A DNA stretch of 52,596 nucleotides from Gammaproteobacteria bacterium (GCA_041688005.1 JBDNJA010000036.1:1-52596), one strand, 5' to 3'. Shown: positions 1 to 52,596, counted from the stretch's first letter. Translations and numbers: made by a program. Notes: generated by a model not told the origin, from the letters alone.

Positions 1-76
1 GCTGGGATTTAGAGTCTTCGTGTTGTGGTGAAGACAGCCAAAAATCTCTTAATGTTCGTTTCGATATGACTCTCAT
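1..76 (-). CDS. higB: HigB-family type II toxin, N-terminal part (runs off the left edge); first integron cassette gene
   Basis: Minus-strand ATG at 76 reads MRVISKRTLRDFWLSSPQHEDSKSQ..., matching the HigB/YgjN-type N-terminus (MRxISxxTLRxFW). Not in the ORF track because it is truncated. Confidence 0.8.
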   Translation of the reverse strand, partial: MRVISKRTLRDFWLSSPQHEDSKSQ

Positions 77-83
77 GTGCAAG

Positions 84-112
84 AGCATAGCGCGATCCCA
101 TAACGGGATCAA
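84..112 (-). promoter_or_regulatory. sigma70 promoter with overlapping palindromic operator for the higB(A) cassette
   Basis: Minus strand: -35 TTGATC (112-107), 17-bp spacer, -10 TATGCT (89-84). Inverted repeat GATCCC-N5-GGGATC (94-110) overlaps the spacer and -35. Only 7 nt separate -10 from the ATG. Confidence 0.7.
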
Positions 113-130
113 GGTAATGCTGTTTTAAAA

Positions 131-185
131 AGCTAACGCCTAGTAGACGTCAAAATGACGTGTTATAACACGTCAAATCGACGTA
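131..185 (-). other. candidate integron attI site
   Basis: Minus strand ...CGTCTAC-TAGGC-GTTAGCT: GTT core at 137-135, a 5-bp spacer and a degenerate L box. It lies upstream of and divergent from an intI remnant, directly before a cassette-like TA gene. Phased ACGT repeats lie upstream. Confidence 0.6.
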
Positions 186-204
186 TAATTCCAAATACTT
201 TATG

Positions 205-217
205 TAAGTCATTGATT
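205..217 (-). promoter_or_regulatory. IHF consensus site
   Basis: Minus strand AATCAATGACTTA matches WATCAANNNNTTR exactly, between attI and intI. Confidence 0.45.
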
Positions 218-288
218 TACAACGCACCGATTGTAAATATACGTCACTTTGATGGAATAATGCATTGACTGTCAAAGATAATCCTTTC

Positions 289-468
289 ATGACACAAGCG
301 CCTAGTCTGCTGGAAGTCGTACGTAATAAAATTCGCTTTAAGCATTAGAGTATTCGAACCGAAAAAACGGTCATTCACTGGATTAAATCATATCTACATT
401 TTCACTCAATGCAACACCCGAGGGAGTTGGGGCTGGGGGCTGGGAGCAGAATTAGGACACCCGATATA
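289..468 (+). pseudogene. intI: integron integrase remnant (N-terminal SAM-like domain, nonsense codon, catalytic domain deleted)
   Basis: ATG at 289 gives MTQAPSLLEVVRNKIRFKH*SIRTEKTVIHWIKSYLHFHSMQHPRELG, matching the IntI N-terminus (LLxxVRxxIRxxHYSxRTExxYxxWIxxxxxFHxxxHP). TAG at 346-348 replaces the Tyr of HYS, and similarity stops after ~48 codons. Confidence 0.85.
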
Positions 469-483
469 TTGAAGTTGATGGCA

Positions 484-516
484 ATGCTGCGGTTCGCAAA
501 ACTCACCGCATCTTAC
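484..516 (-). repeat. REP-like palindrome (GTAA variant)
   Basis: Minus strand GTAAGA-TGCGGTGAG-TTTTG-CGAACCGCA, an imperfect hairpin with a GTAG-like foot. Confidence 0.4.
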
Positions 517-574
517 GTGATTCTCTGTCGTAAGGAGTGTATCGACTGCTTGATGGAATTGGCAAGTTGGTCAC

Positions 575-606
575 GCCTGATGGCGCCTGTGGCTTATAAG
601 GCCTAC
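575..606 (-). repeat. GTAG-class REP element
   Basis: GCCTGATGGCGCCTGTGGCTTATAAGGCCTAC resembles enterobacterial REPs; a related copy lies at 34956-34988. Confidence 0.65.
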
Positions 607-619
607 GTGGGTCTACTGT

Positions 620-650
620 CTGAATGAACTGCGCCAAACAGTTCATTCAG
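620..650 (-). terminator. hairpin just downstream of rapA (possible terminator)
   Basis: Perfect 12-bp stem CTGAATGAACTG/CAGTTCATTCAG with a 7-nt loop, 8 nt after the rapA stop. No clear U-tract. Confidence 0.4.
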
Positions 651-658
651 GTTGGCGA

Positions 659-3577
659 CTAAATAGAAACCATCACACGAATAGCATCCAACCTCAACCT
701 GGCATTCCCTAAAGAGCTTTCAAACTGACTCAACTGATCTCGGTAAAACTGAATCTCTTCGTCACGGACATTAGCGTTCACTTTCTGCAATGCAATCAGC
801 CGATCAATTTCTCGTTCTAGCACATCTTGGCTGCGTTGTTTGGCCGCAGCTACCAACGCTGGAACCTTCAAACCGGCTGCTTTTTCTGCCAGCTCGAGTA
901 AATCATTTAATTCAGTTTGACGTGCCTTAACGACCTTTACTGCGGTGTCGATATCAACCCGTTGGGATATTTTCTGGATCGTCTCGTGGCTGAGCACAGC
1001 GCTGTGATCTCGGCGCTGTTCATCGACTACAATGTGCACACTGCTATTCGGAAAATAACGTTGGCTATTAAGCTTACAGTCGTCGGAGAATTCCATTAGA
1101 AAGTGGCAATCGAGTAGTATGGCACCGGGTTTTACGCTGCTGTATTTAATCGCGACCAACGAGGTATTACCAAACTCGCTACTCAGGATCATGTCCATCG
1201 CATTGCGCACGAACGGGTGTTCCCAGCTGAGGAAACGTAGATCTTCATTCGCGAGTGCGACATTACGACGATAGGTGATGGTCATGCCATCATCCGGTAA
1301 GCCGGGCATTTTGGTGAGCATGTTATCGCCTGGCAAAATAACCCAACTATCAGGGTCACGGATTTCGCTCTCGACGCCATAGCAATCGTAGAGCCGCTCC
1401 ATGTAGCTGAAAATATCGTGCTCATAATCACGCGCCATCGCTTCGTCGACCAGTTCTTCGGCAAGCAGCGGTCGACAGGAATTGGCTTCCAGCAGGCGGT
1501 CTCGCCCCATTTGTAAGGCTTCGTTTAATTGCTGGTAAAGCAGATTGGTTTGTTCGATAAAGTTGTCGAGTGGTAACTCAGGTTCGGTCAAATGTTTCAA
1601 TAATTCTGCCCGTGTCTGCATGAACACCTGGTGACCAGCAGCACAGGTTTGAGTAAATGCATTTAAGCCTTCGTGATACCAGCGAAACATCACTTCTTGC
1701 GCAGTCGCTTGCAAATAAGGTACGTGTATATTGATGGTGGCATTTTGACCGATACGATCAAGACGGCCGATGCGCTGCTCGAGTAAATCGGGATTGACCG
1801 GTAGGTCGAACAAAACCATGTGATGAGAAAATTGAAAATTACGACCTTCACTGCCGATTTCTGAGCAGATTAAAACCTGAGTTCCGGCTTCATGATCGGC
1901 AAAAAATGCAGCACCGCGATCACGTTCGACCAGGCTCATACCTTCATGAAAAACAGCTGCTTTTATGCCAGTTTTGAGCCTGACCTGCTCCGCTATTCCC
2001 AGTGCCGTGTTGGCACTGGATGTAATCACTAGCACTTTGTTATCGGTGCTTTTCTGCAGGAATTCGGCTAACCATTTGATCCGCTCATCGCCACTGGCCC
2101 AGTTAAAATTGGCGTCATCCGCTAGAAACCCAAGTTCGGGAGATAGTAAATGCTGTGGCGGTTGATCGGGTTGATCTTCTGAAAGCTCATATTTTATCTG
2201 CCAATGAGCAGATAGTTTTATCGGGTAGGCATGGACTTCTCGGTCCGGAAATCCTTTAATGGTATGACGCGTATTGCGAAATAGAACTCGGCCAGTGCCA
2301 TGTCGATCAAGCACGTTTTCGACCAGAGATTGTTGCGCAGCAGAGCGTTCTTGTTTATCTTCACTTTCTAACAGGCTAATCCATTTCTGGTTTTCACCTT
2401 CGCCAACTGTTTGTTCGATCAGTTTTAGTTGACCACTATCTAACAGTGAATCTTGCTGAAGCGCGTCGACTAAATCTGCGAGTGGTTCATAGTTGGATTC
2501 TTCTTTTAGAAAACTATTTAAGTCATTAAACCGATTCGGGTCTAGTAACCTTAGTCTGGCGAAATGGCTCTCCTTGCCTAGTTGCTCTGGTGTCGCCGTG
2601 AGCAACAGGACGCCAGGTGTTTGGTTAGCCAGGGCTTCGACGGTTTTGTATTCCTCACTCACTGATTCGGCAGACCAACTCAGGTGATGCGCTTCATCGA
2701 CCACCAAAAGGTCCCAGTCGCCCTCGACTGCCTGCTGAGCTCGCACCGGGTTATCGACCAGAAATTGTAGGCTACAAAGAATAAGTTGCTCACTGTGAAA
2801 TGGATTATCCAGCTCTGCCAGCCTGTCGTCATCTTTCTCTAGCATGTCCTCACAACGCGCTTCATCGAACACGCTAAACATCAAATTGAAACGTCGTAGC
2901 ATTTCCACCAACCACTGGTGCACGAGACTTTCAGGCACCACAATCAACATGCGATTAGCGCGTTCTGTGAGTAATTGTTGATGCAGAATAAGACCTGCTT
3001 CAATGGTTTTTCCTAGCCCCACTTCATCTGCCAACAAGACACGTGGCGCGTAACGCTGTGCGACTTCGTGTGCGATATAAAGCTGGTGTGCGATTAAACT
3101 GGTGCGACAACCCGCTAAGCCGTACACCGGTGACTGCAACAGGGCATTGGTAATTTCGCGGGTGCGATAGCGTAGTGCAAACCATTTATTACGATCAATT
3201 TGACCATTCATTAAACGCTCGCCCGGACGATTTAACTGTAGGAAATTATTGAGTCTCCCCTCTGGCAAGGCAACTTCGTCGCCTGCGTCGTTGACACATT
3301 GGTAAACAATCAAGCCTTTCGATTCTTTCAGCTCGACAATTTTGAAAGCGTCTCCCTGTTGATTCAAGATCCAGTCATCCGGCGTAAAACGCACGCGTGA
3401 CAAGGGCGCGTCCTGCCGAGCATATATGCGTGTTTCGGTGGTTGCCGGAAAAATAATACTGACGGTCCTATGTTCAATTTCGATTACCATCCCAAGACCG
3501 AGTTGAAGTTCGGCAACGCTGATCCAGCGTTGGCCAATTGAAAATTCTGAGGAAGTACTTGCTGCAGATCGTGACAC
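659..3577 (-). CDS. rapA: RNA polymerase-associated SWI2/SNF2 ATPase RapA (HepA)
   Basis: FSIGQRWIS N-terminus, LADEVGLGKT, DEAH, LTATPEQLG, SEGRNFQF, LEQRIGRLDRIGQ. Start moved to the probable GTG at 3577 (ORF open to 3646). Confidence 0.95.
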   Translation of the reverse strand: MSRSAASTSSEFSIGQRWISVAELQLGLGMVIEIEHRTVSIIFPATTETRIYARQDAPLSRVRFTPDDWILNQQGDAFKIVELKESKGLIVYQCVNDAGDEVALPEGRLNNFLQLNRPGERLMNGQIDRNKWFALRYRTREITNALLQSPVYGLAGCRTSLIAHQLYIAHEVAQRYAPRVLLADEVGLGKTIEAGLILHQQLLTERANRMLIVVPESLVHQWLVEMLRRFNLMFSVFDEARCEDMLEKDDDRLAELDNPFHSEQLILCSLQFLVDNPVRAQQAVEGDWDLLVVDEAHHLSWSAESVSEEYKTVEALANQTPGVLLLTATPEQLGKESHFARLRLLDPNRFNDLNSFLKEESNYEPLADLVDALQQDSLLDSGQLKLIEQTVGEGENQKWISLLESEDKQERSAAQQSLVENVLDRHGTGRVLFRNTRHTIKGFPDREVHAYPIKLSAHWQIKYELSEDQPDQPPQHLLSPELGFLADDANFNWASGDERIKWLAEFLQKSTDNKVLVITSSANTALGIAEQVRLKTGIKAAVFHEGMSLVERDRGAAFFADHEAGTQVLICSEIGSEGRNFQFSHHMVLFDLPVNPDLLEQRIGRLDRIGQNATINIHVPYLQATAQEVMFRWYHEGLNAFTQTCAAGHQVFMQTRAELLKHLTEPELPLDNFIEQTNLLYQQLNEALQMGRDRLLEANSCRPLLAEELVDEAMARDYEHDIFSYMERLYDCYGVESEIRDPDSWVILPGDNMLTKMPGLPDDGMTITYRRNVALANEDLRFLSWEHPFVRNAMDMILSSEFGNTSLVAIKYSSVKPGAILLDCHFLMEFSDDCKLNSQRYFPNSSVHIVVDEQRRDHSAVLSHETIQKISQRVDIDTAVKVVKARQTELNDLLELAEKAAGLKVPALVAAAKQRSQDVLEREIDRLIALQKVNANVRDEEIQFYRDQLSQFESSLGNARLRLDAIRVMVSI

Positions 3578-3688
3578 TGACTTAATTACCTGATGCGGGA
3601 TAAACCCGATAAAAATTTGTAGTGACATTGTAGCAAGGCAATTCAATCATTGCTTGAAGTTGCTGCACTTCTTGAACAGAATGTCGCG

Positions 3689-4357
3689 ATGATTCCTATC
3701 CATAGTTCTGGTTATTTTATTACCGGTTCCGACACCGATGTCGGAAAAACCTATATCACTTGCGAAATAGTGAGGCAGCTAAGTCAATTTAACCTGACAT
3801 TGGAAACACGTAAACCGACCGAGTCAGGTTGCGAGCTAGATGAGTCGGGGAAAATGATTCCTGCCGATGGTCTAAAGCTTCAAGAGGCGAATCAGCATCG
3901 TGAAAGTATCGATAGAATTACGCCATTCAAATTTAAAGCTGCATTAGCGCCCCATCGTGCTGCCAGAATCGAAGGGCGGCAATTACTGCTCAATAGTTTA
4001 CTCAACGCTTGTTCACGAGATGATTGCAATAGCACGCTGATAGTCGAGGGCGCAGGCGGCTTCTACTCGCCTATGGCGGAGGATGGCCTCAATGCCGATC
4101 TCGCTGGCTTACTGCAATTACCCACCATTATTGTCATCAACAATAAAATTGGTGCGGTGAACCAGACTTTACTGACGATACAGGCGATTGAAAATAGCTG
4201 TTTAGCGATAGCCGCCATCATTTTGAATCAGCTTGAAACGAATACCACTGCCGATATGAATAATCTCGAAGATTTACTGACACATTGTCAATATCCAATT
4301 TTTTGCTGCGGCTATCAACAAACGCTACCGCCTATTTTCGAAGGCATCAGCCAATGA
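3689..4357 (+). CDS. bioD: dethiobiotin synthase
   Basis: FITGSDTDVGKT, KPTESG, VEGAGG motifs. ATG at 3689 preferred over TTG at 3650. Confidence 0.93.
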   Translation: MIPIHSSGYFITGSDTDVGKTYITCEIVRQLSQFNLTLETRKPTESGCELDESGKMIPADGLKLQEANQHRESIDRITPFKFKAALAPHRAARIEGRQLLLNSLLNACSRDDCNSTLIVEGAGGFYSPMAEDGLNADLAGLLQLPTIIVINNKIGAVNQTLLTIQAIENSCLAIAAIILNQLETNTTADMNNLEDLLTHCQYPIFCCGYQQTLPPIFEGISQ

Positions 4358-5238
4358 ATAAAGGCTATTTGATCATCCTCACCGGTTATGTTGGCTGGGG
4401 GTTATTTCCGCTCTATTGGTCGCTACTCGCACATATTGCGCCGCTTGAAGTGTTGCTGCACCGAATGCTTTGGTCGACACCGGTATTACTACTGCTGGTT
4501 TTACTGAACTTACGCCGAAGACAACAAGTTATGTTAGCGTTTCGATCCTGGGCCGAGATTCGATTGTTGACTATTTCCAGTCTCTTTATCTGTGCAAACT
4601 GGGGCATTTACATCTGGGCTGTAGCAAATCAACGCGTTATTGAAGCGAGCATGGGGTATTTCCTGACGCCTCTTCTCAATGTGGTTGCCGGTTTGATTTT
4701 CTTCGGTGAAAAGCTCGATAGACTAAAACTCACCGCCATTGGCTTTGCTGCATTAGGCGTTGCCTATTACATATCTAGCATTAGCGAATTCCCATGGGTA
4801 GCACTGGGTGTGGGGTTTAGTTTCGCAAGCTACGGACTACTCAGAAAGAAAATGGCGACTAATGCCATTCCTGGTTTGTTAATCGAAACCTTGCTGCTCC
4901 TGCCGTTTACGCTCGCCGCATTAACATGGCTACACCTCAATGGTCAGGCAATGTTTCTGAATTTAAATTCTTCTACCGATCTTTGGCTGATTTTAGGCGG
5001 GCCTGTTACCGTCATTCCATTGGCTTTTTTTACGTCGGGGACTCGACTACTACCAATGACATCCGTTGGCATTTTGTTTTATGTCACGCCAACCTTGCAG
5101 TTTTTGTCGGGCGCGATGATTCTTGGTGAAGGGTTTAATCAGGATAAGTTGATTGGCTTTGCTGGGATATGGATTGGGTTAGCAATTTTTACTTATAGTT
5201 TGATATCGAGCAAAAAAGTAAATCCGAATACCGTTTAG
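4354..5238 (+). CDS. rarD: EamA/DMT transporter RarD
   Basis: WGLFPLYW, EASMGYFLTPL, SYGLLRKK, QFL motifs. ATGA overlap with the bioD stop. Confidence 0.9.
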   Translation: MNKGYLIILTGYVGWGLFPLYWSLLAHIAPLEVLLHRMLWSTPVLLLLVLLNLRRRQQVMLAFRSWAEIRLLTISSLFICANWGIYIWAVANQRVIEASMGYFLTPLLNVVAGLIFFGEKLDRLKLTAIGFAALGVAYYISSISEFPWVALGVGFSFASYGLLRKKMATNAIPGLLIETLLLLPFTLAALTWLHLNGQAMFLNLNSSTDLWLILGGPVTVIPLAFFTSGTRLLPMTSVGILFYVTPTLQFLSGAMILGEGFNQDKLIGFAGIWIGLAIFTYSLISSKKVNPNTV

Positions 5239-5254
5239 TTATGTGCGAAAAAAC

Positions 5255-5385
5255 GTAGGTCGGGTTAGCGGCCTTATCGCGTAACCCGATGCACATACCC
5301 TGACGCGATTTCGAAATGGTGGATACGCTATCGCCCTTGTCGCCCTACCACCTACATCACTGTAGGTGTAACCCACGCTACCTAT
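5255..5385. repeat. cluster of GTAG REP-like palindromes (BIME-like)
   Basis: GTAGGTCGGGTTAGCG...CGCGTAACCCGA (5255-5289), an inverted degenerate partner ending CCACCTAC (5317-5355), and a third GTAGG...CCTA remnant (5362-5385). Confidence 0.6.
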
Positions 5386-5408
5386 TTAAGTTAACGGCAT
5401 TGGGGTAA

Positions 5409-5572
5409 ACCTGAATAGCACTTACTTAGGAATAAAAGCCAGTTAAACCAAAGGCGTTAGTATTTCAGATATATACAAAAATATAGTCTATTAGCGACTC
5501 CCTGCCTCAACTGGATCCTGGCTCAAGGCCGGGATGACGAAGAGTTCGGGCCTAAGTAAGTGCCATTCGGGT
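5409..5572. mobile_element. MITE-like element, family C (164 bp)
   Basis: 22-bp terminal inverted repeats ACCTGAATAGCACTTACTTAGG / CCTAAGTAAGTGCCATTCGGGT (2 mismatches), flanked by AA/AA (or TAAA/TAAA if the ends are moved in 1 bp). No ORF; single copy in the window. Confidence 0.7.
5511..5539 (-). repeat. CGTC-class REP nested in the family C element
   Basis: Minus strand CGTCATCCCGGCCTTGAGCCAGGATCCAG, the CGTC...ATCCAG palindrome type. Confidence 0.6.
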
Positions 5573-5614
5573 AAACCCTTTTGTTTTAGATAATTAGCAA
5601 AGTTACTCGGCTTA

Positions 5615-7078
5615 CTAGTAAACAAGCTTCGCCATGTTTCCAACTTCAACAATCTTCATTGCGTTAGTGCCACCATCGGTGCCCATTAAGTCACCTTTGG
5701 TGATGATCACCAAATCTCCATCGTCGACGGCATTTTGTTTTTTCATAAACTCCACTGCTTCCTGGTTCGCTTCGGCGTGACTGGTGTGAATGGTGGGGAA
5801 ATAGACCGGGAATACACCTCGATATAGATTCACTTTACGGTTGGTTGATTCGTGACGTGACAGCGCGTAAATAGGAATACCGGAACTAATGCGCGACATC
5901 CATAATACAGTTGACCCTGTTTCTGTCAGAGAGGCGATCGCGCGTACACCCAGGTGATTTGCGGTATACATCGAGGCCATTGCAATAGCCTCGTCGACCC
6001 GACTAAAAGTGCTATTTAATCGGTGCTTGGATTTGCTCGCACGGCTTTCCTGTTCGGCGTTAAGACAGATATCAGACATGGCCAGAACGGTTTCGCTAGG
6101 AAAACTACCCGTCGCTGTTTCGGCAGAGAGCATGACCGCATCGGTGCCATCGAGTACCGCATTGGCGACATCGAAAACTTCCGCACGAGTTGGGATCGGG
6201 TTATCACGCATCGATTCCATCATCTGCGTGGCAGTAATGACAACGCAGTTTCTACTTCGCGCTGTCTTGATGATATGTTTTTGTATTGCGGGCAGTTTGG
6301 CGTCGCCTATTTCAACACCGAGATCGCCACGAGCGACCATGACTGCATCGGAGGCATCGATAATTGCTTCCAGATTATCGAGTGCTTCTGCCCTTTCAAT
6401 TTTGGCTACTATGCCACCCTGTCCACCAGCATCACGCAGTAGCTGACGTGCAAGGTGGATATCATCGGCGGTTCGTGGAAAGGAAACCGCAATGTAATCT
6501 GCATCCAATTTTGCCGCAGTAATGATATCCGCCTTGTCTTTGTCGGTTAAAGCATTGGCTGATAATCCGCCACCCTTCAGGTTGATACCTTTGCTATCGG
6601 ATAATTCGCCACCAACCAGTACTTTACAATTCACTCTAGCCGAATAGGTAGATTCAACTTCTAACACGATGCGACCTTCGTCGAGCACGAGTATGTCTGT
6701 TGCTTTCACTTCGGTCGGTAGCATTTTATAGGTAATACCAACCTGATTTTGATCGCCGTCATTCACACCACAATCGGCATTCAAACAAAACTTGTCACCA
6801 TTTTTTAATATAATTGCGCCATTGGAAAATCGATCGATACGGATTTTCGGCCCCTGCAAATCGGCCAGAATCGCGAGGTGGCGATGGTTGGCTTTACTGA
6901 TGGCACGGACTTGCTCGGCTCGGGCAACATGCGCCTCAGCACTACCATGAGAAAAATTAAGCCGCACGACGTCAACGCCGGCTTTGATCAGTGAGTCTAG
7001 TGCTTCGTCTGATTCAGTTGCAGGGCCGAGTGTTGCTACAATCTTTGTTCTACGTATATTTATCGCCATCGATGTCAT
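5615..7078 (-). CDS. pyk: pyruvate kinase
   Basis: RRTKIVATLGPAT, RLNFSHG, DLQGPKIR, VARGDLGVE, ATQMMESM. Start may be 7069. Confidence 0.97.
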   Translation of the reverse strand: MTSMAINIRRTKIVATLGPATESDEALDSLIKAGVDVVRLNFSHGSAEAHVARAEQVRAISKANHRHLAILADLQGPKIRIDRFSNGAIILKNGDKFCLNADCGVNDGDQNQVGITYKMLPTEVKATDILVLDEGRIVLEVESTYSARVNCKVLVGGELSDSKGINLKGGGLSANALTDKDKADIITAAKLDADYIAVSFPRTADDIHLARQLLRDAGGQGGIVAKIERAEALDNLEAIIDASDAVMVARGDLGVEIGDAKLPAIQKHIIKTARSRNCVVITATQMMESMRDNPIPTRAEVFDVANAVLDGTDAVMLSAETATGSFPSETVLAMSDICLNAEQESRASKSKHRLNSTFSRVDEAIAMASMYTANHLGVRAIASLTETGSTVLWMSRISSGIPIYALSRHESTNRKVNLYRGVFPVYFPTIHTSHAEANQEAVEFMKKQNAVDDGDLVIITKGDLMGTDGGTNAMKIVEVGNMAKLVY

Positions 7079-7100
7079 ACCTTTAAGTTATACCTTCCTG

Positions 7101-8291
7101 TTATACCTTCGCCGCAGCGTACCTTTGTTCTAACATGGTAACTGCAGGTAATTGTTTGCCTTCCAGAAACTCCAGAAAGGCGCCTCCTCCGGTAGAAATA
7201 TATGAAATGCCGGATGCGATATCGTACTTATCGACGGCTGCGAGTGTATCGCCGCCACCGGCAATAGAGAATGCGCGAGACGATGCGATGGCCTGCCCCA
7301 GGGTTTTAGTGCCTTCGCCGAATTGATCGAATTCGAAAACACCCACTGGACCATTCCATACGATTGTTGCAGCCTGCGCCATCAAGTGAGCGAATTTTGC
7401 CGCTGTCTCAGGGCCAATATCGAAGATCATGTCATCATCATCAACTTCGCTGACTAATTTAACAGTGGCTTTCGCCTGCTCTGAAAACTCTTTCCCACAC
7501 ACCACGTCTGTCGGCACAGGAATGTCTTTGCCATTGGCATGTGCAACTTCCATTAATCGTTTTGCTTCGGGTATCAAGTCTTTTTCTACCAAAGACTTGC
7601 CGACATTATACCCAGCTGCAGCGACAAATGTGTTGGCTATTCCACCGCCAGGTATCAATTGGTCGACGACTTCAGACAGTGCATCTAGTACGGTCAATTT
7701 GCTCGAAACCTTGGATCCACCGACGATCGCAACAACAGGACGTTTTGGTTTATCGAGGGCCAGGGTGAGCGCATCTAACTCGGCAGAAAGCAGTGGGCCG
7801 GCACAGGCAATGGGTGCAAACAGTCCGACACCATGTGTAGAAGCCTGCGCTCTATGCGCCGTGCCAAAGGCGTCCATTACGTAAACATCACATAAAGCGG
7901 CATATTGTTTCGATAACGCTTCGTCATCCGCTTTTTCCCCGGGGTTAAAGCGTACGTTTTCGAGCAGCAAAACGTCACCATCCGCCATGGTCGGTGATTT
8001 TTCTAGATAGTCAGTATTTAAACTAACTGTCTTACCAATGGCATCGCTCAGATAATTGGCCACCGGTTGTAGTGAATATTGAGCGTCTACGGTGCCTTCT
8101 GTTGGACGACCCAGGTGGGACATAATCAGCAGCTGCGCACCAGCATCGATACAATACTGAATCGTTGGTAGTGACGCTTTAATTCGCTGATCACTGGTAA
8201 CGACACCGTTTTTGACCGGTACGTTTAAATCCTGGCGTATCAGCACGCGTTTTCCACGCAGATCAAGATCGGCTAATTTGGTTACTGGCAT
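7101..8291 (-). CDS. pgk: phosphoglycerate kinase
   Basis: [47 protein letters not shown]. Confidence 0.98.
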
Positions 8292-8329
8292 TGATGGCTC
8301 CTTGGGTAGTACAAGAATGGATTAATATT

Positions 8330-8361
8330 AAAAAAAGCCCGCACAAGTTGCGCAGGCCTTT
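8330..8361 (-). terminator. rho-independent terminator/attenuator between gap and pgk
   Basis: Minus strand GGCCTGCGCA-ACT-TGTGCGGGCT followed by a T run. Confidence 0.7.
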
Positions 8362-8482
8362 CTTGTCTGTCTTTGGGCAACTCTAAAAATGCACTTTTCC
8401 GCGATTGCTGCCGTGGCCTCGTGGCCCCTACTCTTGGCAGTTCCGTGCTCGAATCCTCATGTAGTATCGTACACTGCGGTTC

Positions 8483-8532
8483 TCGGCAGTTGCTCCATGC
8501 ATTGCTCTACCTCCTGCATATCCATGTAGTCG
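8483..8532 (-). repeat. double GGA-hairpin unit U2 nested in A1
   Basis: Minus strand CGACTACATGGATATGCAGGAGGTAGAGCAATGCATGGAGCAACTGCCGA. Cleanly absent from copy A4 (GCGCGGA|GAACCG). Confidence 0.7.
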
Positions 8533-8668
8533 TCCGCGCGGTGGTTACTCGGGTTTCGCCCTTGCCCTACGGACCATCTGTTGTCTCCGCTACGCCCCGG
8601 CTCATTACACTTATTGCCATGAATGGCATGTATGCTGTTTTGCCTCAGGGCGCCTACTGTTGGTGCAT

Positions 8669-8715
8669 CGTTACAGGGATGTAACTAATTAGAACAATGC
8701 AGGAGCAATTGTCGA
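8669..8715 (+). repeat. double GGA-hairpin unit U1 nested in A1
   Basis: C-GTTAC-AGGGAT-GTAAC-TAATT-AGA-ACAATGC-AGGA-GCAATTGT-CGA. Also at 13663-13709 (-) and 28782-28874 (+, interrupted). Confidence 0.75.
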
Positions 8716-8791
8716 GGAGCAAAAAACAGTCACGAAAAAATCACTATTTTTAGAGACGCCCTTTGTTGTAATCGTACTTAGATCTTAACTA

Positions 8792-8952
8792 GGAGCCTGT
8801 CGGACTTAGGATTAATCTACTGCGGAAAAACCATTTTGGTCCGTTTTCCCGATCCAATTCGTTGAATAGAACGACTATTCGCCTCATTCGATCAAAAAAT
8901 CTGGTTCAAAATGACGTTCCCTCGCTACGATTATCTAAGCCCGACAGGCTCC
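8792..8952. mobile_element. MITE family B copy B1 (161 bp)
   Basis: 18-bp TIR GGAGCCTGTCGGACTTAG / CTAAGCCCGACAGGCTCC, TA duplication in a CTAG context on both sides. Relatives at 16819, 28970 and 34296. Confidence 0.85.
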
Positions 8953-9012
8953 TAGGAACCCTTAATTAGGTCGTCTTAATTAAGTATTATTAATTATTAA
9001 ACTTAAACAGTT

Positions 9013-10029
<1,017 letters not shown>

Positions 10030-10126
10030 CTATGTTTAAAAAATAATATGGCCAATGACTGCAATGACTAGTGTCAAAACTATTCATTGACCATTACTGC
10101 TCAAAAAAAGAAATCGAATGTTACGC

Positions 10127-12124
10127 CTATTCAGCTGTGACATTGTTAACAGCCTCGACAACTTTACTCACTGTAAAACCAAAGTAGGCGAAAAGCTCTT
10201 TTGCCGGTGCTGATTCACCAAAGGTATCGATACCAATGACAGCACCGTCAAGCCCAACGTACTTATACCAACCTTCAGTCACAGCCGCTTCAACCGCAAC
10301 ACGAGCCGTTACACCTGATGGCAACACTGATTGACGATACTCTTTGCTCTGGCGATCAAATAGGGCGGTGCATGGCATCGAAACAACCCGAATTTTCTTA
10401 TCCGCCAAGCCTTCTGATTTTGCAGCATCTATCGCCAATTCGATTTCGGAACCAGTCGCGATAATGATGGCGTCAGGCGTGCCTTCGCAGTCCTTTAATA
10501 TATAACCACCTTTTGATATCGCTGTAATTTGCTCCGCCGTTCGCTCTTGATGCGCCAGTCCCTGTCGTGAAAACACCAAACAGCTGGGTCCATCGCGATG
10601 TTCAATAGCCGCTTTCCAGCTTACCGCTGATTCAACTGCATCACAGGGACGCCAAACATTCATGCCTGGAATCATTCTTAGTGTCGGAATTTGCTCGACT
10701 GCTTGATGCGTTGGGCCATCTTCGCCGAGGCCAATAGAGTCATGGGTAAAAACGAAAATACTCTGGATTTTCATTAACGCGGCCATGCGCAAGGCGTTTC
10801 GAGCGTAGTCTGAAAACATCAAAAAAGTCGCACCGAAGGGAATCAGTCCGCCATGCAATACGATGCCGTTCATCATGGCCGCCATGCCAAACTCTCGAAC
10901 ACCATAATTGATGTAGTTAGATTCGGGCGATTCGGCGCGCATCGCTTTAAAACCTGACCATTCGGTTAAATTCGAACAGCCTAAATCGGCTGAGCCACCG
11001 AATAATTCTGGTAGCAACGAAGAGTAAGCTTCGATCGCTGCCAACGATGCTTGTCGGCTCGCTTTGGTTGCAGCCGCGGCATCCACTTCGGCAACGTAAG
11101 CGGTGGACAATTCTGCCCAATTTTCTGGCAGATCACCCTTTAGGCGTCGCTCAAGCTGAACTGCTAATTCAGGGTATTCGGCGCGATAGGCGACTAGTTT
11201 TTCGTTCCAGGCCAGCTCTTTCGCCTCGCCAGCTTCGCGATGGCTCCACTTCGCATAAACCGCTTCAGGTATGACGAAAGGTTCATGCTCCCAACCCAGT
11301 GCTTCACGGGTCAATGCAATTTCCTCATCACCCAATGGCGCGCCGTGACAACCAGCAGTGCCAGCTTTATTCGGCGAGCCATAACCGATGGTTGTTTTAC
11401 AACAGATAAGCGATGGTTTCGCCGTTACCGCGCGGGCGGCTTCTATTGCTATTTTAATAGCGTCGGCGTCATGACCATCAACTTCGATCACATGCCAGCC
11501 GTAAGCGTCGAAGCGACGCGGCGTATTATCTTCAAACCAGCCGTCAACAGGGCCATCGATAGAAATGCCGTTGTCATCCCAAAATGCAATGAGTTTACCA
11601 AGGCCTAAAGTGCCGGCGAGTGAACCCGCCTCATGCGAAATACCTTCCATCATGCAGCCATCACCCAGGAAGACATAGGTATTATGATTGACAACCTTGT
11701 GGCCATCACGATTAAATTCGGCCGCTAGCACTCGTTCAGTGATAGCCATGCCAACGCCATTAGCGATACCCTGCCCCAATGGGCCTGTAGTTGTTTCGAT
11801 GCCTGGCGTGTAGCCATATTCCGGGTGACCGGGTGTTTTTGAATGGAGTTGACGGAAGTTTTTTAAGTCGTCTATTGAAAGGTCGTAACCGGACAAGTGT
11901 AATAGTGAATAAGGCAGCATTGACCCATGTCCGTTAGACATGATAAATCTGTCTCGGTCTGGCCAACTGGGGTTTTTGGGGTTATGTTGTAAAAATTCGC
12001 TGTAGAGAACCTGTGCAATATCAGCCATGCCCATGGGGGCGCCGGGATGACCCGATTTGGCTTTTTGAACCGCGTCCATACTTAACGCTCTGACAGCATT
12101 AGCAAGCGTCTTGGGTGAAGGCAT
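10127..12124 (-). CDS. tkt: transketolase
   Basis: [17 protein letters not shown] (ThDP motif), GEDGPTHQ. Confidence 0.98.
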
Positions 12125-12439
12125 AACTGGCTCCGAATAACGTAGCGACCGATAAGATTACATTTGAGGAAAACGTCTAGTAATGACACCTAAACTTTAT
12201 CGACCTGGTTACCTATTCGGACAGCCGCTTCGCTCTATCTCCACTAGCCCCGAATAAGGCGCGGTATTCTCTCGCAAATGACAATTTTGGGCAACTCAAA
12301 ATATCCTTTATCACCTTAATTGTCGTAAAAACGACATATGCATATATATTTATGAATTTATTGCTTAAACTGGTGATTTGCTATTTTGTTATCAACTGAC
12401 TTATATATAATCACCTTCTTTTTCGCCCGAGCAAAAATT

Positions 12440-13606
12440 ATGTCAAATGCTTACATTTTCACTTCCGAGTCGGTATCAGAAGGTCATCCAGATAAAGTGG
12501 CTGATCAGGTTTCTGATGCCATTCTAGACGCATTACTTGAGCAAGATCCACGTTCACGTGTTGCCTGTGAAACTTTAGTCAAAACTGGCATGGTGATGCT
12601 CGCCGGTGAAATCACCACATCGGCATGGGTCGACCTGGAAGCCCTGGTTCGCAAAACTGTTAATGATGTCGGTTATGACAATCCAGAATCCGGTTTTGAT
12701 GGCAATACTTGCGCTGTCCTCACCGGAATAGGCAAACAATCTGACGATATTGCAATGGGTGTCGACGAGTCAGACGACCATGAGCAGGGCGCTGGAGATC
12801 AGGGCCTTATGTTTGGTTACGCGAGTAACGAGACGGATGTTTTAATGCCAGCACCAATCACCTACGCACACCGATTGGTGAAACGTCAGGCAGAAGTGAG
12901 AAAATCAGGGGAACTCAACTGGTTACAACCAGACGCTAAAAGCCAAGTGACTTTTCGCTATGAAAATCACCGGCCAGTCGGTATCGAAGCGGTCGTTCTT
13001 TCGACCCAACACTCCGAAGATGTCAGCCTCTCAACGCTGCGCGAAGCCGTGATTGAAACCATTTTGAAACCCGTTCTACCCGAAGACTGGTTTTCACAAT
13101 GTAAGACTGAAAATATTCACGTCAATCCGACAGGACGCTTTGTTATCGGCGGGCCAGTCGGAGATGCTGGTTTAACCGGCCGTAAAATTATTGTTGATAC
13201 CTATGGTGGTATGGCGCGACATGGTGGCGGTGCCTTTTCGGGTAAAGACCCGTCAAAAGTCGACCGCTCGGCAGCCTATGCTGCACGTTATGTCGCCAAA
13301 AATATTGTCGCTGCTGGCATTGCCGATCGCTGTGAAATACAGGTGTCTTATGCAATTGGCGTTGCCGAACCCACATCAATCAGTATCGAGACATTTGGTA
13401 CTGGACGAATTGACGATGCTCGCATTATTCAGTTGGTTCGCAAGCATTTTGACCTGAGACCCAAAGGCTTAGTTGCGATGCTCGATTTGCTTCGCCCAAT
13501 TTACCTGCAGACAGCATCTTATGGCCATCTTGGCAGAGACGATATCGATTTGAGCTGGGAAAAAACTGACAAAGCAGAAGTGTTAAAATCAGATGCTGGT
13601 TTATAA
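12440..13606 (+). CDS. metK: S-adenosylmethionine synthetase
   Basis: [38 protein letters not shown] at 12440. Confidence 0.98.
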
Positions 13607-13614
13607 TACGCACT

Positions 13615-13954
13615 AGAGTGTCTGTAAAAATAGTGATTTTTTCGTGATCTGTTTTTTGCTCCTCGACAATTGCTCCTGCATTGTTCTAATTAGTTACATC
13701 CCTGTAACGATGCACCAACAGTAGGCGCCCTGAGGCAAAACAGACATACATGCCATCCATGGCAATAAGTGCAAGGAGCCGGAGCGTAGCGGAGACAACA
13801 GCCAACGGCTGGCCCGTAGGGCAAGGGCGAAGCCCGAGTGCGCGGACGACTGCATGGAGTAATTGCCGAGAACCGCAGTGTACGATACTACATGAGGATT
13901 CGAGCACGGAGCAGACGCGGCTATCGCGGAAAATTACATTTTTAGAGATACTCT
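13615..13954. mobile_element. MITE family A copy A2 (340 bp, inverted relative to A1)
   Basis: Ends AGAGTGTCTGTAAAAAT / ATTTTTAGAGATACTCT, duplication CT/CT. Long stretches are near-identical to the reverse complement of A1. Confidence 0.9.
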
Positions 13955-13972
13955 CTAACTAGTTACCACCAC

Positions 13973-14041
13973 GGCCGAAATGAGGAGCGCTGCGACAGAC
14001 TATCTGCCAGGCTCATTCGGTTAATTTTTTAACGGCGCTCA
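13973..14041 (+). ncRNA. SAH riboswitch
   Basis: GAGGAGCGCTGCGAC...GCCAGGCTC...AACGGCGCTC: the conserved SAH aptamer core with GAGCGC/GCGCTC pseudoknot, directly upstream of ahcY. Confidence 0.92.
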
Positions 14042-14068
14042 TAAATAGATAACATGAAAGGTTTATTT

Positions 14069-15484
14069 ATGAACGCAAACGTAATCGATACAACACAGGA
14101 CTTTCACGTAGCAGACATCAGTCTTGCGCCATGGGGTCGTAAAGAAATCCGAATCGCTGAAACAGAAATGCCTGGTTTGGTTTCACTTCGCGAAAAGTAC
14201 GGTAAACAGCAACCATTGAAAGGCGCCCGCATCGCTGGCTCTTTGCACATGACCATCCAGACAGCCGTACTGATTGAAACGCTGACTGCTTTGGGTGCCG
14301 AAGTTCGTTGGGTTTCCTGTAATATTTTTTCTACTCAAGACCATGCGGCGGCGGCAATTGCCGAATCAGGTGTACCTGTCTTTGCTTTCAAAGGCGAAAC
14401 CCTGACAGAGTATTGGGACTTCACGCACCGTATGATGGATTGGCATGATGGTGGCACACCTAACATGATTCTCGACGATGGTGGCGATGCGACCATGCTG
14501 ATCATTCTTGGCAGCAAAGCCGAAAAAGACATCTCCGTTCTCGATAATCCAGGCAGTGAAGAAGAGACCGTTGTTTATGCGGCTATTCGCGAGAAGCTAT
14601 CAACCTCACCCGACTGGTATTCAAACATTCTGAAGAATATCCAGGGTGTCACCGAAGAAACAACAACAGGTGTTCATCGCCTGGTTCAAATGCAAGCTAA
14701 TGGCGAACTGCCTTTCCCTGCGATCAACGTTAACGACTCTGTCACTAAATCTAAATTTGATAACCTTTATGGTTGCCGTGAATCTTTGGTCGATGGTATC
14801 AAACGTGCAACCGACGTGATGATTGCCGGTAAAATTGCATTAGTGCTAGGCTATGGCGATGTTGGAAAAGGTTGTGCACAGTCTCTCAAAGGACTGGGTG
14901 CCACCGTATGGGTAACTGAGATAGACCCTATTTGTGCGCTACAGGCCGCGATGGAAGGTTTTCGAGTTGTAACCATGGACGAGGCTTGTAAAGAGGCCAA
15001 TATTTTTGTATCGACCACGGGCAACTTCAACGTTATTCGCCACGATCACATGGTGCAAATGAAAGATCAATCAATCGTCTGCAATATCGGCCACTTTGAC
15101 AATGAAATCGAAGTTGCGGCCATTAAAAAATACAAGTGGGAAAATATTAAGCCACAGGTCGATCATGTTATTTTCCCGAATGGCAACCGCATTATTCTAC
15201 TCGCCGAAGGCCGTCTGGTTAATTTGGGCTGCGGGACTGGACACCCGAGTTTCGTGATGTCTAATTCATTCACCAATCAAACTCTGGCGCAGATGGAGAT
15301 TTTCTGTAACCCTGGCAAGTATGGCAATGTAGTATTCACCTTGCCTAAGCGCCTGGACGAAGAAGTCGCTCGTCTGCATTTGGAAAAGGTTGGCGTCAAG
15401 TTAACTCAACTGACTGAAGACCAGGCCGGCTATATTGGCGTTAGTGTTAACGGCCCCTACAAGCCAGAGCATTACCGCTACTAA
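14069..15484 (+). CDS. ahcY: adenosylhomocysteinase
   Basis: [47 protein letters not shown] at 14069 has an AAGG RBS. Confidence 0.98.
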
Positions 15485-15516
15485 ACCACCACTCTTTACC
15501 ACCAATAGGATAAGCG

Positions 15517-16254
15517 ATGCGACTGTCTCGAATTTTTACTGAGCAGTCGCTCGCTGTTGGTTCAAAAATTCAGTTAGATACAGCGACTAGCCACTATGCA
15601 CGCAATGTGCTCCGGCTAAAATCAGATATGAACATTATTTTGTTCAATGGTTTGGATTGTTGCAACTACGAATCGAGATTATCTTTTGAAGGAAAAAAGA
15701 CCTTTGCTTCGATAACTTCTAAATCGGAGGGCAATACTGAATCAAGTTTGGATAGCGAAATCATTCAAGGTTTAAGTCGGAATGACCATCTCGACTGGAT
15801 GATTCAGAAAACGACTGAGCTAGGCGTAAAACGAATTTCAATATTCAACTCGAATCACAGTCAGATACCCGTTAAACCAAACCAACTCGAAAAGAAACAG
15901 CACCATTGGCGGGCTATTGCGATCAATGCTTGCGAACAAAGCGGGCGTCATATTCCACCAAAAATTGATTTTTTTAACAGCCTCCAGTCACTGCTCGAAG
16001 GTTCCTATCAGCGAGAAAATAAGTTCCTGTTGGATTTTCAAGGGCCTCGCCTTATCACTCTATTGCAACCTCAAACCAAAGTACCTCAAATTTCTATTAT
16101 GCTGGGTGCGGAAGGTGGATTATCTGCAACTGAAATAGGATTAGCGAATGCCGCTGGTTTTATATCAAGCCAAATCGGCACTCGAGTATTGCGTACCGAA
16201 ACAGCCGCAGTGACAGCACTTGCCATAGCTCAGTCTTGCTGGGGCGATATATAA
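15517..16254 (+). CDS. rsmE: 16S rRNA m3U1498 methyltransferase
   Basis: HYARNVLRL, QKTTELGV, ACEQSGR, GAEGG, RVLRTETA. Confidence 0.93.
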   Translation: MRLSRIFTEQSLAVGSKIQLDTATSHYARNVLRLKSDMNIILFNGLDCCNYESRLSFEGKKTFASITSKSEGNTESSLDSEIIQGLSRNDHLDWMIQKTTELGVKRISIFNSNHSQIPVKPNQLEKKQHHWRAIAINACEQSGRHIPPKIDFFNSLQSLLEGSYQRENKFLLDFQGPRLITLLQPQTKVPQISIMLGAEGGLSATEIGLANAAGFISSQIGTRVLRTETAAVTALAIAQSCWGDI

Positions 16255-16318
16255 AGGGTGCCCCTAAAGGGTCGACTTGAAAGAGAAATCGATGCGTTCG
16301 AGATTATGAAAGTGAAAC

Positions 16319-16804
16319 TTAGTGAGTTGCCTGCTCAATTTTTTCGTCAGAGATTTCTAGTTTTAAGTCTGAAATAATGGTGTCGAAATTAGGGATTGCT
16401 CGCGCTAAATGTTCTTCGCCGACATGCGACAGCAGATACTTCCCAAGCTTTGCATCTGAACGTGATTCCATTCTACCCGACTCCGCCAGGTAAGCACGCG
16501 GGATGTCTTGCATATGAATCCCTATATAAGGCAAACTTTCATCTTTATTGGGGTTATACAAAATAGCGATTCTAGCTCTCGACCCGGCTAACGCCCTATC
16601 GATCGAGCACATTTCTTCTACTGCGACGACAGGAACGAATACGCCCCGCCACAACACCACACCGCCAAACCAGTCGCTACTATCCGCTAGTTTTTTGGGT
16701 GCCGAATAACCAATAATTTCTGCAAGAGCCGATTTTGGCACAACGAGATTTATCGAGGTAAGCGGGAGAATCATGCAGCGTATTGAACCATTACCATCAA
16801 CCAT
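16319..16804 (-). CDS. chpC: CheW-like scaffold of the Pil-Chp chemosensory system (ChpC-like)
   Basis: IRCMILPL..NLVVPKSALAEI..WFGGVVLWRGVFVPVV is the ChpC/CheW pattern; it follows a ChpA-like C-terminus. Confidence 0.75.
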   Translation of the reverse strand: MVDGNGSIRCMILPLTSINLVVPKSALAEIIGYSAPKKLADSSDWFGGVVLWRGVFVPVVAVEEMCSIDRALAGSRARIAILYNPNKDESLPYIGIHMQDIPRAYLAESGRMESRSDAKLGKYLLSHVGEEHLARAIPNFDTIISDLKLEISDEKIEQATH

Positions 16805-16818
16805 GCTTCGCTTCCTCA

Positions 16819-16937
16819 GGAGTCTGTCGGACTTAGGTAATCGTAGTGAGGGAAAGTCATTTTGATCCCATTTTTTGATCGGGAAATCTGGCCAAAATAG
16901 CTTTTTCGCAGAAGATTCATCCTAGGTCCGACAGTCT
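16819..16937. mobile_element. MITE family B copy B2 (internally deleted, inverted relative to B1)
   Basis: GGAGTCTGTCGGACTTAG ... CTAGGTCCGACAGTCT. Aligns to the reverse complement of B1 with the central hairpin lost between GATCG repeats; overlaps the stop of the receiver gene. Confidence 0.8.
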
Positions 16938-17344
16938 AGTGCCTTTTGAATATTGCTTATGAGCTCATCTTCCTGATAAGGCTTATCCATATAATTCGCG
17001 ACACCAATTCCTAACGCGCGATTACGATGTTTTTCGCCCGTTCTTGAGGTAATCATAATAATGGGGATGTCTGAATAAACAGGCTCATTTTGCATATGGG
17101 TAGCCAGTTCGAATCCATCCATGCGAGGCATCATTATATCGACAAAAATGATGTCGGGCTTATAAACAGTGATTTTTGCTAATGCCTCGTAGCCATCGAC
17201 TGCCGTTACCAGGTCACAACCCACTTTTTTCAATAAGGTTTCTGCGCTTCGAGGAATCGCCTTACTATCATCAATCACCATAACCTCCACATTTGAAAAT
17301 GGCAGCTGTTTGGTATTTTCAGATTGATGTAACTCGTCGCTCAC
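16922..17344 (-). CDS. chimeric CheY-like receiver: PilG N-half fused to the ChpA C-terminal receiver half (probable deletion relic)
   Basis: N-half VMVIDDSKAIPRSAETLLKKVGC..DGYEALAKI..PDIIFVDIMMPR is PilG-like. C-half MDGFELATHM..IPIIMITSRTGEKHRNRAL..KPYQE is ChpA-like. The last codons and stop come from MITE B2. Confidence 0.8.
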   Translation of the reverse strand: MSDELHQSENTKQLPFSNVEVMVIDDSKAIPRSAETLLKKVGCDLVTAVDGYEALAKITVYKPDIIFVDIMMPRMDGFELATHMQNEPVYSDIPIIMITSRTGEKHRNRALGIGVANYMDKPYQEDELISNIQKALDCRT

Positions 17345-17642
17345 ACACGCCCCCAGAGGGCTGCTAATTGATTCCGGCTAATATTGTTTTTAATCAATTA
17401 TATGCAATTTCTCATGCAAAACCAGTGATTGATTCGAACGACATAATGTCATTTCTATCATTTGATTATTCTCACAAATTTCTTAAACCGCTGCTGTAGG
17501 GGCCAACTAATACTAGTCCAGCATTAGAAGCTTACTATTCTGCGTAATAGCAGCCAAAATTTAGGTCTGGCAACTAGATTTAGATGTGCTTTAAGGAGCG
17601 AAATTCAGTAGAATTAGGCCACACTAACCAGTTACTAACGCT

Positions 17643-18941
17643 ATGAGTGCACAAATTCTAACCACGGTCCCCCATCTTTTGACCGCCAACACCGGTCCAA
17701 TTGACAACGTTGAACAACAAATACTCGCTCATCAAGAGCAGATTGAGATTTGGTTACGAGAGCAGTTTAACGAAACGCCAGCACCATTTTATGGCTCAGT
17801 CGATTTAAGAAACGCAGGTTTTAAACTATCACCTGTCGACACCAATTTATTTCCTGCCGGGTTTAATAACTTAAATTCAGCATCCAAACCGCTTTGTATT
17901 CAGGCGATCCAAATCACATTATCGCGCTATTGCCCTGACGCTAAGAACTTACTCATCATCCCTGAAAGGCATACCCGAAACCTGTTCTACCTCGAGAGCG
18001 TTGCCACCCTAATTGAATATATTACGCTGGCAGGATATCACTGCTATCTCGGTAGCTTGAACCCAGACCTTGAAGAGCCTAATACGATCGAACTGCCATC
18101 AGGCAGATCAGTCACGCTCAGCCCTATCCAGCGCGTCGATGACGAGCTACAGGTTGAGGGTGTCTCGCCTTGCGCCATACTACTCAACAATGATTTATCA
18201 GGCGGGCGACCAACCATCCTCGAAAAGCTCAAGCAAACGGTCGTGCCACCCATGGATCTGGGCTGGTCAAATCGTTATAAGTCAGATCATTTCCATATTT
18301 ACAACGATGTCGCTGAAAGCTTTGCCAAACTCATCGATATCGACCCCTGGTTAATCAACCCACTGTTTCGTAATTGTGGCGCCATAGACTTCATGAAACG
18401 TGAAGGTGAAGACTGCCTGGCCGAGAACACTGAAAAACTACTCACCGCCATTCAGAAAAAGTATAACGAATACGGCATTACCGACAAGCCTTACATTGTC
18501 ATGAAGGCAGATCAAGGCACCTATGGAATGGGTGTTTTGATCGTCAACTCTGCCAAAGAAATTCGCTCACTTAACCGTAAGCAACGAACTAAAATGTCTT
18601 CCATAAAAGAAGGTGGCGATACATCAGAAGTAATACTGCAAGAAGGTGTACCGACATTAGAAACGGTTGGCGATGAAAAGCTCACCGCAGAGCCGGTGGT
18701 TTATATGATTGACCATTACGTCGTCGGAGGCTTTTACCGAATGCATTCGAAGAAGTCAGCCACTGGCATTCTCAACTCACCGGGCATGTCTTTTCAACCA
18801 CTGGCATTTGCCGACCCTTGCAACTCGCCTAATTTAGACGACGATTGCTATAGCGCACCCAATCGATTTTATGCCTATGGCATTATCGGCCGTCTAGCAT
18901 TACTCGCTGCGGCCAGAGAAATTGCCGAATCGAAAAAATGA
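17643..18941 (+). CDS. gshA: glutamate-cysteine ligase (ATP-grasp GshA type)
   Basis: PFYGSVDLRNAGFKLSPVDTNLFPAGFNNL, KADQGTYGMG, NRFYAYG. Overlaps gshB. Confidence 0.92.
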   Translation: MSAQILTTVPHLLTANTGPIDNVEQQILAHQEQIEIWLREQFNETPAPFYGSVDLRNAGFKLSPVDTNLFPAGFNNLNSASKPLCIQAIQITLSRYCPDAKNLLIIPERHTRNLFYLESVATLIEYITLAGYHCYLGSLNPDLEEPNTIELPSGRSVTLSPIQRVDDELQVEGVSPCAILLNNDLSGGRPTILEKLKQTVVPPMDLGWSNRYKSDHFHIYNDVAESFAKLIDIDPWLINPLFRNCGAIDFMKREGEDCLAENTEKLLTAIQKKYNEYGITDKPYIVMKADQGTYGMGVLIVNSAKEIRSLNRKQRTKMSSIKEGGDTSEVILQEGVPTLETVGDEKLTAEPVVYMIDHYVVGGFYRMHSKKSATGILNSPGMSFQPLAFADPCNSPNLDDDCYSAPNRFYAYGIIGRLALLAAAREIAESKK

Positions 18942-19891
18942 CTAAGCGACAGCTCGGTATGGTGATGGACCCGATCGAGCAAATTAAACCCTGGAAGGAC
19001 TCAAGCTTCGCGATGATGCTCGAAGCGCAAAGCCGTGGCTGGCTAATTTTCTATATGCGCATCGACGACTTGTATATGGAAAACAGCATCAGCTATGCCA
19101 ACTATCAAACAGTTGAAATCACCGACGACAACGACGCCTGGTTTCGGGTCACTGGCGAGGGTTGTTGCCGACTGGATTCACTCGACGCTATTTTTATGCG
19201 TAAAGACCCGCCGTTTGATCTCGAATACATTTATTGCACTTACCTGCTCGAACAAGCAGAAGAAAATGGCACCTTAGTCGTCAACAAACCGTCTAGCCTG
19301 CGCGATTGCAACGAAAAGCTCTATACCCGCTCGTTCCCCGAATGCTGTGTCGATTCTCGCGTAAGCCGCAACCCTGAACGATTACTCGAATTTATCGCAG
19401 AGCATCAGGACGTCATCATCAAACCACTAGATGGCATGGGCGGACAATCGATATTCCGAGTTCAGGCAGGAGATACCAATACCAACGTCATCCTCGAAAC
19501 AGTGACCCAGCGCGGCACGTCTCAAACCATGGCTCAGCGCTATATCCCCGAAATAACCGAAGGTGATAAACGCATACTAATGATCAATGGTGAGCCAGTG
19601 CCTTATGCCCTGGCCCGCTTACCAGCCAAAGGTGAGAACCGAGGCAATATCGCGGCCGGTGCCAGTACTCGCGGGCAACCGCTAAGCGACCGTGACCGTT
19701 GGTTGTGCCAACAAATTGGGCCGAAGCTGCGCGAAAAAGGGCTCATTTTCGTCGGCCTGGATGTTATCGGCGATTATGTCACCGAAATTAATGTCACCAG
19801 CCCCACCTGCATTCGCGAACTCGACGATGAGTTTAAACTTAATATCAGTGCCGATTTATTCAATTGTGTAGAGCAATTAATTCCCGCTTAA
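18938..19891 (+). CDS. gshB: glutathione synthetase
   Basis: VMDPI..KDSS, MRKDPPFD, KPLDGMGG, RGNIAAG, EINVTSPT. Confidence 0.97.
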   Translation: MTKRQLGMVMDPIEQIKPWKDSSFAMMLEAQSRGWLIFYMRIDDLYMENSISYANYQTVEITDDNDAWFRVTGEGCCRLDSLDAIFMRKDPPFDLEYIYCTYLLEQAEENGTLVVNKPSSLRDCNEKLYTRSFPECCVDSRVSRNPERLLEFIAEHQDVIIKPLDGMGGQSIFRVQAGDTNTNVILETVTQRGTSQTMAQRYIPEITEGDKRILMINGEPVPYALARLPAKGENRGNIAAGASTRGQPLSDRDRWLCQQIGPKLREKGLIFVGLDVIGDYVTEINVTSPTCIRELDDEFKLNISADLFNCVEQLIPA

Positions 19892-20867
19892 TTACCAGCC
19901 TATTATTCCTTTTACTCTCTGCCTGAAACAATCAGGAACAGCTGGTAGAACAACGCATTCTGCAATTTGGCACCATTATCGATGTCACCCTGATACACCC
20001 AGACCACAACAAAGCGGAAGCCGCGTTAACCCAAATAGAACGTCAACTTCTAGTTTACCGAAAAAACTGGCATGCCTGGGAAGATGGAGATCAGTTTCGC
20101 TTCAACCAAGCCTTAATCGACACCAATACCGCCACAGTTCCCGAATCCCTCAAACAGCTATTAGCGCTTAGTCAGCAATATTACCTTCAATCACAGCATT
20201 TATTTAACCCAGCCTTAGGACGACTCATCAACGCCTATGGCTTTCATGGTACCAGCGGGCCTGATACCAGCATGATCAACCTGATAAAAACCGACATTCC
20301 GACAATGTTTGATCTGAAACTAAACCAGCAGCAACCCTCATCTCCAGCTTGATCTAGGTGGCATCGCCAAAGGCTACGACATCGGACTAATCGCTTATTA
20401 CTTAACCGACTCTGGTTTCGAACACTTCTTGATTAATGCGGGTGGTGACCTGTACGTTTCGGGAACCAAATTTGGCAAGCCCTGGAAAATTGGCATACAA
20501 AATCCTTTCGCACCCGGCGCGATTGCCAGCGTCAACCTGACAGCTGACCACAGCTTATTCACCTCCGGAAACTATCAGCGCTCCTATCAGCAAGCGGGTA
20601 AAATCGTTCACCACATTATCGACCCGAGGACAGGTGATCCTTCCCAACATATCAGCTCGGCGCTGTATTATCATCTGACCCAGTGCTGTCCGATGTGGCC
20701 GCCACAACACTGATGATCGACGGTATGGGCAATCACCGGTCACTGGCAAAATCACTGGGCATAAAGGATTACCTGATTATCAGCGAAGATAAAAAATAAT
20801 CATCACGCGCTCATTCGCACAGAAAATTAACATAACCAGCGACTGGCCGGTAATGCTTGTCGACTAG
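19864..20867 (+). pseudogene. apbE: FAD:protein FMN transferase ApbE, inactivated
   Basis: Signal peptide ...LLFLLLSA then TGA (19924-26) at the lipobox Cys. Then FGTIIDV, FNPALG, a frameshift at ~20330 before DLGGIAKGY, INAGGD, TSGNY, HHIIDPRTG, and frameshifts at ~20662 and ~20797. Confidence 0.88.
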
Positions 20868-20965
20868 TGTTGGCTTCGCCCATCGGCAATAAATTCACAT
20901 TATCGAGGCAGTCGACGCAAACGACTGGTGAAGTCCTACCATTAGTCTGGCAAAATACACCCCAC

Positions 20966-21865
20966 ATGACCAATCAAGACGCACCGCAACCAAACAACCC
21001 CGGCATTAATGCCAGCGATCGGCTGGGCTTCACACTTTTTCTGGCTTTAACCATTCACGCCATCGTCGTGCTAGGCGTTGGATTTACCCAATCAGAAAAA
21101 TACAGTTCCGATGCCTCGCCTAGTCTCGAGGTTATTATTGCGAATTCTCGTAGTTTGGAGACAGTCGAAAACCCTGACTATTTAGCCCAGGTCGATCAGG
21201 CCGGTGGTGGAAAGGCCGACGAGAAAGCGCGTCCCAGCGCACCGGTATCGGCCAACACTCTGATTAATCAGCACGGACTGGCTGATCAAGCCAGGCAGGA
21301 ATTAAACAAAAACCAACTCACGATTAGTCAAATTTATGTTCTGACGCAACAGGATTCTGACCTATCGATTGACAAAACACAGCAAAATAAACAGAAAGAA
21401 TCCAATTCTAGGCAGGCGAGTGATACCGAACAGCGACAAACTAAGATAGCTCAATTAAAAGCTGAAATCCGCCAGATGACGGTCGATTACGCCAAAAGAC
21501 CGAGGTTGATCACCTTAACCGCCGCCACTAAAAAGGCGGTAGAGGCAAGCTACCTAGCTGCCTGGGTTCAAAAAATAGAACACACCGGTAATCTGAACTA
21601 TCCAAGCGAAGCTAGAGTCAAAAAAATTAACGGCCAATTACGATTAAGTGTGCGCATCAATCAACTAGGTGCAATACTGGGCGTTAAAATAACCAAGTCG
21701 TCTGGATCAAGTATTCTCGACGAGGCGGCGAAGCGAATTTTGCGATTATCAGAACCATTTTCACCTTTTTCTGAAGAATTGAAGCAACGTGCCGATCAAA
21801 TAGTCATTATCCGAACATGGAATTTTAACAGTAACCATTTGAATACGAATGGAGTGGTGATTTAA
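20966..21865 (+). CDS. tonB: energy transducer TonB-family protein (TonB3-like)
   Basis: N-terminal TM (DRLGFTLFLALTIH), C-terminal TonB_C (GNLNYP..SSGS.ILDEAA..IIRTW). Conserved position between gshB and yqgE. Confidence 0.85.
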   Translation: MTNQDAPQPNNPGINASDRLGFTLFLALTIHAIVVLGVGFTQSEKYSSDASPSLEVIIANSRSLETVENPDYLAQVDQAGGGKADEKARPSAPVSANTLINQHGLADQARQELNKNQLTISQIYVLTQQDSDLSIDKTQQNKQKESNSRQASDTEQRQTKIAQLKAEIRQMTVDYAKRPRLITLTAATKKAVEASYLAAWVQKIEHTGNLNYPSEARVKKINGQLRLSVRINQLGAILGVKITKSSGSSILDEAAKRILRLSEPFSPFSEELKQRADQIVIIRTWNFNSNHLNTNGVVI

Positions 21866-22447
21866 ATGAATACAACTGCTCAAAGTCTGGTCGATCTGTG
21901 CCTTATCGCCACGCCCAGCATCAAAGACCCGCTATTCGCTTCTAGCCTTGTCTACATGTGCGAACATAGCGAGCAGGGCAGCATGGGGCTGGTAATCAAC
22001 CACCAGACATCTCAGCAGCTTCACAACGTATTCGAGCAACTCAACATTGAATGTAATGAGGAGGATATTCGCCAACAGCCGGTTTATATCGGCGGGCCGG
22101 TACAGCTTGAACAAGGCTTTGTATTACATAGAGCAACTGGGCATAGCGCCTTCGACGAGTGGCAAAAAACCACTGAAGTTTCAGACGGCATCCATCTGAC
22201 TATATCGGCTGATATTCTGCAGGCCATTGCTGATCGCAAAGGACCAGAGGATTATCTGGTGATACTCGGGTTTTCGGGCTGGGCATCGGGACAGCTTGAA
22301 TCCGAGTTACAGGAAAATTCCTGGTTGACGTCATCTTCAAGCGCCGAACTTTTATTCCACCAAAATTCAGACCATAAATGGCAAATGGCTTTCGATACAC
22401 TCGGGTTTGATATCAGCATGCTGTCACCTGTCAGTGGCAACGCATAA
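21866..22447 (+). CDS. yqgE: YqgE/AlgH family protein
   Basis: LIATP..DPLF..VYMCEH..GSMGLVIN, GGPV, GFSGW..GQLE.E..NSWL. Confidence 0.93.
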   Translation: MNTTAQSLVDLCLIATPSIKDPLFASSLVYMCEHSEQGSMGLVINHQTSQQLHNVFEQLNIECNEEDIRQQPVYIGGPVQLEQGFVLHRATGHSAFDEWQKTTEVSDGIHLTISADILQAIADRKGPEDYLVILGFSGWASGQLESELQENSWLTSSSSAELLFHQNSDHKWQMAFDTLGFDISMLSPVSGNA

Positions 22448-22455
22448 GTAGGCGC

Positions 22456-22887
22456 ATGGAATCTAGAGTCGATACCGTCATTGGATTTGATTTTGGTACG
22501 GTGTGGACTGGCATCGCGATAGGCCTCACCCTGACGGCACAGGCGCGCCCCTTGAATGCGATCAAATCGATCAACCAAAAACCCAACTGGCAAGCGATTG
22601 AAAGCCTGTTGAAAGAATGGCAGCCGCAAAAGCTCATTGTCGGCTTGCCGAGTTCGATGATTGACGACTATCACCCCATGACCGAAAAAGCGCTAAAATT
22701 CAGTCGGCAGCTCGAAGGTCGATTCAAAGTGCCGGTAGAACTGGTCGATGAGCGGCTCACCACCCGTGAAGCCTACGAGATGGCAGTCGAAAGCAAGCAA
22801 CACAAAACCAAACAGGAAATCGATAGCATTGCAGCCATGCTGATCACCGAATCCTGGCTTCGCGGTGATAAAGCAAGCGCGAGTTAA
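22456..22887 (+). CDS. yqgF: YqgF/RuvX pre-16S rRNA nuclease
   Basis: GFDFG...GIAIG, VGLP, VDERLTT, DSIAA. Confidence 0.93.
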   Translation: MESRVDTVIGFDFGTVWTGIAIGLTLTAQARPLNAIKSINQKPNWQAIESLLKEWQPQKLIVGLPSSMIDDYHPMTEKALKFSRQLEGRFKVPVELVDERLTTREAYEMAVESKQHKTKQEIDSIAAMLITESWLRGDKASAS

Positions 22888-22895
22888 CATCTACC

Positions 22896-22933
22896 CCGCA
22901 ATCGCGGAAAAAGTGCATTTTTAGAGATGCCCT
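22896..22933. repeat. solo end of MITE family A
   Basis: CCGCAATCGCGGAAAAAGTGCATTTTTAGAGATGCCCT is identical to the end of copy A4; lies in the pyrR leader. Confidence 0.8.
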
Positions 22934-22999
22934 CAATAATAAATCATGCTATAAAGTAGCCCGCATTCAATACTAGGCCCTTTAGCGTCAGGAACATCC

Positions 23000-23518
23000 G
23001 TGTCATTACCTTCAGTTGAAATACTCATCGATAAGCTGACACAAGCACTCAAACCCTATTTTCCAGGCGCCCAGGGCCCTGCCGATCAACCCATCATCGT
23101 CGGCATCGAAACGGGTGGTTACTGGATCGCTAATATCATTCATCAAAGCATTGCCCCAGACACCGAGCTTGGCCGTTTAAACATTTCGTTTTATCGTGAC
23201 GACTTTACTACAACGGGTCTTCATCCAACGGTTAACCCATCGAGCTTGCCAACCGATATCGATGGCAAAACCATCATTCTCGTCGACGATGTGATTTATT
23301 CAGGCCGTACCATTCGAGCAGCGATGAACGAGATATTCGACTATGGCCGGCCCGAGCGAATCATTCTTGCTATTTTGGTAGATCGTGGTGAACGCTCGAT
23401 TCCTATCCAGCCAGATATCGTCGCCGAGACTATTCGGCTCGAAGCTGGTAGCCATATCAAACTCAGCGGGCCTGAACCACTTCGACTCAGCATCAAAACG
23501 CGAATAGAGGCCGGTTAA
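23000..23518 (+). CDS. pyrR: pyrimidine regulatory protein / uracil phosphoribosyltransferase PyrR
   Basis: [28 protein letters not shown]; upstream of pyrB. Confidence 0.93.
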
Positions 23519-23528
23519 CAAAGAAACC

Positions 23529-24482
23529 ATGTCGAATCACAACTTACAACTCGATGTAAACGGAAAACTGAAACATTTTCTAGCCATCGAAGGCTTAAAT
23601 CGGTCGGTATTAACAGACATACTGGATACCGCCGAGTCGTTCACGTCGGTCACCGAACGAACCGTCAAAAAGGTGCCAATACTACGCGGCAAAACCGTTG
23701 CTAACTTATTCTTCGAACCCAGCACTCGCACCCGGTCGACCTTTGAACTCGCGGCGCAGCGTTTATCGGCCGATATTCTCAACCTGAATCTAAATACTTC
23801 GGCAACGACCAAGGGCGAGTCCCTGCTCGACACCATTCGCAACATTGAAGCCATGCAAATCGACATGTTCGTGATCCGTCATCAGGATAGCGGTAGCGCC
23901 CACTTCTTTGCCCAGCATGTGCAACCCGGTGTCAGCGTCCTCAATGCCGGTGATGGTCAGCATGAACATCCGACCCAAGCCATGCTCGACATGTTCACAA
24001 TACGTCACTTTAAGAAAGACTTTGCTCAGCTACGGGTTGCGATTGTCGGCGACGTCGCTCATTCGCGAGTGGCGCGCTCACAGATTCACGCGCTCAATAT
24101 ACTCGGTGCTGCCGAAATTCGAGTTATCGCCCCTAAAACATTATTGCCCATTGGCATCGAATCACTCGGCGTGCATTTGTATGACAATCTCGAGCAGGGG
24201 CTAAAAGATGTTGATGTTGTCATCATGTTACGCTTGCAAAAAGAGCGTATGCGGGGCGCGCTGCTACCTAGTGAGAAAGAATACTTCAACCTTTTTGGCC
24301 TGACCCAGGAACGCCTGAATTGCGCCCACCCTGATGCCATAGTGATGCATCCGGGTCCCGCCAATCGCGGTGTCGAAATCGAATCGAGTGTCATGGATGG
24401 CCCGCAATCGGTTATCTTGCGACAGGTGACTTTTGGCATTGCAGTACGCATGGCCGTTATGTCGATGACAGTCGGTCGATGA
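23529..24482 (+). CDS. pyrB: aspartate carbamoyltransferase catalytic subunit
   Basis: [27 protein letters not shown]. Confidence 0.97.
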
Positions 24483-24501
24483 CAGTAGGGGAACGACACT
24501 T

Positions 24502-25785
24502 ATGAGCATTCATATCAAAAATGCCCTGTTCATCGATCCGGTTAATCTTAGCCAGACCAAAACAGACATTTATATCGACGGCAACTTAATCGTCGGCATA
24601 GGCACGCCACCCGCCGATTTTAAAGCAGGTCAAACCCTTGATGCGAATAATCAGTGGGTGATACCGGGTCTGGTCGATTGTCAGGCGCGGCTACGCGAAC
24701 CGGGTCAAGTGCACAAGGGGACGATTGAAAGCGAAACTCAGGCGGCGATTGCCAACGGCATCACCAGTCTTTGCATACCACCGGATACCGAACCCGTTAT
24801 CGACAACACAGCCGTCGTCGAACTCATCCATCACAGCAACTCGAAAGCAGGCAACTGCTGCCATATTTACACCATTGGCGCGTTATCACGAAAGCTCGAG
24901 GGTGAACACCTAACCAATATGGCGGGCTTAAAATCTAGCGGCTGTATCGCATTCAGCAACGCCAATCATGCGTTTAGCAGCAACCTGGTTCAACGGCGCG
25001 CGATGGAATATGCCACTGGTCAGCAAATGCTCGTTATTATTCAACCCAGAGATACTGATCTATATGGCAATGGCTGTGCGCATGAGGGCGCCATCTCGAC
25101 TCGCCTTGGACTATCCTCCATTCCAGAAGCAGCAGAGACAGCCGCCCTCGCAAAAGACATAGAGCTAGTCGCTCAAACTGGCGCAAGAACGCATTTTGGG
25201 CAGCTCTCCTGCGCGCGATCAGTCGATATGATTCGTCAAGCCAAAGCCAATGGATTGCCCATTACGGCCGACTGTACCATGCACCAACTGTTCCTCACCG
25301 ATCACGATATTGGCGAGTTTGACACCAGCAAACTCACCATTCCGCCACTGAGAAGTCAACTCGACCGTCAAGCCTTACGTGATGGTCTAGTCGATGGCAC
25401 CATCGATTGCCTGTGCTCAGATCACCAACCGCATGAAATAGATGCCAAACTATGCCCCTTCCCCTCAGCCGAACCCGGCATAAGCGGCCTTGATACCTTG
25501 TTGCCGTTGGCACTTCGGTTAGCGGAAGAAGGCGTAATGACCTTGCCTGAAGTGATCGCTCGATTAACCGTCAATCCCGCTAAACTACTCGGCATTCCCG
25601 CGGGCACAGTAGCGATTGGCGAGCGGGCAGATATCTGCATCATCGATCCTGATGCGCATTATTACTGTGAAGGTCGACATTTTATCTCGAAGGGAAAAAA
25701 CACGCCGTTTGAGGGTTGGGACTTTAATGGTCGTGTCACGGCCACGATTGTTGCTGGGCAGATTGTTTATAATTGCGGCTCGTAA
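24502..25785 (+). CDS. pyrC: dihydroorotase-like protein, probably inactive PyrC'
   Basis: PGLVDCQARLREPG (HxH metal ligands replaced), PPLR, SDHQPH, SKGKNTPF; directly after pyrB. Confidence 0.88.
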   Translation: MSIHIKNALFIDPVNLSQTKTDIYIDGNLIVGIGTPPADFKAGQTLDANNQWVIPGLVDCQARLREPGQVHKGTIESETQAAIANGITSLCIPPDTEPVIDNTAVVELIHHSNSKAGNCCHIYTIGALSRKLEGEHLTNMAGLKSSGCIAFSNANHAFSSNLVQRRAMEYATGQQMLVIIQPRDTDLYGNGCAHEGAISTRLGLSSIPEAAETAALAKDIELVAQTGARTHFGQLSCARSVDMIRQAKANGLPITADCTMHQLFLTDHDIGEFDTSKLTIPPLRSQLDRQALRDGLVDGTIDCLCSDHQPHEIDAKLCPFPSAEPGISGLDTLLPLALRLAEEGVMTLPEVIARLTVNPAKLLGIPAGTVAIGERADICIIDPDAHYYCEGRHFISKGKNTPFEGWDFNGRVTATIVAGQIVYNCGS

Positions 25786-25904
25786 AACCAGCTTTAACTA
25801 ACCCGGCAAAGTCAGACTAGAAGCATTACGATTACCAAATTTATCACACCTTACTTCTCTCGCCCGGAACATAAAATTAATCTAGGATTCCGCCAGAATA
25901 GGGG

Positions 25905-26399
25905 TATTAACCCTCGTCAGACGGCAACACCAACTCTTCCAGGCCGTCATTCTTTTCATTTAGGTTATGTCGAGTATCTTGCGTTTGCGACTCTCCACCA
26001 AAATCAGGCCACTATGGTTCATCACGATTTCTTTCAATACTTGCGGTAGTCCCTGCTCATCCAGCGTGGGAATATCCCATTTTATATAGCGAATAACCAT
26101 CGAGACTTCAGAACGCTGAATAATAATATTGGTCCGGAATCAACCGATACTGGCTAGCGTAAAGCACATATTAAATTCACAGTTTATTTCAAAGTCACTG
26201 ATTTGTTCATCACTTAACAGGCTATAAACCAGTTTTTTCACCTGACCCGGTTCGAAAGTTTGTTTTGTAATAGCATTCGTTTTATCCTGTAACTTCATAC
26301 TGGGTGGTGCGCCAGTAACGAAAAATAGACCAACACCTTCTGCTCTACCATCGGCTTCATATAAGGCTCTAGTAACTTCGTTGTTGGTTCTCTCGTCAT
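25905..26399 (-). pseudogene. second PilU/PilT-family ATPase relic
   Basis: Minus strand MTREPTTKLLEPYMKPMVEQK/fs/LFFVTGAPPSMK...SIG*FRTN..MVIRYIKWDIPTLDEQGLPQVLKEIVM..GLILV, then a jump to a C-terminal ANA/DTRHNL-like tail. TGA at 26140-26142; ATPase core missing. Confidence 0.8.
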
Positions 26400-26427
26400 G
26401 ATCACACTCGTCCGATTAGGCTGCTCA

Positions 26428-27598
26428 TTAATTTAAACCTCTTTTGTCGTCGTCATCCGATGCTTCCAGTTCAAACTCAAGATGATCTTCTAACAAGCCC
26501 GTTTTTCGAGCCGTGGCGCTTTCAAGCTTAATACGCAGGCGAATATCATTAACCGAGTCGGCGTTTCGTAACGCATCTTCAAATGTAATTTCCCCCGCTT
26601 CATATAAATCAAATAGCGCCTGGTAAAATGTTTTCATACCCGATCCATTTGACTTTGCTATCAACGATTTCATCTCATGCACTTCACCCTTAAAAATCAT
26701 ATCGGCCATCAAAGGCGTATTGAGCATGACTTCGATGGCAGGTATGCGCCCAGCACCATCAATTTTTGGAATGAGTCGTTGAGATATCAAACCTTTCAGG
26801 TTTAGCGATATATCCATCAATAGCTGAGATCGGCGTTCATCAGGGAAGAAGTTGATAATTCGATCGAGCGCCTGGTTGGTACTGTTGGCGTGCAAAGTAG
26901 TCAGACACAGGTGCCCTGTCTCTGCGAATGCAATCGCATGCTCCATGGTTTCTCGGTCTCGAACCTCACCAATCAAAATAACATCGGGTGCCTGACGTAA
27001 CGTGTTCTTAAGCGCGATACCATAGGTTTCGGTATCTACACCCACTTCTCGCTGCGTCACCAGACAGTTGATGTGTTTGTGAATAAACTCCACCGGGTCT
27101 TCAGATGGTAATAATATGCCCATGGCTATTTCTATTACGATAATTCACCATCGAAGCAAGCGAGGTTGATTTACCCGAACCAGTACCACCCACGAAAATA
27201 ACTAAACCTCGCTTAGCCATCACTATTTCCTGCAAAATATCTGGCAGGTGCAGCTCTTCAAAAGTGGGAATTTCAGAATTGATAAACCTCAATACCAGCC
27301 CTGTGCTGCCTCGTTGCACAAAGGCATTGACACGAAAGCGTGCAACACCGGGTAAGCCAATTGCGAAGTTACACTCCTGCGTTGATTCAAGCTCAGACGC
27401 TTGCTTATCGTTCATTATCGACCTCGTCAGGATCTGAGTATGATTTGGCGACAGAATTTTTTCCGATACAACGGTAATTTTCCCATCCACTTTCATCGCA
27501 GGTGGCGAGCCTGCTGTAATGAACAAATCCGAACCATCCTTGCTCACCATCAGGCGCAGCAAATCATGCATGAAACTTATCGCCTTATTACGATCCAT
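26428..27598 (-). pseudogene. pilU: twitching ATPase PilU, split by a +1 frameshift
   Basis: ORFs 27101-27598 (GGTGSGKST) and 26428-27123 (EDPVEF, LIGEVRD, TLHANS) join as HIITI-EDPVE if the single base at 27103 is removed. Confidence 0.88.
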
Positions 27599-27658
27599 TG
27601 AATTATTCTCTTGGTGCGCTTTGTGTTGTCATGTCATGTTTTGTTTTTAAATTAATAA

Positions 27659-28693
27659 CTACAGTTGATCCGGATGAGCCGCTTTCTTCTTGGCCTCATC
27701 TTTAGTCACTAATCCTTGAGCCAACAGTCCTTTTAAATTTTGATCGAGTGTTTGCATGCCTACATTTTGTCCTGTCTGTATCGCCGAATACATTTGCGCT
27801 ACCCTATCTTCTCGGATTAAATTTCGAATCGCCGGTGTCCCGAGCATTATTTCATGCGCGGCAATTCGACCGCCGCCTATTCTTTTCATCAATGTTTGCG
27901 AGATAACTGCTTGCAATGATTCCGACAACATCGATCGAACCATGGATTTTTCTGCTGCCGGGAAAACATCGACAATTCGATCGATTGTCTTGGCAGCCGA
28001 ACTGGTATGCAAAGTCCCAAAAACCAGATGGCCTGTTTCAGCCGCCGACAATGCCAGCCGGATAGTTTCCAGATCACGCATTTCGCCGACCAGAATCGTA
28101 TCTGGATCTTCACGCAATGCCGACCTTAATGCTTCGTTAAACCCCAGCGTATCACGATGCACTTCACGTTGATTGACCAGGCATTTCTTGCTCTCGTGGA
28201 CAAATTCGATTGGATCTTCAACCGTCAGAATATGACCATATTCACTATCATTTTTGTAATCAACCATGCCTGCGAGCGTGGTCGATTTGCCCGACCCAGT
28301 TGGCCCGGTTACCAGCACAAGACCGCGAGGGTATTCGGAAATATCCTGAAAAATCTTCGGTGCTTCCAAATCTCCCAGGCTTAGAATTTTTGAAGGGATG
28401 GTTCGAAATACGCCGCCGGCACCCCGGTTATGATTAAAGGCGTTAACACGAAAACGTGCCAGTCCTGGTATTTCGAAAGAGAAATCAGTTTCCAGAAACT
28501 TCTCATAATCTTTACGTTGTTTATCACTCATAATGTCATAAATCAGATCGTATACTTGTTTATGGTCCATTTCGGGCATATTTATTCTACGAATGTCACC
28601 ATCCACACGGATTATCGGAGGTAATCCCGCCGAAAGGTGCAAATCTGAAGCGCCTTGTTTCACGCCAAAAGCGAGTAGTTGAGCTATATCCAT
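27659..28693 (-). CDS. pilT: type IV pilus retraction ATPase PilT
   Basis: ASDLHLS, GPTGSGKST, EDPIEF, LVGEMRD, AIRNLIRE; reading frame intact. Confidence 0.97.
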   Translation of the reverse strand: MDIAQLLAFGVKQGASDLHLSAGLPPIIRVDGDIRRINMPEMDHKQVYDLIYDIMSDKQRKDYEKFLETDFSFEIPGLARFRVNAFNHNRGAGGVFRTIPSKILSLGDLEAPKIFQDISEYPRGLVLVTGPTGSGKSTTLAGMVDYKNDSEYGHILTVEDPIEFVHESKKCLVNQREVHRDTLGFNEALRSALREDPDTILVGEMRDLETIRLALSAAETGHLVFGTLHTSSAAKTIDRIVDVFPAAEKSMVRSMLSESLQAVISQTLMKRIGGGRIAAHEIMLGTPAIRNLIREDRVAQMYSAIQTGQNVGMQTLDQNLKGLLAQGLVTKDEAKKKAAHPDQL

Positions 28694-28713
28694 GAATCCT
28701 CTCTTCTAATTTT

Positions 28714-28922
28714 AGGGTATCTAAAAATGCACTTTTTCCGCGATTGCAGCCGTGGCCTCGTGGTCCCTACTGTTGGTGCATCGTTACAGGGATGTAACAA
28801 ATTAGAACAATGCATTAGGGCAGGAGCCCGTAAGTAGAATAACGCAGGAGCGGTTATCGAGGAGCAATTGTCGAGGAGCAAAAAACAGATCACGAAAAAA
28901 TCACTATTTTTAGAGACGCACT
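28714..28922. mobile_element. MITE family A copy A3 (209 bp, central deletion plus nested U3 insertion)
   Basis: Ends AGGGTATCTAAAAAT / ATTTTTAGAGACGCACT, duplication TT/TT. Deletion joins the two CCTACT(C/G)TTGG repeats seen in A1. Lies 20 bp upstream of the pilT ATG. Confidence 0.88.
28815..28860 (+). repeat. double GGA-hairpin unit U3 inserted in the loop of U1
   Basis: TTA-GGGC-AGGA-GCCC-GTAAGT-AGA-ATAACGC-AGGA-GCGGTTAT-CGA splits U1 hairpin 2 at ACAATGCA|GGAGCAATTGT. Confidence 0.75.
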
Positions 28923-28969
28923 TTAGTTAACGATCAACATGACTTATACGGCATAAGTTATTATTATCT

Positions 28970-29028
28970 GGAGTCTGCCAGACTTAACATAATGCTACTG
29001 CGAAAAAAGTCTACGTCAGGCAGACTCT
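28970..29028. mobile_element. MITE family B copy B3 (59-bp minimal derivative)
   Basis: GGAGTCTGCCAGACTTA ... TACGTCAGGCAGACTCT, retaining the CTACTGCG(G/A)AAAA segment of B1. Confidence 0.6.
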
Positions 29029-29067
29029 TAGCAACATTCTTTCAGTCAACAAACTATAGCAAAACCT

Positions 29068-29751
29068 ATGCAGAACATCGAAAATAATCTTGATCAGACA
29101 CAAGGTAAAATTGACCAGGCTGCTGATCGCTATCACCGCCAATCATCTGATATATGTTTACTTGCGGTCAGCAAAAGGAAACCATCCGCCGATATTCGAG
29201 AAGCCTATCGCTGTGGTCAGAGAGATTTTGGTGAAAACTACCTACAGGAAGCCCAGCAAAAAATTAAAGATCTGACTGATCTAGGCATCTGCTGGCACTT
29301 TATTGGCGCGATTCAATCCAATAAAACCCGAGTCATAGCCGAGCATTTCGACTGGGTACATTGTGTCGATCGACTGAAAATTGCACAGCGACTCAGCGAA
29401 CAACGCCCAAGCTCCCTGCCCCCTTTGAATATTTGCATTCAGGTGAATGTTGATCTTGAAGAAAGCAAGGCTGGCATCCCACTGCAAGAAGTGCCTGCGC
29501 TGAGCCAACAAATTAGCCAACTGCCCAATATACGCCTGAGAGGCTTGATGGCCATCCCAACACCCAGGGCCAGTGTTGAGTCACAGCGCAAGCCGTTTGC
29601 AAAGTTGCATCAGGCACTCGAGCTCATGCAAAACAGCGCGATAGAGTGCGATACCCTGTCGATGGGCATGAGTCACGACATCGAAGCAGCCATTGCAGAA
29701 GGTTCAACTCTGGTTAGAATAGGCACTGCAATTTTTGGAGAAAGACTTTGA
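29068..29751 (+). CDS. yggS: PLP homeostasis protein YggS
   Basis: LLAVSK, FGENYLQE, WHFIG.IQSNK, LSMGMS.D, VRIGTAIFG. Confidence 0.96.
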   Translation: MQNIENNLDQTQGKIDQAADRYHRQSSDICLLAVSKRKPSADIREAYRCGQRDFGENYLQEAQQKIKDLTDLGICWHFIGAIQSNKTRVIAEHFDWVHCVDRLKIAQRLSEQRPSSLPPLNICIQVNVDLEESKAGIPLQEVPALSQQISQLPNIRLRGLMAIPTPRASVESQRKPFAKLHQALELMQNSAIECDTLSMGMSHDIEAAIAEGSTLVRIGTAIFGERL

Positions 29752-30569
29752 ATCAACAACTTTGTTTTATCGGCGGCGGCAACATGGCTAGCAGCCTAAT
29801 TGAAGGATTGATTGGCAACGATTATCTAGCAGCCAATATCACTGTGAGTGACTTAAACCAAGACCAGCTCACCCGCCTTTCTCAAGCATTCGACATAAAA
29901 ACCACCACCGATTCCGCGCAGGCCTGCACCACAGCCGACATTATCGTGCTTGCGGTAAAACCTCAGGTTTTGCAGGCTGTTTGCGAACAAATAGTTAGCA
30001 GCAACACAAAACCCGAATGCCTTTTTATTAGCATCGCAGCTGGTATTCGCGAAAGCGACATCAATCGCTGGTTGGGTGGCAATCGAAGCATCGTGCGCTG
30101 CATGCCCAATACACCCGCACTGGTGCAACTGGGTGCCACAGGAATATTTGCCAATACTCAGGTTAACGCAACACAAAAACAAACGGCGCAAACCATTCTC
30201 GATGCAGTTGGCATTTCGGTCTGGGTTGAAAAGGAAGACAATCTCGATGCCGTCACCGCGATATCTGGCAGTGGGCCAGCCTACTTTTTTTACTTTATCG
30301 AACTTTTGCAAGAGGCGGCCGAAAAGTTGGGGTTACCGCCCGAGACTGCAAAAGCGCTTGCACAACAAACCGCGCTCGGTGCAGCTTCGATGGCTCAGGG
30401 TAAAGATGCAGCCGAACTTCGTGCTCAGGTCACCTCTAAGAATGGCACCACCGAACAGGCTATTTTATCGTTTCAAAAAGATAACCTGGCTTCGTTAGTC
30501 GACAATGCGACACAAGCCGCTCATGATCGATCGGTCGAACTCGCAAGCGAACTGTCGGGTCGTCCGTAA
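29748..30569 (+). CDS. proC: pyrroline-5-carboxylate reductase
   Basis: FIGGGNMA, LAVKPQ, RCMPNTP, SGSGPAY, VTSKNGTT. Confidence 0.96.
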   Translation: MNQQLCFIGGGNMASSLIEGLIGNDYLAANITVSDLNQDQLTRLSQAFDIKTTTDSAQACTTADIIVLAVKPQVLQAVCEQIVSSNTKPECLFISIAAGIRESDINRWLGGNRSIVRCMPNTPALVQLGATGIFANTQVNATQKQTAQTILDAVGISVWVEKEDNLDAVTAISGSGPAYFFYFIELLQEAAEKLGLPPETAKALAQQTALGAASMAQGKDAAELRAQVTSKNGTTEQAILSFQKDNLASLVDNATQAAHDRSVELASELSGRP

Positions 30570-30642
30570 TTGTCACACTGGCTATTTTTTCTAAACTAAC
30601 ATTTAGAATTAACCATCTAAAATACTAATCTAAAATACTAAA

Positions 30643-31260
30643 ATGAGTCTCAATATGGGTTCTAATTACTTTACCTCACCACTCGCATTCATCATTACAA
30701 CGCTATTTGATTTGTATATTTTGCTGGTGCTGTTGCGGTTTATCCTGCAAATGCTGCGGGCTGATTTCTACAATACGGTGTCACAGTTTATTGTCAAAAT
30801 GACCACACCACCACTGAAAGTATTGCGTCGTTTCATACCCAGCATGCTAGGTCAGGACGCCGCCGCAATCGTGCTATGCCTTCTGATCATCTACGCCAAA
30901 TTCGTACTGTTACGCGTACTCGACATACCGGTTGTCGCCATCGCTGACGTGGCTGTGCCGATTGGCGCAGTAAGCTACGTGGGCCTGTTGATCTATAGCA
31001 TTGCCGATTTAGTTTCGTTATTTATCAGCGTATTTCTGGTTGCGTCCATCATTCAGGTCGTCCTCAGCTGGATCAATCCAGGGCAATATAATCCAGTTAT
31101 CGGCTTAGTGAATACCATCACCGCACCCATACTGCACCCAATTCAAAAACGCCTCCCACCGATGGGTGGCTTTGACTTCTCGACAATGGTGGCCATTCTG
31201 GCCTTGATGGTAAGCAAAATGCTCATCATCCCGATAATTATCCGCTTAGGGAGCTTTTAA
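30643..31260 (+). CDS. yggT: YggT family membrane protein
   Basis: LRFILQ..RADFYN.VSQF, LSWINP, PPMGGFDFS; yggS-proC-yggT order. Confidence 0.92.
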   Translation: MSLNMGSNYFTSPLAFIITTLFDLYILLVLLRFILQMLRADFYNTVSQFIVKMTTPPLKVLRRFIPSMLGQDAAAIVLCLLIIYAKFVLLRVLDIPVVAIADVAVPIGAVSYVGLLIYSIADLVSLFISVFLVASIIQVVLSWINPGQYNPVIGLVNTITAPILHPIQKRLPPMGGFDFSTMVAILALMVSKMLIIPIIIRLGSF

Positions 31261-31296
31261 AGGTTGCGGGGCAACTAATAAAACTCGATACACAAC

Positions 31297-31333
31297 GTAG
31301 GGCGCAATAGCCGTCCCGACGGCGTATTGCGCC
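31297..31333 (+). repeat. GTAG REP, left member of an inverted pair
   Basis: GTAGGGCGCAATAGCCGTCCCGACGGCGTATTGCGCC hairpin. Confidence 0.75.
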
Positions 31334-31362
31334 GCATGCCTTAGAAATTCGCACCAAACTCA

Positions 31363-31568
31363 AGGGCGCCTCTAAAAATAGTGATTTTTTCGTGACTGTT
31401 TTTTGCTCCTGCAAAAACAGCATACATGCCATCCATGGCAATAAGTGCAAGGAAGTACCGCGCGGAGAACCGCAGTGTACGTTAAGTACATGAGGATCGA
31501 CCGGGCTGGCGCACCAGCACGGAGCTGACGCCGCAATCGCGGAAAAAGTGCATTTTTAGAGATGCCCT
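31363..31568. mobile_element. MITE family A copy A4 (206 bp, lacks the U modules)
   Basis: Ends AGGGCGCCTCTAAAAAT / ATTTTTAGAGATGCCCT, duplication CA/CA; sits inside a REP doublet. Confidence 0.9.
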
Positions 31569-31624
31569 CAGCAATATTGGTAGTTAGTTGTAAATCATTA
31601 GCCCCATAATCATCTGTTTCATTC

Positions 31625-31656
31625 GGCGCAATACGCTCCCGCTATTGACGCCCTAC
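31625..31656 (-). repeat. GTAG REP, right (inverted) member of the pair
   Basis: GGCGCAATACGCTCCCGCTATTGACGCCCTAC. Confidence 0.75.
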
Positions 31657-31743
31657 GTTTTACGCTAGTTAATACTCACTCAAGTCAAATACTGAGCTCA
31701 CCAGTTTTGACTCTTTTTTTCTCAAAATTAAAGGCGACATTTT

Positions 31744-34296
31744 TTGATCCAACTCGGATTACCTGTTGAAGATTGTTTAGACCCACTCAAACAATGCCTG
31801 TCTGAGCGCAATGAAGCTGTGCTCGAAGCGCCGCCGGGTGCCGGAAAAACAACTCTGGTGCCACTCGCACTATTGGACGAGGCCTGGTTGTCGGGTAAAA
31901 AAATCCTTATGCTCGAACCACGCCGAATCGCTACCAAATCAGCGGCATACCGAATGGCAAGCCTGATCAATGAGTCACCTGGCCAAACCGTTGGCTACCG
32001 TATGCGACTCGATACCAAGGTTAGCAGGCAGACCAGGATCGAAGTCATCACCGAAGGCATACTGACTCGAATGCTTCAACAAGATCCATCGCTTGAAGAT
32101 TTTGGGCTGGTAATATTTGACGAATTTCACGAGCGCAACCTGGATTCTGATCTGGCGCTGAGTTTATGCCTGAAGGGCCGAACGCTTTTTCGAGATGAGC
32201 AGTCTCCGCTAAAGATTTTGATCATGTCGGCAACGCTCGATAGTCAGGCTATCGCCCAATTATTAGATAATGCCCCCATTGTTAGCAGTGAGGGCAAGTC
32301 TTATCCTGTCGATATTAATTATGGACGTGCCAGCCAGCCAAAAGAACGCATAGTCGATCGCATGGTGACGACAATCAAGCAGGCACTGCTAGACAATCCA
32401 CAGAGTAGTTTGCTCGCTTTTTTACCCGGACAGGGAGAAATACACCGAGTTGCCGAGGCATTATCAAGCTGGTTAATCGAGAGTAAGATAAGCCATATTC
32501 ACCTTCGGCCATTATTTGGCAATCTATCGATCGACGCGCAACAGGCCGCTATCGCGCCATTGTCGGGTTATGCCAGCGGCGATCAAAAAGTAGTGATCGC
32601 GACTAATATTGCCGAAACCAGCCTGACCATTGAAGGTATTGATATTGTGGTTGACTCGGGTCTGGCTCGTGTTTCTAAATTCAATCCATCGACCGGTATG
32701 ACTGGCCTGCATACTGTGAAAATTTCGAAATCATCTAGTGTTCAACGGGCTGGACGAGCGGGTAGATTGGGGCCAGGCCAATGTTATCGGCTCTGGTCAG
32801 CCGAACAACAAAAGCAACTAGTACCGCACATCCCTGCCGAAATACTCAATGCCGACCTGGCGCCACTCGCGATGCAATTATTGCAATGGGGTGTCGATGG
32901 CCCGACCGAACTGAAATGGCTCGACCCACCACCCAGAGGCCCCTGGTTACAAGCCATCGACTTACTTGAATTACTTGGCGCCATTGAATCCAAATCGAAT
33001 AGCTGGGTACTCACGGTACATGGTCAGGCCATGGCATCGTTACCCTTGCATCCAAGGCTTGCTCACCTGCTGTTGTGTGGTGTCAATATTGGTTACTCGA
33101 AAAAAGCGGGGCTGTTAGCTAGCCTGCTATCTGATCCCGACCCTTTTAGTCAGGACAATCCAGACATTAGCCATCGACTTGATATTTTATCAGGCGATTC
33201 AAGTTGCCCACGACAACATCAGGGCTGGCTACATCGAACCCAGCAACAAGCGCAGCAGTTCGCACAACAAGTTAACAAGCTCGATCGTAAACCTAACTCA
33301 CTCACCTTCTTAGTCAAAGCGGATCAACTCGTCGGCTACCTACTCGCCTGTGCCTATCCTGATCGTATCGCGCGCGTTCGTCACTCGGGAGGCTATCAAC
33401 TCGCCAACGGTCGCAGCGCCAGTTTTTTTGGACAACCGAATTTAGCCAAAAGCCACTGGTTGGCTGTCTCTGAAGTATCGAGTATTGTGGGCGGCAAGGG
33501 AGACACCATCCGTTCCGCGACTGCACTCGACGAGGCTCTTTTTGATACCGCACTCAATCATTTGGTTAGTACCGAAGCCATTGCGCAATGGGATAAAAAA
33601 ACCAATCGCTTCATTGCCGAAAATCAAACCCGAATAAGCCAGCTCGTATTGCACAAAACCGCACTGGATCGAGTCCCGGCAGAGGCAAAAAGAAAAGCAC
33701 TGTGTCTTCATATTCAAAAACAGGGATTGGCTCTACTGCCCTGGACAGCAGAGCTGGGACAATGGTGCGCGAGAATCTCTTTGCTAGGCTCGGTAGAAAC
33801 CGATCAAGGTTGGCCGGATGTTAGCCACACCAGATTACTAGCATCGATAGAAACCTGGCTAGCGCCTTATCTGAATGACGTTAACCTATTGCAGGATTTC
33901 AAAAAGCTTAATTTAAAATACATTTTGAACGCCCTGCTACCCTACCAAAAACAACAGCAACTCAATCAACTCGCACCGCAACGACTCACCGTGCCATCTG
34001 GCTCATCTATCGCCATCAACTACCTAGAGTCGCCACCGGTGCTGGCGGTCAAACTACAGGAAATGTTTGGTTATGAACAAAGCCCTGCCGTAGTCGATGG
34101 TAAGGTGCCATTAGTCGTGCACTTACTCAGCCCGGCTGGCCGACCGCTTCAAATTACACAGGACCTCGCAGGCTTCTGGCGCTCGTCGTATCACGACGTA
34201 AAAAAGGAAATGAAAGGTCGCTATCCAAAACACCCGTGGCCTGAAGATCCGTTAGTAGCCATTGCGACACGAAAAACGAAACGTCGCTTAAGCTAG
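31744..34296 (+). CDS. hrpB: ATP-dependent RNA helicase HrpB
   Basis: APPGAGKTT, DEFHER, MSAT, ATNIAETSLT, QRAGRAGR, MKGRYPKHPWP. Confidence 0.96.
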   Translation: MIQLGLPVEDCLDPLKQCLSERNEAVLEAPPGAGKTTLVPLALLDEAWLSGKKILMLEPRRIATKSAAYRMASLINESPGQTVGYRMRLDTKVSRQTRIEVITEGILTRMLQQDPSLEDFGLVIFDEFHERNLDSDLALSLCLKGRTLFRDEQSPLKILIMSATLDSQAIAQLLDNAPIVSSEGKSYPVDINYGRASQPKERIVDRMVTTIKQALLDNPQSSLLAFLPGQGEIHRVAEALSSWLIESKISHIHLRPLFGNLSIDAQQAAIAPLSGYASGDQKVVIATNIAETSLTIEGIDIVVDSGLARVSKFNPSTGMTGLHTVKISKSSSVQRAGRAGRLGPGQCYRLWSAEQQKQLVPHIPAEILNADLAPLAMQLLQWGVDGPTELKWLDPPPRGPWLQAIDLLELLGAIESKSNSWVLTVHGQAMASLPLHPRLAHLLLCGVNIGYSKKAGLLASLLSDPDPFSQDNPDISHRLDILSGDSSCPRQHQGWLHRTQQQAQQFAQQVNKLDRKPNSLTFLVKADQLVGYLLACAYPDRIARVRHSGGYQLANGRSASFFGQPNLAKSHWLAVSEVSSIVGGKGDTIRSATALDEALFDTALNHLVSTEAIAQWDKKTNRFIAENQTRISQLVLHKTALDRVPAEAKRKALCLHIQKQGLALLPWTAELGQWCARISLLGSVETDQGWPDVSHTRLLASIETWLAPYLNDVNLLQDFKKLNLKYILNALLPYQKQQQLNQLAPQRLTVPSGSSIAINYLESPPVLAVKLQEMFGYEQSPAVVDGKVPLVVHLLSPAGRPLQITQDLAGFWRSSYHDVKKEMKGRYPKHPWPEDPLVAIATRKTKRRLS

Positions 34297-34312
34297 GAAT
34301 CTGTCGGACTTA
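34296..34312. repeat. solo TIR of MITE family B at the hrpB stop
   Basis: CTAG-GAATCTGTCGGACTTA matches the B TIR; the CTAG contains the hrpB TAG. Confidence 0.6.
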
Positions 34313-34392
34313 AGTGCCAGAAAAGAGATAATTAACATACAATACAGGTAACTATTCTCTGCGCCTACTCGCAGTAAAAATCGGAATCTATT

Positions 34393-34959
34393 ATGCCAAA
34401 AGCAAGTGAACTAAAAAAAGGGCAAGTCATTGATATTAATAACACGCCTCATGCTGTTAAAACTATCGACTGTAAAAGCCCTTCTTCTCGGGGTGCATCG
34501 ACAATATATAAAATACGTTATAACAATCTAGTCACTAGGCAAAAACTAGACGAGTCTTACAAAGCCGATGAGATGCTTAAGGAAGCTGACTGTCAAAAGG
34601 TTAGAGTGCAATACTCTTATCTTGATGGCGACAGTGTTGTTTTTATGGACATCGAAGATTACAGTCAGTACAACTTGTCATTAGACGACCTTGGAGAGGA
34701 TTTCCTTTATATTACCGAGGGGCTGGAGGGCATAACTGCTCTGCTGTCAGACGACAAGGTGCTAGGCGTAGAATTACCGCAGGTAGTCGAAATGGAAATA
34801 ATAGAAACCGACCCTAGTATCAAAGGCGCTTCAGCAACCAGTAGAACCAAACCTGCCAGATTAGTGACTGGCCTTGAAATTCAGGTGCCCGAATATTTAA
34901 GTGCAGGGGAAGTTGTTAAAATTAATACCACGACTGGGAAGTTTATGTCGCGAGCGTAG
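34393..34959 (+). CDS. yeiP: elongation factor P-like protein EfpL (YeiP)
   Basis: MPKASELKKG, loop KSPSSRGA (Arg tip rather than the PGKG of EF-P), KGASAT.RTKPA. Confidence 0.9.
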   Translation: MPKASELKKGQVIDINNTPHAVKTIDCKSPSSRGASTIYKIRYNNLVTRQKLDESYKADEMLKEADCQKVRVQYSYLDGDSVVFMDIEDYSQYNLSLDDLGEDFLYITEGLEGITALLSDDKVLGVELPQVVEMEIIETDPSIKGASATSRTKPARLVTGLEIQVPEYLSAGEVVKINTTTGKFMSRA

Positions 34960-34988
34960 AAACTGATAAGCCTCAGGCGCCATCAGGC
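34956..34988 (+). repeat. GTAG REP overlapping the yeiP stop
   Basis: GTAGAAACTGATAAGCCTCAGGCGCCATCAGGC, same family as 575-606. Confidence 0.6.
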
Positions 34989-35120
34989 GGCCTCAGGCAC
35001 GAACGTTCTGACTATTCCAAATAAACAAAAATCACTCTCGTAACAAGCTGTTGGACGAGAGCGGGTTATTGGGCGCTCCGCATTGAGAGCGATACATGGA
35101 GAGTAATCCATTGAGAGTTC

Positions 35121-35165
35121 GCCGGAAGGCGCTTCGCTTTTTCGGCCTACGCTTTTCCGACCTAC
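35121..35165 (-). repeat. GTAG REP with a partial tandem duplicate
   Basis: GCCGGAAGGCGCTTCGCTTTTTCGGCCTAC followed by GCTTTTCCGACCTAC. Confidence 0.6.
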
Positions 35166-35292
35166 GTTTTATCAGCCTCACCTGCAATAACAGGCGCCTT
35201 GGGTTCGAGCCTGAACTAATGCAGATAAATAACTAATTTAGATGTAAAATCGTGCGCTTTTAGTCCTTCTATATAATGAGCAACTTGCAGCC

Positions 35293-36843
35293 TTGTCTAG
35301 CCTACTAAAATCAACGCTTTCGGTCGGGTCGATGACGTTTTTATCGCGCCTGTTAGGGCTTGCCAGAGACATTGTGATTGCACGGTTTTTCTCTGCGGGT
35401 GATGAAGCAGACGCTTTCTTCGTCGCTTTTAAAATTCCGAATTTTCTACGCCGGTTATTCGCCGAAGGTGCTTTTTCATTGGCCTTTGTGCCGGTGCTGA
35501 CTGAGTATCGTAATCAATTTACGCCAGCCGAAACCCGAGACTTGATCGATCGGGTGGCGGGTACGCTGGGCGGCATTTTGCTGGTGCTAAGCTTGATCGG
35601 TGTTGTCGCATCGCCTGCCGTCATTAGCATTGTTGCGGCTGGCTTTATCGACCAGCCAGGCAAGTTTCAACTCACGTCGGATATGCTTCGCATCACCTTT
35701 CCTTATATTCTGTTCATTTCGATGACTGGCATGGCGGCTGGAATTTTGAATACCTGGAAGCACTTTGCGGTGCCTGCATTTACGCCTGTTTTGCTTAATG
35801 TGAGCATGATTAGCTGCGTAGTCTGGCTCAGCCCACTACTCGATGCGCCTATCACCGCACTGGCTTGGGGTGTGTTTATCGCGGGTATTTTGCAACTGTC
35901 GTTCCAGTTGCCATTTTTATATCGCGAAGGTTTGCTACCCCGGCCAAAGTGGGGATGGCGTCATGCTGGTGTGCAAAAAATCATCAAACTGATGGTCCCT
36001 GCTTTGTTTGGGTCGTCTGTGGCGCAGATCAATTTGTTGTTTGATACCTTTATCGCATCATTTTTGGTGTCGGGTAGTGTGGCTTGGTTGTATTACTCGG
36101 ACAGATTGCTCGAGTTTCCTCTCGGCGTTTTTGGTATTGCTCTAGCGACCGTGGTATTGCCTAACTTGTCCCAGGCCCACTACAAAGAAGGCTCGACGCA
36201 TTTTAACAAAACATTGCAATGGGCCATTCAGCTGTCGCTGGTGATAGCGCTGCCGGCTACGATTGGTTTGTTTTTGCTGGCTCAGCCTATTCTATCGACC
36301 TTATTTCAATACGGCGCTTTCGAGAGCAGTGATTCACTGATGTCGGCTTACAGTTTGATGGCCTATTGCCTGGGCTTGCCTGCCTTCATTTTAATTAAGA
36401 TTCTCGCTAACGGCTTTTATGCGCGCCAGGATACAAAAACACCGGTGCGTATCGGCATTCAATCGATGGTTTTGAATATGGCGCTGAATGTGGTTTTCGT
36501 CGTGTCCATGCTGCAAAACGATTTTATTGCACCTCATGTCGGCCTTGCATTGGCGACCACAACGTCGGCTTATTTCAATGCATTGATGCTCGCAATGAAG
36601 TTAAGGAAAAGCAATATCATCGAGTCTTTTAGCGACTATGGCCTACCACTATTTCGTATTCTGATGGCTTGCTGTGCGATGGCAGTCTTGATTGTTCTAC
36701 TCATGCCCAGCATTGATGCCTGGGCCAACTGGCAATGGTTTGAGCGAACTTATTATTTGGCTCAAATTATCGTCCCAGCTGGCTTGTGTTACGCGCTAAT
36801 GCTTTGGATAATGGGGTTTCGACGGAATCACTTTGTACTTTAG
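35293..36843 (+). CDS. murJ: lipid II flippase MurJ
   Basis: SRLLGLARD, AFKIPNFLRRLFAEGAFS, DRLLEFPLG, FYARQDTKTP. Confidence 0.97.
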   Translation: MSSLLKSTLSVGSMTFLSRLLGLARDIVIARFFSAGDEADAFFVAFKIPNFLRRLFAEGAFSLAFVPVLTEYRNQFTPAETRDLIDRVAGTLGGILLVLSLIGVVASPAVISIVAAGFIDQPGKFQLTSDMLRITFPYILFISMTGMAAGILNTWKHFAVPAFTPVLLNVSMISCVVWLSPLLDAPITALAWGVFIAGILQLSFQLPFLYREGLLPRPKWGWRHAGVQKIIKLMVPALFGSSVAQINLLFDTFIASFLVSGSVAWLYYSDRLLEFPLGVFGIALATVVLPNLSQAHYKEGSTHFNKTLQWAIQLSLVIALPATIGLFLLAQPILSTLFQYGAFESSDSLMSAYSLMAYCLGLPAFILIKILANGFYARQDTKTPVRIGIQSMVLNMALNVVFVVSMLQNDFIAPHVGLALATTTSAYFNALMLAMKLRKSNIIESFSDYGLPLFRILMACCAMAVLIVLLMPSIDAWANWQWFERTYYLAQIIVPAGLCYALMLWIMGFRRNHFVL

Positions 36844-36863
36844 GGCGTCTAAAAATGCACTTT
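36842..36863. repeat. solo end of MITE family A at the murJ stop
   Basis: AGGGCGTCTAAAAATGCACTTT; the murJ TAG uses its first two bases. Confidence 0.65.
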
Positions 36864-36915
36864 AGATTTACGATTCATCTATTCTTCAATATATAAGCTT
36901 TAGTAACTCATTCAC

Positions 36916-37848
36916 ATGCAACTTATCCGTGGTTTACACAACCTGACTCAGACTTTACCGCCTAGCGCGGTGACTATTGGCAATTTTGATGGTATTCATT
37001 TAGGGCATCAGCAGGTTTTGCAACAGCTCAAAACCATTGCCGATAAAAGCACCCTATGCTCGGCGGTGATTATTTTTGAGCCACAGCCAATCGAATTTTT
37101 TGCGCCGGACAAGGCTCCTAAGAGACTGGCTCGATTCCGTGAGAAAATAGCTTATTTAAAATCACAGGAAATTGATTACCTGCTGTGCCTTAAATTCGAC
37201 CAGCCATTTTCGGAACTCAGTGCTGAACAATTCGTGCGGGACTTGCTGGTGAATCGAATGAGTACTCGTCATCTCGTCATCGGTGATGATTTCCGATTTG
37301 GCAAAAAACGAAGCGGTGACTTCGAATCATTACTAAGCTATGGCAAACAATACGGCTTCGAGGTGGATAATACCGAGACCCTCTTGTTTGATGGCGTCCG
37401 CGTGAGCAGTACCCGTATTCGGGAGCGCATTCAAAACGATGACTTTACACTTGCCGCCGCCTTGCTCGGACGACCTTATTCGCTATCAGGCAAGGTGTCA
37501 CACGGCCAAAAACTAGGCCGTCAGCTCGGATTCCCGACAATTAACATCAAAATGGGCAGCAAAACCCTGATAGTTAAAGGAATATTTGCGGTAATGGTGA
37601 AAGGTATAGATAATCGCGTGTTGCGAGGCGTGGCAAGCTTAGGCACACGCCCAACAGTGAACGGCGTCGACTCGATTCTGGAAGTTTATATACTCGATTT
37701 CGACCAGGACGTTTACGGCTATAGCGTCGAGGTTGATTTTTTACATAAGATCAGAGACGAGAAAAAATTCGATTCACTAGAAGAATTGAAGGTCAATATC
37801 GAACAGGACATCGTTTTGGCCAAGCAGTATTTTGCACAACTGACCTGA
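36916..37848 (+). CDS. ribF: riboflavin kinase/FAD synthetase
   Basis: TIGNFDGIHLGH, GDDFRFG, VSSTRIR, GFPTIN, GTRPT. Confidence 0.96.
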   Translation: MQLIRGLHNLTQTLPPSAVTIGNFDGIHLGHQQVLQQLKTIADKSTLCSAVIIFEPQPIEFFAPDKAPKRLARFREKIAYLKSQEIDYLLCLKFDQPFSELSAEQFVRDLLVNRMSTRHLVIGDDFRFGKKRSGDFESLLSYGKQYGFEVDNTETLLFDGVRVSSTRIRERIQNDDFTLAAALLGRPYSLSGKVSHGQKLGRQLGFPTINIKMGSKTLIVKGIFAVMVKGIDNRVLRGVASLGTRPTVNGVDSILEVYILDFDQDVYGYSVEVDFLHKIRDEKKFDSLEELKVNIEQDIVLAKQYFAQLT

Positions 37849-37917
37849 ATTAGCAGGCCAAGGCATTAAGGCCTTAGGTCTAAAATTATTAACTGGTAAC
37901 TGGCAACTGGAATTTTT

Positions 37918-40797
37918 GTGACCGACTACAAACACACGCTCAACCTACCCGACACAGCATTTCCAATGCGTGGAAACCTTGCGAATCGTGAACCTGATCG
38001 TTTGCAAAACTGGCAGGATAAAAATCTTTACCAGAAAATTCGAACCGCTCGCGTCGGTAAAAAACGCTACATTTTGCACGACGGCCCTCCCTACGCTAAT
38101 GGCAGCATTCATATTGGCCATGCGGTTAACAAAATTCTAAAAGACATGATTGTGAAGGCACGCACCTTGAACGGTGAAGATGCCCCTTACGTACCCGGTT
38201 GGGATTGCCATGGTTTGCCTATCGAGCATCAGGTCGAAAAAAACATCGGCAAGGCTGGCGTCAAAGTTGGCGTCGATGAATTCCGCCAGACCTGTCGTGA
38301 ATATGCTCAGAAGCAAATCGAAAATCAAAAAATCGACTTTGTTCGACTGGGCATACTCGGTGAATGGGACAAGCCGTACCTGACAATGAATTACGATACC
38401 GAGGCGAACATCGTGCGCTCGCTCGGCAAGATTATCGAAAATGGTCATTTGCTAAAAGGTGACAAACCTGTTCACTGGTGTACCGATTGCGGCTCTGCTT
38501 TGGCCGAGGCTGAAGTTGATTACAAAGATAAGGTATCACCTGCGATTGATGTGAAGTTTCCAGTTATCGATAAAGCTGCATTTCTGGGCGCGCTAACGGG
38601 TGGCACAGCAACAAACCTTGGCGAAGGGCCTTTGTCGGTTGTTATCTGGACGACCACACCCTGGACATTACCGGCTAATTTAGCCGTTTCCTTAAACCCT
38701 AAATTCGACTATGTTGTGGTCCAAGTCAATAGTCACCAGGTTGATAGTGGCCAAGTTGATAGTGAAATGGCAGGCAAAGAATGCATCGTCCTGGCACAGG
38801 ACTTAATGCAGGATGCGCTGGCTCGCTATGGCATCACTGATTATCAAGTGCTCACATCGGGCAAAGGTGAGTCGCTAGATAAGCAACGTCTACAACACCC
38901 CTTTTATGATCGTGAATCACTGGTTGTGACTGGCGATCATGTCACCCTCGAAGCTGGTACAGGTGCTGTCCACACCGCACCAGGTCATGGTCTTGACGAC
39001 TTTATCATCGGCAAGAAATATGGCCTTGATATTTATAACCCGGTCGGTGACAACGGTTGTTTTCTGACTAATACTGAAATCTTTGCGGGCCAACATGTCT
39101 TTAAAGCAAACGATCAGGTAGTCGAAGTTTTAAAACAAAAAAACACCTTAATGCACTTCGAAAAATATCCACACAGCTACCCGCATTGCTGGCGTCATAA
39201 GACACCGATTATCTTCCGTGCTACGCCGCAGTGGTTCATTAGTATGGAACAGGCCGGTTTACGTCAATTAGCGCTAGAAGAAATCAAAAAGGTCAGCTGG
39301 GTACCATCTTGGGGTCAGGCTCGAATCGAAAGCATGATAGATAAACGTCCGGACTGGTGTATTTCTCGACAGCGATACTGGGGCGTACCCATTCCCCTGT
39401 TTGTGCATAAAGAGACTCAAGCATTACATCCGAAAACCGCTGAATTAATCGAGCAAGTGGCTCAGCTTATCGAACAGTCTGGTATCGAGGCCTGGTTTTC
39501 TCTTGGCGCAGAAGAGCTGCTGGGCGATGAAGTCGATCAATACTCAAAAGTCACGGATACGCTTGATGTCTGGTTTGACTCTGGTACCAGTCACTTTAGT
39601 GTTTTGAAACATGATGAGCGCCTGAACTTTCCTGCTGACTTGTATCTTGAAGGATCAGACCAGCATCGCGGGTGGTTCCAGTCGTCGTTACTGACATCCT
39701 GTGCGATGCACGGCGAAGCGCCTTATCGTCAGGTCCTTACTCATGGTTTTACGGTCGACTCGAAGGGATTAAAGATGTCCAAGTCGATTGGCAACGTTAT
39801 AGCCCCTATTAAGGTAACGAATACACTGGGCGCTGATATTTTGCGCTTATGGGTTGCCTCGACCGATTACTCCGGTGAAATGACAATCTCAGATGAAATT
39901 TTAAAGCGCACCGCTGATTCCTATCGTCGCATTCGTAATACGCTGCGTTTTTTGTTGGCCAACACCAATGACTTTAACCCGACTAAGGATACGGTTGCGG
40001 CGGATGATTTGATCGCGCTTGATCGCTGGATAATTGCCCTGACGCTTGAGCTACAAAACGAATTACGTGAATTATTTGATACTTTCCAGTTCCATACTGC
40101 AGTTCAAAAAATTCACCACTTTTGTTCTGAAACATTAGGCGGTATTTACCTTGATATCATTAAAGACCGACAATATACGACCCAAACCGATTCACTGCCA
40201 CGGCGCTCTTGTCAGACAGCGGTCTACCTTGTAACCGAAGCAATGACTCGCTGGATTACACCGATCATGAGCTTTACCGCGGATGAAGTCTGGGAAAACA
40301 TGCCAGGCGACCGTGAAGAACTGGGCGCTTTTACCGCCGAATGGTTTGATGGCCTATCTGAATACAATCATCCGACTATCGATTATGGCACCTGGGACAA
40401 ACTTATTCTGGTTCGTGCTGAAGTATCTAAAACACTGGAAACTTTACGCAAAGATAGTAAGATTGGTGCGGGATTAGATGCCGAAGTCACCATCCTTGCT
40501 GATCAAACTTTACTCGATCAATTACAAACAGTGGAAAATGAGCTTCGATTTATGCTGATCACCTCCGATGCAACTCTGTCTCTGCTAGATGATAGTCACG
40601 CAGCCGATAGTGTCACGATTGGAGAGGAAGGCAATCAGGATCACATTCTGATTCAAGCACAGGCCAGTGAGCATGCAAAGTGCGTACGCTGCTGGCACCA
40701 CAGACCCGAGGTAAGCTCAAACCAGGCACACCCCGAACTGTGTGGACGCTGTATTGAAAATATCGATGGTTCTGGAGAAGATCGTCAATATGCCTAA
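37918..40797 (+). CDS. ileS: isoleucyl-tRNA synthetase (type 1)
   Basis: [27 protein letters not shown]-terminal CVRCW...CGRC zinc finger. Confidence 0.98.
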
Positions 40798-41275
40798 CTC
40801 TCCACTTAAATTTTTGTGGATTAGTACTCTGATCATTGTGCTCGATCAGATCGCTAAGTATTGGGCTGTGACACAACTGCCCTTGCATCAGACGGTTAAT
40901 GTCATGCCATACTTCGATTGGTATTTAACTTACAATCGTGGTGCGGCATTTAGTTTCCTGGCAGATGCTGGCGGTTGGCAGCGTTGGTTTTTTACAATCA
41001 CTACAATCACGATTAGTACCGTTATTTTCTTCTGGATAAAAAAACTCGAACCCAATGAGCAAATGACGGCTACCTCTTTGAGTTTGATCTTAGGTGGTGC
41101 GATTGGTAATTTGATCGACCGTATTTATTTGGGACACGTCGTTGATTACGTCCAGGTTTGGTTGGGCAACTACCCTTGGCCGGCTTTTAATATTGCCGAT
41201 GGCGCGATTAGCATCGGTGCTGTAATATTGATATTGACCAGCTTTGCCGATTCAAAAAAATCGGTTGCGAATTAA
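40790..41275 (+). CDS. lspA: lipoprotein signal peptidase II
   Basis: DQIAK, N.GAAFS, GNLIDR, VVDY, FNIAD. ATG at 40790 overlaps the ileS end. Confidence 0.95.
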
Positions 41276-41333
41276 TGCAAGCGTTTCGAACTAGCGCAGC
41301 TAAACCAGCACTTCAAACTAACCTTTGGAAGAA

Positions 41334-41816
41334 ATGAATCAAATAAATCCTAATAGTCTTGTAACGCTGTTTCATCGACTCGGGTTAACCGACGATAGCA
41401 TTCTAGAAGACACCTTTGGCGACAAGCCACTGACCATTCGGTTAAGTCAGGGAGAAATGGCTGAAGGCCTGGAGCTATCATTGGTTGGGTTAAAATCAGG
41501 CGATGAGCAAACAATCGATATCGGCCCCGACCTTGCCTTTGGCTTTGTTGATGAAACCTTGTTTCGGTCATTACCTCGCGCTGACTTTGATGACAGTTTG
41601 ACATTTGAGCAAGGCTTGATTATCGAGTTCTCGACCGACGACGGCAACACCCTGCCCGGCACCATTCTCGAATTTGACGATGTCGAAGTGCGCATAGACC
41701 TTAATCATCCGCTTGCCGGACAAACCATTCGTTATCGCGTAGAAATTGTCGATGTCGATAACGACCATAATGACGACCCAACCAACCCCGACCCTAAAAA
41801 TAAGGTGGTGCACTAA
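41334..41816 (+). CDS. fkpB: FKBP-type peptidyl-prolyl isomerase
   Basis: [20 protein letters not shown]; lspA-fkpB-ispH order. Confidence 0.9.
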
Positions 41817-42745
41817 TGGATGTATTGCTCGCTAATCCTCGTGGCTTTTGCGCTGGCGTTGACCGCGCCATTGACATAGTAGAACGTGCCATCAATCTAT
41901 TTGGCGCGCCCATTTACGTTCGTCATGAAGTCGTGCATAACCGCTATGTGGTGAATAACCTTAAACAAAAAGGTGCGGTATTTGTCGATGAACTTGATCA
42001 GGTACCTGACGATTGCACTGTTATTTTTAGTGCGCATGGTGTATCAAAAGCGGTTCAGGATGAAGCCAAAAGGCGCGGACTCCATGTCTTCGATGCCACC
42101 TGCCCTCTGGTCACCAAAGTACATATGGAAGTGACTCGTTATAGTCGAAAAGGCATTGAAACCATTTTGATTGGACATAGAGGTCACCCCGAAGTAGAGG
42201 GTACAATGGGACAATACGATCATTCGACAGGTGGCGATATTTATCTGGTCGAGTCACCCGAAGACGTCAAAACATTGAAGATTATCAATCCAGAAGCACT
42301 GCGTTTCGTTACTCAAACGACCCTGTCAAAAGATGATACAGCCGTCGTGATTGATACATTACGACAAACCTTTCCACATATTCAGGGGCCACTCACAGAG
42401 GACATTTGCTATGCGACTCAAAACCGGCAAGACGCGGTCAAGCAACTGGTTGAAACCTGCGATCTGATTCTGATCGTCGGATCGAAGAATAGCTCCAACT
42501 CAAACCGTTTATGCGAAATAGCCAGGAATAAAAACCTCGAAAGTCACCTAGTTGATAGCGCAGATGATATCCATCCAGACTGGCTCGAAAACAAAAAGCA
42601 TATCGGCTTAAGCGCAGGTGCTTCTGCACCAGAGCAATTGGTTCAAAATGTAATTGAATTTTTGAAAGAACAGGGCGCAACGTCAGTATCGTCTTTAGGA
42701 TTTAGCGAGGACGTGGTATTTTCATTACCCAAAGCGTTGCGTTAA
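41816..42745 (+). CDS. ispH: 4-hydroxy-3-methylbut-2-enyl diphosphate reductase
   Basis: [32 protein letters not shown]. Confidence 0.97.
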
Positions 42746-42764
42746 ACGGACGTCAGATCGCTCA

Positions 42765-43136
42765 TTAAAGCGGCTTGATTACGGCCAGTTCTGACTCATC
42801 GAGGCATTCACGCGCAACCAACTTATGCTCGATACACCAATTCGAATTGAGTAGCTCAATGACTTGCCCGCTCAAGTCGCGTATCTGACTTTCCTTCTCT
42901 GGCGTTTGATCTATTTCACTTTGCGCCCAGGCGTTAAAACGCTCAATCCAATTGTCGAGTGGATAGCAAACCAACCCTGTAACGGTGTGATAGAGCCGCG
43001 CCTGTTCTGTGGCCATAAAATATTGGTAGATGGCGTGGGCGAATTTTCGCCCCTGGTGCTCTGATTCACCGCCAGCATCGATCCAGGACTCAAACGCCTG
43101 GTCTATCTGTTTGGCGGTCGCTACATACGCTTTCAT
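42765..43136 (-). CDS. hypothetical protein (123 aa)
   Basis: Clean ORF with a GAGG RBS and protein-like composition; family not recognised. Confidence 0.7.
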   Translation of the reverse strand: MKAYVATAKQIDQAFESWIDAGGESEHQGRKFAHAIYQYFMATEQARLYHTVTGLVCYPLDNWIERFNAWAQSEIDQTPEKESQIRDLSGQVIELLNSNWCIEHKLVARECLDESELAVIKPL

Positions 43137-43288
43137 CGCTTGACCTCAAAATTTGAATAGTGGTCTATCTGACGCATAAAATGATGGGCTTCACGCGTCA
43201 GTACTTTGGTGTAAATGATCGAGCTCTGAATATCCGCGGGCCCAAGCCAGACTGGCAAAGGTGCGTCATGTATGATCGCATTGACCAC
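43133..43288 (-). pseudogene. short ORF or 3' remnant coupled to the 123-aa gene
   Basis: VVNAIIHDAPLPVWLGPADIQSSIIYTKVLTREAHHFMRQIDHYSNFEVKR*; its TGA overlaps the next ATG (ATGA). Upstream DNA turns abruptly AT-rich. Confidence 0.35.
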
Positions 43289-43443
43289 AAAACTATAAAG
43301 TTAATATGGGTTAAATCCGTTTAAATTCAAATAATTAATTTAAAAACTTTTAATTACCTCTAGACTTGCCCTTAAGATCTTTGAGGCTAATGGATTAAAA
43401 TGCCAGTTTAAATTACGCAGTTGTCGTCAAACTGACGCAGGTG

Positions 43444-44604
43444 TTAGTTTGACGACAATGCTTTTATCAATTGATCGATATCAGTCTTTTCGTGCGACGC
43501 CGATAATGTAATGCGCAATCTAGCGCTGCCCACTGGCACTGTCGGTGGCCGAATCGCGCTGACTTGTATGCCAGATTGTAATAGTTTTTCACTGAGTGAA
43601 ATCGCGCGATTATTGCCGCCAATCACAATTGGCTGGATCGCCGTGGCGGAGGGCATTAATTCGAACTCTGTATTTGCCATGCGCTGCTGGAAGTAGGCTA
43701 TTAATGATTGAAGTTTCTCTCTTCGCCAGTTGTCGCGCTCTACAATGTTGAGGCTACAGATGGTGGCTGCGGCAATGGCTGGCGGCGATGCTGTCGTATA
43801 AATATAGGGTCTGGCTTGCTGGATCAATGTTTCGATCAACGTTTCACTACCTGCGACAAAGGCACCCGATGTGCCCATCGCTTTGCCAAGGGTAGCCATT
43901 AAAATGGGGACCTTCTGCTGGCCTAACCCACATTGTTCTAGCAACCCTGCCCCAGTGGCGCCCAGAACACCAAACCCATGAGCATCATCGACCATGCAAC
44001 AGCTGTTTGATTGACTGGCTATCTGGCTAATTTGATTAAGATCGGCGCAGTCTCCATCCATACTAAACACGCCATCTGTCATGATCAGCTGTCGCACTGA
44101 TGCATTACGGCCCGCCTGGGAAAATTCTAATTGGGATTCGAGTTGTGCCAGATCATTATGTCGATAACGTTTTAATTTAGCACCGCTAATTTTCGCGGCA
44201 TCGATTAACGAGGCATGATTGAGTTTGTCTTGATGGATAATGTCGTGACGCCCGACTAGGGCCGAGGCGATTGCCAGGTTTGCCATATAGCCATTGCTGA
44301 ATAATAACGCTCGGTCTCTCCCGGTAAACTCAGCCAGCCGCAATTCGCATTCGTGATGTAGTTGACTATGGCCAGTAATTAAATGAGCCGACCCGCTGCC
44401 AACGCCATAGCACTCGGCAGCGGTTATAAAGGCTTGTTTTATGTCAGGATGGTTGGCTAGCCCAAGATAATCATTACTTGAAAAAGACAGTAGAGACTGA
44501 CCATTGACTGTTAGCCGAACAGCCTGTGCAGAGCTAACAATCGAACGCTTGCGGTAAAGGCCAGTCAGGCGCCTACGATCTAGTTCTTGTTTGAGATCAA
44601 ACAT
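43444..44604 (-). CDS. bioF: 8-amino-7-oxononanoate synthase
   Basis: SNDYLGL, NHAS, GVFSMDGD, DDAHG, TLGKA, IRPPTVP. ATG at 44604. Confidence 0.96.
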   Translation of the reverse strand: MFDLKQELDRRRLTGLYRKRSIVSSAQAVRLTVNGQSLLSFSSNDYLGLANHPDIKQAFITAAECYGVGSGSAHLITGHSQLHHECELRLAEFTGRDRALLFSNGYMANLAIASALVGRHDIIHQDKLNHASLIDAAKISGAKLKRYRHNDLAQLESQLEFSQAGRNASVRQLIMTDGVFSMDGDCADLNQISQIASQSNSCCMVDDAHGFGVLGATGAGLLEQCGLGQQKVPILMATLGKAMGTSGAFVAGSETLIETLIQQARPYIYTTASPPAIAAATICSLNIVERDNWRREKLQSLIAYFQQRMANTEFELMPSATAIQPIVIGGNNRAISLSEKLLQSGIQVSAIRPPTVPVGSARLRITLSASHEKTDIDQLIKALSSN

Positions 44605-44662
44605 GGGCGGGAAAATCATCTGGTCGCCCAAGAGAGCGACCAGATATTAAGGTCTATAGTCT

Positions 44663-45664
44663 CTAGGCGGCGGCTATTTCTGTTTCCGAAGAGTCTTCGA
44701 CTAATCGACCACTCGCATTAATACCGAGTTTTTCGAATAGTTCGAGATCCTTATTTTCGTCAGGATTAGGCGTGGTCAACAACGTGTCGCCATAGAAGAT
44801 CGAGTTGGCACCCGCGACGAAACACAGAGCCTGCATTTCGTCACTCATGTCGTTACGCCCTGCTGACAGGCGAACGGCTGACTTTGGCATCATGATTCGA
44901 GCCACGGCTATGGTTCGCACAAATTCGATTGGGTCTAGTTTTTCTGTACCATATAAAGGCGTGTTTTCGACCTGGACAAGTAGGTTTATCGGTACGCTTT
45001 GTGGGTGCTCGGGTAAATTGGCCAATTGCTGCAATAATGCCGCTCGATCCTTATCAGTTTCACCCATGCCGACAATACCGCCACAACACACATTGATATT
45101 TGATAAACGCACATTTTCCAGCGTGTCCAGCCTGTTCTGATAGGTACGTGTGGTAATAACCTCTTTGTAGTATTCGGGGGAGGTGTCAAGATTATGATTG
45201 TAATAATCCAATCCAGCCTCTTTTAACTTGTCGCTTTGCAGTCGAGTCAACATACCCAGAGTGACGCAGGTTTCTAGCCCCAAATCCTTAACGGCACTAA
45301 TCATCTCGATGACCTTATCCAGATTTCTATTTGTCGGATTGCGCCAGGCAGCCCCCATGCAAAAACGACTCGCGCCATTTTGTTTGGCATTGAATGCCGC
45401 CTCCTTAACTTCCTCCACCGACATTAAACGCTCACGCTCCAGCCCAGTATCATACCTCGCACTTTGTGGACAATAAGAGCAATCCTCAGGGCAAGCACCG
45501 GTTTTGATACTGAGTAAAGAGCTGATTTGAACTGCATTCGGATCAAAATTCTGCCGATGAATGGTTTGCGCCTGAAACACTAAGTCATTGAAAGGTTGCT
45601 CAAAAAGCGTTTTAATTTCAGGCAGAGTCCAGTCGTGTCTGACTGCTTGTGTTTGGTCGGTCAT
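44663..45664 (-). CDS. bioB: biotin synthase
   Basis: [11 protein letters not shown] radical-SAM motif, YNHNLD, RLSAGR. Confidence 0.97.
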
Positions 45665-45725
45665 AGTTTTCCAATAGCCGCATTCAAATAGATTACCAAG
45701 TCTATTGTAACAAAGGGAATAGTCA

Positions 45726-46439
45726 ATGTCAGGAAGACAGTTTCGAGTTCAAATATATAACGTTTTTAATCGTCTACTCGACCCAAGGCTTTGCATTGGC
45801 TGTGGTCATCCACTTTTGCCCTTGCAGCGCTTTTGCTCTACTTGCGCTTCGCTTCTCGACTGTATTGAGCATGCTTGCCAACTTTGCGGCCTGAAAAACC
45901 ATACAAAACACCCTATTTGTGCAGCCTGTTTATACGACCCGCCGCGCTGGCAAAAAATGATTGCACCACTCATTTATCACAACTTCAGCCGTGACCTGCT
46001 CATTCAATTGAAATTTAATGAAACCCTCTATCTAGCTAATAGCCTGGTGAGTCATTTAATCGAGCATTTCCAGCAGCACGATTTTCTCCCTGAGGTATTG
46101 ATACCTGTTCCGCTGCACCAAAATCGGTTAATTGATCGCGGTTACAATCAGGCATTCGAGATCGCGAATATCCTATCGAGACAGCTCAACATTCCAATCG
46201 ATACTCAAGCGCTAAAACGTATTCGTCACACCGAAAGTCAATTAGGGCTGAGCGCCAATCAGCGTGAGAAGAACATCCTTAAGGCATTTAAATACGAATC
46301 TGTTATCAAATATTCGCATGTCGCCGTGGTTGATGATGTTGTTACCACCGGTTCAACGGCCAATGAGGTTACGAAGACACTGCATCGCGCAGGCGTAACC
46401 AACGTCGAGATATGGGGGTTAGCTCGGGTAGCACGATAG
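45726..46439 (+). CDS. comF: ComF family (double zinc ribbon + PRTase) protein
   Basis: Four CxxC pairs, [22 protein letters not shown]; divergent from bioB. Confidence 0.9.
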
Positions 46440-46461
46440 CTACTTGGTATTAACACCTAGT

Positions 46462-47154
46462 TTAAGCCAGCGCATACTCAACTGCTTTTTGAGCGTGAAT
46501 TTCAGTGGTATCAAGCAGTTTGATATTCGTGTCGCCCTGTTTGATTAGCATCCCGATCTCGGTACAACCCAGTATGACTGTTTGTGCACCCTGGCCTGCC
46601 AGTTCATCCACTATTCGCAGATATTCTAATTTAGAGCTTGGCAGCTGACGCCCCAGACATAACTCTTCATAAATGACGTTGTGAATAATTTTCCTATCAC
46701 TCTCATTTGGCGTCAAAACACTTAACCCAAATTTCTCTATGAGTCTGCCTTTATAAAAATCTTGCTCCATTGTAAAAGCAGTGCCAAGCAAGCCCACCGT
46801 TTTAATGCCAGCAGACTCAAGTGCCTGCGCTGTTGCATCGGCAATATGCAAAACTGGGATATCAATTGCAGCTTCAATTTGCGGCGCTACTTTATGCATT
46901 GTGTTAGTACAAATGAGTAAAAAATCTGCGCCAGCTGCCTGAATACTTCTCGCTGAATCGACTAACAAATTTGCCGCCCCAGCCCAGTCGCCAGCACTTT
47001 GCATTTTTTCTATCGTTTCAAAATCGACGCTATACAAAACAATTTTGGCGGAGTGCAGGCCACCCAGTGCCTCTTTAACGCCCTGATTAATCATACGGTA
47101 ATAATCTACCGTACTCTCCCAGCTCATACCGCCAAGCAAACCAATGGTTTTCAT
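46462..47154 (-). CDS. aspartate/glutamate racemase family protein (YgeA-like)
   Basis: GLLGGMSWEST, CTNTMH, LGCTEI. Confidence 0.92.
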   Translation of the reverse strand: MKTIGLLGGMSWESTVDYYRMINQGVKEALGGLHSAKIVLYSVDFETIEKMQSAGDWAGAANLLVDSARSIQAAGADFLLICTNTMHKVAPQIEAAIDIPVLHIADATAQALESAGIKTVGLLGTAFTMEQDFYKGRLIEKFGLSVLTPNESDRKIIHNVIYEELCLGRQLPSSKLEYLRIVDELAGQGAQTVILGCTEIGMLIKQGDTNIKLLDTTEIHAQKAVEYALA

Positions 47155-47167
47155 CTTATGCTATTCA

Positions 47168-47782
47168 TTAGGTTGGTCGAGATGCATTCATTATTTCACC
47201 AAACGACGCATATTCACCGGCACCTAACCGTGCCAGCGGCTGCACTTTATCCGCAAGTACTTTGAGTCGGCTTTTTTCATTCACCTCGGCGCAATCATCA
47301 GCCAGATAAATTTCTTTAATTTCAGCGAACAACAAAGTCTGTCCTTTGTTACCAATAGCTTGAGTTTGGTGACGCTCGCACATCAGGGCAATCTTGCAAT
47401 CGCTCAGACGAGGCATGTGATAGCCCTCAAACGCTGTGGTAGGCAATCCACTTGCTATCACTTCGGATTCGCCCGGTGCTAGTGTTGCTGACGATTGATT
47501 GAGCACGTCAAGTTGATTATCGCTAGCAATGTGAATCACAAACTGGGAACGCTCACGAATATTTCTCAGCGTGTCTTTTTCGCTGCCATCATCCTGCAAG
47601 TTAATCGACACCATCACCAATGGTGGATCGGTGCACACCGCATTAAAGTAGGAAAATGGTGCCAGATTCAAACTCGCGTCTTCGTTTTCCGATAGTACCC
47701 AGGCAATCGGACGCGGCATGATGGTTTGCGTCATGGTGAAGTAGGTTTGCGATTCGGATAAACCGTCTAGTTTAATTTGCAT
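47168..47782 (-). CDS. flavin reductase family protein
   Basis: PRPIAWV, NLAPFSYFN, KDTLRNI, LARLG. Confidence 0.88.
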   Translation of the reverse strand: MQIKLDGLSESQTYFTMTQTIMPRPIAWVLSENEDASLNLAPFSYFNAVCTDPPLVMVSINLQDDGSEKDTLRNIRERSQFVIHIASDNQLDVLNQSSATLAPGESEVIASGLPTTAFEGYHMPRLSDCKIALMCERHQTQAIGNKGQTLLFAEIKEIYLADDCAEVNEKSRLKVLADKVQPLARLGAGEYASFGEIMNASRPT

Positions 47783-47804
47783 TCTTGATAGCTTCCCAAA
47801 TAAA

Positions 47805-49331
47805 TTATACGGATGGATTAAACTGAATTTCTTGTTGGCTTATTTTTTCAGCCCAAATTTTAGGACCCGTCTGATGAATCGATACACCGAGGTGATCAAC
47901 TGCAACAGTCACAGGCATATCTTCCAGATCAAATTCGTAAATAGCTTCCATGCCCAGCTCGGGAAAGCCTACTACTTTTGATGCCTTGATTGCCTGCGAA
48001 ACCAGGTAGGCCGCGCCACCCACCGCCATTAAGTAAACAGCTTCAAAGTCCTTGATTGCTTCGATAGCGACAGGCCCGCGTTCGGCTTTTCCGATCATAC
48101 CGAGCAGGCCGGTTTTTTCTAACATGGTGCGGGTGAACTTATCCATACGGGTTGCGGTTGTTGGTCCTGCTGGCCCAACTACTTCATTACGAATTGGATC
48201 AACCGGCCCGACGTAATAGATAAATCGTCCGGTCATATCAACCGGCAGTTTTTCGCCTTTTGCAATCATGTCGACCATTTTTTTATGTGCGGCATCACGA
48301 CCAGTGAGCATCTTCCCGCTTAATAATAAAGTATCACCTGGTAACCAGGTTTTCACTTCATCGCGGGTCACGGTATTAAGATTGACGCGCTTAACATTTG
48401 CACCTGTTTCTCGGGTTACCTCTGGCCAATCCTCCAGATTTGGTGGTACTAGCTTGGCGGCCCCACTACCATCGAGGGTGAAGTGGGTGTGGCGAGTCGC
48501 GGCACAATTGGGAATGATCGCAACCGCCTTATTCGCGGCATGCGCCGGAAAGTCTTTTACCTTGACGTCCATCACCGTGGTCAATCCGCCCAGGCCCTGA
48601 GCACCTATACCGAGTCGGTTTACCTTATCGTAAAGCTCGAGTCGTAATTCTTCAGCTCGATTCGAGGCGCCACGTTGTTGTAAGTCCTGAATATCGATAG
48701 GTTCGAGTAAGGATTCTTTGGCGAGTAACATGGCCTTTTCGGCGGTGCCGCCAATACCAATCCCCAACATACCAGGCGGACACCAACCTGCCCCCATGAG
48801 TGGCACCATACTCAACACCCAGTCAACAACCGAGTCAGACGGATTAAGCATGGCAAATTTTGACTTGGCTTCACTGCCACCGCCCTTGGCAGCGACATGA
48901 ACTTCCAGGGTATCACCTGGCACGATTTCGTAGTTAATGACGCCGGGTGTATTGTCGCCAGTATTTTTACGCGCGCCATCCGGATCATCCAGTATCGATG
49001 CTCGCAGTTTGTTATCTGGATTCTGATAGGCGCGGCGAATACCTTCGTTGCACATATCGGTGACCGACATATCGTACTGCCATTGCACATTCATGCCGAC
49101 TTTTAAAAATATATTGACGATGCCGGTATCCTGGCAGATGGGCCGCTGCCCTTGCGCGCACATGCGTGAGTTAATCAGAATTTGTGCGATGGCATCACGT
49201 GCCGCCGGATTTTGCTCACGTTGATAAGCCTGATCCATGGCGCGAATGAAATCGGCAGGATGGTAATAAGAGATGAACTGCAACGCACCTGCAATGCTTT
49301 CGATCAAATCATCTTGTTTTATGATAGTCAT
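47805..49331 (-). CDS. class I (Fe-S) fumarate hydratase
   Basis: RPICQDTG, KGGGSE, GWCPP, NCAATRH, GRDAAH, GPTTATRM. ATG at 49331. Confidence 0.95.
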   Translation of the reverse strand: MTIIKQDDLIESIAGALQFISYYHPADFIRAMDQAYQREQNPAARDAIAQILINSRMCAQGQRPICQDTGIVNIFLKVGMNVQWQYDMSVTDMCNEGIRRAYQNPDNKLRASILDDPDGARKNTGDNTPGVINYEIVPGDTLEVHVAAKGGGSEAKSKFAMLNPSDSVVDWVLSMVPLMGAGWCPPGMLGIGIGGTAEKAMLLAKESLLEPIDIQDLQQRGASNRAEELRLELYDKVNRLGIGAQGLGGLTTVMDVKVKDFPAHAANKAVAIIPNCAATRHTHFTLDGSGAAKLVPPNLEDWPEVTRETGANVKRVNLNTVTRDEVKTWLPGDTLLLSGKMLTGRDAAHKKMVDMIAKGEKLPVDMTGRFIYYVGPVDPIRNEVVGPAGPTTATRMDKFTRTMLEKTGLLGMIGKAERGPVAIEAIKDFEAVYLMAVGGAAYLVSQAIKASKVVGFPELGMEAIYEFDLEDMPVTVAVDHLGVSIHQTGPKIWAEKISQQEIQFNPSV

Positions 49332-49394
49332 AAGTGGCTCTCTAATTGGTTCTAACAATCAATATTTATGATTATTTCTGACGGGATAAACCTG

Positions 49395-50456
49395 CTACTC
49401 CCAACGAAATATTTTTGCACCGATTAACAACAATATTATACTAGTTAAAATTAATACCAACAGGTGGTCCGATACCTGCGCTAATCCTGCACCGTCGATC
49501 ATTATTTCTCGGGCTGCCTCGGTAACATGGGTCAATGGTAATATCAACGCGAACTTTTGCATCCATGGATGTGCGCCTTCTAACGAAAACCAGACCCCAG
49601 AAAGAAACATCATAGGCCAGCTGATTAAGTTGAGCATACCATTCGCGACCTCTTCATTCGATATTCTCGCAGCGATCAGCAGGCCGCAACAAATGAGACA
49701 TATACAACCTAGCGTAAACACCAAAAACAAGTCCACGTAGGAGCCATTCATTCGAAAATTGAGAAAGAAGTCCATGCCGATAAAAATTAAGGTATTAACA
49801 ACTATCAGCAACCAGAGCCGTGACATGATTTGCGCGGTAAGGAATTCTATCGGTTTTACCGGTGTCGCGCGTAGACGCTTGAGCACACCCATTTTTCGAT
49901 AGCGCACAATCACGAAACCGATGCCAAACAGCGCACCCCACATCATATTCATGGCCATCACACCCGGTATTACCCAGTCCAGATAGCGCACCTGATCACC
50001 ATCAACCATAGTTTGAATCGGTGTTCGGGTCGAGGGTGTCCGAGTGGAATGGGCATAGGCCGCAATCAAAAGTTTCTCGACGATATAGCCATTTGGAGAA
50101 GTTTGGTTGATCCAGTAGCGCGCCGTTTTAGAATCGATCAGTAAATCGATTTGGTGACGTTCAATTTTCCGCAGATTGGCGTCGATCGCCTGCACTGGAA
50201 TAAATTGAATATAGCGGGTCGACATAAACTTTTCGAAGGCAGGGTTGTTTTCTTGAGTCACCCGATCTTTCTCCACAAGACTGGCCGAAACAATATAAGC
50301 CACCTTGAACTTCTTCGGGTTTTCATCGGTGAAGGCATAGGCAAATACAAAAATAATCATTATCGGCAATAAAATACTCCACGCCAATGCAGATCTGTCT
50401 CGAAAAAATTCGGTATTGCGTGCAACAAATAAGGCATATATGCGTTTCCACATCAT
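49395..50456 (-). CDS. ABC-2 type exporter permease
   Basis: Six TM segments, PGVMAM, GVLKRLRATP, FLSGVWF, PLTH. Confidence 0.9.
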   Translation of the reverse strand: MMWKRIYALFVARNTEFFRDRSALAWSILLPIMIIFVFAYAFTDENPKKFKVAYIVSASLVEKDRVTQENNPAFEKFMSTRYIQFIPVQAIDANLRKIERHQIDLLIDSKTARYWINQTSPNGYIVEKLLIAAYAHSTRTPSTRTPIQTMVDGDQVRYLDWVIPGVMAMNMMWGALFGIGFVIVRYRKMGVLKRLRATPVKPIEFLTAQIMSRLWLLIVVNTLIFIGMDFFLNFRMNGSYVDLFLVFTLGCICLICCGLLIAARISNEEVANGMLNLISWPMMFLSGVWFSLEGAHPWMQKFALILPLTHVTEAAREIMIDGAGLAQVSDHLLVLILTSIILLLIGAKIFRWE

Positions 50457-51337
50457 GTGCGTAACTCCTTGCCAGTTAACTCGAGAAACAAGTCTTCCAG
50501 ATTACGCGCTCGAATTCTTAAATGTTGTAACGGCACTTTCAACTGTAGCAATTGTTCGATGGTTTTATTCACATCACTGGTCACAATATGTGCGCTCTCG
50601 TTTCGATAAGTTGCGCCAAATGCCACCTCGCCAATCATCGGCGAAATATCCTGCTCGCGCAATTGAATCACAACATCATTAAAATGCCGCGCCAGCAAAA
50701 CGTCGGGGGCATCGTGCGCAATAATTTTCCCGTGATCCATAATCGCGATTTCATCACACAGTTCATATGCCTCTTCCATGTAATGCGTAGTTAATAAAAT
50801 GGTCGCGCCGTTCTCTTTCACGCGACGCACCTGTTCCCACAGATTTCGCCTCGATTGCGGATCAAGTCCGGTGGTCGGTTCATCCAGAAATAATATTTTG
50901 GGTTGATTGATTAAGGCGATTGCGAGCAACAGGCGCTGCTTTTGGCCACCCGATAGTTTACGGGTATCCTGATGCAAAAACTCTTTTAACGCGTATTGCT
51001 CGACCAATTCATCGATGTTCGCCGTTTTCGGATAAAGTCGACTAAACTGAACCAGCATCTCGCGCACTGTTACAAATTCCTGCAAGGCAGTGTTTTGAAA
51101 CATAATGCCTGCCTCGTTACGAAACTGCTGCCCGAGCGGTTCACCATTATAACGAATACTGCCCTCGGTCGGTGTCTTAATGCCTTCCATTAGCTCGATG
51201 GTCGTCGTCTTACCCGCACCGTTTGGACCGAGCAAGCCGACACAGCTACCCGCGTGAATATCGAAACTCACATCGTTAACGGCGGTTAAATCACCAAAGC
51301 GTTTAACAAGGTTTGATACTTGTAAAATGATGGACAT
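50453..51337 (-). CDS. ABC transporter ATP-binding protein
   Basis: GPNGAGKTT, LSGGQKQR, LDEPT, TTHYMEEA. Confidence 0.95.
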   Translation of the reverse strand: MSIILQVSNLVKRFGDLTAVNDVSFDIHAGSCVGLLGPNGAGKTTTIELMEGIKTPTEGSIRYNGEPLGQQFRNEAGIMFQNTALQEFVTVREMLVQFSRLYPKTANIDELVEQYALKEFLHQDTRKLSGGQKQRLLLAIALINQPKILFLDEPTTGLDPQSRRNLWEQVRRVKENGATILLTTHYMEEAYELCDEIAIMDHGKIIAHDAPDVLLARHFNDVVIQLREQDISPMIGEVAFGATYRNESAHIVTSDVNKTIEQLLQLKVPLQHLRIRARNLEDLFLELTGKELRT

Positions 51338-51565
51338 CAGTGTCTCGAAGAATACGAGCGCGAAGTATAAACAGCCTGCCCAACGAAAACTACTGAGACC
51401 GATAAATGATCAAGAGGAAAAATGTAATTTAAAATGGCAATCCCAGTGACGCAAGGGCTATCTCGACCTTTGCGCACTGATTGCACTCAACCAGAAAAAA
51501 ATCCTATGGATTTGAGCTACTGTAATTGTTTCAACAGACTAACTTTGAAATAGGAGTCAACAATA

Positions 51566-51587
51566 GCACTATCAATATTGATAGCGC
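51566..51587. terminator. palindrome downstream of the redoxin gene
   Basis: GCACTATCAATATTGATAGCGC; AT-rich core, so either a terminator or a protein-binding site. Confidence 0.3.
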
Positions 51588-51622
51588 CTAAATTGTCTTG
51601 AGCCGACAAAAAATCTAGCTAT

Positions 51623-52153
51623 CTAAACCAGTTCACCACGTGCAGGGTAGTCATTCGCTACAACAAAACCCAACGCACCCAATACTTCTTTAAAATGTGG
51701 GCGTGCAAATGGCATTGTGCTCACCTGGCTCCAGTACAAGGTTTGATCGGGGCGAATCAGAAATAAACCAGGCTCACTAAATTCAGCTGGCTCTTCAAAA
51801 CCGGTCGAAGTTTTGCCCTTACCGGCTGAACGATGTAAACCCCAGGCCTGTGCTTGCTCGACACTGACGTCGTACCCGATGTTGATATTGTTCAATTCCC
51901 AGTCAACCTGGGCCTGTTGCGCGCGTTCTTTATCATCGCTACTCAGCGCTACTATGGAGACGCCAGCCTCGGTAAATTCAGACGCCAGCTTATCAAGCTC
52001 CTTCAGGTATTTACTACAAAGCGGGCAATGTAAGCCGCGGTAAAATACCACCATAGTAAAGTGCTGCGGCGACTGCTCGGATAGAGACCACTGTCCCTGT
52101 AGCGTTGCAACATCGAGTGCCGGTACTGACTGACGAGGTTTTAATACTGTCAT
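51623..52153 (-). CDS. peroxiredoxin-like AhpC/TSA (redoxin) protein
   Basis: FYRGLHCPLC, FSEPGLFL, PFARP, YPARG. Confidence 0.9.
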   Translation of the reverse strand: MTVLKPRQSVPALDVATLQGQWSLSEQSPQHFTMVVFYRGLHCPLCSKYLKELDKLASEFTEAGVSIVALSSDDKERAQQAQVDWELNNINIGYDVSVEQAQAWGLHRSAGKGKTSTGFEEPAEFSEPGLFLIRPDQTLYWSQVSTMPFARPHFKEVLGALGFVVANDYPARGELV

Positions 52154-52272
52154 TTGAGTTTCCTGTTTATTGATGAAAGGAGATTATTGAGTGAGTTTAC
52201 ATTGGTAATATATCGTAGCTATCAGTACAATTGGCAACATATAAACCAAATTAACTATCCAATCGTACAATT

Positions 52273-52596
52273 ATGGACCGACTCTCCGCTTTGCTCAAGC
52301 TATTCAGCCCTAAGACTAAACAGATCGAATTATTAACCTGCAACCAGTCAGAATTAGTTTTACCGACGGACTCAAGTATTTCTATCGTGCATCAGGGCAA
52401 TGCGCATATTTCCGTCGGTAATCAGGCAGATACCCGTTTACAGCAGGGAGATTTAATTTGGGTGACGCAAGACTCTCATCGCCATATCACCATCGACAGT
52501 GATGACTTTCAATTACTGTGCTGTCAGCTAACGTTCGGCGCGGTGAAACTCAATCCCTTGTTCGATATGTTACCGCCCATCTTACAGATCAAACAC
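52273..52596 (+). CDS. AraC-family regulator with N-terminal cupin (RclR-like), partial
   Basis: Open frame from ATG 52273 to the window edge: MDRLSALLKLF...GDLIWV....H....LLCCQLTFG..LNPLFDMLP. Divergent from the redoxin gene; HTH lies outside the window. Confidence 0.7.
   Translation, partial: MDRLSALLKLFSPKTKQIELLTCNQSELVLPTDSSISIVHQGNAHISVGNQADTRLQQGDLIWVTQDSHRHITIDSDDFQLLCCQLTFGAVKLNPLFDMLPPILQIKH

Follow-up and report, generated by a model that had tools for sequence, protein, structure and literature searches.

Two described systems come closest to the repeats considered here. The first is a class of very small cyanobacterial repeats, the SDRs. Elhai and colleagues are said to have described them in 2008 as repeats of 21-27 nt that occur in heterocyst-forming cyanobacteria and their relatives, nested in themselves, in MITEs or in HIP1, and that reportedly share a hairpin fold with compensating changes. 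One of them, SDR5, inserts between nucleotides 3 and 4 of HIP1 (Elhai 2015, PMC4390886). The second is TwoAYGGAY (RF01731, clan CL00106), which was listed in Weinberg 2010 (PMC2864571) and later put forward as a CsrA binder (Gardner and Eldai 2015, PMC4333381). There are up to 202 copies of TwoAYGGAY per Pseudomonas genome, and a recent preprint suggests that it is a multivalent Csr/Rsm sponge and that a mobile-element-like mechanism is at work, leaving the link between the two open (Li et al. 2026, bioRxiv 10.64898/2026.09.22.753630). The main text of that preprint, supplements aside, makes no mention of the GCAGGAGC loop, of nesting or of loop insertion. REPs situated inside target palindromes are also on record (Di Nocera 2013, PMC3733652). 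A 2024 review of prokaryotic MITEs contains neither the word 'nested' nor the word 'CsrA' in its main text, and no description of the GGA-loop unit presented below was found in the literature searched.

The window analysed here is a stretch of 52,596 nt from a Gammaproteobacteria bacterium (GCA_041688005.1, JBDNJA010000036.1:1-52596), whose genome assembly of 2.83 Mb is divided into 238 contigs, has a G+C content of 45.7% and is 87% complete. The original prediction, made from the sequence alone, was that a double-hairpin unit with GGA loops is nested here in other elements and in itself, and direct reading of the coordinates confirmed this. In the nest at 28781-28874, a 46-nt unit named U3 interrupts loop 2 of U1, a unit of 48 nt that in turn occupies a hairpin loop of a 207-nt MITE (28715-28921). 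All parts of the nest are on the plus strand. The left part of U1 (28781-28814) consists of hairpin 1 with the loop AGGGAU, a TAGA linker, and the left arm of hairpin 2 followed by GCA. U3 comes next at 28815-28860 (matched by the R1 covariance model at 28811-28863 with 43.6 bits), and the right part of U1 (28861-28874) resumes with GGAGC, the right arm and a terminal CGA. The joint falls between GCA and GGAGC of U1 loop 2, is exact barring a 1-nt (A) ambiguity, and leaves the target unduplicated; the extent predicted for U3 within the U1 loop was correct. For U1, the predicted placement was right, whereas the starts had been set one base late, the true starts and ends being 8668-8715, 13663-13710 and 28781-28874.

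The host MITE copy (plus strand) belongs to family A, has inverted ends of about 25 nt with a TTTA duplication on each side, and holds the entire nest. Its own hairpin is split by U1: the right half, consisting of GGAGC and an A-run arm, lies at 28875-28888 (plus strand), as judged against the empty copy at 31393-31445. A further small element, the 23-nt S element (28754-28776, plus strand), which has a small covarying hairpin and a conserved tail, is located just before the TGCA in the loop of the host hairpin, on its 5' side. There are three other copies of the same MITE in the window. The one at 8375-8761 (plus strand, 387 nt) carries U1 at 8668-8715 (plus), S at about 8642-8663, and a third unit, U2, at 8483-8532 on the minus strand, where the covariance model matches 8480-8534 with 39.6 bits. 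The copy at 13616-13953 (minus strand) has U1 at 13663-13710 (minus) and a collapsed form of U2, 23-25 nt in length, near 13845-13869. The copy at 31364-31567 (minus strand, 204 nt) has an intact M-type unit at 31393-31445 (minus) and neither U1 nor U2; its intact GCAGGAGC loop at 31405-31412 (minus) represents an empty U1 site, and the predicted absence of U2 from one MITE copy was thereby borne out. A remnant at 22896-22934 (minus strand) retains one end of the family only. The GCAGGAGC loop is found six times in the window against 1.19 expected, a number attained in none of 100 shuffles, and 141 times genome-wide, in contexts that repeat one plan with differing stems. The nest of U3 in U1 recurs in C25 and C148.

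The MITE is recent at this locus. Two relatives, G034 and G025, lack it there, and a relative's RNA-library contig runs across the locus without the MITE; a relic of 22-25 nt is present at the locus in G027 and in an RNA-library contig from another study. What these orthologous empty and relic sites show concerns the MITE and does not extend to the nested units. In the two best DNA runs, contigs are 40-75 times deeper over the MITE than over its flanks, which reflects the repeat only, and the joints skipping U3 that occur in sequencing runs are not assignable to this locus.

The units share a conserved architecture. The loops are fixed, as CA-N-GGA-UG in hairpin 1 (where the loop is AUGGAU or AGGGAU) and GC-AGGA-GC in hairpin 2, while both stems covary. 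In an alignment of 24 diverse units, the loops and the loop-closing pairs are invariant or nearly so, and 91.6% of the stem cells pair, compared to 65.5% in shuffled alignments (none of 500 reached the observed value) and 31-44% when the partners are slid; this pairing figure is favoured by the choice of the 24 seed units from copies that already showed stems. The count used a hand-drawn structure of 6 + 7 pairs, and changes on both sides were encountered at 9 of the 13 pairs.

Matches from other taxa give support that is free of this selection, since they were chosen by their loops alone. Among the matches listed, 132 are distinct; stem 1 (at least three further pairs) is paired in 118 of them and stem 2 (at least five pairs) in 85. 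In a control where the arms were dealt among loci, the corresponding means were 47 (maximum 56) and 15 (maximum 26). The left arm of stem 2 alone exists in 85 different versions among the 132 matches. This strongly indicates conservation of the fold in spite of sequence drift, and the prediction that stems remain paired despite differing sequence is upheld, with pairing above shuffled controls in both the 24 units and the cross-taxon matches.

Two classes of unit can be distinguished. In the U-type, the linker reads TAG(A/G), the second stem has 5 bp and a bulged purine, and the unit ends in CGA. In the M-type, the linker reads (A/G)(A/T)(A/G)T and the second stem is longer, commonly with a T-run opposite an A-run; this type is placed in MITEs, after terminators and in further contexts; its insertion sites have no clear consensus apart from a junction T. 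The predicted plan holds in outline, whereas the spacer that was read as AGA is TAG(A/G) and is confined to the CGA-ending U-type units. The list of variants also needs to be revised: the M-type is a second class that shares the plan, and the host hairpin that receives U1 is of this type. The strand on which the fold matters can be approached through mispairs. There are 113 G:T wobbles against 56 A:C mismatches across taxa, and 18 against 7 in this genome (the stem cells are not independent), an excess that points to the GGA-bearing strand as the one that folds, be it single-stranded DNA or RNA. Folded singly, the sequences do only modestly better than shuffled ones (z -1.4 to -2.9), and folding of the opposite strand is equally good or better.

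The exactness of the insertion point is the most distinctive property of the U-type units. U1 is found at GCA|GGAGC in at least five host contexts: in the M1 hairpin, both with and without the S element; in M8, a different M-type unit (C49 and C7, with an empty form in C5); in an M2 unit (C173 and C219); and in U1 itself (C166, C176 and C237). Some other U-type units are present at GCA|GGAUGC loops. Among 47 U-type matches of standard length, the left flank is GCA in 25, to which three U3 copies shifted by a fixed register can be added, and GGA in 12, and other flanks also occur; the right flank is GGA in 28. All 12-13 copies of U2 occupy one and the same MITE slot, GGA|GAACC. Tandem copies exist for U1 (U1-U1, in a congener) and for U5 (U5-U5), which shows repeated use of the CGA|GGA edge that an insertion regenerates. 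Judged as MITEs are, by their ends and junctions, the units have no terminal inverted repeats and no target-site duplication.

The MITE family provides a record of filled and empty positions. The 43 copies that have both ends range from 70 to 389 nt, and a bare form of 124-127 nt is the commonest single form (9/43). Each of seven slots is occupied in part of these copies and vacant in the rest, and what occupies them is an M-type unit (in one or the other orientation), U2, the 23-nt S element, or an insert of about 63 or 15 nt. The M1 hairpin is seen in all four possible states (neither S nor U1, S only, U1 only, or both). Within one MITE, M2 and U2 are oriented opposite to M1 and U1. A similar situation exists in a complete Methylomicrobium genome, where an M-type unit rides in a MITE-like host of a different kind. 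Ten of the 20 loci inspected have a U-type insert at GCA|GGAGC, eight have the loop intact, and two are other contexts. Lone units outside MITEs are also present in relatives (L035, L038 and L040). Taken together, the five or more host contexts in this genome and the Methylomicrobium loci bear out what had been proposed about independent mobility, insertion without duplication, and filled and empty sites.

The filled and empty sites compared here are in paralogous copies, and the orthologous empty sites that were found concern the whole MITE. Because the units ride in MITEs, as illustrated by U2 always residing in the same slot, independent insertions are far fewer than copies. When U-type units were excised in silico, a stem of at least 4 bp was restored in 6 of 47 cases against 12% in the control, a comparison confounded by the S element, which in most U1 hosts lies between stem and loop; the clean cases are C55, C44, C221, C7, C49 and U1 inside U1. 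At single slots, deletion may account for the difference in place of insertion. The observation itself is confirmed, and the mobility of the units is well supported.

The unit family is much larger than had been foreseen and spans Gammaproteobacteria of many orders. The covariance-model scan of the genome and relatives that had been suggested bears this out: with the R1 model, this genome has at least 114 unit matches at E<=0.01 (150 of 869 first-look candidates scored), and 34 of 48 sampled congeneric genomes have units, with per-genome numbers from 0 to at least 72. In other families of the class, 4 of 32 sampled genomes had matches. Five further genomes, reached via loci with the loop pattern (four of them are titled 'complete genome' or 'chromosome'), have at least 91, 132, 59, 14 and 44 matches, the one with at least 132 being a Methylomicrobium strain, and strains of Pseudocolwellia and Psychrobium are among the five as well. 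The loop pattern, in which nothing was fixed beyond both loops, the distance between them and two letters of the linker, is present in at least 118 stretches of a collection of species-representative genomes. The 80 record titles listed are all of Gammaproteobacteria or unclassed Proteobacteria, except for one Domibacillus match that lacks the stems. The carriers listed include Methylomicrobium, Methylotuvimicrobium, Methylobacter, Microbulbifer, Thalassolituus, Shewanella, Pseudoalteromonas and Pseudocolwellia, as well as Psychrobium, Nitrincola, Vreelandella, Oceanimonas, Dokdonella, Tahibacter and Woeseiaceae. In viral contigs, the loop pattern was found in 11 stretches, of which three score well by the model and a fourth is weak (E 0.0055); no autonomous element came to light from these matches. 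BLAST of one unit against plasmids gave a single partial and uninformative match.

A separate observation concerns the direction of replication. Among the matches listed for three complete genomes, no switch of strand bias by chromosome quarter was seen; since the units ride in MITEs, this result is uninformative.

The most probable explanation for these data, and one that is held with reasonable though incomplete confidence, is that the units are class-wide, non-autonomous mobile repeats of about 46-53 nt with two consecutive hairpins of fixed GGA loop, and that the U-type units enter A|GGA of GGA loops. M-type units act as landing pads for U-type units. U-type units are found inserted into the loops of other GGA hairpins, with the A on one side of the joint and the GGA on the other and the target unduplicated, and the insertion remakes CGA|GGA at its right edge; this edge is struck again, giving rise to tandem and nested copies. 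The movement probably takes place as single-stranded nucleic acid of the GGA-bearing strand, and would call for a trans-acting enzyme that reads the GGA hairpin as both element end and target. It is tempting to guess that this enzyme is an HUH-type single-strand nuclease that nicks loops. If transcribed, a unit would offer two loop sites to one CsrA dimer, a by-product or an added advantage that need not be why the units exist.

An alternative that puts this last property first is possible, although unlikely: the units would primarily be CsrA/RsmA-binding RNA modules, each double hairpin clamping one CsrA dimer, the arrays and nests would be sponges, the copies adjacent to genes would bring those genes under CsrA, the loops would stay constant through selection for binding, and mobility would merely spread the modules. 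The CsrA site obtained by SELEX, RUACARGGAUGU, has its GGA in a hairpin loop with paired flanks, and one CsrA dimer bridges sites 10 to 63 nt apart (Pourciau review, PMC7652899); the CsrA motifs of Rfam are GGA hairpins that are generally paired (PMC4383904). The resemblance to the SELEX consensus that was initially noted is close, with U1 hairpin 1 agreeing at 11 of the 12 letters, and the distance of 26-27 nt between the two GGA triplets of a unit fits bridging by one dimer. It is plausible, from these likenesses in sequence, that the unit loops could serve as CsrA sites. The near confinement of the matches listed to Gammaproteobacteria, in which Csr/Rsm sponge RNAs are known, points the same way, as do the proposals that the related TwoAYGGAY is a CsrA binder and a sponge (PMC4333381; bioRxiv 10.64898/2026.09.22.753630).

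With regard to CsrA itself, the evidence is divided. The csrA gene was not found in this 87%-complete assembly, which counts against the units being primarily CsrA modules, yet it is present in 52 of 60 congeners, including 28 of 28 high-quality ones, so the regulatory half of the original prediction is left standing. Contigs from one RNA library contain sequence of the MITE family, although they may be DNA carry-over. Three of five tandem arrays in other taxa begin directly after a terminator-like hairpin and T-run, and a GacA/UvrY-box-like site was found at none of the five (at most three mismatches in the 700-900 nt shown). The opposite orientations of units within one MITE also count against a primary CsrA role, and both the exact A|GGA insertion and the invariant G-C/C-G closing pairs of loop 2 are left unexplained by it. 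A bolder combination of the two ideas can also be formulated, in which a class-wide transposon of about 50 nt contains nothing but the module for one CsrA dimer, and an enzyme that recognises GGA loops would cut them at A|GGA and paste new modules into old ones, so that sponges would grow and the regulon would be rewired, with TwoAYGGAY as larger relatives. This combination is speculative and distinctly unlikely.

The original prediction had favoured a PATE-like element with a link to Y1/HUH transposases, and this part was not supported. According to this idea, the units would be derivatives of IS200/IS605 or REP-like partners of a RAYT, and a Y1 HUH enzyme would cut single-stranded DNA by the hairpins and paste it 3' of a short target. 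Several features are in keeping with it, namely the lack of target duplication, two subterminal hairpins, the constant CGA right end and the recurrent GCA left flank. REPs within target palindromes are documented (Di Nocera 2013, PMC3733652). A REP is a palindrome of 20-40 nt with an unpaired tag, GTAG or CGTC, at one end; in U-type units the linker that precedes hairpin 2, (G/T)TAG(A/G), is near GTAG but mostly reads TTAG, and in M-type units (A/G)(A/T)(A/G)T takes its place. Y1_Tnp genes are present, with 14 matches in this genome, several of them broken, and matches in 58 of 61 genomes of the genus.

These genes do not behave as partners of the units. Copies flanking a Y1 gene were looked for at 10 loci of this genome and none was found. 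The IS200 copies, both here and in Pseudocolwellia, have ordinary GC-rich end hairpins with no relation to those of the GGA loops, and TTAT-like sites are where they insert. Y1 matches also occur in unit-free genomes, and their numbers overlap between unit-free congeners (0 to 4) and congeners with at least 20 units (1 to 8); one congener (G045) has 11 units and no Y1 match. The hairpins of IS608 are much farther from the element ends than the 2-3 nt seen in the units. In Pseudocolwellia, the unit is carried by a MITE of about 365 nt, and IS200 is found in or beside the unit-bearing MITE three times against about 0.2 expected (a rough estimate); this is read as a target preference of IS200 for hairpin-rich DNA, not as mobilisation. 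IS200/Y1 was rejected as the mover on the basis of the unflanked loci, the unrelated ends and a Y1 presence that does not track unit counts, and the wider idea of a Y1-type partner is improbable. No pair of unit hairpins around a gene was noticed at the loci inspected, nor did a protein that could move the units emerge from these Y1 comparisons; draft assemblies often leave repeats unassembled.

Spread through an RNA copy is quite improbable, and ranks below the Y1 idea. Here, the loops would be cleaved or ligated in RNA, followed by reverse transcription and recombination. Such a route has reportedly been proposed by Elhai and colleagues for very small cyanobacterial repeats. The excess of G:T over A:C in the stems, which means that one strand matters, and loops that are motifs of the RNA-protein type would agree with it, and nesting in self and in MITEs resembles that of SDRs (SDR5 in HIP1, PMC4390886). 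However, the units lack poly-A and any other mark of a retro-element, and their junctions are base-exact. Finally, it is very improbable that the units do not move at all and that a long ancestral MITE lost pieces by short-repeat deletion, with the 8-nt loops promoting recombination, because, although collapsed U2 forms are deletions between repeated 8-mers, chimeric units join U1 hairpin 1 to U3 hairpin 2, the MITE relic in G027 measures 22 nt and a 14-nt tail is amplified in tandem in C148, host hairpins that are unrelated to each other have the same unit at an identical point of the loop, as does a different host element in another order, lone units exist outside MITEs, all four combinations of S and U1 are found at one hairpin, and the bare MITE is the commonest single form.

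If loop-directed mobility is correct, few known mobile elements would be as small as these units. They would also differ from the cyanobacterial SDRs in reaching high copy numbers in Gammaproteobacteria that are in culture and completely sequenced, such as Methylomicrobium, so that the question of how repeats of less than 100 nt move would become testable at the bench. The insertion point inside the GGA loop would be the first concrete link between mobility and loop motif for GGA-hairpin repeats. If the loops bind CsrA, transposition would in addition spread and amplify the sites of a global post-transcriptional regulator.

It remains to compare the units with the known systems. With PATEs and the IS200/IS605 group they share subterminal hairpins, the absence of target duplication and a fixed right end, and they differ in ends that are unrelated to those of the resident IS200 and in hairpins that lie 2-3 nt from the ends. 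Like REPs, BIMEs and REPINs, they are short intergenic hairpin repeats of high copy number that form clusters and tandem arrays, and they carry a tag-like motif 5' of a hairpin. In contrast to REPs, the two hairpins of a unit are different and stand head to tail, an arrangement called rare (Di Nocera 2013, PMC3733652), the loops are invariant and are themselves the target, and no Y1/RAYT gene flanked by units is present among the 10 loci inspected. The sponge RNAs of the Csr/Rsm system (CsrB, CsrC and RsmX/Y/Z) have repeated GGA hairpin loops and a gammaproteobacterial range in common with the units. However, the Rfam models of Csr/Rsm sRNAs do not match the units, no GacA-box-like site was seen at the five arrays inspected, and the units are dispersed in hundreds, in both orientations, with an insertion behaviour of their own.

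The likeness to TwoAYGGAY goes further. Both have two adjacent hairpins with GGA loops, and hairpin 1 of the unit has an AYGGAY loop; both occur in Gammaproteobacteria in many copies, with numbers that vary between strains, and for both CsrA/Rsm binding and a mobile-element-like spread have been proposed. The two can even be neighbours, as in Thalassolituus, where an RF01731 match of 44.8 bits lies beside a unit in a genome with 15 RF01731 matches, 10 of them above the cut-off. There are also differences. Loop 2 of the unit is GC-AGGA-GC (C-AGGA-G in 24 of 24 seeds) and not AYGGAY, there is no enclosing basal stem, and a unit has 46-53 nt against 168 positions of the model. RF01731 (gathering threshold 43 bits) has no match at E<=10 in window positions 8350-8800 and 28690-28940, and none in this genome or in the Methylomicrobium genome; Rfam 15 as a whole has no match to the units. 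The novelty claimed in the original prediction is weakened by TwoAYGGAY having already been proposed in print as a Csr/Rsm sponge with mobile-element-like spread.

In their behaviour, the units are closest to the SDRs, as far as these are known by report: a covarying hairpin, nesting in MITEs and in self, and exact insertion into a short motif. They differ from SDRs, in a comparison made by description, in their length of 46-53 nt, their two GGA-loop hairpins and their occurrence in Gammaproteobacteria; the size of an SDR is matched only by the accompanying 23-nt S element. The units are thus best classed as GGA-hairpin repeats of the TwoAYGGAY type that behave like SDRs, and their insertion into the GGA loop is the new point.

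The mobile unit, a repeat of about 46-53 nt with two GGA-loop hairpins, is itself repeated in tandem, in part or as a whole. At the end of one contig of the window's own genome (C148, 2726-2824), the 14-nt right tail of the unit, which consists of GGAGC, an arm and CGA, is present in about eight tandem repeats. M-type units, whose second stem often pairs a T-run with an A-run, are arranged in tandem with a period of 48-49 nt at loci from Tahibacter, Dokdonella and another MAG (L092, L096, L144). All three arrays start directly after a GC-rich hairpin followed by a T-run, a combination that resembles an intrinsic terminator. M-type units that score well and have new stems also occur in three IMG/VR contigs filed as viral (L046, L048 and L049), and in one of these the T-run and A-run occur in swapped order.

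In a complete Pseudocolwellia genome with 35 matches to Y1_Tnp, the IS200-type transposase domain, IS200-like elements of about 565 nt lie inside a unit-bearing MITE of about 365 nt once, and 8-44 nt away from one twice (L228-L230). The IS200-type Y1 transposase genes of the window's genome are mostly broken by frame changes and stops, or are fragments at contig ends (C70, C231, C46, C183).

At the locus orthologous to the MITE family A copy at 28715-28921 (+) of the window, a relative (G027) carries a 22-nt relic (L234, about 2310-2335), in which nothing of the MITE but the outermost letters at each end remains. The same relic is encountered in a contig from an RNA library. It reflects either a deletion within the MITE or the footprint of an excision.

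Further inserts occur at base positions 53 and 98 of MITE family A, in two more slots that are filled or empty depending on the copy (e.g., window 31490-31510; C103, C16 and C107). These inserts, of about 15 nt (two copies) and about 63 nt (at least eight copies), are not GGA double hairpins.

Another MITE copy, at 13616-13953 (-), has a SAH riboswitch (RF01057; 13976-14047, +, 56.1 bits) 22 nt downstream of it; the riboswitch closely precedes the ORF at 14054-15484. Other short repeats are also present. A 20-nt family occurs in the window at 8791-8810, 16818-16837 and 34295-34314, and in C146 and C180 sequence related to it is directly adjoined by a U-type unit.

The S element, found at 28754-28776 and about 8642-8663 of the window as well as genome-wide, consists of a small hairpin, whose stem comes in three versions that covary, followed by 11 nt of conserved tail. 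Around 40 canonical copies were counted among 138 loose pattern matches across the genome; a T is always on the 5' side, and the 3' side reads TGCA (37 copies) or CAGC (10). The S element and the U-type unit U1 are independent insertions at one and the same hairpin. At 23 nt, the S element equals in size the small dispersed repeats (SDRs) of cyanobacteria.
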